From: a virus
Lineage: Duplodnaviria; Caudoviricetes
Length of the DNA stretch: 43,369 bases
Strand: one strand, 5' to 3'
Virus record (IMG/VR): IMGVR_UViG_3300010359_000004
Coordinates: 1 to 43,369 of that record
Each line of letters begins with the position of its first letter. Within the stretch, counting starts at the first letter, position 1. A model generated the notes under the pieces. The model made no database searches. It had not been told where the DNA came from and saw nothing but the letters and a program-made list of their open reading frames with translations. The translations under genes and the position numbers were made by a program. This document shows, one piece after another, positions 1 through 43,369 of this stretch.

Positions 1-565
1 AGCGAAGCATGGTCGGTGCACCGACGACATCAGGCCCGACATTTCCACTCCCAGGATCAGTCGTACCACCTGCGGTCTTGTAGTTCCACGTCCCTGATAC
101 TCCTCCTGACCCTGGAGGCCCCTGCGGACCTGCGGGTCCAGGATCACCTTTTCGCGGCGGACTAGCAGCAACAAACTGGCGGGAGTTACCATCATCATAG
201 TAGACGTAGAGAACACCGTCCGGATCATTACGCCACCAAAGCTGTCCAATTATCGGCGAAGCCGGCGGAGTGGGACCGATCCATGTAGCCGCGCCACCGG
301 CCCCTCCAGCGGACCACACGGTGTCGTAATTGGCGCTCGAACTTTTGGTGAGTACCTGACCGGTAGCACCACCTGTCGGTACACCTTGCCCCGCAGGACC
401 AGTTGGACCTGTCGGACCAGGCGGACCAATACCGGCTGGACCCGGAGGACCTTGAGGACCCGGAGTGCCCGGTCTGAGACGGTTGATTAGATCGTTGGCC
501 CATACCACCACGTCCTCGGCACGAACGAGGCGCGGGTAAATGTTGCTGTAACCGTCAGTACCCAT
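1..565 (-). CDS. Collagen-repeat tail fibre protein, 5' part (runs off window start)
   Basis: Translated by hand. ATG at 565 overlaps the upstream TAA, and the frame is open to position 2: MGTDGYSNIYPRL...GPQGPPGPAG...GVPTGGATGQVLTKSSSANYDTVW...GQLWWRNDPDGVLYVYYDDG...GDPGPAGPQGPPG. Gly-X-Y repeats and a GQVLTK fibre motif are present. Confidence 0.85.
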   Translation of the reverse strand, partial: MGTDGYSNIYPRLVRAEDVVVWANDLINRLRPGTPGPQGPPGPAGIGPPGPTGPTGPAGQGVPTGGATGQVLTKSSSANYDTVWSAGGAGGAATWIGPTPPASPIIGQLWWRNDPDGVLYVYYDDGNSRQFVAASPPRKGDPGPAGPQGPPGSGGVSGTWNYKTAGGTTDPGSGNVGPDVVGAPTMLR

Positions 566-2148
566 TATGGTTTGAACCCAGGTGGTTGCTCCAGAGCCTG
601 ATACGGTCCGCCGGATCTGAATTCTTCAACAAATCCTTGCCAGCGGAATACCGGCTTAGCTGAAGTTTGACGTATACGGAATCGCATCACGTTGCCCGTG
701 ACTTTCCAATCTGCTAAGCCGAAGCCATACACATTCGGCTTTACAATGAATGTTTGCCACGTTCTACCATGATCTATCGAAACTCCCAGTTCGAAGTTAT
801 CAACATCGTTATTGTACATGTAGATCAAAAGCAGGCGTTCGCAGGTTCGTAAGACGAAGGGGCCAATCGGATCAGCTACGCCAATTGGATTGTTAGATTG
901 ATTAGAATAATAGTCCTTTGTCTCAGCAAAACTGTCGATCAGCTCCCCGGTGTTGTAACCTACAATATCTTTGCCGACTGTGATTGTTGAATAATCCTGT
1001 AGGCCAACAATCAGTCTACTAGTACCCTTAGCGCTCATCGACTGCCATGTTGTCATACCCCAGGACCCCCACGTGCCCTGGGCAACTCCCCACGAGTTCG
1101 GAGTAACGGTGAACTCGGCGTCCCCGATAGCAGCGATGTTAGGGAACTTATCTATCATCCATCGGCCCTGCAAGAAATCGAACACGTAGACAAACTGGCC
1201 ACCCAACCACAGCCAGTACTCGTTGGCAGCAGGATAGACCTTGCCAAAGTAAATCTCCCTGCTACCGACCACATCTACGATGTTCTCGAAGGACTTGTAT
1301 AAGTTATCGCCAATGGATTGCAACTGAGATCCATTCCACATCCAGACGTTGCCGTCATTGCCGAGGAAGAATAGCCCTATTCCGTTGCAGTCCACTGTAT
1401 GAGGGAAGATAGTGCCGACATTTGATGTGCGCTGCTCCACAGTGAAGACGGGGGATGTGGTGCCAGTAGGCACAACGTCAGCAAGACTATGTTCGCGCAG
1501 AACCACTAGTCTGTTACCTAGGACTCGCATACCCTGGATCGGTTCCTGCTCGGGCTCGTAAAGATCCACGAATCCGGAGCCTGTGCCGGTCCAGTTAGTG
1601 TGATCGCCGTTAACAGGGTAGCGTATGCGATTCGTCCACGATTTGCCAGCTTCAGCTACGTTTCCGCACATCAGCCGATTGTTGAAGTACTGAACAAATC
1701 TAACATCGGTGGCCGGTATGCTCGGCACTTTGTCTATGAGAGTCGTACTGCCCTTCCAGCGATAAACTCCACCGTTGCGACGCGTAAAGAAGAAGGTATC
1801 TTCACCTACTGTCCAGCTCCAGCGGCCTTGGCCAGTTAGGGCGACGCCACCCACCTCTGTCCATCTCTGCTGATCTCCCGGTGAATTAACGCCCCATTTA
1901 TAGAACTTCTGGTCCGTGATGCAAATGATCCACTTGGTGGTGTCATCTACCGAATAGCGCGCGATAGTTTGAATGTAGCTATCTAGGGGACCTGCCAGCG
2001 CAGCCCTGCCTGGTCCGGGACGAAGCTCGTTAAAACGGAAACGCACGTTTAGCAAGTTGGGCGATTCGCCCTCCTGTATAGCTTCCGCTGGCGCACCATT
2101 GTTCATGCCCCCTATGGGCATGGCGCGGCGTGCGTACGACATTGGCAT
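565..2148 (-). CDS. Podovirus tail nozzle / DNA-stabilisation protein (P22 gp10 / T7 gp12-like)
   Basis: 527 aa, beta-rich. Motifs NLLNVRF, NRIRYP..GD...W and WLWL...VYVFDFLQGRW; lies downstream of the adaptor. Confidence 0.7.
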   Translation of the reverse strand: MPMSYARRAMPIGGMNNGAPAEAIQEGESPNLLNVRFRFNELRPGPGRAALAGPLDSYIQTIARYSVDDTTKWIICITDQKFYKWGVNSPGDQQRWTEVGGVALTGQGRWSWTVGEDTFFFTRRNGGVYRWKGSTTLIDKVPSIPATDVRFVQYFNNRLMCGNVAEAGKSWTNRIRYPVNGDHTNWTGTGSGFVDLYEPEQEPIQGMRVLGNRLVVLREHSLADVVPTGTTSPVFTVEQRTSNVGTIFPHTVDCNGIGLFFLGNDGNVWMWNGSQLQSIGDNLYKSFENIVDVVGSREIYFGKVYPAANEYWLWLGGQFVYVFDFLQGRWMIDKFPNIAAIGDAEFTVTPNSWGVAQGTWGSWGMTTWQSMSAKGTSRLIVGLQDYSTITVGKDIVGYNTGELIDSFAETKDYYSNQSNNPIGVADPIGPFVLRTCERLLLIYMYNNDVDNFELGVSIDHGRTWQTFIVKPNVYGFGLADWKVTGNVMRFRIRQTSAKPVFRWQGFVEEFRSGGPYQALEQPPGFKP

Positions 2149-2840
2149 TAGGACGTTCTCCCGAACATAGCATAGGCAAAGCGTGGGCTAGCACCCAACG
2201 CCGTCGGAGCAATAGTCAAGTTAGCGTTTCCAGATGCATTGGTGACAACGCATCTTAACTGTTGACCCCATCTGGAATCTACCATCGTGTTAACATTAAG
2301 GAATTGGACGTTCGCGCTCCACGCTTGAACCAGCGGATACCACGCACTTCCAGTCCACTGCTGAATGGCTAAAATAGCTCCATATCCGCCGATTGCTCCA
2401 GTGAACTCTATGTAAGAGCTAACTATCCCGATTGCATTGGTCGGCTGTATGATCTGATGATACGCTACGCTGGCGAAGCCTCCCGGATCGTCTATGACAT
2501 AGTCGAACGGAATCTCAATACCGGCACCAGCACCGCATACGAAACCGGTTGAATGCCACAAAATGGTAGCCTGTGCCAATCTGTCGCCTACACCTATCCA
2601 GGCTGAACCATTATCGTACTGGGATTCCTTTCGATCATTATTGAAGTATATACGGCCAACCTGGCCAGCGGCAGGTCTAGCGGCGGTGGTACCGGACGGG
2701 AACTTATGCGTCCCATTTAGATAGTGCTCGAGGCCGACCGATTGCTTGGTGGCCGAGCGAGTTAATCTAATAGCGTCATCGCCCAGGGATACGGGGTCAG
2801 TATCCTTAGGGCTGAATTCGTCCAGAGTATCAAGACCCAT
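2148..2840 (-). CDS. Tail-associated structural protein
   Basis: Likely ATG at 2840. N-terminal P.DTDPVSLGDDAIR tail-attachment-like motif and GTTAARP..G.IYFN.D.....YDNGSAW repeat typical of fibres. Confidence 0.65.
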   Translation of the reverse strand: MGLDTLDEFSPKDTDPVSLGDDAIRLTRSATKQSVGLEHYLNGTHKFPSGTTAARPAAGQVGRIYFNNDRKESQYDNGSAWIGVGDRLAQATILWHSTGFVCGAGAGIEIPFDYVIDDPGGFASVAYHQIIQPTNAIGIVSSYIEFTGAIGGYGAILAIQQWTGSAWYPLVQAWSANVQFLNVNTMVDSRWGQQLRCVVTNASGNANLTIAPTALGASPRFAYAMFGRTS

Positions 2841-3447
2841 ACTCAACCCCTATCGTCGCCTCGCTGTCCGCATCGTCCATTTGGAACGCGTCGAACCGGC
2901 GAGCCAGTTGCAGCTCAGTTAGTTGCTTCTGAGCTTGCGCTTTATCCCACTGCTCGAGGGCTTCCCAGCCTTTGGTTACCGCCATCGTAACTAGAACCTC
3001 ATCCCACTCACGAGTTAGCAAATGAGTGCCACCACCGATAAGTTCTGGCGGACGCATCCGATAGCGAGTAGTCATTTGGTAATCCATGTCGGGTGTCGGG
3101 TAGAGTTCTATCTGATCCTGGAAGCGAGTATACCGCTCGGGTATTCCATCTGTCCGCCACACTCGATCAAACTCGGATGGATCCTTTCTCCTGAGCTTCG
3201 TCTGATACATCTCGTTTCTTATGTCCAGGATGAACCAAAGATCAGGCATAGCTAGTGAGACCTGATAGATGTATATGCCCTGAGATGCTATCCATGAATA
3301 GCTCTTGTCCACTTGAAAGAAAGTGAACCTGGGAGTCATGAGCAATTCAAAGTAAGCATCGTTCAGCCAGGTCAGGATTCGTGTAGATATATCCGACCGG
3401 TTGCCGAGCCTCCAGCTCATCTCCTGCAAGATGCCATTTACATCCAT
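2830..3447 (-). CDS. Head-tail adaptor (tail tubular protein A-like)
   Basis: 205 aa with ILTWLNDAY, GIPERY and IELYPTPD motifs typical of podophage adaptors; consistent position. Confidence 0.7.
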   Translation of the reverse strand: MDVNGILQEMSWRLGNRSDISTRILTWLNDAYFELLMTPRFTFFQVDKSYSWIASQGIYIYQVSLAMPDLWFILDIRNEMYQTKLRRKDPSEFDRVWRTDGIPERYTRFQDQIELYPTPDMDYQMTTRYRMRPPELIGGGTHLLTREWDEVLVTMAVTKGWEALEQWDKAQAQKQLTELQLARRFDAFQMDDADSEATIGVEYGS

Positions 3448-3449
3448 GT

Positions 3450-3713
3450 CTACTCCTGCGGAGCATCAGGATCATCGGGGATGCTAGGATCCTTGCCCTG
3501 ATCCGGCACGCGCTGCTGCGTTGGGAACGGCCGCTCATTTTCGGGCAACCGAAGATCCTGGAAGTAGTCGCTGTGAGCCAAATCATCAGCACATCCAATA
3601 TCAACCAGGACGCCAAACTTGTAGTGTCGAATAGCCTCCGTCTGCGGAAAGTCGAGGCCGCAGATGCCACACTCAAACCAGGAGGATTTAGCTCGTCTGG
3701 CGTACTGGCTCAT
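3450..3713 (-). CDS. Hypothetical protein with CxxC motif
   Basis: 87 aa containing CGICG; packed between structural genes. Confidence 0.6.
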   Translation of the reverse strand: MSQYARRAKSSWFECGICGLDFPQTEAIRHYKFGVLVDIGCADDLAHSDYFQDLRLPENERPFPTQQRVPDQGKDPSIPDDPDAPQE

Positions 3714-3719
3714 ATTGTA

Positions 3720-3741
3720 CGAGTTTTCAGGATGTGAAAAG
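3720..3741 (-). promoter_or_regulatory. Dyad motif CTTTTCACATCCTGAAAACTCG, copy 1
   Basis: Intergenic. On the minus strand it is flanked by TTGACT (3745-3740) and TACAAT (3719-3714) with a 20-nt spacer. Confidence 0.75.
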
Positions 3742-3749
3742 TCAAGGGA

Positions 3750-3908
3750 TTACTTCTTCTTGACCCGAGAGGGCAGACCCTTCTGTTTGGTACCGGCAAA
3801 GTCTTTCAACTGGGACTGTGACATCCCAGTTTGAGTCTTCTTGCCAGCGCGGGCTCGAGCTAGTTCCGCCCCCATGAATCGTTGCTGGGCCTTCGACTTC
3901 GCTGGCAT
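3750..3908 (-). CDS. DUF3008-like small basic protein (52 aa, absent from ORF track)
   Basis: MPAKSKAQQRFMGAELARARAGKKTQTGMSQSQLKDFAGTKQKGLPSRVKKK; matches the MPAKSKAQQ...MS..QL.DFA.TK.KGLP pattern of DUF3008. Confidence 0.8.
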   Translation of the reverse strand: MPAKSKAQQRFMGAELARARAGKKTQTGMSQSQLKDFAGTKQKGLPSRVKKK

Positions 3909-3910
3909 GA

Positions 3911-4066
3911 TTATACCTTCTTGAGGCGAGGATTGGCTTTCTTGGCAGCCGCACTGGCACCACGACTTGATTTAGCCAGGATAGCACCAGCGCGCTCTTT
4001 AGAGACACCTTGCTGCTTCGCGATCTTTGACTGGACCGCCTTGAACCCTGGATGAGCCTTGCTCAT
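3911..4066 (-). CDS. Small Lys/Ala-rich protein (51 aa, absent from ORF track)
   Basis: MSKAHPGFKAVQSKIAKQQGVSKERAGAILAKSSRGASAAAKKANPRLKKV; ATGA coupling with the upstream stop; fills the gap exactly. Confidence 0.75.
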   Translation of the reverse strand: MSKAHPGFKAVQSKIAKQQGVSKERAGAILAKSSRGASAAAKKANPRLKKV

Positions 4067-4341
4067 GAGATACGCTCCTGCATGATTAAAGTGCCACCGC
4101 CACCCGTGGTCGTAAACTTATACCACGGGGACACCGGGCACTTCGTTGGGTCGATTGTAGTTACGTTACCAGCAGTTATCGTCTGTGCGACGGGCGTAGA
4201 CCACGGCCCGGTGCGGTCGATCCCAGCAGCAGCCGTCACCGTGCCAGCCGCCATAAAGATTGATACCGGGATGGCCATACGCCCATCGACGATTGTATCA
4301 CCGCTGGTAGTCATCTTGATTCTATACTGGTGTAGCGCCAT
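4063..4341 (-). CDS. Hypothetical virion-associated protein
   Basis: 92 aa; GAGG SD; in the head gene cluster. Confidence 0.65.
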   Translation of the reverse strand: MALHQYRIKMTTSGDTIVDGRMAIPVSIFMAAGTVTAAAGIDRTGPWSTPVAQTITAGNVTTIDPTKCPVSPWYKFTTTGGGGTLIMQERIS

Positions 4342-4349
4342 CGCTTACC

Positions 4350-5099
4350 TCACGACGTGGTATACGTGAGCCAGTTCGCGGCGGTGTCGAAATGCGGTGT
4401 GGCAGTCGCGTCGATGTACAGAGCCACCGCGGTCATGTGATCCCCAGATCCAAGGATCAGCGCGCCCGATTTACCAGCAGATTCGATCACGAGAGCTTCA
4501 CGACCGTCGTCGTTACCGAACACTGTACGCCCGTCGCGAAGATTGCCAAGGGAACCTGAACCAGCGGGCAACGCAGCCGTGGTGCCCCCGCCAACTTTGT
4601 TCGTAGCGCTTCCGGCCTGCCACGCAGCCTCATCTCCGTAGCAGAAGTACCGGCTGGCACCCTCGACAACGTAGAAGTACATTATCGCCGCACCAGCGTT
4701 ATACATGATCCCGAAGGCTGGTAGGTTCACGTTAGCAGTTACGAGCGGCGGCCCGCAAATCTTGACACTCGAAGACACACGATCGGATCCTAGAATCGTG
4801 ATGCCTCGAACTCGCTCACCGCGCCAGAGCCCCTGTGGCACAGTAGGGCCGATTACGGTGCCGCCGCCCGGGTTGGTCATGACTTCCGTAACTCCGCCCA
4901 TCATCGGAGTTACCGGGTTAGTACCGTTGAGGTACAGGTACGATTCGTGCGGGTTGTTCGCCGATGGGCCTTCAGGGCTAGGACCTCCCTTCCGGCCCAT
5001 CAACAGAATCCCGCAGGTTGATAGTTTCGACAGAATGGCCAGAGCGCTAGGAAAGCGCTCTGTCCCAAGTGCCGAAACCTTGCGCGGGTAGATCGCCAT
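4350..5099 (-). CDS. Hypothetical structural protein after the capsid gene
   Basis: ATG at 5099 overlaps the capsid stop (TAATG); Gly-rich, beta-type, 249 aa. Confidence 0.65.
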   Translation of the reverse strand: MAIYPRKVSALGTERFPSALAILSKLSTCGILLMGRKGGPSPEGPSANNPHESYLYLNGTNPVTPMMGGVTEVMTNPGGGTVIGPTVPQGLWRGERVRGITILGSDRVSSSVKICGPPLVTANVNLPAFGIMYNAGAAIMYFYVVEGASRYFCYGDEAAWQAGSATNKVGGGTTAALPAGSGSLGNLRDGRTVFGNDDGREALVIESAGKSGALILGSGDHMTAVALYIDATATPHFDTAANWLTYTTS

Positions 5100-6007
5100 T
5101 AGACTCCCCCGGATGACCCGTAGAGATTCCTCCACTCCGAGCAGCCGGCGCTGAGACGCTGTGTACACTTGAACTTGGCATCGCCAGTGTCGAAGTCGTC
5201 ACCGTTCTGCAAGGTGATCTCGCGGCGGTTGAACATGACCAGGCTGTCGGTGTCCTTCGGTCCGATCACCCACCACGCATCCGGATCGGTCAGATACCGG
5301 GACCAGATCGGGGTCAGCCTACCCTTGAGGGGGTTGACCTCGTTGTTCGCCGTGAACGGTCTGTACTCGGACTCAAGCAGCTCCGTCACGAGGAATAGAT
5401 CGGATGGGTGGAACAGCAGGGTTTGCGGCTCGATGTCGATGGGCAGCCGCTGATCGTCAACCATCGTGTTGAAGTTGAGAATAGCGGCTTCCAACGCGGC
5501 GTAGCTGATATCCACATCGTTCGTCGGCCGGTTGGCCAGCGTGCCGCCGCCAAGGAGGTTGTGCGTGGTTCCGACGAGAGGCTGCAGGACGCCTTTCTTC
5601 GGGAAGCCATACTCAGTGGTGAAGGAGTTGTTCAGCACATTGAAGCAGAGGATTTCGCGGGCCACCAGAGCCGAGCGCTTGAGGGCGCGCGAATTCTTCT
5701 GAATCACCGAGTACAGATCGTCTTCGAGCATCTCTTCGGTAGCACGGAACCCGAGACCGAAGGTGAGGTGAGTGAAGCGCTTCGGCTCGCCCTGGATCAT
5801 GTCTTGGTAGATGATCGGTGAGCCCTGAGGCTTTTGAGGTTGGACTCCGAGCGCGGCCACCTCGAGGTTCTCTTCCCATGCCCGCTTGGATGTTTCGATC
5901 GTAAAGATTTTCCCGTACTCCGTCGGAGCATCTTTCTTGTAGAGGAAGAAGACGTTCCGGATACCAGGTACGAGTAACCTACTAAATGCACCAGTTACGG
6001 CTGCCAT
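5099..6007 (-). CDS. Major capsid protein (HK97 fold, Mu gpT-like)
   Basis: 302 aa with TFGLGFRATEEMLEDD, YLTDPDAWW and DFDTGDAKFK.TQR.SAG.SEWR..YGS motifs; follows scaffold and decoration genes. Confidence 0.88.
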   Translation of the reverse strand: MAAVTGAFSRLLVPGIRNVFFLYKKDAPTEYGKIFTIETSKRAWEENLEVAALGVQPQKPQGSPIIYQDMIQGEPKRFTHLTFGLGFRATEEMLEDDLYSVIQKNSRALKRSALVAREILCFNVLNNSFTTEYGFPKKGVLQPLVGTTHNLLGGGTLANRPTNDVDISYAALEAAILNFNTMVDDQRLPIDIEPQTLLFHPSDLFLVTELLESEYRPFTANNEVNPLKGRLTPIWSRYLTDPDAWWVIGPKDTDSLVMFNRREITLQNGDDFDTGDAKFKCTQRLSAGCSEWRNLYGSSGGV

Positions 6008-6008
6008 T

Positions 6009-6467
6009 TCAGTTCCCCGCCGCCGTGCGCGTGGACGCGGCTAGTCTGAAGTAGACAGTCTGAAGCTGTGCGAGTGAGCTGTACGGACCGATACCGGTGA
6101 TGATGCAGGTGCCCGTTGTGCCCTGGGACGTGTTGTCCACGATCCAACCTAGGGTGCCATCCTTCACCAAGTTGTACGTGTCACCGACGATTGTGTCGGT
6201 CTTCTGCGCGCCCTTCATCACCGACTGCATAGTGATGTCATCTGTGTTGACCACGTAGACGACTTTGTTGGCCGGATCACGCACCGCGTAGTTGTGACCC
6301 GCCTCTTGGGCAAATCCAGCGAACGGCCCCGCCGCAGCAGCTTCCGCAATGCCTGTGGCGAGAGCAAAGGTTAGTGGTGCCCCCACTTCGAACGTCTGGG
6401 TGATCGCTTCCATTCGGCTGTCTAGGAAGGGCGGTCCACCAGTCGTCGACTGAGCTATCTGAAGCAT
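6009..6467 (-). CDS. Putative capsid decoration/cement protein
   Basis: 152 aa, Ala/Gly/Thr-rich, immediately upstream of the capsid gene. Confidence 0.55.
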   Translation of the reverse strand: MLQIAQSTTGGPPFLDSRMEAITQTFEVGAPLTFALATGIAEAAAAGPFAGFAQEAGHNYAVRDPANKVVYVVNTDDITMQSVMKGAQKTDTIVGDTYNLVKDGTLGWIVDNTSQGTTGTCIITGIGPYSSLAQLQTVYFRLAASTRTAAGN

Positions 6468-6470
6468 AGC

Positions 6471-6917
6471 TTAGCCTTTCTTACCAGAGGTTGATTCGTT
6501 AAATTCGCTCTCGGTCATTGATCCGGAGTAAGAGCCCTTGCCCTCCTCCTTGTAGGCGCCCGAGGCCTCGCCCCGGAACTGAGCTTCTACCGCTGATATC
6601 GAGCGGCGCTCTTTTAGAGCTTCGTTTCGGCGGACAATTTTCTGAAATTTGTCCTCCGGGATGCGAGCCAGCACGACATCGCTGAATCGGCGGGTCGTAT
6701 CTAGCTGCGCACCCTTCTTTAAAGGCGTGGATTCGGTGATGACGAGCTGTTCTTCGGCCTCCGAGCCCACGATTTCATAGCCAACCGCCTTTTTGGCGGC
6801 CAGATTGCGTTCGTTCACGTTCAAGAACCTGTATCGGAACCCTGGTTTGGGATTTTTAACTTCAAAGGGCTTAAATTGGTCCTGATCCAACTCGTCGGTA
6901 AGCAATTCGATGGACAT
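6471..6917 (-). CDS. Hypothetical head-module protein
   Basis: 148 aa with PGFRYRF...GYEIV...DVVLARIP pattern, between scaffold and capsid. Confidence 0.65.
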   Translation of the reverse strand: MSIELLTDELDQDQFKPFEVKNPKPGFRYRFLNVNERNLAAKKAVGYEIVGSEAEEQLVITESTPLKKGAQLDTTRRFSDVVLARIPEDKFQKIVRRNEALKERRSISAVEAQFRGEASGAYKEEGKGSYSGSMTESEFNESTSGKKG

Positions 6918-6919
6918 GA

Positions 6920-7645
6920 CTAAAAGATGTCCTCACTTTCGCCCTTTTCCTCGGGAGTTCGGTTCTTGATCCACTCTTCCTCGGTCATATTGAAACCTTT
7001 AGCAACCGACTTTTCTAGTTCACTCATCCTATATCGGCCACCCCGCCCAGCCCCACCACCCGAGGACGAGCCGCGACCTTCAAGTTGGGACTTCTTATCG
7101 GCTTCTTCTTTGGCTTTCATGCGCTTTTCGACGATTTGCTCGATGTGTTTGGCCTTGATGTAGTTGAGACCCTCTTCCCAGGAGCCTGGCTTTGCCTTTG
7201 TAGACATGCTCATGGGGCTCATGAAGGCATCAACTTCCTTGCCGTAGTCGTCCCAGTCATCCTTATTGCGATCGATGAACGCTTGCCGATTCATTTTGGC
7301 TTGCACATCGAGGTGATCGTGAAGAATAGGACCCATTCGAGCAGCGAAGTGTCTGTCGAGGAGCCCGACGGGGTTATCCTTGAACTCTTGGAGTAACTCT
7401 TCGGGGGTTGCGTCTTGGCTTTGCTGCTGGGCTGGAGCTTGGTTTGCCGCTTCGTTTTGCCCGAGACGGGCGACGAGATCGACGAGGTATCGCTTCGCCT
7501 GATCCGCGTCCGCCGACGACGATTTGGCACGGGCCTCCGCCTCTACTAGTCGGGTCTGCAACTGCTCGACAGTAGGCTGCGGGGTAGCCGGAGCTTCGCC
7601 TTCACTAGGTTGTGTCGTATTCGCCGGAGTCGTATCGTCTGGCAT
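6920..7645 (-). CDS. Capsid scaffolding protein
   Basis: Low-complexity N-terminus, coiled coil, C-terminal MSELEKSVAKGFNMTEEEW motif; between portal and capsid. Confidence 0.75.
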   Translation of the reverse strand: MPDDTTPANTTQPSEGEAPATPQPTVEQLQTRLVEAEARAKSSSADADQAKRYLVDLVARLGQNEAANQAPAQQQSQDATPEELLQEFKDNPVGLLDRHFAARMGPILHDHLDVQAKMNRQAFIDRNKDDWDDYGKEVDAFMSPMSMSTKAKPGSWEEGLNYIKAKHIEQIVEKRMKAKEEADKKSQLEGRGSSSGGGAGRGGRYRMSELEKSVAKGFNMTEEEWIKNRTPEEKGESEDIF

Positions 7646-7868
7646 CTTCCTTCTCCACCATTTCTGCTGCTACATTGGTTTTCAAGGCGATTAGCTCATC
7701 GAGCACCTTGATACCTGCTCTAGTTTCAAGGAACTGTTCCCAATTACTGGACTGGAGGAGCTCCTCCACCGCCTGCGCCCGGAGGGAGCATAGGAGGTCC
7801 TGGAACGCCTGGCCCGCCGGGTCCTGGAGGGCCTCCCATAGTTCCCGGAGGTCCTGGTGGTCCGCCAT
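7605..7868 (-). CDS. Small helical protein after portal
   Basis: 87 aa with AGGAGG SD; overlaps both the portal tail and the scaffold start. Confidence 0.65.
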   Translation of the reverse strand: MADHQDLRELWEALQDPAGQAFQDLLCSLRAQAVEELLQSSNWEQFLETRAGIKVLDELIALKTNVAAEMVEKEDARRYDSGEYDTT

Positions 7869-9630
7869 TCGGTCCTCCTGGCATCATTCCAGGTTGCGGA
7901 GGAGGCTGGAACGATTGCATTATATCCGGTATGTCGACCGGAGGTTGATCGAACGTGTTCATGGTCCGCTTGACCAGCTCGGTGAGAGATTCCATGTAAT
8001 TAGAAGTATATTCCTTCACCGGCGGCGGTACTTGTGGATTTGCTAGAAGCATAGCGGCCTGTTGGCCTGCTTGCATATTTTGGGTCAGGATTTGTAGTAG
8101 TTGCAATAAGCCGGCTTGTTCCACCTGCTTGTTAATCGTTGCACTCGAGGCAGTTAGTTCAAAGCCCAACATGTTGGTGATGATCTCATCTGGCATGTCG
8201 AACGCAAACTCGGTCATGGCTCCTTGTGGTCCTTGGGTAAGGTAACTGAGTCCTTTCGGTCGATACTGGTGATTAAGCTCGAACAACATGCGACCAATAA
8301 GCCCATAAGACTCGCGCATATCTCTGACGTTAAGGTCGAATCGCCGGTTACCTTCCTGAATAATAGCCAGAGTTCCCGTTGCCGTCGCGCGATCTCCAAT
8401 GACTGAGGACTCTCGGCCCAGCGAGTAATCACTGATTCCAGATCGTCTTTCGGCATAGGCCATCACCGAGACTTCTAGCTGCCGCATCGAGTTATACACC
8501 TCACCCATCTGCATCACTTTGATGTCAGATTCTGGGTTCGGTGTTGTAAGGAACCTCCCGGGCCATATACGGGTGTCGGCTTTGACTACACCACGCTTTC
8601 CAAGGAACCAACGAGTGTTAGCTAGGGTCGCGTTGTCGAGCTGCTGGCAGTGTATGGTCGATACCTCGTCCTGCATAAACTTCAGTTGGTCGACGATACC
8701 GTAACCTTCGGTCTTCGACCCACGCAATTCTACGAACCTTGTCTTGACGAAAGGCAAGCCGCCCATGAACAAGGGATTGTAGATGCACCTCATGATAGTC
8801 TTGGTAGGGCGGTGGTACGTGACTACAATATGGACCGGGGGTTTCCGAGGACCTTCTAACGGGAATTTGATCCATAGCTCATAGAACCGATTGAGCTTTA
8901 CTCGATATGCGTTCTCGTAGTTACGAGTGGCTGCCCGGCGCTCTTGCGGGTTTTCCTTGGAGTCGATAACAGTCTCGACGTCACTATAGATTCTATCCAA
9001 CTGCTTGAGCCGCAAATCACCGTCGGTGCAGTCGATAATCTGGCCCATCCACTCCGCGTCATACGGATTGTCGACGCCAACCTGCTGAAGCATGGAAGTA
9101 ACAGGAATGTAATAGACATTCGGCTTCTTGCTGATTACGTCGTAGTAGCCGCTGGCTTGCGGATTCCAAACCCGGCGAGATTGTATTTCCCAAATGATTT
9201 TGAGCCAGGACCAACCTAGCTGGACCGTTTCGATGGCGTTCGACTTGACGGCGGTGTACATGTCGAACTCGGTTTGTCGGGACCACTCCATCTGTCCTTC
9301 CACGGATTTAGCAATATCCGCCATACGAGGGTTGATGGCACGTACGGTCCAGAAAGGCTGAACCCCGAAGACCGTGTTGACGATCCTAGCCACGATGGAG
9401 TCCACGGTGATACCAATTGAGGGAATGACGAGATTAGCGGCTCCTCTCCATGGGAAAGTTTTGACCTTTGCTTTTGGCTCAGCTTTATAGAACCGATCGC
9501 ACTCGTCCACCCGATCACACAGTGCATCGTTAGCATTTAGAGACTCCTCTAGTTCGGGATCTATGTACTCAGTCAAACGCTTCACCTGATCACTGGTCAA
9601 GCGAACATCAATACCGGGCGATGCCTCCAT
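7744..9630 (-). CDS. Portal protein
   Basis: ~628 aa with FPWRGAANL, GYGIVDQL, ERRSGISD and ATATG motifs and a Pro/Gly-rich tail; GGAGG SD 8 nt before ATG 9630. Confidence 0.88.
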   Translation of the reverse strand: MEASPGIDVRLTSDQVKRLTEYIDPELEESLNANDALCDRVDECDRFYKAEPKAKVKTFPWRGAANLVIPSIGITVDSIVARIVNTVFGVQPFWTVRAINPRMADIAKSVEGQMEWSRQTEFDMYTAVKSNAIETVQLGWSWLKIIWEIQSRRVWNPQASGYYDVISKKPNVYYIPVTSMLQQVGVDNPYDAEWMGQIIDCTDGDLRLKQLDRIYSDVETVIDSKENPQERRAATRNYENAYRVKLNRFYELWIKFPLEGPRKPPVHIVVTYHRPTKTIMRCIYNPLFMGGLPFVKTRFVELRGSKTEGYGIVDQLKFMQDEVSTIHCQQLDNATLANTRWFLGKRGVVKADTRIWPGRFLTTPNPESDIKVMQMGEVYNSMRQLEVSVMAYAERRSGISDYSLGRESSVIGDRATATGTLAIIQEGNRRFDLNVRDMRESYGLIGRMLFELNHQYRPKGLSYLTQGPQGAMTEFAFDMPDEIITNMLGFELTASSATINKQVEQAGLLQLLQILTQNMQAGQQAAMLLANPQVPPPVKEYTSNYMESLTELVKRTMNTFDQPPVDIPDIMQSFQPPPQPGMMPGGPNGGPPGPPGTMGGPPGPGGPGVPGPPMLPPGAGGGGAPPVQ

Positions 9631-9631
9631 C

Positions 9632-9701
9632 AGCACACCCTCCCCAAGATGAGAGGGAACAGGCCGGGGGCGGCCAGTTTTTCAGCCGGAGAGGGTGTGC
9701 T
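9632..9701 (-). promoter_or_regulatory. Leader stem sequestering the portal RBS
   Basis: AGCACACCCUCUCC (9701-9688) pairs with GGGGAGGGUGUGCU (9645-9632): 14 bp with one G-U, covering the SD. Confidence 0.55.
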
Positions 9702-9711
9702 CATGAAACCC

Positions 9712-9840
9712 TTATCCCCTCCCCACCCCACCCCGCCGGGGTTTCGACATCCTTACCTTACCAGTCTTGCTGACGCTCGCAGTAGGCTTAGTTTTAACCT
9801 TCTTTATTCGGACCGTCGGCCCTTTGCTCCATCCTGCCAT
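9712..9840 (-). CDS. Small basic protein (42 aa, absent from ORF track)
   Basis: MAGWSKGPTVRIKKVKTKPTASVSKTGKVRMSKPRRGGVGRG; AGGGGA SD. Confidence 0.5.
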   Translation of the reverse strand: MAGWSKGPTVRIKKVKTKPTASVSKTGKVRMSKPRRGGVGRG

Positions 9841-9863
9841 GGTTTATCCCCTACGTGGTATGC

Positions 9864-9901
9864 AGGGCCGTCGAAGATGCTGTGGCACCCTCGACGACCC
9901 T
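9864..9901 (-). other. 17-bp RNA hairpin between two small basic genes
   Basis: AGGGUCGUCGAGGGUGC-CACA-GCAUCUUCGACGGCCCU; all three DNA mismatches are G-U pairs on the minus (coding) strand. Confidence 0.55.
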
Positions 9902-9919
9902 TCTCACAATTTCGGACTC

Positions 9920-9997
9920 TTACTTGCCGGACTCCTTGGGCAAGTTTGGTTTGCCGGGTTTTCCCTTTCGTTTCTTTCCTACGGCGCCCGCCGGCAT
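9920..9997 (-). CDS. Very small Lys-rich peptide (25 aa)
   Basis: MPAGAVGKKRKGKPGKPNLPKESGK; starts 2 nt after the upstream stop. Confidence 0.35.
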   Translation of the reverse strand: MPAGAVGKKRKGKPGKPNLPKESGK

Positions 9998-9999
9998 AG

Positions 10000-10380
10000 C
10001 TAGGATGCCTTGGCCGCTTGCGGCTCTGATGGCGCATCAACGGCTGGCACGGGCGGAGGAGGCGGTGCTTTCGTTGCTTCGAGCATAGCTTTGAAGTCGG
10101 GCTTGTGCTCGAGCGGCGGATCCATCTTGCCGACGAGTGCGTCTATCTTGCTAACTGCATCGGCAAGATCTTTGGGCGCCGGTTCCTTCTTTGGCCCGGC
10201 GGCTATGGCGCTGCGAAGGCTATGAAGAATGTCGGCTATCAAGACCGGCGGAGCCGGTGGCAGGATCGAGTGCAAGAGTTCGGTTGCTTTCCTCACAACC
10301 TCATTTGCTGTTAGCTTCCCCTCCCCTCCTCCCCCCGCCCCCGCAGGTTGAGCTTCTGTTTTCACGTTCGTCGCCATCAT
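10000..10380 (-). CDS. Hypothetical protein
   Basis: 126 aa, Pro/Ala-rich; GGAGG SD. Confidence 0.65.
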   Translation of the reverse strand: MMATNVKTEAQPAGAGGGGEGKLTANEVVRKATELLHSILPPAPPVLIADILHSLRSAIAAGPKKEPAPKDLADAVSKIDALVGKMDPPLEHKPDFKAMLEATKAPPPPPVPAVDAPSEPQAAKAS

Positions 10381-10386
10381 TCCCTC

Positions 10387-10857
10387 CTATAGCAGTCCTG
10401 CCTGTTGCAGGAGCATCGTTGCGTAGGTTGTGGGCGGCCGGTATTGACCTTGCTGCTGCGGCTGGTTAATGTGTTGCTGGATCATTTGCTGGGCCAGTTT
10501 GCTATTCTGCAGGCTGGACTGCAAGCCCTGTGCGCTGGTAAGAAACTTACCTAGAGCAGCTATTTCCGCTTTCTTATCCGTAGGTTGGCCGGTCTTCGGA
10601 TCGACAGCCTGCCCACTTGGGGAAGCATTGGATCCGCCGGTCAAGCCAGTGAAGTTCAGGATCTGCTGCCACAGTGACGGGGATGGTCCGCCAGTCGTGT
10701 CGGTTATGCCAGACTGGGCCGGCAGGCCAGCGTTTTCCACTTGCGTGGACATCGGAATTTCTGGCGAAAAGCCGGCGGCTGGTGTGGATAGCGCTGTTGC
10801 ACCTACGTCGCCGGCGCCGCCAAACATTGCCAGGATGCTATTTAGTAGTTCCCCCAT
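10387..10857 (-). CDS. Hypothetical (possible internal virion) protein
   Basis: 156 aa, Gly/Gln-rich; AGGAG SD. Confidence 0.65.
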   Translation of the reverse strand: MGELLNSILAMFGGAGDVGATALSTPAAGFSPEIPMSTQVENAGLPAQSGITDTTGGPSPSLWQQILNFTGLTGGSNASPSGQAVDPKTGQPTDKKAEIAALGKFLTSAQGLQSSLQNSKLAQQMIQQHINQPQQQGQYRPPTTYATMLLQQAGLL

Positions 10858-11392
10858 TGGTCTCTCCTTGATAAAGGTTTAGGCCCTCCTTGCGGAGGTA
10901 GTTCATAATGTCGTCGATGCTGGCACCTGAGGTGTCATAGCCACGATCTGAGAGAGCGCCCGTGGCATCTTCCCGCCACTTTTCCATTGATGTGATGAAT
11001 GACATCACCTGCTCGTAATCGTGTCCAAGCGATGCTTTAGACCAAACACCATCCTCGGTTACGTCGACGAGCCCTTTGTCAGCCAACTGTTCAGACAACT
11101 TCGCGGACTCAGTTGGAGTTAGTTGACCTCCATGAAATTGTTTAACGGCGTCTCGGAGGAATTTGCGATCCTCTCGCGTAGGTTTGCCCCAAGTTTCGTG
11201 TTTGCTCGGCTGGCTAGCACGTTCACCCATTTGTTCGAACATTTGAGCCGCTACATCACTTGTATCTGTTCCTCGTAGCCCCACCCCACCACCTTGCGCC
11301 GAAGGCGCAACTTCCATAGGCTGGGCCTGCGATTCCTCGGTGTTCCAGAGGATCCAGGTGCCGTCAGGCTGGCGATACCACTGAATAGGCAT
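10838..11392 (-). CDS. Hypothetical protein
   Basis: 184 aa; TAATG coupling. Confidence 0.65.
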   Translation of the reverse strand: MPIQWYRQPDGTWILWNTEESQAQPMEVAPSAQGGGVGLRGTDTSDVAAQMFEQMGERASQPSKHETWGKPTREDRKFLRDAVKQFHGGQLTPTESAKLSEQLADKGLVDVTEDGVWSKASLGHDYEQVMSFITSMEKWREDATGALSDRGYDTSGASIDDIMNYLRKEGLNLYQGETNGGTTK

Positions 11393-11724
11393 TAGTAGTT
11401 GAACATCTGATCCAACATCGACCGGCGGAGATCGTCCCCGTTGGTGGATGTACCAAAGTAACGATAATCTTCGTTGGTGGCTCCGCCACCAGATGCCATG
11501 AGATAGTCGTTAACGGCTGTCATGGTGGCTTTGCTACCGGTGGCAGCTTCTTGGTATCCAGTTGTATCGGGCCACATCCACGGAGGTAGCTCTTGCCACC
11601 CACCAGGATCTGCAAGTTCACCGCGACGGATGGCCTCCTGCAAGCCCATCAGCCGCTGTTCGGGATTAGATTCGAACCTCCGGTCTTCTATATTTGGGCT
11701 GATCGGCCCAGGAGTCCAGCGCAT
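11392..11724 (-). CDS. Hypothetical protein
   Basis: 110 aa, tightly packed. Confidence 0.6.
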   Translation of the reverse strand: MRWTPGPISPNIEDRRFESNPEQRLMGLQEAIRRGELADPGGWQELPPWMWPDTTGYQEAATGSKATMTAVNDYLMASGGGATNEDYRYFGTSTNGDDLRRSMLDQMFNY

Positions 11725-11725
11725 A

Positions 11726-11911
11726 TTATGGTCCGGGAACTACGTAAGGGGTTATGGCGATCTGTTGACCGCAGTTATAACAGAGTGCCTGATCAGCGGC
11801 TATCCACGCCAGAAAGGCCGCCGGATGAACGCAGGAGCGCTGATTAGGAAGGACCTCTTCCGTCAGATATTGAATTGGTTTGTCTAAGCCAGTTGCTGTT
11901 GGACGAGCGAT
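11726..11911 (-). CDS. Candidate 61-aa Zn-binding protein with non-canonical ATC start
   Basis: GGAGG-ctctc-ATC, then ARPTATGLDKPIQYLTEEVLPNQRSCVHPAAFLAWIAADQALCYNCGQQIAITPYVVPGP. The stop lies 1 nt before the next ATG. No in-frame ATG/GTG/TTG after the upstream TGA. Confidence 0.45.
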   Translation of the reverse strand: MARPTATGLDKPIQYLTEEVLPNQRSCVHPAAFLAWIAADQALCYNCGQQIAITPYVVPGP

Positions 11912-11937
11912 GAGAGCCTCCCCCCCCGCCGGGGCCG

Positions 11938-11959
11938 CGAGTTTTCAGGATGTGAAAAG
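11938..11959 (-). promoter_or_regulatory. Dyad motif, copy 2
   Basis: Exact match; the 29-bp span 11938-11966 is the exact reverse complement of 26365-26393. Confidence 0.75.
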
Positions 11960-11965
11960 CTAAGG

Positions 11966-12163
11966 TTACGGAGCCCTTACTGGCCCTATACGAATAGCGC
12001 TGATTCCAGGGAACAACAGTAAGAGCAACCACAGAACCACACAGATTATGACTACAGCGTTCAGGATCGATTTGATGTTCGCATCCATCGGGATGAAGTT
12101 GTTCACTAGCCAGAGCAGGACGCCTATGATAATTAGAACGACTATCAGCTGAATCAGTTCCAT
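11966..12163 (-). CDS. Two-TM membrane protein (Thivi_2564-like), possible lysis accessory
   Basis: LIVVLIIIGVLLWLVNNFIPMDANIKSILNAVVIICVVLWLL; directly after the endolysin. Confidence 0.75.
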   Translation of the reverse strand: MELIQLIVVLIIIGVLLWLVNNFIPMDANIKSILNAVVIICVVLWLLLLLFPGISAIRIGPVRAP

Positions 12164-12738
12164 TATGGTACACCTCCCGCTAGGTGCGTAATAGCGTTGA
12201 GGAATTTGACCGCGTATCCTTGGATCGTGCTGGCCTGATCCAGCCCGTTGACGATCTTCCTTGCGTTGTAGAAATCAGTCTGCGAGTCGTTGATGTACTT
12301 GGGAAGACCGACGCCGGTGAAATCACCATCGGCCATGCCACCGAAGATAATCTCGGTAGCAACTTGAAGATCGAGAGCCGTGTCGGGCACCTGGACGAGT
12401 TGATTGTTCAGCTTGAGCTTCTTGTCCTGCTTGACGTAATTGTCGTACCAGGTCAGTTGGACAAACCCTCGGCCGTAGTAGATCTGGTTGTATGGGCCGT
12501 CGGGAACGCCGTACGGCTTATTCTTGCCTTTGCCGTACTCGGCAATGGGCTGCATGGTCAGCGCGGTTTCGTGGTAGGTTGTGGCTAACAAATATGCGAG
12601 CCAGCGATCATCCCACTGTAGTTGCTCGTTCCAGTCTAGCAAGGCGGTTTGCCCATCAACCTGCTTCTGATTCATCGAGCCCGAGAACAAGGATCCACGA
12701 ACTGTGTCGAAGTAATACTTCCTGTTAATGAATCCCAT
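12163..12738 (-). CDS. Endolysin, GH19 / lysozyme-like
   Basis: AYLLATTYHET catalytic Glu motif, YYGRGFVQLTWYDNY signature, ARKIVNG. Confidence 0.9.
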   Translation of the reverse strand: MGFINRKYYFDTVRGSLFSGSMNQKQVDGQTALLDWNEQLQWDDRWLAYLLATTYHETALTMQPIAEYGKGKNKPYGVPDGPYNQIYYGRGFVQLTWYDNYVKQDKKLKLNNQLVQVPDTALDLQVATEIIFGGMADGDFTGVGLPKYINDSQTDFYNARKIVNGLDQASTIQGYAVKFLNAITHLAGGVP

Positions 12739-12739
12739 A

Positions 12740-13009
12740 TCATTCCGCCTTTGTCTTGCAATATTCTAACTTGGCTATCAGCTTCGCGGACATCTCCGAC
12801 TGTTGTTGCACGGCGGTGACGAAGGTCTCCTGCATCGACGTAAGCAGCTTAGTACGTTGTATCTCGTTATCCTCGATGTTCTCGAGGGTACCACCAACCT
12901 TGAATAGCACGAACCATAGCAACACACCGGCGAAGACTGTTGGCACGCCAAGCTGCGTGGCAATCTGGAGGAAGGGATCGAGCCAGGGATGTACAGCCGG
13001 CGTGTCCAT
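12740..13009 (-). CDS. Putative holin (one TM plus coiled coil)
   Basis: QLGVPTVFAGVLLWFVLF TM segment; immediately upstream of the endolysin. Confidence 0.6.
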   Translation of the reverse strand: MDTPAVHPWLDPFLQIATQLGVPTVFAGVLLWFVLFKVGGTLENIEDNEIQRTKLLTSMQETFVTAVQQQSEMSAKLIAKLEYCKTKAE

Positions 13010-13630
13010 CTATCCGCTACACAGAATAGTTAGCACCACCTCGAGATCACTACCAGCAGAGAATCGGCTGATCACGGTTGAATGCATACGCCAGCCGGCC
13101 TCGTCGATAGGACCAGAATCTAACATGTGCACCTTCGTTATATCTGTCGGGTTTGTTACGGTATTGGTTACACCGCCAGATATGACAATCTGGCCCGGAT
13201 CACAACTGAGCGATAAATCGACTATCGTCCCTGGACCTGGGCGTACGATAATGCCAGTGGTAGTCGTTTTAGTTACCATCGCGCCCATAGAACCCGTAGG
13301 GCCAGTGGGGCCTGTAGAGCCAGTAGTACCAGGACGACCAGCCATGCCTGGCGGCCCAGGTTCACCAATCGGGCCAGTAGGACCTTGCGGTCCAGAGAGG
13401 CCGATCGGACCAGGAGGGCCAGATAACCCGGTAGCCCCCGCTGGCCCCGCCTCCCCGCCCCGCCCCGGCGCGCCAGTAGGGCCGATCGGACCAATAGGGC
13501 CAGTGGGACCAGGAGGTCCCCGCTTCTTGGCAATCTTGAGAGGTACCTTGAGACATTCAGAAGTTGCCTCCGACGCCGATAGTAGGGAACACACTACGAT
13601 CGCGCAAGCCGCCACCAGTGTTGAGCGCAT
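13010..13630 (-). CDS. Secreted collagen-like protein
   Basis: Start at ATG 13630 gives a signal-peptide-like [22 protein letters not shown], then ~26 Gly-X-Y triplets and a C-terminal beta domain ([12 protein letters not shown]...ILC). Confidence 0.75.
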
Positions 13631-14426
13631 AGGATCCCGCCGCGAACAGCATGAAGCCGTGCGGAAGCACAGCGCGTAAGCCAAAAGCCAGCAGGAAGGT
13701 ATGTTGCTGGCTGTAGTCGGTGCCGAAGATAATGAAAGGATCCGGCGAGCCGCCAGATTCACCGAGGAACTCGACAGCAACTCCGAGCCAGGGCCAGTAG
13801 AGCAGTGTAGCGATGCCAGCCCCGTAGGTGATAGAAGATTTGCGGGGATAGGAAAGATCGACGTTATAGTTGACGAGAGCGTTAAGTTGGACTGGCCCGA
13901 CAACCTGACTAGCGGCAAGGCCAGGAGTTAGAAAGTAATCTCCGGTACCAAGACCATTGGCGGGGTTCCCGGTCGGGAAGGTAGCCTTCAGAAGGCCGGC
14001 CAGCCAAGGCAGCAAACGATATTTGAGCCGAACGGCTAGATCGCTGGGACCTGAGAAGGTGACGTATGTATGGCCCGTCAGCGGGCCAGTTACGTGAACG
14101 TCGACCTGCTCTTGTACGATCGGCAGGACGAGGCTGAGATCGAGATTATCGGTTAAGCCGTGACTGGCGGCCAGGACAACGGTGTTAGCACGAACGCTTA
14201 GATCGACGCTGGTGTGGGTAACTAGTTCGAGGTCCTCAGTTTGGGCGAGGACATTCACGTTAGTTTCGCCAGCACCGATAGTGTCATCGTGGTCTATGAA
14301 GATCGGACCTTCGGCCTCGATAGTAGAATCTATCGCACCGCCCATGTTGGCAGGTGAGGATGGCGACGTTGCCACGGTGTCGCCGATGGTTCGCAAGCAA
14401 AGTAGCATGATGGCCAGGGAATTCAC
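13557..14426 (-). CDS. Outer-membrane beta-barrel protein (MetA-pathway phenol degradation / transporter-like)
   Basis: [25 protein letters not shown] and FPTG...GLGTGD motifs; alternating amphipathic strands; C-terminal Phe (TIGVGGNF). Confidence 0.75.
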
Positions 14427-14429
14427 ACG

Positions 14430-15953
14430 CTAATATCCCGTATACATGGATCGGCCAGTTAGCTCGACACGATTTTCAATCTCCTCAAGTTCATCGTCAC
14501 TTGGAGCTAGCGGATCTTCGGCAGGACCCCACAGTTGGGGAGCGTAGCTAAGGGCATCTATAACGTCGACCAGGGCACCGACGGGAAATGCCTCGTATTC
14601 TTCGTGAAACTGACGGAAACCGTCACTTGCTCCAGCAGGGAGAGAGTAGACCTCGCCACCTTCAAAGAATGGCTGCAAGCCGCGAATGCGGCTAGCCTTC
14701 TTCTGGTGCGTGTCGGTTTTCAGTTCTTGCACGTTAACAAATTGCGCCCGGCGTTCCATTTCCTGCGAGAGCCAGAACTTAAGAGCTTTCTGGAAGGCGA
14801 TAGACTCGAGACCTACAACTTCTATATCCCATTGGCGGGACATTCGGAAGATGTGATCCATGAGGGTCATGGGCTGCATTCGTTTGGCGACTATCTCGAG
14901 CAACCATTTACGTCGAATATGATCGACGCCGGAGACGACGAGGGCGGAATTGCACGCTTGGTCCTTGTCGCTTATCGCGGGATCGACTGTAAGATATTTG
15001 CGCATTTGGTGGATGTTTGAGGATGAGCCATCTTCGCCTATACAAACGTCTCCCTGCAGGCGATAATGTTTGATCCATGATGTATTGAATGACGTTGCGT
15101 CGGGGTCGTGGGGCTGGTTGAGATACTGGCATGAGAATTTCCAAGATCCTATCTTTGCTCTAATACGAGCAAGCACATCGAGTGTGAAGCGTTCAGGCCA
15201 TAGCGGTTGGCCGTTAGGCAGGATGGCACTGGTAATGACTTGATCGAAGTATTCACCCTCAGAGTCGATGATTTTACGGATAAGGTCATTGTGAGTCCAC
15301 CGTGTTCCCACCACGTGAATTTCTGATTCGATAGGGTGATGGAGGAGGGATTCACAATAGTCATACCAGTCACGGGTTTTCTTCATTATTTCGTCAGATT
15401 CACTAGCCTCTTTTCCAACTAAGTCGTCAAGCTTAATGAGATCGTAGTGGCGGCTGACTACGGCACCGCCGACACCGATCGCCTCAACGGTGGATTCAGG
15501 ATGATCCTCGGTACGGGGTACCAAGATCTCATTCTCGGACCACTTGGTGCGAGTGTTAGGCTCCTCGATAAGTTCAGGGAACAGCCAGCGGAAACGGGCA
15601 TTGCGGTCGAAGACCGCCGCAATACGGCGTAGGAAGTGCGATGCGTTCGTGGCTGTCTCATTTCCTAGAAGAATTCGGATGTTTGGGTTTACGACTATCC
15701 TTCTTATCGTGTCCGCTACTGTCGCTATGCTGGTTTTCAGGTGGTCGCGCGGCATCACTATCAGTTTGCGTTTCGTCGGACTGTCGAGTGTCCGACATAT
15801 CGGGCCGTGTGTCGAGACCGTTAGATCGGCGAACCCTAACACCGCTTTTGCGAAGAAATACGTTGATCGCTTCGCGCGCTCGCGCAAGGAGTGACGTATT
15901 TCCTCCTCGTCTTTCGTCGTTGACCCGCTTGGGAAGATAATACCAGTTTGCAT
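14430..15953 (-). CDS. terL: Terminase large subunit
   Basis: Walker A-like PRDHLKTS, Walker B LIKLDD, VVGTRW, nuclease LTVDPA and DVIDA. Confidence 0.93.
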   Translation of the reverse strand: MQTGIIFPSGSTTKDEEEIRHSLRERAKRSTYFFAKAVLGFADLTVSTHGPICRTLDSPTKRKLIVMPRDHLKTSIATVADTIRRIVVNPNIRILLGNETATNASHFLRRIAAVFDRNARFRWLFPELIEEPNTRTKWSENEILVPRTEDHPESTVEAIGVGGAVVSRHYDLIKLDDLVGKEASESDEIMKKTRDWYDYCESLLHHPIESEIHVVGTRWTHNDLIRKIIDSEGEYFDQVITSAILPNGQPLWPERFTLDVLARIRAKIGSWKFSCQYLNQPHDPDATSFNTSWIKHYRLQGDVCIGEDGSSSNIHQMRKYLTVDPAISDKDQACNSALVVSGVDHIRRKWLLEIVAKRMQPMTLMDHIFRMSRQWDIEVVGLESIAFQKALKFWLSQEMERRAQFVNVQELKTDTHQKKASRIRGLQPFFEGGEVYSLPAGASDGFRQFHEEYEAFPVGALVDVIDALSYAPQLWGPAEDPLAPSDDELEEIENRVELTGRSMYTGY

Positions 15954-16543
15954 TAGCGATTAGTAGGATCACTAGGAGGCAGAGTATCAGGATCAGGATC
16001 GCCACGATTATCGAGAGGTCGTACGACATTATGCGGTGTAACATCCACGGCCTCGCTCTCACGGATGGCGTCAGCTATGAGCTCGGCGCCAGCCGGATCG
16101 ATTGCGTGGGTATGATGAGACTCGACCTCGATACGCTTAGGTGCCTTACCATAGGCACGATCGAGGATATCCTGCGCCGTGACGATGGCCAGCGAAGCTG
16201 CTTTGATCTGAGTCTCTTCCTTGATGTTACCATTGGATCGACGGTTGTTCATGTCGTCCATTGTTTGCTCTTGCACGTCTAGGGCTTTGTGGGCCATGCC
16301 CTCGAGGCGTTGATTCATGCGCTGGGCGGATGAGCGCATGTCCTCGACAAACGTCGCTTGTAAAGCGAGCATATGAGCCTGCACCCGGGGCTTTTGTAAG
16401 TGGTAATTGATGGCCGCGGAGGACATGTTCAAGAAGCGTCCGATAGCGTCGTGACTACATCCAGCCACGGCCATCATAGCGATACGTAACTCGAGGGGTG
16501 AGAGTGATGTATTAGGTTGGCCAGTAGGGCGTCCAATAGACAT
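15953..16543 (-). CDS. terS: Terminase small subunit (N-terminal HTH)
   Basis: LuxR-like HTH (LSPLELRIAMM...SHDAIGRFLNMS) and AQDILDRAYGK motif; coupled to TerL. Confidence 0.7.
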   Translation of the reverse strand: MSIGRPTGQPNTSLSPLELRIAMMAVAGCSHDAIGRFLNMSSAAINYHLQKPRVQAHMLALQATFVEDMRSSAQRMNQRLEGMAHKALDVQEQTMDDMNNRRSNGNIKEETQIKAASLAIVTAQDILDRAYGKAPKRIEVESHHTHAIDPAGAELIADAIRESEAVDVTPHNVVRPLDNRGDPDPDTLPPSDPTNR

Positions 16544-16772
16544 AACGGGTGTCCTCGGGTAGAAAGAGCCGGGATCTCACTTGCAGATCGCATGCCAATT
16601 ATCGGGGGTGTATGTTCAGCGAATGCCGTCTGCGGCATGGCCGTCTGCGGCCAAGCGAAGCGAGCTCTCTTAGAGTTTTGGGGAAAATTTCTCGCGATTT
16701 GAGAAAGGGCACCGCTAGAAATCTAGCAAGAAAAAAAGGGGGGATGCCCCCTTAGCCTTTGCCTTGGCGTTG

Positions 16773-16960
16773 GCCATATCTTGGCGATATGGCATTTCGC
16801 ATGGCTTCGAGTATGGCGTCGTCCATTGTTGCGCTATGAGTTAGTTAGGAACTATGGCATACTCTATCTCACTGGCCAACTTTGTACTATGCCATACTCT
16901 ACGACTATGGCATACTATTAAGGCATCGCCTCTGGCCGATGCCATACTCGATGCCATACC
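16773..16960. repeat. Cluster of short ATGCCATA/TATGGCAT repeats in the divergent intergenic region
   Basis: Copies near 16788, 16812, 16853, 16888, 16906, 16939 and 16951, e.g. ACTATGGCATACTCT, ACTATGCCATACTCT, GATGCCATACTCGATGCCATACC. Confidence 0.6.
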
Positions 16961-17249
16961 CTTCGCCTTGTGTTCTGCCTGTAGTGCAGCGGTATCCGAT
17001 CGGGCATATTTGCCACGGTCCGGCCCGTGCCAGCCCCGCGATTCCCCTGTATTTCCGGGACGTTAGCCGCATCTCCCTGGCACGCTGGTTGCTACCATAG
17101 GGCTACGGTGGCGGTTGATGGGCGGGCGGGCCGGGGAGATCGGCCCCTAGATCCGCGCAAGATCTAGCGACATATCAGCGTCATGTACGACGCCATGCAG
17201 ACACACGTAGATCGGCGGATCTACAATGGTATGAAACACAGCATGGCAT

Positions 17250-17444
17250 GTGGCGTGGTGGCAAGATCGCACGGATCTTAGCACGCTAGCAAAGGAGCTA
17301 GATATGCGAAAGATGCCGCTAACATTGCAGCAAGCAATTGTGATCTACGGCTGGGATGATATCCTAGAACAAATGTCCGAAGATACTAAGGACGAATTCA
17401 GGAAGATTCGGTTCCAGGCTCGCAAGCCCGTTTTCATCCGATAA
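17250..17444 (+). CDS. Early hypothetical protein (P-x-x-L-x-x-A-x-x-x-Y-G family)
   Basis: PLTLQQAIVIYG; alternative ATG ~17303 with AAGGAG SD. Confidence 0.55.
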   Translation: MAWWQDRTDLSTLAKELDMRKMPLTLQQAIVIYGWDDILEQMSEDTKDEFRKIRFQARKPVFIR

Positions 17445-17492
17445 CCCTAACAAACTAATTTCCGTGCGTGCTAAGATTCGTGCGATCTTGTA

Positions 17493-17538
17493 TGGTAGAT
17501 CCCTTGGATCTTGGCTGGCATGAGATTTCAGCAGATGA
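17493..17538 (+). repeat. Left arm of ~46-bp inverted repeat
   Basis: TGGTAGATCCCTTGGATCTTGGCTGGC-ATGA-GATTTCAGC-AGATGA is complementary to 17819-17864. Confidence 0.85.
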
Positions 17539-17564
17539 AATCTAAAAGAAGGAAAACAACGATC

Positions 17565-17810
17565 ATGCCAAAGAAGATCACAATCGAGGCGCACACCAAG
17601 TCTGGAGAACGGGGATTCGTAGAGAAAGAATATCCGCTCTCACTGGACGAAGCTGTCAAGATGTACGGAGAGCTGGAGGTTTTCAAGGGTTTCTTGCGGG
17701 ATCGCGTCATCATCGATCAGCGGGAAGCTCGGCCGGTTGCCACGAAGGAGGGTGAGGTGGAGAAGCCCAAGAAGCGGCAGTCTGTCTTCGATAGGTTGCA
17801 GAGCAGCTAA
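17565..17810 (+). CDS. Early hypothetical protein, paralogue of 26465-26752
   Basis: 81 aa from ATG 17565; PLSLDEAVKMYGELEVFKGFLRDRVIIDQREAR. Confidence 0.7.
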   Translation: MPKKITIEAHTKSGERGFVEKEYPLSLDEAVKMYGELEVFKGFLRDRVIIDQREARPVATKEGEVEKPKKRQSVFDRLQSS

Positions 17811-17818
17811 CAACAAAC

Positions 17819-17864
17819 TCATCTAGCTGAAATCCAAGCCAGCTAAGATCCAAGGGATCTATCA
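17819..17864 (+). repeat. Right arm of ~46-bp inverted repeat
   Basis: TCATCT-A-GCTGAAATC-CAA-GCCAGCTAAGATCCAAGGGATCTATCA. Confidence 0.85.
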
Positions 17865-17866
17865 GG

Positions 17867-18018
17867 GGTAGATTAGACTGTAGCCGGTCTAGCTAACCGG
17901 AAATCTATCGTACACGGAAAGTGGGGAGCGATAAGCTAAGATCCAACACCGTGTGGGCTAATCAGATAGACAGGATCGCATGGCGAGGCGATCATTCTAA
18001 GATAAGCTCTAATCTACC
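17867..18018 (+). ncRNA. Unrecognised structured RNA, copy 1
   Basis: Closed by GGTAGATTAGA/TCTAATCTACC. Shares conserved blocks and covarying stems with 30084-30258. Confidence 0.72.
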
Positions 18019-18045
18019 TACAAATCGCACGGGAAAGGAGTGCGA

Positions 18046-18333
18046 ATGGCAGACCGGACGATGAGCTATGAAGAAATCTTGGCTCGCCGTGAGAAACGTA
18101 AACGCGAAGAAATCGCGATGGCAACTCAGCGGCCCAAGATTCCAAACTCAAAACCGGAAGCGCTAACGATCATGATTCTTCAATGGTGCATAGATAGCAT
18201 CTATGAAGAATGGCGTGCGCGAGAATTAGAGAAAGCGCAAGCCACAAAGATTGTTCTGCCGCCCAAAGGACCGCCAAGGCGTCGGGGTGGTAGAAAGAAT
18301 ACAGTGTTCGAGCAGCTTGGTATAAAGCCGTGA
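18046..18333 (+). CDS. Early hypothetical basic protein
   Basis: AAGGAG SD before ATG 18046; C-terminal RKNTVFEQLGIKP. Confidence 0.65.
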   Translation: MADRTMSYEEILARREKRKREEIAMATQRPKIPNSKPEALTIMILQWCIDSIYEEWRARELEKAQATKIVLPPKGPPRRRGGRKNTVFEQLGIKP

Positions 18334-18404
18334 GAGCCTGTATCCCGTGGGTGATCTTGCAAGCTATCGCAATCGCGATCATCATAGCATCTCACTGGAG
18401 GTAG
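18330..18404 (+). CDS. Possible 24-aa hydrophobic peptide
   Basis: GTGA overlap; MRACIPWVILQAIAIAIIIASHWR. Confidence 0.3.
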   Translation: MRACIPWVILQAIAIAIIIASHWR

Positions 18405-18414
18405 ATGCAAGCGG

Positions 18415-18440
18415 TCTCGGGGGCTGAAAAGCCCCCGAGA
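18415..18440 (+). terminator. GC-rich 11-bp hairpin with GAAA tetraloop
   Basis: TCTCGGGGGCT-GAAA-AGCCCCCGAGA; no U-tract, so a terminator role is uncertain. Confidence 0.4.
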
Positions 18441-18659
18441 GCGGTAGCTAAGATGGTCCTGCCGCAATTGTTGCCAACATGCGGGGGGCCGGGGTGTGCC
18501 CAGCTTGTTGAACAGTTTAATCTACAACTTAACTACATGAAAGCCGGGGTGTTAGAACGCTAAATGAGGGCAAATGTGCGAATGAGCTACCTAATTCTAG
18601 CATTGGCACGAATTCTGCAAGTGAGGTTGGGCAGGTTTACATGCTGGACCTAGTAACTG

Positions 18660-18839
18660 TGGTTAGGGATGTTCTGCGGGTGCATCCGAGTCGCGGGGGA
18701 AGCTGCGATTGGGCGTTTCGAACCTCCCGCCGACCAAACTAGAGGATACTTAGAATATAGAAGATATATATATATGACTTTAGTTTAGAACTCGCTTCCA
18801 TACCCCTAGAAGATCCCTAACCAAAGCCTCTAACCAAAG
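18660..18839. other. Candidate replication origin / control region
   Basis: (AT)6 at 18764-18775 inside the inverted repeat TGGTTAGGGAT (18660) / ATCCCTAACCA (18813); direct repeat CTAACCAAAG at 18817 and 18830. Confidence 0.35.
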
Positions 18840-18858
18840 TTTTTAGGAGGGCCACAAG

Positions 18859-19536
18859 ATGATCCTGGTCTACTCATCCGAAGATGGCTGGCGTGCTGTC
18901 GAGATACTTGAAGGTGAGGATTACTACCTCGGCACAATAACGTCACCCCGGTCGTTTCCCCACGCGTTATTCGGTGACCTCGAGTCCTACTACACCAAGA
19001 CTCGCGAGGGCTGCTGGCGCTGGAAAGGAATCATCCATCGACGCAAGGGCCGCGACGGCATGATCTACACACCTTATCATTACACGCCAATCGGAGCTCC
19101 ATATCCACTACAAACGCCGGCTCGCCAACTATTCCTAGCTCGCAGCCTAAACATAGATCCATCATGCTTTCCTCGACGCCTCAAGATCGGTACGCTCTGT
19201 GAAGGTTTCGCCTGCGTAAACCCCGAACATACGATCCCGTATACCTACTTCGCTCGCACCAAGGTCGGCACAATAGCGCCATCCTCGAAGACCGACGAGG
19301 AGATTCGCGATAAGTATCAAGCCGAACTCAATGCCATGATACGTGGCGAAACATCAGAGAACCAGGGCCGCCGACTAGTCGAGGAAAGCGCCAAGCTTAT
19401 TGACAACGTACTCTCCAAGCTCTCTAGCTCCGAGGATTCAAAGAAACGTTTAGCCTCCATGCCTGATCTACCTAAACCAGAACCAGAGCCCGAAGGTCCT
19501 ACAACTATTGACCAACTACTCAAGGGTATAAAGTGA
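18859..19536 (+). CDS. His-Me finger (HNH-like) domain protein, probably degenerate
   Basis: GCWRWKG and LCEGFACVNPEH motifs; AGGAGG SD. Confidence 0.6.
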   Translation: MILVYSSEDGWRAVEILEGEDYYLGTITSPRSFPHALFGDLESYYTKTREGCWRWKGIIHRRKGRDGMIYTPYHYTPIGAPYPLQTPARQLFLARSLNIDPSCFPRRLKIGTLCEGFACVNPEHTIPYTYFARTKVGTIAPSSKTDEEIRDKYQAELNAMIRGETSENQGRRLVEESAKLIDNVLSKLSSSEDSKKRLASMPDLPKPEPEPEGPTTIDQLLKGIK

Positions 19537-19575
19537 CAGGCCTGAGCATTGGTTTCAAACTACATTTGGAGGTGG

Positions 19576-20016
19576 ATGATGAAGGATACCCTGCACGTAC
19601 CAACGCTCGCCCGATGGCTCTACGACCTTTCACAAATCAAAGAGCCAAGCAACTACCAGCTCGAGGAAGCCTGGCAGATAGCCCAAACACTGCACGGCAT
19701 CGTTTATACCAAGGATCAACAGAACCTCGACGATGCCCGACGTGCCATAGTCAAGCACCTCGCAGGTAGCGACAACGAATGGTCCCGCAGACGAGACGAC
19801 AAACCTGGAGAAAACCTTCAGTCTCACATGAGCGTACCGAGCCGCAGACGCCTTAAGAGTTGGGTAGAAATCGACCTAACTCCCGAGCTCTCATGGTCCA
19901 TCCTGCTCGCTGGCCGATCAGTACCAACTCCGTTGGTCAAGAAGCTGCGCCTACATCTGGGCCGGCAGCACACGAACCTAAGACAACTACTGAAGCACCG
20001 CGACGAGCTCGAGTAG
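19576..20016 (+). CDS. Hypothetical protein
   Basis: GGAGGT SD before ATG 19576. Confidence 0.6.
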   Translation: MMKDTLHVPTLARWLYDLSQIKEPSNYQLEEAWQIAQTLHGIVYTKDQQNLDDARRAIVKHLAGSDNEWSRRRDDKPGENLQSHMSVPSRRRLKSWVEIDLTPELSWSILLAGRSVPTPLVKKLRLHLGRQHTNLRQLLKHRDELE

Positions 20017-20116
20017 GCCGTCTGACGGCCGTAGGATATTTGTCCGACGCTCCCATATATGGGGGCTGATTCCCCGCTTTCATTAGATGGATTTTATCTA
20101 GAAAGGAGGTGAACGA

Positions 20117-20371
20117 ATGAGGAACCGACAACTTTACGTCCAGTTTTTCATACCATCGCCGTATGGGCGGAACAACATAGGTTCATTGCTCGAATGTCTG
20201 CGCTACGCCGGCAAGCTCATCTACACGATCGAGCACAACGGCTGGGTAGTTGCCCTCGCCGCCCCAAAAGGCGTTGAGCAGGCAACTTGGTGCGACCAGC
20301 AAGCCGCCCGCATGAAGTCCTTCGGATTCAAGGTCGATGTTGTGGAGAATGCCAAGCAAGCCATGTCCTAG
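20117..20371 (+). CDS. Hypothetical protein
   Basis: AAGGAGGT SD; 84 aa. Confidence 0.7.
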   Translation: MRNRQLYVQFFIPSPYGRNNIGSLLECLRYAGKLIYTIEHNGWVVALAAPKGVEQATWCDQQAARMKSFGFKVDVVENAKQAMS

Positions 20372-20372
20372 A

Positions 20373-20394
20373 CTTTTCACATCATGAAAACTCG
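20373..20394 (+). promoter_or_regulatory. Dyad motif, copy 3 (one mismatch)
   Basis: CTTTTCACATCATGAAAACTCG, right after a stop codon. Confidence 0.7.
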
Positions 20395-20611
20395 CAGACA
20401 CCGAGCTTGGATAGCAAGTTCAGTGAAACCCGGCCGCTACGTTCGAATCGGCAGGTTGCTCGTACCTGTCGACCAGCCGCCGTCTGCACCGGAAATCTAC
20501 AAGATCGGCCCTGACGCACGCGCTATCCGCCGCGCATACTATCGGGAACACCGGCTGAAAGGCCGCCCGTCCAACTTCGCCCGAATATGGGCGATACTGC
20601 AAGGGAGGTAG
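20384..20611 (+). CDS. Hypothetical Arg-rich protein
   Basis: 75 aa; its ATG lies inside the dyad motif. Confidence 0.45.
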   Translation: MKTRRHRAWIASSVKPGRYVRIGRLLVPVDQPPSAPEIYKIGPDARAIRRAYYREHRLKGRPSNFARIWAILQGR

Positions 20612-20612
20612 C

Positions 20613-20840
20613 ATGAAGATAGCATTCCACAAGTCTACAACGCCAAACTGCGGATCCGTTGGCCCGATCGCTTACGACAAAGGAGTCGCGTGGTCCGTCA
20701 ACGTCTACCCTACGGGTAGCGGTCCAGACAAGTACAAAGTTACGGACTGGCGTTACGAACTCACTTGGTCACGCGAACGTCCGCACCGCTGTGCTGAGTG
20801 CGAGCGGCACATCGTAGCGGCAGAACAGGAGAAATCATGA
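20613..20840 (+). CDS. Hypothetical protein
   Basis: GGAGG SD; contains CxxC. Confidence 0.6.
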   Translation: MKIAFHKSTTPNCGSVGPIAYDKGVAWSVNVYPTGSGPDKYKVTDWRYELTWSRERPHRCAECERHIVAAEQEKS

Positions 20841-21163
20841 TCGACTGGGGTCATCCCTGGCAAGAAAACGTCTACATGGAACGTGAGATTACGTTCCGCG
20901 ACGACGACTACATGCTCGAGGTCACAGCAATCTGGCAGATGTTCGGCCCCCTCGACGAATACTATTGCCGGCCAGAACTCTGCAGTCCCGTGTTCGAGTT
21001 CACGATCTTCCAATACAACGAACTCACGCAGAATTACGAGATCCCGATCGTCGATTTCACCGCCGAGGAGAACTTCGAATTGCAGCACAAGATCAAAGAT
21101 TGGTACTGGGACTACTGCGCCGGCCAGGCAGAAGACGCCTACGAGCGCAGAAGGGAGCGCTGA
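20837..21163 (+). CDS. Hypothetical acidic/aromatic protein
   Basis: ATGA overlap, AGGAG SD; MIDWGHPW... Confidence 0.65.
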   Translation: MIDWGHPWQENVYMEREITFRDDDYMLEVTAIWQMFGPLDEYYCRPELCSPVFEFTIFQYNELTQNYEIPIVDFTAEENFELQHKIKDWYWDYCAGQAEDAYERRRER

Positions 21164-21345
21164 TGAAAGTCACAGTTGTGCTAGGCAACAGGTCAACAGA
21201 ACTCGAGCTGACGGACGCAGATCTCGAGGTTCTAGAACACGAGTTTCCTGGGAAGGATCTCGAGTACAAGATCCAACAGCTTCTCAAGATCGGCTTCATA
21301 CTCATGCGACACCATGCCTCCGTCAACCAGAAAGGGGACAGTTGA
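21163..21345 (+). CDS. Hypothetical protein
   Basis: TGATG coupling; MKVTVVLGNRST... Confidence 0.55.
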   Translation: MKVTVVLGNRSTELELTDADLEVLEHEFPGKDLEYKIQQLLKIGFILMRHHASVNQKGDS

Positions 21346-21563
21346 TGCCATACTATGTCTGGCGTGACATTAACGGTATGCCGTTCTCCTCGTGCGACGA
21401 GGACGATTGTGGTTACTGCGGTGCGCCTCCGGCGCACCAAGACCCAACGTGGGATGCCGACGAAGACTCCTACGTTCCAACCGGCGTCTGTCCTAAATGC
21501 GGCGCCGACATCCGGCCCTGCGGTCCCGAAGACGGGACAGGAAGGAGAGACAAACTAGGATGA
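21345..21563 (+). CDS. Zn-ribbon-like protein
   Basis: TGATG coupling; CGYC...CPKC. Confidence 0.55.
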   Translation: MPYYVWRDINGMPFSSCDEDDCGYCGAPPAHQDPTWDADEDSYVPTGVCPKCGADIRPCGPEDGTGRRDKLG

Positions 21564-21736
21564 AGCCGCTGCCTAATCTTTGCCTAATACAGGCCACCAC
21601 GTATCTCCGCGATCTTGGCGTCGTCGATCGAACCGCGATGTTCACCTGCCAGTGTATCCTGCGCTGGAAGAACTCCGAGGGAGATCTCTACGACGCCAGC
21701 ATCGCAGAACATCTACCATGCAGTCAACACAAATAG
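21560..21736 (+). CDS. Hypothetical protein
   Basis: Overlaps the upstream stop; MKPLPNLC... Confidence 0.45.
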   Translation: MKPLPNLCLIQATTYLRDLGVVDRTAMFTCQCILRWKNSEGDLYDASIAEHLPCSQHK

Positions 21737-21745
21737 GAGATCAGT

Positions 21746-21970
21746 ATGGGTAAACTAGAGGAAGCAATCAAGAAGGCACACGGAGAAGCCGAAGAGCCCA
21801 GACTACTGCACGGTAAGTGCTACAAATGCGGCGGCAAGGCGGTAATCCTAGTGCTCAGCTCACCCAACGCCGAAACCGTAAGCTGGTGCGAGAACGGCGA
21901 GGTCGTTGTTGAGATGGTTGGCGTACGACCCAAACTGGTTCACAACTTCAGGGAGGATGATTATGAATAA
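21746..21970 (+). CDS. Hypothetical protein
   Basis: AGGAG SD; CYKC. Confidence 0.6.
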   Translation: MGKLEEAIKKAHGEAEEPRLLHGKCYKCGGKAVILVLSSPNAETVSWCENGEVVVEMVGVRPKLVHNFREDDYE

Positions 21971-22238
21971 GACGCACCGCGAAACGTATCCAGAACAATA
22001 CGAACATCCACTGGTCGGTCGCACTGTAGTAGTGAAGACACCGCAAGGCGGTGGTACCACCGGCGTTGTGTCCCGCGTGATGGGCACGCAGTGGGGTCCG
22101 CTGGTCGAACTCGAGCACCAGGCAGCGGAAGGCATCGCCTGGTCTATCAAGCACTGTACCCCGCTAGATGACACACATCCGCGCGACACCTGCGCCACGT
22201 TCGCGTACACGAGGACGCCATGCGACAAGTGTGTCTAG
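21963..22238 (+). CDS. Hypothetical protein
   Basis: GGAGG SD; MNKTHRETYP... Confidence 0.55.
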   Translation: MNKTHRETYPEQYEHPLVGRTVVVKTPQGGGTTGVVSRVMGTQWGPLVELEHQAAEGIAWSIKHCTPLDDTHPRDTCATFAYTRTPCDKCV

Positions 22239-22489
22239 CAGCTCTCGCCCTGTTGTCGCTGAGCGGGGTGGGGTGGGGCGGTGGGGCGGCAATTGTCATC
22301 CCGCCTCGAGGTCACGATAACATCACTCTCGGTGACCCTGCAGGTCCATCGTTCGGCTTCCGTGGTGACTCAGACACGACGATCGTCGTGACTCCGCACG
22401 GAAACGCAACCGATTTTGACACCGGCCACGGCAACCACATCACCGTCCAGCCAGATGGCAACACAACCTTTACCTTCGGAGACGACTAA
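22220..22489 (+). CDS. Small secreted protein
   Basis: Signal-peptide-like MRQVCLAALALLSLSGVGWG and a Gly/Thr/Asp-rich beta-repeat body. Confidence 0.55.
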   Translation: MRQVCLAALALLSLSGVGWGGGAAIVIPPRGHDNITLGDPAGPSFGFRGDSDTTIVVTPHGNATDFDTGHGNHITVQPDGNTTFTFGDD

Positions 22490-22574
22490 CATCAGAAGGA
22501 GGAGACCACCAACGCGCTACATGATATTGAGGACACCATCATCTTCGACAATCGTAACGAGGGAGACAATTAGC

Positions 22575-22763
22575 ATGAGAATTTGCGACGTCTGCAAGGA
22601 TCCTGATCCCTTCAAACGGCAGGCAGCCGTAGCGACCATTGAAGTTCACGCCCTGCCCGGCCACCGCGAGGAACTCGCGAAGCCGGATCAGTACGCCGAT
22701 ATCTGCCTACAGTGCCTCATGTTCAAGGGACTCAACCCGATGCGGGAGGACAAAGATGCCTAA
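22575..22763 (+). CDS. Zn-finger-like protein
   Basis: CDVC...CLQC; GGAG SD. Confidence 0.55.
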   Translation: MRICDVCKDPDPFKRQAAVATIEVHALPGHREELAKPDQYADICLQCLMFKGLNPMREDKDA

Positions 22764-22974
22764 CTGGAAAGAGTGGCTGGCAGAGGCGAACGCCGCAGCA
22801 TCAGCGCTCGCAACACTCAAGGAGATGCAGGACGAGTTCCAGGAGCAGTACGACAATCTGAGCGAGAAGGTTCAGGAGGGTGAGAAGGGCACCAAGCTCT
22901 CCGCCATCACCGATCTCGACATCGACGGAGCCATCAGCATCGTCGATGAAATCCTCAGTGTGGAGAAACCGTGA
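22756..22974 (+). CDS. Hypothetical acidic helical protein
   Basis: GGAGG SD; EQYDNLSEKVQEGEKG. Confidence 0.65.
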   Translation: MPNWKEWLAEANAAASALATLKEMQDEFQEQYDNLSEKVQEGEKGTKLSAITDLDIDGAISIVDEILSVEKP

Positions 22975-23165
22975 AACTCAAGCAACGGAAGCCCTCGTGG
23001 GGTCAACGACACAGGCATCAAACGCCACCAAAATTCCACTGCGAAGTGTGCGCCAGCGTCATTCGTCAGTACAACGTGTTCGTCATGCGCTGGAATCCGA
23101 CAACCCAGACGTTACATACACCTAGCGGCCTGGACATCAACGTTCATCATAGGGAGTCTAAATGA
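22971..23165 (+). CDS. Hypothetical protein
   Basis: GTGA overlap; HCEVC. Confidence 0.45.
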   Translation: MKLKQRKPSWGQRHRHQTPPKFHCEVCASVIRQYNVFVMRWNPTTQTLHTPSGLDINVHHRESK

Positions 23166-23473
23166 GCAAGAACAACGAAGACGAAACGTTCCAGGCGTTC
23201 GAAGATTACTGCGCCGAGATCGCCGTGGAAAACAAAGCATGGCGCGAACGCTGGCCGAACCACTGCCAGACCTGCGAGGGTGCCGGCGGTTTCCATCACC
23301 CTGGCAATCGGGAGACGCCGCCCGATTTCGATATCTGCGAGTGCTCGGAGGCCGGCAAATGCCCTCGTTGCATGGAGCTTGCATGGCCGGGCGACGACAT
23401 CGACGACGTTCCTTGTCCACACTGCGGCTGGAACTGGTGCAAAGGGAAAGACGATGCGGCACCCCAGTGGTGA
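23162..23473 (+). CDS. Cys-rich Zn-binding protein
   Basis: CQTCEGAG, CEC, CPRC, CPHC. Confidence 0.65.
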   Translation: MSKNNEDETFQAFEDYCAEIAVENKAWRERWPNHCQTCEGAGGFHHPGNRETPPDFDICECSEAGKCPRCMELAWPGDDIDDVPCPHCGWNWCKGKDDAAPQW

Positions 23474-23741
23474 CTGGTGGGAGTACCGCTCAACGTGTCA
23501 GCTCTGCGGCTGGGAAGGTCCCGACAGCGAGATAACTGGCCACAAGCAGATGGGTTGGGCCAAAGTGTTCGACATCTGCCCTTCTTGCCACAATTGGAAG
23601 TACAAGCGTCAGCTTCTAATGCGTAATAGGACCGGGCGGCCGATCTACTCGCACACCTCGTGCCTATCCGGCCGAGCGGTACACAAGGGCTGTGGCAAGT
23701 GGCACCAACCAGGTACCGATTGTCCCGTCAGCGCGGCTTAG
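23454..23741 (+). CDS. Cys-rich hypothetical protein
   Basis: CQLC, CPSC, HKGC; likely ATG 23454. Confidence 0.45.
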   Translation: MRHPSGDWWEYRSTCQLCGWEGPDSEITGHKQMGWAKVFDICPSCHNWKYKRQLLMRNRTGRPIYSHTSCLSGRAVHKGCGKWHQPGTDCPVSAA

Positions 23742-23795
23742 AAATCAAACGCCGGCGCAAACTCTTGCTGGAACCTAACAAACCAAGGAGGCGAC

Positions 23796-24383
23796 GTGGC
23801 AGACGTAAAGTGGAACAAGGAGGTGGCCCTGGAAATCATAAAGACGGGCTTTATCCGCCTAACCAAGAAATACCACCCGGATCTAGGCGGAAGTCATGAA
23901 GAGATGTTGGTACTCAACGCTACGAAAGCGCATTTGGAAAAATTTCTCAGCGCCGGGAGCGCCGAATACTCGAGTCGCTTTACAGATCGCGAGTACTGGG
24001 CACAGAAGATGCGAGCCGAACAAGCTCGTCACCGGCAAGCCGAGCAAGAACGCCAGGCTCGAGCCGCGCGAGAACGCGAGGAAGCACCGGGCAAGCGCAC
24101 TCGCTCACAGTTCTGGTCCAAGGTCGGCGGAGAACCATCAGGTGCTGTGCCGATCCAACCCTGGCCGCACGATTCGAAGTACTGGATGCTCGACGACGTA
24201 ACCGTCATGACCAAGTCCGAGAAGGCGATCAAGCTCAAGATCCCTAACGTCAGCATGCCCCAGTGGTTGCCCTTCTCACAAATGCACCACGACTCCGAGA
24301 TCACAACGACCTCAATCGAGGGCGACGTAGGACAAGTGGTCTTCACCGCATGGATTGCCATGCAGAAAGGTTGGTTGAAGTGA
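23796..24383 (+). CDS. J-domain (DnaJ-like) protein
   Basis: IKTGFIRLTKKYHPDLGGSHEEMLVLN with intact HPD; C-terminal SEKAIKL...WLPFSQ...WIAMQKG domain. Confidence 0.8.
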   Translation: MADVKWNKEVALEIIKTGFIRLTKKYHPDLGGSHEEMLVLNATKAHLEKFLSAGSAEYSSRFTDREYWAQKMRAEQARHRQAEQERQARAAREREEAPGKRTRSQFWSKVGGEPSGAVPIQPWPHDSKYWMLDDVTVMTKSEKAIKLKIPNVSMPQWLPFSQMHHDSEITTTSIEGDVGQVVFTAWIAMQKGWLK

Positions 24384-24577
24384 CAATAGATCTGCAGCCC
24401 AACGAGCTTGCTACGTTAACTATGGTCTTTTCGGTGTCCATCGTAGAAACGTACGGACCAGAAGATGCGATAAGAGCAGTAGACAAGGACTACGAAACAT
24501 ATCTCTTTCAGAAAGCTCTCGAGAAGAAATTGTTCGAAGCTATGGACCGCATGAGGAGAGAAATGGGGATGTCATGA
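24380..24577 (+). CDS. Hypothetical protein
   Basis: GTGA overlap. Confidence 0.5.
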   Translation: MTIDLQPNELATLTMVFSVSIVETYGPEDAIRAVDKDYETYLFQKALEKKLFEAMDRMRREMGMS

Positions 24578-24750
24578 CAGAGAAGGAGGCAGAAACTATA
24601 TTGAGAGCGCAAGGCATGGTGATCACAGTATCGCCGGACGGCGAGTACACTGTGAAGTACCTAGGGAAGCGAGAACCATCCTTCAAAACATTCAACCTAG
24701 AGGAGGCCGTAGCCATCGGTATAGAGATGGCACAGTGGAGACGTAAATGA
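24574..24750 (+). CDS. Hypothetical protein (58 aa, absent from ORF track)
   Basis: ATGA overlaps at both ends; MTEKEAETILRAQGMVITVSPDGEYTVKY... Confidence 0.6.
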   Translation: MTEKEAETILRAQGMVITVSPDGEYTVKYLGKREPSFKTFNLEEAVAIGIEMAQWRRK

Positions 24751-24935
24751 AGATGCCAGGTAGATGGCAGTTCTGCGGATATTGTGGACTGCCAGTCTTG
24801 AAGCACAAAGAAAGCACCGGCCTAAGAAAGGGTCAGATATTCCACCGGAGGCGATGCTATCCGAAGTTCCTCAAGGAGAGGAAGAAAGCGAGGCGACGAA
24901 TTGAGACAGTTAGTTCTCTGCAGGGCGTTGAATAA
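24747..24935 (+). CDS. Basic Zn-finger-like protein
   Basis: CGYC...HRRRC. Confidence 0.5.
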   Translation: MKMPGRWQFCGYCGLPVLKHKESTGLRKGQIFHRRRCYPKFLKERKKARRRIETVSSLQGVE

Positions 24936-25266
24936 TCACGCCTGGCGGGTCCGCGGTCCCACGCTGATCGTGGCGAAGGACGCACGGAAGATCACCCTCG
25001 AGTGTCTCCGCTGCGGTGCTGTACGCACTGACAGGTGGAAGATGAACGGGGTACAACTTTCACGATCGTATCATCTGGAGCCCGGCTACAGGCGGTTCCT
25101 TGCTGGTCACGATCAAGCCGGCGCTCGCGCCGTTATACTAGAGGAGACCAGAACCAGTGGCAAGAGCGACAGTTCTGATCTGCGACCATTGCAGAGTGCA
25201 CAACCCGGCAACCGTTACTATGGTGCTGGCGGACGTGCGAGACATCGAAGGTGGTATTCAACGTGA
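24901..25266 (+). CDS. Hypothetical protein
   Basis: C....H.W...CLRC motif; TTG start with GAGG SD. Confidence 0.55.
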   Translation: MRQLVLCRALNNHAWRVRGPTLIVAKDARKITLECLRCGAVRTDRWKMNGVQLSRSYHLEPGYRRFLAGHDQAGARAVILEETRTSGKSDSSDLRPLQSAQPGNRYYGAGGRARHRRWYST

Positions 25267-25573
25267 CTTCTGCGGGAAGCACGCAACGCAGACGGTGAGG
25301 AACTTCAAGTGGAGTCATCACCCCGCGGAGGAAAAGAGCAAACCGAAACGCAAGCTCGGCCCATCCAAGTTAAGGGGCCGGACGAGGTTCACATGGAACC
25401 TAACTGACGTAGAACAGTTCGTCAAGGAGCACGACAAGTTCACCGCATCTGACCTGGCCAAGCACCTGAACTTACACAAGGGCTGGGTCAACGTCAACGT
25501 AGTCCCAGAACTCATCAAGATGGGAATCGTCAGGATTGAGGGGAAAGGAAGGGCTAGGAAACTAGTCAAGTAG
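25157..25573 (+). CDS. Zn-ribbon plus winged-helix DNA-binding protein
   Basis: CDHC...CGKH at the N-terminus; FTASDLAKHLNL...ELIKMGIVRIEGKGRA wHTH. Confidence 0.65.
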   Translation: MARATVLICDHCRVHNPATVTMVLADVRDIEGGIQRDFCGKHATQTVRNFKWSHHPAEEKSKPKRKLGPSKLRGRTRFTWNLTDVEQFVKEHDKFTASDLAKHLNLHKGWVNVNVVPELIKMGIVRIEGKGRARKLVK

Positions 25574-25602
25574 TTGTAGATGTAGGAGGGGCTGCATAGG
25601 GT

Positions 25603-25836
25603 ATGGGACCAAACATCCTTCAAAAGGTAATCTTAACCGCAACCCATTCTGGCAAACGTCCGTTCGGGACGCACACATTCGAGGTGGACTCACCCGAATG
25701 CGAGGAGGTAGAACGCAATATGGCCTGGATCAAAGCCGGGCCATACAGAAAGGAGATGATTTGGAAGCTTAAATACTCTTGCGGTATGTGCAAAGGTGTC
25801 ATCTATACTGGCATCACGAAGCCATCAGAGGATTAG
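25603..25836 (+). CDS. Hypothetical protein
   Basis: 77 aa; CGMC. Confidence 0.5.
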   Translation: MGPNILQKVILTATHSGKRPFGTHTFEVDSPECEEVERNMAWIKAGPYRKEMIWKLKYSCGMCKGVIYTGITKPSED

Positions 25837-25978
25837 GGGACCTCAACCCCCAGGTGGAGGTTCCACGATTATAAAGCGGCTTCTTGTCGCTACGGGCAAT
25901 GGTCCCCTATCCTCAATTCAATATTCAGTATTGATTGGCCCCGCAATTGCAAGTGCCATGGAGGAGGATTGGATCGCA

Positions 25979-26365
25979 ATGGGCGGACGAGTTGACATGA
26001 TTCTTAGGAGGAAGATCCAAGAACTCATCGGACGACAGCTACGCCGAATCGATGTGATTCATCATATCGACGGGAACCACAGTAACAACGACTTCACGAA
26101 CCTTACAATCATAAGTGTAGCTGAGCACAACAGGTGGCACCGTAGCCTCATGTATCAACGGTTGGTCAAATTGATCACCGTAGCTGAGTTGCTGAAAGGA
26201 AGGGCGATGCTGGAGATACTTGCCAAGGTGGTAGACATCGTTGAGGAAATCCTTTCAAAAGAGATCGAGGGCGAGCGAGAGCCCGAAAAGAATGATCGTC
26301 TCGCCGCTCTTGGTGAGAGGTTGGAAACGCTGGCGCTGGATATCAAAGAGCGTACTTCGTCCTGA
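25979..26365 (+). CDS. HNH endonuclease with helical C-terminal extension
   Basis: IHHIDGNHSNNDFTNLTIISVAEHNRWH; GGAGGAGG upstream of ATG 25979; start uncertain. Confidence 0.7.
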   Translation: MGGRVDMILRRKIQELIGRQLRRIDVIHHIDGNHSNNDFTNLTIISVAEHNRWHRSLMYQRLVKLITVAELLKGRAMLEILAKVVDIVEEILSKEIEGEREPEKNDRLAALGERLETLALDIKERTSS

Positions 26366-26371
26366 CCTTAG

Positions 26372-26393
26372 CTTTTCACATCCTGAAAACTCG
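26372..26393 (+). promoter_or_regulatory. Dyad motif, copy 4
   Basis: Exact match; precedes the recombination/replication operon. Confidence 0.75.
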
Positions 26394-26464
26394 TAGAACC
26401 TGCATACAGGTGTAAGGCAACACGCGCGGGGTATGCACCGCGTCCAACAATGAAAGGTTCAGCA

Positions 26465-26752
26465 ATGCCCACACTCGAGATTCCGGAGAAGGACAAGGCG
26501 GAGGTTCGCACCTGCCCGATCGAGGTTTCCACCAAGGTCAACGGAGAGAAGAAGGAGACCACCATCGAGCGCCCCCTCCCGTATCGCCTCGTCGATGCGA
26601 TCGCCATCTACGGCGACAAGGAGGTGTTCAAGCGGTTCATCCAGTCGCTGGTGATCTCGCTCCAGGCGGAGGCCCGCAGCGAGCTGCAGGCCGAGTCCGG
26701 CGAGGCCGCTCCTCGCGTCCGTGCCAAGTACCTGGAGGAGTTGGGGCTCTGA
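26465..26752 (+). CDS. Hypothetical protein, paralogue of 17565-17810
   Basis: PYRLVDAIAIYGDKEVFKRFIQSLVISLQAEAR; visibly G/C-rich third codon positions. Confidence 0.75.
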   Translation: MPTLEIPEKDKAEVRTCPIEVSTKVNGEKKETTIERPLPYRLVDAIAIYGDKEVFKRFIQSLVISLQAEARSELQAESGEAAPRVRAKYLEELGL

Positions 26753-26775
26753 CGAGCCCGTCCGCACCCGCGGCA

Positions 26776-26797
26776 AGGGGGCCCTTCGGGGCCCCCT
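26776..26797 (+). terminator. 9-bp hairpin with cUUCGg tetraloop
   Basis: AGGGGGCCC-TTCG-GGGCCCCCT; no U-tract. Confidence 0.4.
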
Positions 26798-26814
26798 ACC
26801 CGGGGAGGTGAAGC

Positions 26815-26988
26815 ATGTCAACCAAGTCCATCACTGAGATGACTGACGAGGAGTTACAAGCTGAACTCGAGATGCTTGACTCCATCCAAGTTGCCCCATC
26901 GCCGATACCGAAGGCTCCGAAACCCGTCCGTGAAGTGAAGGCCAAGAAGTCACGAGCTTCGTGGAAGGACGCACTCGGAATAGAGTAA
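26815..26988 (+). CDS. Hypothetical protein (57 aa, absent from ORF track)
   Basis: GGAGGT SD; MSTKSITEMTDEELQAELEML...KKSRASWKDALGIE. Confidence 0.65.
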   Translation: MSTKSITEMTDEELQAELEMLDSIQVAPSPIPKAPKPVREVKAKKSRASWKDALGIE

Positions 26989-27164
26989 TGAGCGTTCACG
27001 AACAAGGCGAGCTGTTCGACGAGAATTGTATCATCTGCCAAAGGCAGATGGATACCTATAACGTCGAGAAGACAATTCGCCAACGCTTATACCGAGAGTG
27101 GCGCGAGGCATGGCTCCGCGACAACGACCGGCGTTGTGCGCGGATCCTAGGAGAATTCAAACCT

Positions 27165-27533
27165 ATGCCGACTGAGTTCCATCCGTGCGCCGATCGGGTT
27201 CTCATCCGACCCGATACTGAAGGCGGCGAAAAGCGAACGGCCTCGGGGCTGATTATCATTCCGGATATCGGCAAGACGAGGCCCACAACCGGGATAGTTG
27301 TCGCTATAGGACCCGACTGTCATGAGACGTTCGACGTAGGCGACAAGGTTCTGTTCGGAAAGTACGCCGGAGCTGACATTAAGTTGAACGAAGAGGAGAT
27401 GACTATCGTTCGTCAGGAGGACATCCTCGGCGTAATAACAGAGGAAGCCGATGAAGGTACTATCGACAAAGGCTCTAGTGAACCTGATCCTCCAACTGAA
27501 CTGGCAGGGTCACGTGGAGCTTCCGATCGGTGA
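27165..27533 (+). CDS. groES: Co-chaperonin GroES (possible longer form from ATG 26988)
   Basis: HPCADRVLI, EKRTASGLIIIPD, GIVVAIGP, VGDKVLFGKYAG, EDILGVI. Confidence 0.9.
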   Translation: MPTEFHPCADRVLIRPDTEGGEKRTASGLIIIPDIGKTRPTTGIVVAIGPDCHETFDVGDKVLFGKYAGADIKLNEEEMTIVRQEDILGVITEEADEGTIDKGSSEPDPPTELAGSRGASDR

Positions 27534-27705
27534 TGTTGAGTGGTTCGCCCGCGAGCTGCACGGTATCCTGTCGGGTAAGAACGCCTCCGTCTGTGAGGTT
27601 TGCAACACGGAGGCTCTCATCATCGTCCGTACTCCACTCGGTCCTATTTGTTCGGACTGCCTGGAGGACTTTAACCAGGAGGTAGAGGCTCGGCGCCAAG
27701 CATGA
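27451..27705 (+). CDS. Hypothetical Zn-finger protein
   Basis: CEVC...CSDC; GAGG SD. Confidence 0.55.
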   Translation: MKVLSTKALVNLILQLNWQGHVELPIGDVEWFARELHGILSGKNASVCEVCNTEALIIVRTPLGPICSDCLEDFNQEVEARRQA

Positions 27706-28661
27706 GCGATCCAATCATGAGCGTTCCGAAGAATCTTCGGGACTTAATAGGCGATGCCGAATGGTATGATGCCTCGCGCATCGACCTATTCTTAACGTGT
27801 CCACGAAGGTATTACTACCGGCACGAGCTACATCTGGTCCCCGCCGATGGCGGATCCAACAACGACGCGCTAACATTTGGTAGCGCGATCCACTCAGCTC
27901 TCGAGCTGCACTATAAGGGCGTGGGCTGGGAGATGGTGGACTGCCCTCATCGCAACCCAATGGATGAAGATTGTCCATTCTGTCGGGAGGGCAAAACCCG
28001 TGCTCTATTTGCCGCGTTCCTACGCGGCTTCCCCTCAAACCTCGAGACTGAGAGGCGCATGCAGGTTACTGGCCTACGCCTCTTGGCTAAGTATCTCGAG
28101 CACTATCGCGATGAACCATTCAAGGTTCACGCGATCGAGCAGCCGGCCATCTTCCCGATCGACGATTACTATTTCGTAGGCAAGATCGACCTGCTGGTTA
28201 CCTGGCCCGATTGGCACATAACCGATCACAAGACTGCCGGCCAGGTCAGCGATAACTATCATCGCGGCTTCAGGATCCACACTCAGCTGACGGGCTATAT
28301 GCTGGCCGCCAGTAACACGGTCGGAGAGCCCGTGACCAAAGCGATCGTCAATACGTTGGTCGTCCCGCGGGGCGCGAAGCCCGTCGAGCCGGACAAGCAC
28401 TTCGTGCGTCGCATAACGACGCGCAACCAGGCGGACTTCGACGAGTGGTACACTACTATCCGGGCAGCCGTAATGGAGATTCGCAGTTACCGGCAGAATC
28501 AGTGGTGGCCACAGAACCCCAAGGGATGCTTCGATTACAACCGCCAGTGTGAGTACTGGGATCTCTGCACAGTGGCGGCCAACGCTCGCGCTGGGATCAT
28601 CGAAGCACAGTTCAAGGTTGAGCCGTGGGATCCAACTAACATAGGCAAGGAGCCGAAATGA
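27702..28661 (+). CDS. PD-(D/E)xK Cas4/AddB-like exonuclease
   Basis: TCPRRYYY, FGSAIH, GKIDL, DHKT, QLTGY and C-terminal C......C.Y..LC Fe-S-type cysteines. Confidence 0.85.
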   Translation: MSDPIMSVPKNLRDLIGDAEWYDASRIDLFLTCPRRYYYRHELHLVPADGGSNNDALTFGSAIHSALELHYKGVGWEMVDCPHRNPMDEDCPFCREGKTRALFAAFLRGFPSNLETERRMQVTGLRLLAKYLEHYRDEPFKVHAIEQPAIFPIDDYYFVGKIDLLVTWPDWHITDHKTAGQVSDNYHRGFRIHTQLTGYMLAASNTVGEPVTKAIVNTLVVPRGAKPVEPDKHFVRRITTRNQADFDEWYTTIRAAVMEIRSYRQNQWWPQNPKGCFDYNRQCEYWDLCTVAANARAGIIEAQFKVEPWDPTNIGKEPK

Positions 28662-29464
28662 AGGAGTTGCAAGCTAGATCATTCGAGTATGCGCCGCTTG
28701 TATTGTCAGATGTACAGGCGGCGTACTTGTTCTATGGTCCCCCCGGTTCGGGCAAGACCACCGCGGCGATCGAGGCCCTGCGTAACATCGAGGGTCGAGC
28801 GCTCGTGTTCGACATGGATCGCAAGCTCTCGAGCATGACGAACCTTGACGCCGCGTTGGTCTCCCGTGTCGATGTCTGGTGCCCAACCGCCACCCTGTCG
28901 GGCACGAACACGATCAACGTGGTTCGCGTGGAGCGGAAGGACGAGAAAGGTAAAGCGATACCTGGCACTCAGGGATTCATTCCACCTGATCCGCGCGGTT
29001 ATCTCGAGCTCGTGGATGCGATCAACCAAACCATCGCCAGCCCGAATCCACTACATCAGCTATACATCCTCGACACCATGACCACCACCGTAGAGCATCT
29101 AATGCGACTGATTTGCCATCACCATCTGGTTAGCTCATTCACCCAGCAATTGTGGGGTGTGTTCGCTAGCTGCGTGGAGGAGTTCAGGGCCGGTTTCCTG
29201 TCGTTGCCCGGCAAGAGGATCATGATTGCTCACACGATCACAAGGGAAGATGAGTTGACCAAGGAGGTTCGCACCATTCCGTCGATACCTGGCCAGTCAG
29301 GCGAGAAGCTTCCCAAGGACTTCAATGAGGTCTATTATTTCGAAGGTCGCAATAGCGCTGGCAAGTATCGGGTTCTTACTACCGCTTCCAGAAGGTATAT
29401 TGCCCGTACTACTCGCGGTTTTGCTGTTGAGGAAGACCTCGAAAAGGTGATCCAGAAAGTTTAA
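28658..29464 (+). CDS. AAA_24 / Sak4-like ATPase
   Basis: Walker A YGPPGSGKT, Walker B YILDT, MIAH, F.EVYY; flanked by the nuclease and SSB genes. Confidence 0.8.
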   Translation: MKELQARSFEYAPLVLSDVQAAYLFYGPPGSGKTTAAIEALRNIEGRALVFDMDRKLSSMTNLDAALVSRVDVWCPTATLSGTNTINVVRVERKDEKGKAIPGTQGFIPPDPRGYLELVDAINQTIASPNPLHQLYILDTMTTTVEHLMRLICHHHLVSSFTQQLWGVFASCVEEFRAGFLSLPGKRIMIAHTITREDELTKEVRTIPSIPGQSGEKLPKDFNEVYYFEGRNSAGKYRVLTTASRRYIARTTRGFAVEEDLEKVIQKV

Positions 29465-29544
29465 CCGCCGGCGATGCCGGCATGGAGGAACGTATGAACG
29501 GGCTAATGGTGGCCCTACAACGGCTCCTCGAAAGGAAGGTCCAA

Positions 29545-29925
29545 GTGGCGTTCATCAACGTGAACCTGAACGACGTGGAGGATCAGAGTGGCGACATTCA
29601 CCCTGAAGGCAGGACGAACCTCAGGATCGTCGGCTCCGATCTCCGCGAGACAAAGGCCAAGGACTCGCAGTACATCGCCTGGCGGCTGGAGGTGATCGAC
29701 TCCGAGAACAAGAGGCCCGTGTGGCTGCAGAATTCCCTCAAGCCGCAGGCACTCTGGAATCTCAAGAACCTCTATAAGGCGTGCATGGGCTCCGAGTTCA
29801 ATCCCGAGGGCTTCGACACCACGGACCTGCACGGCTGTGAGTTCGGCGGAGTGCTCACCATCGAGGAGTACAACGGTGAGAAGCAGAACCGCTGCGAGGG
29901 ACCGTACAAGGCCGTCGCGAAATGA
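29545..29925 (+). CDS. Putative ssDNA-binding protein (DUF669-like)
   Basis: GTG 29545 with AAGGAAGG SD; P.G...L.I...YIAWRLEV...ALWNLK...DL.G...EEYNG..QN pattern. Confidence 0.7.
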   Translation: MAFINVNLNDVEDQSGDIHPEGRTNLRIVGSDLRETKAKDSQYIAWRLEVIDSENKRPVWLQNSLKPQALWNLKNLYKACMGSEFNPEGFDTTDLHGCEFGGVLTIEEYNGEKQNRCEGPYKAVAK

Positions 29926-30095
29926 CAAGATCCGACATCGATCAACTTATCACCAACGCGGCTCAAGGTATCAACCGGGTTCTCTGCGAGCCTGAGCTGG
30001 AGACGCCTGAGGAAGTTCAGCTTGCGTATCTAGCGTCCATTGCTAGCTCATTGCTGGCAATCGCAGGTCTCATGTTCGAATCCGGTAAGAAGTAG
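29922..30095 (+). CDS. Hypothetical protein (57 aa, absent from ORF track)
   Basis: ATGA overlap; MTRSDIDQLITNAAQGINRV...SIASSLLAIAGLMFESGKK. Confidence 0.55.
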   Translation: MTRSDIDQLITNAAQGINRVLCEPELETPEEVQLAYLASIASSLLAIAGLMFESGKK

Positions 30096-30258
30096 CCGGC
30101 TTGGCCAGCCGGAAATCCATCGTGCTTACGTAGTAATGGAGGGAAGAGCTGTTGTGAGACAGTGAGACTTCCCTGTGAAGTGAACCGTAGTGGGCTAATC
30201 AGATGGACGCGGGAGCATGGCGAGGCTCCCCTTCACTATGACTGAGATCATACTTACC
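30084..30258 (+). ncRNA. Unrecognised structured RNA, copy 2
   Basis: Closed by GGTAAG/CTTACC; same conserved blocks and stems as 17867-18018, with compensatory changes. Confidence 0.72.
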
Positions 30259-30318
30259 TCTCTGTGGATATTTTTCTGCTATCTACTCGGAGTATATTTA
30301 GCTCGTAAGTGGAGGTGA
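30238..30318 (+). CDS. Possible 26-aa single-TM peptide
   Basis: MTEIILTSLWIFFCYLLGVYLARKWR; the start codon lies in the 3' hairpin of the RNA. Confidence 0.35.
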   Translation: MTEIILTSLWIFFCYLLGVYLARKWR

Positions 30319-30321
30319 CGA

Positions 30322-31779
30322 ATGCCGAAGGTAGAGATATCCAAGATCACCGTCGGACCTCGTGCCCGAGTTGATTACGGTGATCTAGATAATCTAGCTA
30401 GCTCTATGAGCCGGCTGGGTCAGCTACAGCCCATCATCCTCGATGGTGATGGTGATCTCGTCGCGGGAGAGCGCCGGCTCAAGGCAGCCATGATGCTGGG
30501 CTGGCCCGAGATAGAAGCGACGTACATGGCGGATCTGGACGAGATCGGTAGAAAGGAGGTCGAGCTCGAAGAGAATCTGCGGCGCAAAGAATTCACCTGG
30601 CCCGAAGAAGTTCTCGCGCTCGAGAAGCTGTACAACCTGAAGATTGAACGGTACGGCACCCGGACCCCCGGCACGGATGGCAGCGAAGGTTTCGGAGTCA
30701 AAGACGCGGTGGAACAGTTCGAACGCAGCGCCGGTTCCATTAGCCAAGATCTTCAGCTCGCCAAGGGACTGCGCCAGTTTCCCAAACTCGCTTTCGAGAA
30801 GACGAAGAGCGCAGCGTTTAAGCAATGGCGCCGCATGGTCAGCCATCAAATCAGAGAGGAACAAGCCCGCCGCCGCAATGCCGAGATCGGACACTCGGCG
30901 GAGGAGGAAGAGTCCGCGACCCTGGACAACATCGTCCCGCCGGCTGGTGTGAAGACGGTAACTCCGCCACCTGTCCATCCGTCTGCGCCAGTAGAGCCCC
31001 TCGTGAAAAAGGCTGGCTTCAAGGGGTATGGGCTGATGTATCGCGGTGATGCTGAGTTCGTAATCCGCCACATGGATCCCGCCATCATCGACTGTATCGT
31101 CACCGATCCTCCATATGCTCTGTCGATGTTCAAGGGGGAGGGCCAGATAACGTCTGGCCGTCGCCTCGCGGAGCACGAGGGCGGGATGTACGACGACGAT
31201 CCACATAAGGTCCTCGATAAGTTCGACAAGGTGATGGAGCAATGTGCACGGGTACTAAAGCTCAACGGCCATGCTTACATCTTCTTTCACCACAATTGGT
31301 ACGATGAGATCCATGAGATTCTCATACGTCATTTTGGAGAGGATGCTGTGGAATCGACACCGATTGTGTGGATCAAGAACACATCGGGTATCGGTGATCC
31401 AAATGAGCGGTGGGTTTACAGTTACGAGCCTTTCTTCTTTGTCAACCGTGGCCGTCACTTGGTCAAGCCGCAGGGTCACAATTACATCATCACGAACACT
31501 GTTCCGCCGGGTCAGAAGACACATCCAACTGAGAAACCAACGATGCTACTCCGGCAAATAATCCAAGCATCATGCGTGAAAGGAGAGGTGGTTATGGATC
31601 CATACGCCGGCTCCGGCTCAACGCTGGTGGCGGCTCTCGAAGTAGGTTGCAAGATCTATGGGATGGAGCTCGAAGATGTATACTACCAGCGGATCGTGGA
31701 CCGGCTAGCCCTGACGATCGGAACTATCGAGCAGGGCACTGCCCCGCCGGAGGCGGTGGATGATAGTAGTTCCGCCTGA
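30322..31779 (+). CDS. ParB-N-terminal domain fused to amino-DNA methyltransferase (N6A/N4C, beta class)
   Basis: GQLQPI, LVAGERRLKA and ENLRR (ParB); TDPPY, HPTEKP and DPYAGSGST (methyltransferase). Confidence 0.9.
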   Translation: MPKVEISKITVGPRARVDYGDLDNLASSMSRLGQLQPIILDGDGDLVAGERRLKAAMMLGWPEIEATYMADLDEIGRKEVELEENLRRKEFTWPEEVLALEKLYNLKIERYGTRTPGTDGSEGFGVKDAVEQFERSAGSISQDLQLAKGLRQFPKLAFEKTKSAAFKQWRRMVSHQIREEQARRRNAEIGHSAEEEESATLDNIVPPAGVKTVTPPPVHPSAPVEPLVKKAGFKGYGLMYRGDAEFVIRHMDPAIIDCIVTDPPYALSMFKGEGQITSGRRLAEHEGGMYDDDPHKVLDKFDKVMEQCARVLKLNGHAYIFFHHNWYDEIHEILIRHFGEDAVESTPIVWIKNTSGIGDPNERWVYSYEPFFFVNRGRHLVKPQGHNYIITNTVPPGQKTHPTEKPTMLLRQIIQASCVKGEVVMDPYAGSGSTLVAALEVGCKIYGMELEDVYYQRIVDRLALTIGTIEQGTAPPEAVDDSSSA

Positions 31780-34237
31780 TCCCCCTCTGGGGCAAGCAAA
31801 GCTGGCGATAGTTGGTGCCCGGCCTGGCAAGGAGGAAGCCAGGCTCGGGCATCCTTTCGTCGGCGGCTCGGGCTCGGAACTCTGGAAGTTATTGAGCCAC
31901 CACGGAGTTTCGCGTACTCAATGCCTCGTAACAAACGCGGTCCTGACGTTTGATCCTGAACGAGCCTTGCCTACACCAGTAGAAATTCGAGATGCATTGC
32001 CCCGCCTTAAAGCTGAACTGGAAAAGTATCCTGCCAACGTGATCCTTGCGTTAGGTAATGAGGCCCTGCAAGCTGTGTGCGGCCTCCGCGGGATAGATAG
32101 TTGGAGAGGATCTATCATCGAATCTACGCTGTTGCCCGGCCGCAAAGTTGTAGCCGCGTGGCATCCAGCCAACATTCTACGAACGTACGAGCGCCGATAC
32201 ATTCTAGACGCTGATCTCCGCAGGGCCGTCGCGCAGGCGGCGTTCCCTGAGATCCGCAGGCCAACGAGGAATTTCATAATAGATCCCCCGTTAGACCAAT
32301 GCGTAGATTTTCTGCGCACCATAGGTGACGAGGCGTGCGTGGACATCGAATGCAGCAGGTTGAATCATCACATCTGGTGCGTCGGTGTTGGAGATATGCG
32401 AAGCAGCCGCGACATCATCTGCATCCCATTCACCCGCGGTAGCATGAACGTTAGCGAGCGGGTAGTAGTCGTGAGGGAACTGCAGAAGATGTTTGACCGC
32501 TGCGGCATCGTAGGTCAGAACGTTGGATTCGACAAGTGGGTATTGACCAAGTTCGGCTTTAGGAACATCCGCATAGTTTTCGACACAATGCTGGCCCATC
32601 ATTTGTTGTGGCCAGAGGCCGGCATGAAGTTGAAGACAGATGAGGGCAAGGATAACTTCTCCGGCGGTCATGATCTAGGATTCATTTCTAGCTGCTACAC
32701 GGAGGAGCCGTATTACAAACATGAGGGGCACCTCGGCGAAGATGCGCCACATGCGTGGACCGAACACTGGATCTACAACTGCAAGGATGTCGCTGTAACG
32801 ATCGAGTCTGCTGTGGGCCTCCGACAAGAGCTCAAAGAGTTCGGGCAAGCCGACTACTATCATACCCACACGAATCAGATGATTGACCCGGTGTGGCGTA
32901 TGCAGGGCAACGGCCTTGAGATCGACTCCGACGCTCTCAAGGACAGGAAACAAAGGCTCGAGCTCGAGAATAAGGTCCTCCAAGGACGACTCAAGCGTGC
33001 CGTCGGTTTTGATTGCAACGTGCGATCTACCGTTCATCTTAGGTATCTGCTCCACGATAAGTTGCATCTGCCAATCAAGAAGCGCACTAAGAAGGGCGGT
33101 GCACCAGCGACGGACGAAGATACACTTCGCACCCTGGCCTACGGATCGCCCTATGCAGACCTGTTCAAGCTCATCTTGGATATACGGGAGCGACGTACTC
33201 TGCTCTCCGGCTTCATGCAATTGGAAACATCGCAAGATGGTCGCTATAGGGCAGCTTACCTGATCCATGGTACGGATTCGGGCCGGCTATCCAGTCGTGC
33301 GCCCAAAGATCTGGATGGCCGACTCGGCCCCCAACTCCAGAATGTGCCAGTGCACTTCCGGAACGTCTTCCGCGCTAGTGCGGGTTGCGGTCTGATGGGA
33401 GCAGATCTCCGCCGTGCCGAGGCGATGTTTGTTGGCTACGACTCGGCGGACGCTGGGTTGATCCATGCTTTCGAGACTCAAGGATTTGATCTGTATGTGG
33501 ATCTAGGCGAGCACGTTCTAGGTTTAAAGTTTGCAGAGCAGGCCAAAGAAACGGCCAAGCTCTATCGCGATTGCTTCAAGCAAGTTTGCCATGCTAGCAA
33601 CTATGGGATGGGACCCGACAAACTCATCACTGTCCTCCGACTCAAAGGTATAGACATCGAGGACATCAGTGTTCGGGGTATCCATCAGCCAAAGCGTAAA
33701 GCTACGTATTTCCTCGAGGGCTACCACGAGAGATTCCCCGCCGTCCGTGGCAGGTGGCAAGCGCGGTTGCGTGAGGAAATACGAACTAAGCGGACATTGT
33801 ACGACGCCCTCGGTAGGCGTCGGTTCTTCATGGGCCGAATGGATGATGCTCTGTTCCGAATCGGATATTCGTATAGGCCACAGAGCAGTGTGGTAGGAAT
33901 CACAAACCTGGCATTTCGCCGGTTGGATACGTGGGGGTGGAGGATGGTCCTCCAGGTCCACGATTTCGTCGGGATCGAGTACCCATTGGAACGGGAGCGG
34001 GACTGCTACGCGGCGCTTCAGGCGGCGTTTGACGTTCCACTTACCCTCAACGGTCGTACATTCTTGATCCCCGTAGACATAAAGGCAGGGCCAAACTGGC
34101 GAGATATGAAACCCGTGGAGATTGCTGCGGATGAGTTGGTTGACCCAGTACATGGAATTCACTCACCAACACGAATCCCCGGCGATGTTTCATCTCTGGA
34201 GCGGTCTGACTATTATATCGGCCTTACTAGGTCGTAA
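31760..34237 (+). CDS. polA: Family A DNA polymerase with N-terminal uracil-DNA glycosylase-like domain and 3'-5' exonuclease
   Basis: UDG: PFVGGSG, ALGNEAL, WHPA. Exo: DIE, NVGFD, YNCKD. Pol: SGRLSS, LQNVP, ADLRRAE, K...HASNYG, QVHD. Confidence 0.92.
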   Translation: MIVVPPDPPLGQAKLAIVGARPGKEEARLGHPFVGGSGSELWKLLSHHGVSRTQCLVTNAVLTFDPERALPTPVEIRDALPRLKAELEKYPANVILALGNEALQAVCGLRGIDSWRGSIIESTLLPGRKVVAAWHPANILRTYERRYILDADLRRAVAQAAFPEIRRPTRNFIIDPPLDQCVDFLRTIGDEACVDIECSRLNHHIWCVGVGDMRSSRDIICIPFTRGSMNVSERVVVVRELQKMFDRCGIVGQNVGFDKWVLTKFGFRNIRIVFDTMLAHHLLWPEAGMKLKTDEGKDNFSGGHDLGFISSCYTEEPYYKHEGHLGEDAPHAWTEHWIYNCKDVAVTIESAVGLRQELKEFGQADYYHTHTNQMIDPVWRMQGNGLEIDSDALKDRKQRLELENKVLQGRLKRAVGFDCNVRSTVHLRYLLHDKLHLPIKKRTKKGGAPATDEDTLRTLAYGSPYADLFKLILDIRERRTLLSGFMQLETSQDGRYRAAYLIHGTDSGRLSSRAPKDLDGRLGPQLQNVPVHFRNVFRASAGCGLMGADLRRAEAMFVGYDSADAGLIHAFETQGFDLYVDLGEHVLGLKFAEQAKETAKLYRDCFKQVCHASNYGMGPDKLITVLRLKGIDIEDISVRGIHQPKRKATYFLEGYHERFPAVRGRWQARLREEIRTKRTLYDALGRRRFFMGRMDDALFRIGYSYRPQSSVVGITNLAFRRLDTWGWRMVLQVHDFVGIEYPLERERDCYAALQAAFDVPLTLNGRTFLIPVDIKAGPNWRDMKPVEIAADELVDPVHGIHSPTRIPGDVSSLERSDYYIGLTRS

Positions 34238-35279
34238 GTCCTATCTGGAGAAAGGATACTATCGCCTTTATCCGAATCTATTTACCGTCCTTGTGGCGGG
34301 TTCGGCACGATGCAGAAAGTCAACTAGCATCAACATCGCTAATGGTACACTGCGCGATGTAACAGACATCCGCATTGTCGATGGAAAAACTTCGTCCGAG
34401 AAGTTCGTCCACAGTCACGTAATACCAGCAAATGCAGAACAGCAAACGACGCTTGTCAAGGCGGATGAGCTCGCGGTCTTCCTCACTAGAGATCAGCAAG
34501 GTGATAAGCTCATTGATACTCTTACCAAGTTCTTTGATGCCCCGCCGACGTTCACGTGGGACACGTTCAAGCATGGTAAGCTCACCATGCGAGATATCTA
34601 CGTGGTCGTCCTCGCTGCCACTACTCCGGAAACCCTCGACAAAGTGCTCCCGGATACGTCGTTCGGCGGCGGCTTTATGAGTCGTATCCTCCTGGTCTAC
34701 CAGGCCGACACTGAGAAGCCTCGCCGAGATTTCCAAACTCTCACCCCTGAAGACATAGCAAACCTCGAGGGTTTGAGGCGCGGTGCTAGTTACATCATGA
34801 TGCATGGCGGTGAATTTACTCTCGATCCCGCTGCCAGGAAAATCTACGATAAGTGGTACGAATCTATCACGCCGCCCGAGGATAAGCGGATGGACGGCTT
34901 CGTCGGTAGAAAACATGATCATGCGCTGCGCCTTTCAATGAGTCTGTGTGCTGCCGAGATGAGTGGCGATCGGATCGTACTCGACCAGCACATCGACGCT
35001 GCCATAGATCTCGTGGAGAGCCTCGAGAAGAATCTGCCCGGCGCCCTTGATGGTGTCGGTTCGAATAATGCCAGCCGCGGAGTCATGGATATGGTTAGCC
35101 GCATACTCTCGCACCATTCGCGGATGCCGCATAGCGATCTGCTCCGCAAGGTAGCACAGTACGCCAACGCCCAAGAGTTCCGTGGGGTCATCGACACATT
35201 GATCCAGGCTGGCATGGTGGTGCGAGACAAGGAGAACTACACTGTCTACGTCTGGGTCGGCCGCGGCTTTAGGGAATAA
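34131..35279 (+). CDS. DUF3987-type P-loop helicase-like protein with C-terminal wHTH
   Basis: ESP..FH.WSG, YPNLF..LVAGSARCRKST, ADEL, GGFMSR. Confidence 0.75.
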   Translation: MSWLTQYMEFTHQHESPAMFHLWSGLTIISALLGRKSYLEKGYYRLYPNLFTVLVAGSARCRKSTSINIANGTLRDVTDIRIVDGKTSSEKFVHSHVIPANAEQQTTLVKADELAVFLTRDQQGDKLIDTLTKFFDAPPTFTWDTFKHGKLTMRDIYVVVLAATTPETLDKVLPDTSFGGGFMSRILLVYQADTEKPRRDFQTLTPEDIANLEGLRRGASYIMMHGGEFTLDPAARKIYDKWYESITPPEDKRMDGFVGRKHDHALRLSMSLCAAEMSGDRIVLDQHIDAAIDLVESLEKNLPGALDGVGSNNASRGVMDMVSRILSHHSRMPHSDLLRKVAQYANAQEFRGVIDTLIQAGMVVRDKENYTVYVWVGRGFRE

Positions 35280-35289
35280 ATTTCTTGGC

Positions 35290-35310
35290 ATTTCACATCC
35301 TGAAAACTCG
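35290..35310 (+). promoter_or_regulatory. Dyad motif, copy 5
   Basis: ATTTCACATCCTGAAAACTCG, 10 nt after the helicase stop and followed directly by TAGGAG SD. Confidence 0.75.
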
Positions 35311-35325
35311 TAGGAGTTGGATACC

Positions 35326-35730
35326 ATGGCTAAGATTGATTTCACCATGTTAGGCTATGACGCCGAAGGTGAACCACAGTATGGTATTAGGGAAACTAGC
35401 GCCTTGAACCGCTCGATCCAAGTACAGCGTACTAAGCCTCTAATCAAGGAGATCACTGATCTGGTTGGCTACAAGAAGCGTATGGTTCACGTTGTTCCGG
35501 CAGAGGAGGTAGCGCTGCTCAATCGGACCTGGACCGGCACCAATAGGATCCGGTACAAGTGCGTCAACATCGGCTCGATGGATATGATCCCCCTACCGCA
35601 TACCGAAGGCGCCATAGTACGCCTTAATCTTTCAATGGCAATCGTCGCTGCCACTATACAGGGCGGCATGGAGAAGCCATTAACTATTTATATCCGCCCA
35701 GAAAACTTCAGGAGCGGATGGGTCAAGTGA
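35326..35730 (+). CDS. Hypothetical protein (last of the plus arm)
   Basis: AGGAG SD; 134 aa. Confidence 0.65.
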   Translation: MAKIDFTMLGYDAEGEPQYGIRETSALNRSIQVQRTKPLIKEITDLVGYKKRMVHVVPAEEVALLNRTWTGTNRIRYKCVNIGSMDMIPLPHTEGAIVRLNLSMAIVAATIQGGMEKPLTIYIRPENFRSGWVK

Positions 35731-35845
35731 TCGGCGCTACGCGAGCCAGCTCGACTGCTGTCCACTCACCCCCGCACCCCTGGCAGGTAACGCTCTCCTC
35801 GAAGGAGAACTTATGAAGGAGTGCCCCACATTCGCAGCGACGCAA
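35723..35845 (-). CDS. Possible 40-aa Zn-ribbon peptide
   Basis: TTG start; RRCECG...CQGCG. Confidence 0.3.
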   Translation of the reverse strand: MRRCECGALLHKFSFEESVTCQGCGGEWTAVELARVAPIT

Positions 35846-35870
35846 TAGCGCCGACCGATTTCCGAGTTTA

Positions 35871-38690
35871 TTAGAAACGTCCAAACTGTCCGAAAGGTTT
35901 GACATTCGTCTTGAACTCCCCAAAGGTTTTCGACTTAGGTACCGGCCCGTGCTTGAATCCTAACCACCGACCTGCGGCCTCGCGTGTCGTCGGCTCCTCG
36001 CGTGCCTTCATCCACTCGAGGACCGGCGATGCGCCGGGGATAAACATAGTGGCAGCTTCCCGGAAGAAACTCTTCTGCGCTGCTGTAGCCCAACCTTTCT
36101 GCGTCCCCAACACATTCTCACCACGCATTGTGCTGAACGTTGCCTCCGCACCTTTCTTCAGAACATCGTAGACTGGCGAACCGGTATAGATAGCCGGTGC
36201 TACGAACGTCCAACCAAGGGTGTCCATGAGGGCATTCCTGTCGCCGAAATACTTACCTATACCGTAGAACGTACTGACCAGCGCAGCATTAGTTGCGAAG
36301 AACCTACCTAGAGTGACGGCTCTGCTCCAATCGGATTGCGGGCCAGCGCCTCCCTGGAGCATCTTACCTAGATACGTTCCGTACTGCAACGCCCAGTTCC
36401 CAAATCCACCAAGGTATCGACCAGTTGAGCCACGTAGGAACTCGGGTTTCTCCATGTTGCTATACATGAACTGCGTATCATCTGTGAGAATCTGGCCCGC
36501 CCTGTCGGCGACCTCGGCGATCCTGCCCTGCTTGTACATCCCAGCGAGTACGTTAACCTCTTCCGGCAGGAACCGGCTAATTCCGCTCTTGGTAATAAAC
36601 TTCGCTACATCGCCCCCTGCGATCTCGGCAGCCCATAGAGTCTTGGCCCGCTGGCCCAAATACGGTATCCCGCGGTTCAGTCCCTCCACAGATTCGAATG
36701 GAGCCATCGACGCATTGAGGCCCCGGTCCAACATCTGACTAGCGCGACCTTCACCTAGGATACGAAGTTTCTGCATCAGCATGTCGGCGGCCACACCCGA
36801 CTGTTCAACTAACTTGCGGCCATCCTGCGTTAGTACCTGCTTGAAACCTTGCGCGGTCCACCGAGGACCGAGCATAGGAATAGTGGTCTGAATCGTCTGC
36901 ATCGCGTTGCGGATGACCGGCCCGGGTCGGGCACCAAGTAGGGCTGAATACGGAAGTGTTACCATCCGATTCGCCATATCGTAACCGTCTACCTTTAGAC
37001 CGAACTTGGCGAATGCGGATGAAAAAACTTTGCCTAGATCTCTAGTGACACTATCCTTCGTACCATCCAAAGCGTTTATAGTACGACCCATAGCCTGTCG
37101 AACCTCAACAGGTATGTCCATGTTGCCCGAATACTTGCTAGTCAAACCGCGGACATACTCCCCTAAATTACCTTCGAAAGTACCCTGATTGATTACGTCC
37201 CCGAGAAGGTGCGCTGGGTTCGGGTTATTAGTTTTGACTTTGGATGCGCCTACCAAGTCGACCATCTTGGGATACTGTTCCGCCAGTGCGTCCATCTCAC
37301 CGCGATTCATTCTGGGTAGGAAATCTCCCCAGAATTGATCTGCAGTCATCCCAAGCGGCTCGAGTGCTTTATCGGATATACCCTTGATAGCTTGAGCCTT
37401 GGCACGCAAGCTCTTTGGCAACGCGTCGACCATGTTGCCGCTAGGATCCATGAGAGCCTGTGCTATCTGAAGTTGTCCGTCGTTATTAACACCCCTAAAC
37501 GCCTTGATTGCGTCATCTACTAGGGCGTTCTTTTCTACCTGCCATTTCTTATTGAGTCGTGATAGATTGTCGTAATCCTCGAAGACAGGATAGCCGGTAT
37601 CTCGCTGCAACGCGGCCATGAAGTCTTTGGTGCGACCTCGCCACCTAGTATAACCCATCGTAAAGTCAGATGGCTTACCGAAAGTTTGTCTCTCCTCTGG
37701 CATATCATGTATGCCGGCTAATTCTTTGAGGGCTTGCATCCCTCCATCTTCTTCGAAGATATTCATACCCTCCGGGATTTCGTTCACGTGAGGAGGATTA
37801 GATACCTCCGGAACATCGAAGAACATGGAGGGCCGACGCTGCATCATCCACTGATCGAGGGCTTGTTGCTTCGCTTCTCCTGGACCTATAGTAACACGCC
37901 GGGCGCTGCTGGGTACGAAGTCCTCGTCAATCGGTTTCCCATGTTGATCGAGTATAACGCTCTTCGGGATCTCAGTTGGCTCACCGTCCGGCCCCATCTT
38001 AGGGGCCTTAGGTCCAATGACAGTCTCAACCTTGTCAGCAAGTTCACCAGTGCCTGCTATCTCGCGGATGGCTGTCCGGCGAACTTCCCACAGGTGCGGC
38101 AAGATTGTTAGCGAACCAGCCGAGAGAAACGACAGGGCCTGCTGGCCGCCACTTGGGATTCCATTGCCCTCAGAGATACTGATAGCCGTGTTGCTTACAG
38201 CTCCCAGGCCGCCTGTGATCAGAAATCTTGGCAGGAACGAATTACCACCGGGTACAGAAGCGAACAAGGTGTTCGTGGCACCCTCGGCCAAAGTACGAGT
38301 AGGATTGTATGACGGCCGATCTCCGCCCGCGATTTCCTCTCGCTGAGCTTCGATATCACTAAGCGCGCCGCCGACTCCAGATCCAACCTTATACGCTATA
38401 GGAGCTAATTCCGGAGCACCCAGCAGACTTACGCCCGCGGCAGCAGTCAATCCAACGGCAGGTGGACCGATAGTACGAACTATCGTGGGTGTCCATCCAG
38501 CACCCTCCTTCGGAGGAGGAGTATCGCTAGTGGGTGTTTCCGATACGCTTACTGGAGGCGCACTCGTCGTGGGAGTGCTAGTAGCGTGTTCAAGTTCCTT
38601 GAATTTACGGGCAACGGCCTGCTTAACTTCGTCGCTGGGATTATCCCCAACATCGACCTGAACGCCGTTCGGAAATTCAATGATAGCCAT
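35871..38690 (-). CDS. Large internal virion / DNA-ejection protein
   Basis: 939 aa, helical, last gene of the structural arm; T.DTQFMY...P.F.....G..LG.F..W motif seen in large ejection proteins. Confidence 0.7.
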   Translation of the reverse strand: MAIIEFPNGVQVDVGDNPSDEVKQAVARKFKELEHATSTPTTSAPPVSVSETPTSDTPPPKEGAGWTPTIVRTIGPPAVGLTAAAGVSLLGAPELAPIAYKVGSGVGGALSDIEAQREEIAGGDRPSYNPTRTLAEGATNTLFASVPGGNSFLPRFLITGGLGAVSNTAISISEGNGIPSGGQQALSFLSAGSLTILPHLWEVRRTAIREIAGTGELADKVETVIGPKAPKMGPDGEPTEIPKSVILDQHGKPIDEDFVPSSARRVTIGPGEAKQQALDQWMMQRRPSMFFDVPEVSNPPHVNEIPEGMNIFEEDGGMQALKELAGIHDMPEERQTFGKPSDFTMGYTRWRGRTKDFMAALQRDTGYPVFEDYDNLSRLNKKWQVEKNALVDDAIKAFRGVNNDGQLQIAQALMDPSGNMVDALPKSLRAKAQAIKGISDKALEPLGMTADQFWGDFLPRMNRGEMDALAEQYPKMVDLVGASKVKTNNPNPAHLLGDVINQGTFEGNLGEYVRGLTSKYSGNMDIPVEVRQAMGRTINALDGTKDSVTRDLGKVFSSAFAKFGLKVDGYDMANRMVTLPYSALLGARPGPVIRNAMQTIQTTIPMLGPRWTAQGFKQVLTQDGRKLVEQSGVAADMLMQKLRILGEGRASQMLDRGLNASMAPFESVEGLNRGIPYLGQRAKTLWAAEIAGGDVAKFITKSGISRFLPEEVNVLAGMYKQGRIAEVADRAGQILTDDTQFMYSNMEKPEFLRGSTGRYLGGFGNWALQYGTYLGKMLQGGAGPQSDWSRAVTLGRFFATNAALVSTFYGIGKYFGDRNALMDTLGWTFVAPAIYTGSPVYDVLKKGAEATFSTMRGENVLGTQKGWATAAQKSFFREAATMFIPGASPVLEWMKAREEPTTREAAGRWLGFKHGPVPKSKTFGEFKTNVKPFGQFGRF

Positions 38691-39880
38691 TACGGGATCC
38701 CCAGGAACTTCTTAGCATCATTACCCTTGAGTACCGTGCCACCAGCCGGTTTGCCCTGAAGATTCGGATCCTCACCGGCCCGCGGGTCCTTGGCTAGAGG
38801 CGGCGAAGCAACAGCGGTCTGGCCTTTGAAGTAGTCCCACATAGAGTTCCACATGCCGGCGAGACCACCCGGGCCAGCCATCTCAAGAGCAGATTTGATA
38901 TCATCCTCGCCCCATCCATTCTTCCGCATCCAATCTTTCATCTCGTTCTCGAAGATGGGCTTGATAAAGTCTGCGTCCTTGCCGGTACCCAGAGACAATT
39001 TGGCCATGTCGGTCAGTAGTTTGACCTTCGCTTGCATCTCCGGAGTCGGATCTGTCATGGCCCGCTGCAAGTCGTAGTTAAGTTTGGCAGCTCGAGCCTG
39101 GTTAGCTAACGCCGCAGAGCTCTTTGCTTGGGCGTTAGCGTTACCAGTTTGTACCGCGGTATGTGTGCTCACATCCCGGTACGTCATCTTCGGCGGAATC
39201 TGCTGGCCAGGATGTGCGGTGTACCATTGCTGTTCCGTCATGATATTGTTGCTCTGTGGATCCAGCACATACGGCGATAGTTGATCCTCGGGCTTCGTCT
39301 TGCCAGTCTCCATCTTCTTTTCCTCAAGACGGGTCTGGCGCTCCATCTCAGCGACTTTGATTCTGGTCGCGTTATCCTCCCTATTCTGGGCTATCTGCTT
39401 ATCGGTCCTTTCGCGATCAGCAGCCTCCCGCATATTCTCGAGAGTGAACTGAGCTCCGATTTCAGAAGGATCAGCTCTAGGTTTCTGGAAACCAGCGGCC
39501 ACCGAAGCTAGAGACGGATCCCTCTGCATCTCCTGAATAGCGTACCTCTGTACCACGGTTTGGATATCCGGGGTAACAACCACATCGCCTTTCTCGTTAC
39601 GCGGCAGGTCGAAACCTAGGATGCCAGGTAGCCGGTTGAGTGTGTCCTGCGGCAGCTTGTCCATTCCACCCGAGAGAGCACCAGCGGTTGTAATGGCGGC
39701 CAGTTGTCGCTTGTTCTCCTTATCTTTGATATCTTGGTATTGAGTGACGCCTTCCATGATGCTCTTGCCGATTCCGCTGACTGTCTCTTGTAACATACGT
39801 CCGCGGATGGCAGCGGCGTTCGCTTGCTCGAGCTGGAATTTCGCTGGATCGAGAACTACAGTTTCAGGAGTGCCAGCCAT
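38690..39880 (-). CDS. Internal virion / ejection protein
   Basis: 396 aa, Gln/Ala-rich coiled coil; position. Confidence 0.6.
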   Translation of the reverse strand: MAGTPETVVLDPAKFQLEQANAAAIRGRMLQETVSGIGKSIMEGVTQYQDIKDKENKRQLAAITTAGALSGGMDKLPQDTLNRLPGILGFDLPRNEKGDVVVTPDIQTVVQRYAIQEMQRDPSLASVAAGFQKPRADPSEIGAQFTLENMREAADRERTDKQIAQNREDNATRIKVAEMERQTRLEEKKMETGKTKPEDQLSPYVLDPQSNNIMTEQQWYTAHPGQQIPPKMTYRDVSTHTAVQTGNANAQAKSSAALANQARAAKLNYDLQRAMTDPTPEMQAKVKLLTDMAKLSLGTGKDADFIKPIFENEMKDWMRKNGWGEDDIKSALEMAGPGGLAGMWNSMWDYFKGQTAVASPPLAKDPRAGEDPNLQGKPAGGTVLKGNDAKKFLGIP

Positions 39881-39888
39881 GACTCACC

Positions 39889-40752
39889 TCACTTCTGAGT
39901 AACCACGGATCCTGGCGGAGTGAAGGACGCAGACCATTGCAGCATCTTATCCATCATCTCGGGAGGAGATGTCCCCAGCAGATAATTCTGCCACCCGGTC
40001 TGCGCCGCATTCTGCATCATGTTGGCCTTGCTAACACCGACACCTTGCAGCATGTTCAACGCACCGCTGAGCTCCTGCATCCGCTGTTGGTTCAGGTTAG
40101 TCATCGCGGTGATACCCTGCGCCGACAGATCCTGCAATCCTTGTCGGCGCATAGTATTGGAGGCCGTTAGCAAGTCGGAACCATAACGGCCACCACGAGC
40201 TCCAAACGACTCTGTCAAGTCGGCCGTCTGTTTCTCGAGCTCTCGTTCCATCAGGTCTTTGTAAATACCAAACTGCTCGTTGTACGAAGGCAGCGGCATG
40301 GCACCAAGGCGTGACAAATCTGCCGAAGAGACATCCGCTACCTGCTGCAATTCGGGTGGCGTTGGGAGCTCGTATTGCGAAACGAACTTGCTGTACCAAT
40401 TTGGATCCATCGTAGTTCCAGGAGCGGGCGGAGTAGTCGGCGGTGTGGCCGGTGGGGCACCCGCACCTGGAGATGGTGCTGGCTGCTTGACAGGGGTGAT
40501 ACCGTACTGCTGAGTCATGGCAGCCCAATTCTGACCTTGACGGGATCCTGGCCGGTTAGTCTCGAGTCTTCCCAACTTCCTGGTGACGTTGGGATGCTGC
40601 TGCATGTAAGTGTTCCAGGTCTGCTGTCCTCCCTGGATCGCACTAGTGAAGGCTGTTCGGCCTGGCTTATTCAAGCCGAGGCCTAGCCCGAGGCCACCTC
40701 CACCTCCTGGCTTCGCTTGCTTGCCACCAGGAGCAGCTTTGTGCTTAGCCAT
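39889..40752 (-). CDS. Internal virion / pilot-like protein
   Basis: 287 aa; basic N-terminus, Pro-rich linker, FGARGGRYGS motif. Confidence 0.6.
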   Translation of the reverse strand: MAKHKAAPGGKQAKPGGGGGLGLGLGLNKPGRTAFTSAIQGGQQTWNTYMQQHPNVTRKLGRLETNRPGSRQGQNWAAMTQQYGITPVKQPAPSPGAGAPPATPPTTPPAPGTTMDPNWYSKFVSQYELPTPPELQQVADVSSADLSRLGAMPLPSYNEQFGIYKDLMERELEKQTADLTESFGARGGRYGSDLLTASNTMRRQGLQDLSAQGITAMTNLNQQRMQELSGALNMLQGVGVSKANMMQNAAQTGWQNYLLGTSPPEMMDKMLQWSASFTPPGSVVTQK

Positions 40753-40754
40753 TG

Positions 40755-41324
40755 CTAGTCTCCACTTCCGAGGATACCACGAAGCTTGGTCTGCTTCTGC
40801 AGATTCTTGGTCAGCTTGTTGCTTATCATTCCGCTCTGAGCAGGACCAGCCGTCGCTGCGCGAGCCCGAAGCCGATTCTCCTGAGTGGTGAGCCTACCAA
40901 GGCGGGCCAGCGGACCAGTCGCGCCTTCGCGAGCACGCTGCTTCCCAAGGAACACTTGCTGCGCTGGGGTCAACTGAGTCTGAGTTCCGCTGACGTAGGG
41001 CATCGGTCCGCCAGTGTGCGGGTCGATGAGCTTCAAGTTTGCAGCTTCCTCAGGTGTGAATCCAGTATCCTTAAACGGGAACCTAGCTGTGCCCCCGCTC
41101 GCGGCGTACTCTTGCAATGTAGGCCTTTGTGCGGTTGCGTTTTCTGCGAGCAATCTCGCGGTGTAGCTTTGCAACCCTTTTGTAGGTGCGAAGCCTTTGA
41201 GCGGTTTCTCGGTGAATGAACCGCCGCCGCCACTGGCGGCTTGCGATTGCTGATAAGCGCTGTAGGCTCCAGCGGCTGTACTTGCCACGGTGGCTCCTAC
41301 CACCGCCACTGTTACTGCGCACAT
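40755..41324 (-). CDS. Internal virion protein (T7 gp14 / P22 gp7-like position)
   Basis: MC-start with hydrophobic Ala/Gly N-terminus (MCAVTVAVVGATVASTAAGAYSAYQQ). Confidence 0.65.
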   Translation of the reverse strand: MCAVTVAVVGATVASTAAGAYSAYQQSQAASGGGGSFTEKPLKGFAPTKGLQSYTARLLAENATAQRPTLQEYAASGGTARFPFKDTGFTPEEAANLKLIDPHTGGPMPYVSGTQTQLTPAQQVFLGKQRAREGATGPLARLGRLTTQENRLRARAATAGPAQSGMISNKLTKNLQKQTKLRGILGSGD

Positions 41325-41333
41325 ACGATCCTC

Positions 41334-41918
41334 CTATATATCGAAGAAGGCGACGAACACCATTCGACCAGTTCCTGGCACTTCTCCAAAGCCACCCACC
41401 GGCATAGCGGCATGGTATCGGCTCGTCGGGACTACGACGACCCGATTCCATTCCTGCTTCGCTACACCGGTTATCGTCCATCGGTCCAAGCTATTTGCGT
41501 CCGCATCCCACACGTCAATCTCTTCCTGGCATGTAGGAGTAGTTTCCATGCCAGTTAACGTATGCTTGAATATCCAAGTGCCTGAATCTTCAGGATATTC
41601 GCCAGGTGGATTCAGATAAACCGTTGCCAAGTATCCTGCGTACATTGGATCTAGGTGGATGATACGTCGTGTAGGATTGACGTCTTTCATAGCGAGGCGG
41701 AGGAAAGCCAATTTTACCAACGCGGGGGAACGCATCAGGTAAGACAGCTTAACCTCCGCCTCATGTCTGAATATCCAAGGTGGATCCTTGCACACTCCCC
41801 GGTAATCCACTCCATCTACCGGCGATTGTTCATCCCGAAACCCCTTGGCTAGAGCCCAGCCGCGCAGTTCCCACGGTTCCTCGAAGAAATCGTCAACGAC
41901 AGTGTGATGTAGTTTCAT
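41334..41918 (-). CDS. 2OG-Fe(II) oxygenase-like protein (DUF6445-like)
   Basis: VVDDFF, HxD (IHLD), VYLN, GT, NR.V, distal YH, GR.....FF. Confidence 0.75.
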   Translation of the reverse strand: MKLHHTVVDDFFEEPWELRGWALAKGFRDEQSPVDGVDYRGVCKDPPWIFRHEAEVKLSYLMRSPALVKLAFLRLAMKDVNPTRRIIHLDPMYAGYLATVYLNPPGEYPEDSGTWIFKHTLTGMETTPTCQEEIDVWDADANSLDRWTITGVAKQEWNRVVVVPTSRYHAAMPVGGFGEVPGTGRMVFVAFFDI

Positions 41919-42355
41919 TTGATATAGTGGCTCTCTAACAGTGTGAATCCTTTGCGCTCGAGGATTCGTTGCCAGAGATCAGTCCGTCCAGAATGAATGT
42001 GACCAACCACAACTCGCACTGCACCCCGAAGACGAGCAACCTTATCAAATTCCTCAAGGAGCCGCATACCATGCCCTCTAGCAGCCGCGGTAACAAACCA
42101 GAACTGTTCAATCGCAACAAGTGCATGGTCATTCAGATCCCGAACTATGATCCCCCCGATTGCTCCCATCAGCTGCTGGTTCCTCGTCAATCCTATTATC
42201 AGGGCGGAGCTGTTCCGGAACAAGCTCTTCCAAGATTCTATCCATAGTTCCGGTACAAACCTCCCGGGCATCCCCATCTCGTTCCAGAACTCCAGTCCCA
42301 TCGGGGCTAGGATCTTCAGTTGTTCGGGACTTGTAACGCCACAAGTCTTCCACAA
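41915..42355 (-). CDS. GNAT acetyltransferase 2 (start uncertain: 42427, 42355 or 42301)
   Basis: EQFWFVTAAARGHGMRLL motif A; LERKGF. Confidence 0.75.
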   Translation of the reverse strand: MWKTCGVTSPEQLKILAPMGLEFWNEMGMPGRFVPELWIESWKSLFRNSSALIIGLTRNQQLMGAIGGIIVRDLNDHALVAIEQFWFVTAAARGHGMRLLEEFDKVARLRGAVRVVVGHIHSGRTDLWQRILERKGFTLLESHYIK

Positions 42356-42812
42356 GTAGTCCGAAGATATCGCAGTCTTCAAATGATCCGTTCTTCGAGC
42401 GGTAAGCTCGTCTAATGATTCCTTCATGTCTGAACCCCAGCCTTCGGCTCAGTTTAGCTACCACCTCGCGCGTGCGCGGCACGAGCATAGAAATGCGTAC
42501 CAACCCGGCGAGCTTGAACATTTCCGTTAAGATTTCGTGGATCGAGGACTCGCGGCCGCGAAGAGTTCTGTCGAACATGATGATGCCCAACCAGGCATCC
42601 ATATCTGGTGAGACTCTCTCCGCAAACACAAGTCCAACGATCGCCTCGCCCTCGAGCACGGCGAAAAACAGGGCGTCCCGTTGCATCAACCACCGACCAA
42701 ACGATTCGACGGTTCCCCATTGAGGATGCCACGCGAGAGGCACCTGCTGGCAACGAAGCCATAAATCACGCAGAAAGGCTTCGTTCGGTACTACTAGTGG
42801 CTTCCACGTCAT
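42129..42812 (-). CDS. GNAT acetyltransferase 1 (RimJ/RimL-like)
   Basis: FDRTLRG, RRLGFRHEGIIR, DCDIFGLL. Confidence 0.75.
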   Translation of the reverse strand: MTWKPLVVPNEAFLRDLWLRCQQVPLAWHPQWGTVESFGRWLMQRDALFFAVLEGEAIVGLVFAERVSPDMDAWLGIIMFDRTLRGRESSIHEILTEMFKLAGLVRISMLVPRTREVVAKLSRRLGFRHEGIIRRAYRSKNGSFEDCDIFGLLVEDLWRYKSRTTEDPSPDGTGVLERDGDAREVCTGTMDRILEELVPEQLRPDNRIDEEPAADGSNRGDHSSGSE

Positions 42813-43028
42813 TTAGGCTGCTGCAGATAGTCCATGGTCTGTGAGCCACTTGCTTCGACACGCCTCCTTCTCGAAAATCTTGTCAGGAAGCGATCCCTGC
42901 TGAGTCAGACCGCCTGGCGGGTACGGTGCATTTGGATCATCAAAGTATAGCATCGTCTTGACGCTATACCAACCCGACATGGAGTCGGCCGTGTGTCCGC
43001 ATTCGTCACAGGTATAATTGATCGGCAT
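42813..43028 (-). CDS. Hypothetical protein with CxxC
   Basis: AAGGAG SD; MPINYTCDECG. Confidence 0.6.
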   Translation of the reverse strand: MPINYTCDECGHTADSMSGWYSVKTMLYFDDPNAPYPPGGLTQQGSLPDKIFEKEACRSKWLTDHGLSAAA

Positions 43029-43038
43029 CTGTATCTCC

Positions 43039-43369
43039 TTATGCCATATTCCAAATCGACAAACCGCCCGGAGCATCACTCGTTGTCAAGAGGTTGCCGT
43101 TAGAGTTAGCGACGTAGACCTGTACCTGATAATAGTGACTCGTCCCGGCACCAAAACTGTTGTCGTACGTGGCACACGTAAGGGGCACCGGAACCTGGAA
43201 GATTCCACCGCCGTTCCCGAATGATACTGTCCAGTGCAGGTACGGCGTCAATTGCGCACCGTCTCGATAGAACGCGATGTAAATCTCGTTCGCTCCAACC
43301 GACCCAACGTAATACATCGCGACCCCGAAAAACAGGAAGTTTGTCCCGCCCGGCCAGAGCGTGGTGGGC
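43039..43369 (-). CDS. C-terminal part of a probable tail fibre protein (begins beyond window end)
   Basis: Frame open to the window edge (PTTLWPGGTNFLFFGVAMYY...); GTSHYYQVQV beta domain typical of fibre tips. Confidence 0.6.
   Translation of the reverse strand, partial: PTTLWPGGTNFLFFGVAMYYVGSVGANEIYIAFYRDGAQLTPYLHWTVSFGNGGGIFQVPVPLTCATYDNSFGAGTSHYYQVQVYVANSNGNLLTTSDAPGGLSIWNMA

Follow-up and report, generated by a model that had tools for sequence, protein, structure and literature searches.

Abutting gene-enclosing stems on a putative single transcript of a tailed phage: candidates for RNase III-type processing

What is the function of a long duplex whose two arms enclose an entire small gene of a phage? 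We address this question for the 43,369-base genome of an uncultured tailed phage (the whole stretch analysed, hereafter the window), in which positions 17493-17519 pair with 17838-17864 over 27 contiguous bp around an 81-aa ORF. The original prediction, made from the sequence alone, had suggested an RNase III-type stem that excises or circularises the message and frees the 5' end of a non-coding RNA, or else an end-pairing translational switch, both in preference to a DNA inverton. Our leading reading, to which we assign a probability of roughly 0.55, is that the duplex belongs to a set of RNase III-type processing stems that would split one sigma-54-type transcript into end-clamped single-gene units.

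The ORFs of the window include matches to terminase, portal and capsid, as well as replication-type genes (PolA with a UDG domain, a primase and a Sak4-like protein) and GroES; no tRNA or tmRNA was found in the window. The minus strand carries the structural genes, and the plus strand carries a small-gene block, at the beginning of which the stems lie, plus the replication genes. The label "early" that had been given to the 81-aa gene thus describes its position only. The phage is present in soil metagenomes according to a search of sequencing runs, and none of the runs listed was an RNA run containing it. For comparison we used eight relatives, namely the metagenome loci fetched via alignment of the 81-aa protein, with the window's own contig (L057) excluded from all counts, plus the viral contig L003. 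This contig was the sole match in the alignment search of viral contigs, and among the 53 loci returned by a junction-pattern search of viral contigs it alone carried an array of such stems. Genome contigs contained neither a relative of the 81-aa protein nor a match to the RNA pattern. One further candidate relative, L065, was dropped, as its match to the RNA pattern consisted of a short word only.

The duplex around the 81-aa gene and its array

The duplex, here called stem B, is a real and conserved structure. As had been predicted, its core of 27 bp includes two G-U pairs on the plus strand; on the minus strand the longest unbroken run is 17. The core is the longest unbroken long-range helix in the 43-kb window, and its helix score is 26, whereas the top-scoring helices of 20 equally large order-3 Markov genomes reach 14.5-19.5. 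Beyond the core, the pairing continues through an A.A mismatch, 2 bp, a 1-nt bulge, 9 bp, a second 1-nt bulge and 6 bp, in agreement with the extension foreseen, which brings the total to 44 bp (near the "~46" first given) at -75.6 kcal/mol on the plus strand versus -68.3 on the minus strand. The fold of positions 17440-17920 has a z-score of -6.0, and none of 100 shuffles was equally stable. The ribosome-binding site and the ORF do lie in the loop (Table 1). The duplex also ends 1-2 nt before the next element, but that element is the left arm of a further stem and not the RNA, whose core begins at 17880.

Table 1. Positions of the stems, their cargo and associated elements in the window
Feature	Positions	Strand	Remarks
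Sigma-54-type promoter match	16582-16597	-	Ahead of packaging genes
Sigma-54-type (-24/-12) promoter match	17078-17093	+	Upstream of array; likely transcript start; in 8/8 relatives
Left arm, stem A	17261-17286	+	Pairs with 17466-17491; kept in the 7 relatives having a separate slot A
46-aa ORF, stem A cargo	17304-17444	+	P-x-x-L-x-x-A-x-x-x-Y-G motif common to the 81-aa protein
Right arm, stem A	17466-17491	+	Partner of 17261-17286
Left arm, stem B	17493-17538	+	Core 17493-17519; AGATC-N5-GATCT dyad 17497-17511; extension 17521-17538
Local hairpin	17523-17543		TTTCA-N5-TGAAA dyad 17526-17540; predicted in nascent RNA, displaced in full fold
Shine-Dalgarno region, 81-aa gene	17548-17554	+	Outside duplex, within loop
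81-aa ORF, stem B cargo	17565-17810	+	Function-unassigned family; paralog of 100-aa gene 26450-26752
Right arm, stem B	17819-17864	+	Extension 17819-17836; core 17838-17864
Left arm, stem C	17866-17877	+	12 bp, at most 14 past a bulge; 1-2 nt after stem B
Structured non-coding RNA, copy 1	17880-17993	+	Slot C cargo in the window genome only
Right arm, stem C	18008-18019	+	Partner of 17866-17877
Left arm, weak stem D	18024-18034	+	Partial copy of left arm A
95-aa ORF, final gene of array	18046-18333	+	Bracketed by weak stem D
Right arm, stem D	18343-18361	+	Weak with its own left arm, better with left arm A
Sigma-54-type promoter match	18604-18619	+	Downstream of array
Structured RNA, copy 2	30092-30230	+	Outside array; homolog in G001, G002 and G003

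Stem B is one unit of an abutting array that consists of A (around a 46-aa gene), B (the 81-aa gene), C (the RNA) and a weak stem D. Stem A, which is absent from the original prediction, ends 1 nt upstream of stem B and is equally strong (26 bp with 2 G-U, helix score 25). Ten of the 12 junctions between stems measure 0-3 nt, and the other two hold a hairpin of 51-53 nt. Each of the four arms of A and B contains an AGATY-N5-RATCT dyad, which matches nowhere else in the window; since GATC is not enriched genome-wide (observed/expected 0.97), the motif is local to the arms. In the predicted fold of the putative 1,356-nt transcript, stems A, B and C form with probabilities of 0.99-1.0, and D is not dominant. 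Indeed, right arm D pairs more stably with left arm A than with its own left arm in all eight loci that hold both (17255-17277 with 18341-18367 in the window; 14 perfect bp in L064), and the resulting clamp around the whole array is an alternative that does not dominate the full fold. Given the core motif that the 46-aa cargo has in common with the 81-aa protein, and the resemblance of arm D to arm A, we conclude that the array has expanded partly via duplication. An A/C-rich linker, CTAACAA(A)C, recurs immediately ahead of right arms, in many cases at the stop codon (17446-17459 and 17808-17818 in the window; also in L003, L062 and L063), and could be an unstructured spacer or a protein site.

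Conserved pairing and exchangeable cargo

To see how the array varies among related phages, we compared the arms and what they enclose. Stem B is kept in all eight relatives, that is, in each of the nine sequences with the window counted; over 26 pairs and nine sequences, 97.4% of the 234 cells are paired, compared with 25-49% for control arms slid out of register, and none of 500 shuffles reached such pairing. Two-sided changes occur at 9 of the 26 pairs, a count that is inflated by the relatedness of the sequences and to which L064 alone contributes several. In the extension of stem B as well, complementarity is kept while the sequence varies. The covariation that had been proposed as a check is therefore present.

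The strand on which the pairing is kept can be judged from the wobble pairs. Read on the plus strand, the internal non-Watson-Crick cells of 21 stems comprise 28 G-U versus 3 A-C. Counted as distinct events, which depend on hand-set anchors and related sequences, they amount to 12 versus 3 (one-sided p = 0.018), and to 9 versus 6 (p = 0.30) if three modules are anchored otherwise, which mis-anchors them. The plus-strand duplex is the stabler one in 9 of 9 B stems and in 20 of all 21. The wobble bias shows single-stranded structure of the transcribed strand, and by itself it does not separate RNA from single-stranded DNA. Two mutational processes can produce similar patterns: template-switch correction of inverted repeats could mimic covariation, and a C-to-T bias on the non-template strand could mimic the wobble bias. 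Taken together, the covariation and the wobble bias support the earlier view that selection acts on pairing of the transcribed strand, at the RNA level rather than through a DNA inverton.

One position stands apart. The first base of the inner GATCT is in a non-Watson-Crick pair in 14 of the 17 A and B stems (12 G-U and 2 C-U, with G-C in the remaining 3, among them the window's own stem B). A soft pair kept for so long argues against repeated inversion or plain copying from arm to arm. An inverton is the least credible of the readings considered, notwithstanding inverted repeats with an internal dyad that surround a whole gene: repeated inversion should have erased the mismatch, the gene has the same orientation in all nine arrays (a small sample), and no recombinase occurs among the 75 ORF translations, where a host enzyme could substitute. 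The proposed search for inversion gave no sign of it either, as no strand-changing joint was seen in three contigs, a weak result because contigs drop rare forms; the single joint in the contigs of sequencing runs X1 and X2 belonged to a relative's contig, and neither an inversion joint nor a circle joint was among them.

The cargo, in contrast to the arms, is exchanged. In slot A, nearly constant arms enclose five kinds of cargo, namely ORFs of 46, 49, 45 and 51 aa and a non-coding hairpin of 72-73 nt. L064 has a single module in which A-type outer arms surround the homolog of the 81-aa gene itself, L003 has one extra module, and hybrid arms occur in slot A2 of L003 and in L064. Slot C is occupied in L003 by a 125-aa ORF; L062 has an ORF of roughly 130 codons there, and L059 shows the beginning of a similar one. 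Four relatives lack the slot, and in L064 its place is taken by a short hairpin. The array is absent from the more distant phages G002 and G003, though both have the RNA, the protein paralog and sigma-54-type promoters. Where the slot A cargo is the non-coding hairpin (L058:643-715, L059 and L060), the whole module is an irregular hairpin of about 125 nt.

This exchange raises the possibility that the arms act mainly at the DNA level, as recombination anchors, as single-strand fold-back sites of a PeSL- or integron-like kind, or as sites for a dimeric protein at the AGATC-N5-GATCT dyad. Cargo that varies within constant arms, modules gained or lost whole, the hybrid arms and the restriction of the dyad to the four arms of A and B are all in keeping with such a role; the phage proteins include an exonuclease and a Sak4-like annealing protein, and single-stranded DNA tolerates G.T too. 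We nevertheless regard it as unlikely. Exchange by homology needs direct repeats between modules, whereas the conserved feature is the private complementarity of one arm with its partner; the arms do not move together with their cargo, and the favoured strand is the transcribed one. A scan of the 75 ORF translations, which included a Pfam search, revealed no integrase, HUH transposase, recombinase, ligase, RNase III or reverse transcriptase. Within the RNase III-type reading, the shared arm sequence probably doubles as homology for swapping cargo.

Proposed processing of one putative transcript

Processing of this type depends on both arms of each stem lying on the same RNA. Exactly three strict matches to the sigma-54-type (-24/-12) consensus occur in the window, where 0.26 would be expected; all three lie in the control region, they are conserved in the relatives, and G002 and G003 have such matches in pairs. 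Sigma-70-like matches occur at chance level, and there is one weak terminator-like match, within right arm A. Both arms are most likely co-transcribed, because one match lies at 17078, none lies within the array and the next is found only beyond it. A literature search on phages with sigma-54 promoters returned nothing specific. A phage driven by sigma-54 would need an activator, and none was identified.

On the proposed route, one transcript would start from the promoter at 17078, and each stem would form on it, closing off one small gene or RNA. The left arm of stem B would first fold into a transient hairpin, to be displaced by the right arm once the gene has been transcribed. An RNase III-type enzyme of the host would likely cut both strands of each stem, yielding single-gene messages with paired ends. 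In stem A the predicted cuts lie after 17275 and 17478. In stem B the cuts would fall near the middle of the core, with the best fit after 17508 and 17850 and an alternative after 17514 and 17844, and the roughly 30 bp left after cutting would clamp the 81-aa message and shield both of its ends from exonucleases.

How well do the stems suit such an enzyme? The cores of A and B measure 25-31 bp, slightly longer than the RNase III footprint of about 22 bp (PMC6212723) and similar in length to the Aquifex pre-rRNA stems of about 33 and 44 bp (PMC3074117). Stems C (12-14 bp) and D (about 7-14 bp) fall below this length and are too short for a canonical double cut. For every register we computed a score from the pair counts that Table S4 of PMC6212723 gives for 85 double-cut sites of E. 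coli, and we applied the cut-off of -25.5 from that paper. All 17 A and B stems pass with this E. coli pair matrix, which may not suit the enzyme of the host. In 16 of the 17 the best register places positions 11 and 12 as the central pairs (register 12), with the soft position between the two cuts; this register has A-U or U-A at D and G-C at J' in all 17 stems, and A-U or U-A at D' in 16. The preference partly reflects where the 24-pair window fits, and the matrix score comes mostly from pairing. All 17 stems also clear the cut-off in registers 10, 11 and 14, and register 18 is preferred by 10 of the 17 if only the central 12 pairs are scored. With the pair order shuffled (3000 trials), the score is equalled in 37% of trials for stem A and in 5.2% for stem B. 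By length and pairing, the A and B stems are thus competent RNase III substrates under this scoring model, with an E. coli signature that hardly beats shuffles.

The same results bear on the reading that the stems form on RNA and are never cut, and that they insulate the folding of each cistron, block exonuclease or Rho, or present AGAUC/GAUCU, either to a protein that binds it or as a decoy that occupies dsRNA-binding enzymes of the host. We hold this tentatively, as a minor possibility. The pairing evidence fits it equally well, the sequence signature of RNase III does not rise significantly above shuffles, AGAUY:RAUCU pairs also close short hairpins that contain no gene, and in rRNA the 16S leader-trailer helix is required even without RNase III (PMC10250234). 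On the other side, a bacterium with RNase III would probably cut near-perfect duplexes that clear the E. coli cut-off, and the core length is uniform and near the footprint of the enzyme.

RNase III does not explain the AGATC-N5-GATCT dyad, which has an odd spacer and a centre 3.5 bp off register 12. One may therefore imagine an undescribed expression-and-capture system, in which a factor reading the AGAUC-N5-GAUCU duplex would excise the cargo as an RNA either clamped at its ends or covalently closed, with the arms also serving as anchors for new cargo, an idea that we consider speculative and rather improbable.

Could the clamped ends be ligated after cutting to give circular messages, as had been suggested at the outset? 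An ATP-dependent RNA ligase could join 5'-phosphate and 3'-hydroxyl ends, and the archaeal bulge-helix-bulge consists of two 3-nt bulges flanking a 4-bp helix. In the array, the duplex would keep the 5' and 3' ends close, but no match to RNA ligase was found in the 75 ORF translations, the bulge-helix-bulge is absent, with unbulged cores in the 21 stems inspected, and a 2-nt overhang on a rigid duplex would make a poor substrate for ligation. RNase III does leave a 5'-phosphate and a 3'-hydroxyl (PMC3074117). We judge this outcome very unlikely.

The remaining suggestion, a translational switch like that of icaR or of type I toxin mRNAs, draws on the exchange of structures in the model folds, where the nascent 5' hairpin goes from P = 1.0 to P = 0.0 in the full fold and is replaced by the long-range helix. 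The Shine-Dalgarno region, however, pairs with the 3' arm in none of nine modules and lies 11-113 nt past the helix, and its predicted accessibility shifts in no consistent direction between nascent and full folds. In icaR, by contrast, the 3'-UTR pairs with the Shine-Dalgarno itself (PMC3868564). We therefore find a switch highly improbable.

If the RNase III-type reading is correct, the array combines features known separately from other systems. Leader-trailer helices of rRNA consist of complementary flanks, more than 25 bp long, that loop out the 16S and 23S units (PMC10250234, PMC3074117). The array resembles them in having several looped-out units per transcript and flanks that covary while their sequence is free; it differs in that what is looped out is a small protein gene, a hairpin or a non-coding RNA, that the stems abut at 0-3 nt, that the cargo is exchangeable and the AGATC-N5-GATCT dyad shared, and that the cutting is here predicted. 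In T7, host RNase III splits a polycistronic transcript and protects the messages (PMC8708148, PMC6938266), a purpose like the one proposed here. The T7 site R1.1, however, is a local 49-nt stem cut on one strand (same sources), whereas the strands of the array lie 180-430 nt apart with a gene between them, and both message ends would remain paired. T4-type PeSL cassettes are likewise repeated intergenic elements that bracket small non-essential genes gained, lost and replaced, but they occur as direct repeats, each with a sigma-70 promoter and a terminator of its own (PMC2839356), whereas the arms of the array are inverted and have no promoter per module. In the icaR mRNA of S. aureus, both message ends pair to form an RNase III substrate, as is predicted for the array; that helix is short, covers the Shine-Dalgarno and represses (PMC3868564), unlike the phage helix of 27-44 bp, which leaves the Shine-Dalgarno free in 9 of 9. 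Our literature search, outside which most subscription papers lay, found no description of gene-enclosing stems in phage messages.

Should the stems be cut in this way, the phage would have borrowed the design of rRNA operons for protein genes, obtaining many end-paired messages from one promoter, and accessory genes could be swapped without new promoters or terminators. This would be a simple and testable means of mRNA stabilisation in bacteria and a usable part for multi-gene expression. The clade makes a good test case, because its nine versions reveal the fixed positions, the site of the soft pair and the range of cargo, from gene to structured RNA to bare hairpin.

The structured RNA, the local hairpin and neighbouring elements

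The RNA that follows stem B in the window contains four covarying helices, judged from five sequences (both window copies, L001:3001-3125, L002 and L085), and a conserved terminal loop AWGGCGAG. A candidate pseudoknot is 96% paired with zero two-sided changes and is therefore unproven. No Rfam family reached its gathering score in the window, and positions 16500-18900 gave chance-level matches only. In a by-eye comparison with the layouts of hammerhead, pistol, twister and HDV-like ribozymes, none fitted.

The idea that stem B serves to free the 5' end of this RNA is not supported. The RNA follows stem B in none of the eight relatives (two of which offer only 301 and 357 nt downstream), it has a stem of its own, and it starts 15 nt past the duplex; a cut in the middle of stem B would leave about 30 nt before the RNA core. 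The copy near 30092 is the conserved one, with counterparts in G001-G003, and copy 1 thus looks like cargo that slot C acquired recently.

The competing hairpin noticed in the left arm is present, but it is predicted to be transient, and its TTTCA-N5-TGAAA dyad belongs to a family dispersed over the genome. There are six such dyads in the window (at 3725, 11943, 17526, 20375, 26374 and 35291); five of the six have an ACTC flank and read in the direction of the gene, most of them just after a stop codon. G001 has five copies, and G002 and G003 have none. Because the hairpin is a member of this family and the module-B copy is reversed with respect to the others in both the window and G001, it may double as a DNA site. 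The family as a whole could act as operator, enhancer or RNA hairpin.

For the 81-aa protein we found 25 close homologs, and it is a paralog of the product of the 100-aa gene (hhalign probability 97, E 7e-11). It had no Pfam or PHROG match and no usable match in the protein atlas, and its predicted model (pLDDT 77) gave no fold match in the PDB at E <= 0.001.

Several further elements lie close to the array. Between the divergent promoters, positions 16801-16957 contain short direct and inverted repeats of the ATGGCATAC/ATGCCATAC type, with a 25-bp inverted repeat, which are candidates for a genome end, a packaging site or an origin. Between the promoter and stem A, a conserved leader block (ACATAT...TGTACGAC; 17171-17196 and in relatives) has short hairpins on its flanks, frequently with AGATC/GATCT as the closing pairs. 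Past the second sigma-54-type promoter, the leader contains a 25-nt inverted repeat, 18657-18681 with 18802-18826, around 120 nt, and L003 has an 18-bp stem at the place matching 18657-18826. Finally, a conserved non-coding block follows the last gene of the array (18364-18530), in which a covarying 9-bp stem surrounds a GGAGGT hairpin and a variable hairpin; the stem is followed by an invariant G-rich run, and the block is possibly another RNA module.

Follow-up and report, generated by a model that had tools for sequence, protein, structure and literature searches.

Two copies of an uncatalogued structured RNA in a podovirus-like phage and a family of relatives at the gene junctions of its clade

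Background

The question raised by this locus is what a pair of diverged, apparently structured sequences is doing between genes of a phage, and whether it belongs to any RNA family already described. The window analysed here is a whole virus record (IMGVR_UViG_3300010359_000004, below G000; 43,369 nt, 91% complete by CheckV), whose gene content points to a podovirus-like tailed phage. Its minus strand encodes an SU10-type portal and adaptor, capsid, terminase and a collagen-like fibre, and its plus strand an exonuclease, a Sak4-like annealing protein, a ParB-methyltransferase, a family A polymerase with a UDG domain, a primase and GroES. Both copies of the motif lie between early or middle genes of the plus strand, and the nearest phage records show 22-41% identity.

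Two copies of one motif

The four blocks that the original prediction had described as shared, in the same order, by both loci were borne out by sequence comparison, and the stems of both copies (P1, P2, P4 and the closing stems) were found where it had placed them (Table 1). From 5' to 3' the core consists of UAG, the P1 hairpin, AAA, P2, GU, the P3 arm with a kink-turn, J3/2, the returning strand P2' and the P4 hairpin. A 17-nt word shared by the copies has two exact occurrences in the window, against an expectation of 0.17 even when three mismatches are allowed, and a structure descriptor built from P1, AAA, P2, GU, GGC and P4 finds exactly two window sites; 30 shuffled windows give it no match, and over 387 loci (1.24 Mb) it picks out solely the seven known copies and their duplicates. 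No third copy was found in the window, where the next-best covariance-model score is 7.4 bits.

The folding energy of copy 1 stands out (z -4.54, 0 of 200 shuffles as low), while that of copy 2 is modest (z -1.80, 7 of 200 shuffles); the bare cores, set against shuffles, do as well or better on the minus strand as on the plus strand in all seven copies, under an energy model that is nested-only and so blind to the pseudoknot and the kink-turn. The closing stem of copy 1 is possibly an RNase III-type stem. In copy 2 a 57-codon ORF (29922-30095) terminates at the motif's UAG.

Table 1. Coordinates of the two motif copies, of the genes beside them, and of the second structured element of related phages
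Feature	Position	Strand	Remarks
Copy 1, conserved core	17881..17993	+	113 nt; covariance model 123.2 bits; structure descriptor
Copy 1 with closing stem	17867..18018	+	stem 17867-17877/18008-18018, extendable to ~14 bp; duplex -18.8 kcal/mol
Copy 1, P1 hairpin	17884..17900	+	5 bp, 17884-17888/17896-17900; 7-nt loop 17889-17895 (predicted pseudoknot partner 17956-17960)
Copy 1, P2	17904-17909/17965-17970	+	
Copy 1, G-U between P2 and P3	17910..17911	+	faces pseudoknot strand; invariant 7/7; predicted cleavage site
Copy 1, variable arm	17912..17954	+	P3 (6 bp), internal loop, kink-turn, short distal hairpin
Copy 1, kink-turn	GA 17926-17927, bulge 17937-17939, GA 17940-17941	+	
Copy 1, J3/2	17955..17964	+	10 nt, 9 invariant; can pair with P1 loop or 5' UAGCC
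Copy 1, P4 hairpin	17974..17993	+	6 bp, 17974-17979/17988-17993; 8-nt loop, 7/8 loop positions invariant
Copy 2, conserved core	30093..30230	+	138 nt; covariance model 126.8 bits; structure descriptor
Copy 2 with closing stem	30084..30258	+	6 bp, 30084-30089/30253-30258
Copy 2, P1 stem	30096-30100/30108-30112	+	loop 30101-30107
Copy 2, P2	30116-30121/30202-30207	+	
Copy 2, invariant G-U	30122..30123	+	predicted cleavage site
Copy 2, variable arm	30124..30191	+	P3, AGUA/GAA internal loop (presumably loop-E-like), kink-turn, long distal hairpin
Copy 2, kink-turn	GA 30139-30140, bulge 30174-30176, GA 30177-30178	+	
Copy 2, P4 hairpin	30211..30230	+	stem 30211-30216/30225-30230
Gene upstream of copy 1	17565..17810	+	small hypothetical, no Pfam family; family F2 entry 17511-17810
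Gene downstream of copy 1	18046..18333	+	hypothetical, no Pfam family
Gene upstream of copy 2	29482..29925	+	DUF669-like (weak match, E 0.0046, under cut-off)
Gene downstream of copy 2	30322..31779	+	fusion of ParB-N and N6/N4 DNA methyltransferase
Second element, G002	L373:9338-9410		after DUF669-like gene
Second element, G003	L375:517-585		after DUF669-like gene
Second element, G004	L376:6708-6785	-	after DUF669-like gene
Second element, L364	L364:6068-6143		after DUF669-like gene
Second element, L365	L365:10480-10552		after DUF669-like gene

Distribution in related phages

A search of phage sequences for homologues, as the original prediction had proposed, yielded five further distinct copies (in G001, G002, G004, L294 and L326), all in related podovirus-like phages of about 45 kb, and these five independent homologues keep the stems. 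The copy of G001 was reached through terminase and polymerase searches; those of G002 and G004 were the two true members among the 119 loci of a pattern scan, and those of L294 and L326 were new among five true members of 37 pattern loci, the other three being L322, a repeat of G002, and L313 and L330, which are identical to the window's own copies and are excluded from the independent count. Another viral pattern scan gave 52 loci with three true members, none of them new, and two others gave no loci and 119 loci, respectively, none of the latter with the remaining motifs (chance level).

Among prokaryotes, a pattern scan of 185,579 bacterial and archaeal genomes gave 30 loci and no true member. 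The covariance model R1 found the motif in 0 of 151 genomes in each of three bacterial phyla (453 sampled genomes with only 21 candidates per genome scored; a weak negative), and in five more genomes it made no find (best E 0.078); BLAST of one copy against cultured phages and plasmids gave no real match. Exact-pattern scans miss diverged members. No description of the motif was found in the literature by full-text motif words and topic searches, the coverage of which takes in few subscription papers, nor was there a match in seven supplement files of a catalogue of viral structured RNAs (PMC10690425), whose files 1 and 2 may hold the motif.

All carriers belong to one phage clade, in which shared proteins are 22-95% identical. 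G001, G002 and G004 have a single copy each; the motif was not found in G003 (a complete record whose distance from the window is about that of G002 and G004; best score 9.6 bits) or in five fragments or distant records. Patchy presence within a single clade marks the family as accessory and, within reach of exact-pattern scans, narrow.

The L294 copy (L294:2448-2564) occupies the junction of copy 2, yet its arm, P1 and linker resemble copy 1 (BLAST match to 17881-17989), which suggests that copies have been exchanged between sites.

Conserved stems and competing pairings

When the seven sequences are aligned to a model of 24 pairs, 167 of 168 stem cells pair, and eight of the 24 pairs show changes on both sides (4/6 in P2, 3/6 in P4 and 1/5 in P1), with G-U pairs kept or gained across the stems. 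None of 500 shuffles reaches the observed pairing, a comparison that draws on few sequences (seven) and in which related sequences can beat such shuffles, and slid controls were 26-49% paired; RNAalifold, unaided, recovers P1, P2 and P4. P3 has 6 bp in five copies and is bulged in two, and 45 of the 70 core columns of fixed length are invariant, many of them unpaired. The argument drawn earlier from two copies, that compensatory changes in the stems mark a selected RNA fold, is upheld by the five independent homologues, which keep the stems with two-sided changes. The two window copies represent a real, uncatalogued structured RNA family made of known modules.

Some details of the first description need correction. 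The word GGCUAA, said to be invariant, reads GGCUGA in four of the seven copies, and in the P4 loop, of which the same was said, G002 has the variant AAGGCGAG; strict invariance therefore holds for neither element. The terminal stem is present in both window copies but is not conserved in the family, where its partner, length and energy vary (-7.3 to -20.5 kcal/mol across copies).

The pseudoknot proposed between the P1 loop and GGCUAA is compatible with 34 of 35 cells; it has 5 bp, with six only in copy 2, and shows no two-sided change, the changes across the seven copies being one-sided only. An equally good rival pairing joins the invariant 5' UAGCC to the same J3/2 strand (35 of 35 cells paired), and a 4-bp pairing between the P1 and P4 loops could form in six of the seven copies. 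The pseudoknot between P1 loop and J3/2 is plausible as one of these models, and the P1-loop pattern Y-YRGCY-A would fit an H-type knot with AAA crossing P1.

The P1 loops of six copies contain a 6-nt palindrome (UAGCUA or UGGCCA), broken in G001, so that loop-loop dimers would be possible.

A kink-turn in the variable arm

The nested arm that had been predicted at the same position in each copy is there, and it is variable, but it is more than that: a canonical kink-turn (a stem, a 3-nt bulge, and G.A with A.G) can be drawn in all seven copies on the plus strand and in none on the minus strand. From 3 to 267 of 2000 arm shuffles, depending on the copy, reach the same score for the kink-turn, the consensus for which was taken from published abstracts. 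The arm also holds an AGUA/GAA internal loop in four of the seven copies (AGUA alone in five), which we take to be loop-E-like, and the loop past the kink-turn is variable, with 3-21 nt and without a conserved contact. The kink-turn is, on this modelling, a predicted new feature of all copies, and its occurrence on the plus strand only, together with the retained G-U pairs, indicates an RNA on the plus strand. Its 3n position is G in seven of seven; kink-turns of this kind fold in metal ions alone, protein-free (PMC4382518, in its available text), and the kink-turn of the motif is thus of a type that needs Mg2+ but no protein to fold.

Gene junctions and their alternative occupants

All seven copies are intergenic and run in the sense of the genes; between them they occupy five different junctions, whose downstream genes are unrelated. 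Window copy 2, G001 and L294 have the motif between the DUF669-like gene and the ParB-methyltransferase gene, with a small ORF between in the first two, and the remaining four copies are at junctions between hypothetical genes. The motif starts 0-19 nt past the upstream stop in six of the seven, and a ribosome-binding site follows at 5, 8, 9, 12, 42, 52 or 80 nt, thus at 5-12 nt in four. The window copies are not bracketed by promoter-like or terminator-like sites, promoter-like matches being at chance level, and no protein co-inherited with the motif was found among the relatives compared. The DUF669-like gene probably encodes a ssDNA-binding protein, judging from its location after the Sak4-like annealing gene.

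The UAG of the motif is an upstream-frame stop in three copies (in G004 not that of the main upstream gene), stands in frame behind a stop in three (in copy 1 in a distant secondary frame) and is out of frame in one. Stop-codon recoding as a general role was rejected, since these frame relations differ between copies.

Of particular interest is what the relatives carry in place of the motif. All five relatives that lack it after the DUF669-like gene have there a different long stem of -44 to -55 kcal/mol. This second structured element (Table 1) consists of a 14-19-bp outer stem, an inner hairpin with a C-run loop and then a C-rich strand; the stretches from G002-G004 had no Rfam match at gathering score, and the element may serve as an sRNA or mark a processing site. 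After gene family F9, the motif site of G002, a strong hairpin is present in three of three (G003, G004 and L365), a comparison that leaves out the window and G001, whose F9 genes end the gene arm. Ranked among the 70-nt segments that follow stop codons, the replacement stems come 1 of 25 in G002, 1 and 2 of 31 in G004 and 1 and 2 of 19 in L365, and more weakly 6 of 14 in L364; the G003 junctions (-29.8 and -40.4 kcal/mol) fall outside the ranked set.

Other occupants are of a different kind. At the copy-1 slot of G001 a 28-bp inverted repeat (-49.7 kcal/mol) encloses a 125-codon ORF (L239:7253-7627, minus strand), and at the motif site of G004 the genes F46 and F47 of L326 overlap. No terminal repeats or duplicated target were seen at the junctions read.

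Several further features of these genomes were noted along the way. The C-rich strand of the second element resembles an anti-Shine-Dalgarno sequence, and the 125-codon ORF of G001 has two CxxC pairs and a weak DnaJ zinc-finger likeness (E 0.096). The small genes of family F2 form a pair in the window (17511-17810, adjoining copy 1 upstream, and 26450-26752) and occur also in G001. The family A DNA polymerase (31760-34237) carries its uracil-DNA-glycosylase-like domain at the N-terminus, and the GroES co-chaperonin (26961-27533) is present in the window and G001 and not in G002-G004. A 20-nt sequence that contains an inverted repeat is present five times in the window (at 20375, 26374 and 35291 on the plus strand and at 11957 and 3739 on the minus strand), each time oriented as the local genes are, and G001 likewise has five; it is probably a promoter or operator of the phage. 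Coding-strand G runs, several of them intergenic, lie at ~22260-22290 (+) and at 9715-9737, 10312-10341 and 13432-13471 (where minus is the coding strand), and are possible quadruplex or binding sites.

Comparison with known RNA families

The Rfam check called for by the original prediction gave, with Rfam 15, no match in the window at the gathering threshold, none over either core at E <= 10 and none over the five homologue loci at E <= 5. Known ribozymes and other Rfam RNAs were found neither in the window nor in 112 kb of four relatives, and the motif therefore lacks the ribozyme-rich setting that is usual. That the motif is no tRNA, hammerhead or pistol, as had been supposed, agrees with the window's lack of tRNA and tmRNA genes (ARAGORN, 0 genes) and with the failure of the hammerhead core tests and of RF02679.

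Pistol ribozymes have an A-rich linker after P1, and so does the motif. In the available text of PMC6154101, the P1 loop of pistol is pseudoknotted to the P2/P3 junction, the G-U that joins P2 to P3 is the site of cleavage, and pistol is found near phage genes; in the motif the P1 loop is pairable with the junction of stacked P2/P3, there is a short-side G-U, and phage genes are near. The G-U that links P2 and P3 is invariant in all seven copies, but lies 5' of P3: in pistol the pseudoknot side comes first (G40-G42 before G53-U54), whereas the motif has G-U, then P3, then the pseudoknot strand. Where pistol has G40-C41-G42 after the pseudoknot strand the motif has AUCA, in seven of seven, and it differs also in a predicted pseudoknot of 5 bp rather than 6, in the extra P4 and kink-turned arm, and in being about twice as long. 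Membership in pistol was rejected, as RF02679 gives no match in the window (E <= 10) or in four relatives (E <= 1), the order of the parts is reversed and there is no G-C-G; a working analogy to pistol may nonetheless be kept.

In the case of the kink-turn riboswitches (SAM-I, lysine, c-di-GMP-II and T-box, as treated in the available text of PMC4316175), the likeness lies in the canonical kink-turn with 3n=G, the predicted loop pseudoknot and, in four of the seven copies, the loop-E-like AGUA/GAA in the kink-turn arm. The motif differs in having no conserved distal-loop contact, no expression platform and unrelated downstream genes, and with no Rfam match membership was rejected. The raiA motif (RF03072), as described in the available text of PMC10861870, is likewise an orphan among structured RNAs: it has pseudoknots, its variable arm contains an E-loop, and some of its short words look like those of the motif; it is chromosomal in Bacillota and Actinomycetota, and rare short forms exist, but its model has 209 positions against the 113-138 nt of the motif, and the raiA alignment rows compared pair differently. 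It too was rejected, RF03072 giving no match at E <= 10 with six candidates scored.

In hammerhead ribozymes GAAA flanks stem II; in the motif G-U-R-C stands in that slot, and CURAUCA and GURC are found in all seven copies. The J3/2 sequence CURAUCA, followed by a G-C-closed stem and a G, recalls CUGAnGA and stem II, also when the non-circular permutations in the available text of PMC10085705 are considered, but position 8 is C in seven of seven and position 5 is A in three. The core test having failed (CURAUCA/GURC in 7/7 against CUGAnGA/GAAA), membership was rejected here as well. RNase III-type intercistronic processing stems are known from phage operons, for example the early region of T7. 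The motif resembles these in its position just past stop codons, at sites occupied in relatives by long stems, and differs from them in its predicted tertiary fold with invariant unpaired bases and in having no long uninterrupted core duplex.

Possible functions

By analogy, and with more doubt than confidence, we put forward the reading that the motif is a cis-acting self-cleaving ribozyme of an undescribed class that would cut the polycistronic message between genes. The fuller version, a new class in which pistol-like parts are reordered and a kink-turned arm is added, in which a switchable 5' pairing might gate cleavage, and which is interchangeable with the processing stems that cut operons, is doubtful and lies on the unlikely side. 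Within the long early/middle transcript the motif would fold into a pseudoknotted, kinked RNA in which P1 and the pseudoknot of its loop with J3/2 stack and the AAA linker runs along P1. The scissile bond would be the invariant G-U facing the pseudoknot strand, and the active site may be made up of the invariant bases of J3/2 and the P4 loop. A cut there would fall 30 nt past the start of the UAG, so that the upstream gene would keep its stop codon (the motif's own UAG in window copy 2 and G001) and its message would end in the P1 hairpin, which would protect the 3' end just as the stems of the relatives would; the downstream gene would gain a new 5'-OH end, with a ribosome-binding site 5-12 nt past the motif in four of the seven copies.

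In keeping with self-cleavage are a core in which 45 of 70 fixed columns are invariant and 8 of 24 pairs have changed on both sides; the intergenic, gene-sense position of every copy, at five junctions with unrelated downstream genes and, in six of seven, within 0-19 nt of a stop; window copies with no promoter- or terminator-like site on either side; strong stems at two of its junctions in motif-free relatives (5/5 and 3/3); the pistol analogy in pseudoknot, G-U and phage setting (PMC6154101); G at 3n in all seven copies; and the lack of a co-inherited protein partner. The probability is lowered by the length of 113-138 nt, above the 50-80 nt that Eckert et al. (PMC10085705, available text) expect of self-cleavers, by the absence of known ribozymes from the window and from 112 kb of sequence from four relatives, and by the outcome in that same paper, where 0 of 10 non-hammerhead motif candidates tested cleaved. 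The available text of PMC4316175 names kink-turns in riboswitches and RNase P, and not in small nucleolytic ribozymes. Against the proposal, too, are the failed pistol and hammerhead core tests, the slots, which look equally like places for cargo (the G001 ORF in its 28-bp stem, the F46/F47 overlap in L326), the replacement at the DUF669-like junction, which is itself a conserved RNA, and the stem rank of 6/14 in L364, with both G003 junctions outside the rank test.

The same cargo-like slots would suit an accessory RNA gene acting in trans, or a transcript decoy, whose compact fold binds a host protein such as an L7Ae-family protein at the kink-turn or a defence protein that recognises structured RNA, some copies being released by RNase III stems; this we consider rather unlikely. 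The free position and patchy presence of the motif agree with it, as do the copy-1 slot, held by an ORF in a 28-bp stem in G001 and by the motif in a ~14-bp stem in the window, the copy-2 slot, which in five relatives holds a different, sRNA-like motif, and the fact that kink-turns are protein-binding sites (PMC4316175, available text; for OLE RNA, PMC9723947). Five of the seven copies, however, have no long clean closing stem, the motif has neither a promoter or terminator of its own nor a partner gene travelling with it, and 3n=G kink-turns fold protein-free (PMC4382518, available text). Unlikely in our judgement is a passive, xrRNA-like barrier that would stall host exoribonucleases and give neighbouring genes differential stability without catalysis: a start 0-19 nt from a stop codon in six of seven, the replacement of the relatives' strongest post-stop stems, a pseudoknot at the 5' edge and a 5' UAGCC that can pair into the core (35/35 cells) would all fit, but 45 invariant core positions, a kink-turn and a conserved P4 loop seem excessive for such a role. 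A barrier of this kind seems over-built because a plain stem serves the same sites in relatives, and a literature search for such barriers gave no phage precedent, only work on flaviviruses.

Two mutually exclusive pairings of J3/2, both conserved, and a third between the P1 and P4 loops (4 bp) in six of seven would fit a riboswitch-like cis regulator in which a small-ligand aptamer switches from the loop pseudoknot to the 5' UAGCC pairing and back; kink-turns are common in riboswitches (PMC4316175, available text), and a DNA methyltransferase gene lies downstream of three of the seven copies. We nevertheless hold this to be quite unlikely, with unrelated hypothetical genes downstream of the other four, five junctions and no consistent position, no common expression platform (the ribosome-binding site is 5-80 nt away and there is no terminator), a closing stem that covers the ribosome-binding site in L294 while leaving it free in both window copies, G001 and G002, and no match to any riboswitch in Rfam. 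Highly improbable, finally, is an element that acts only as DNA, whether as a hairpin signal in ssDNA or as a small mobile repeat. The motif does shift between junctions, one genome has it twice, its bare cores fold equally well on the minus strand and its P1 arms are palindromic; against this stand the gene-sense orientation in 7/7, the G-U pairs kept or gained, the kink-turn on the plus strand in 7/7 versus 0/7 on the minus strand, and the lack of terminal repeats or target duplication at the junctions read.

Significance

The known reach of the motif is narrow, at seven copies in one clade. To our knowledge only about ten classes of natural self-cleaving ribozyme have been described. If the RNA proves not to be self-cleaving, it would still be a phage RNA of riboswitch-level complexity, with pseudoknot, kink-turn and loop E, and a candidate decoy or ligand binder. 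In these phages an uncatalogued compact fold swaps with simple stems at the same junctions of related genomes, and this exchange amounts to a natural swap experiment.
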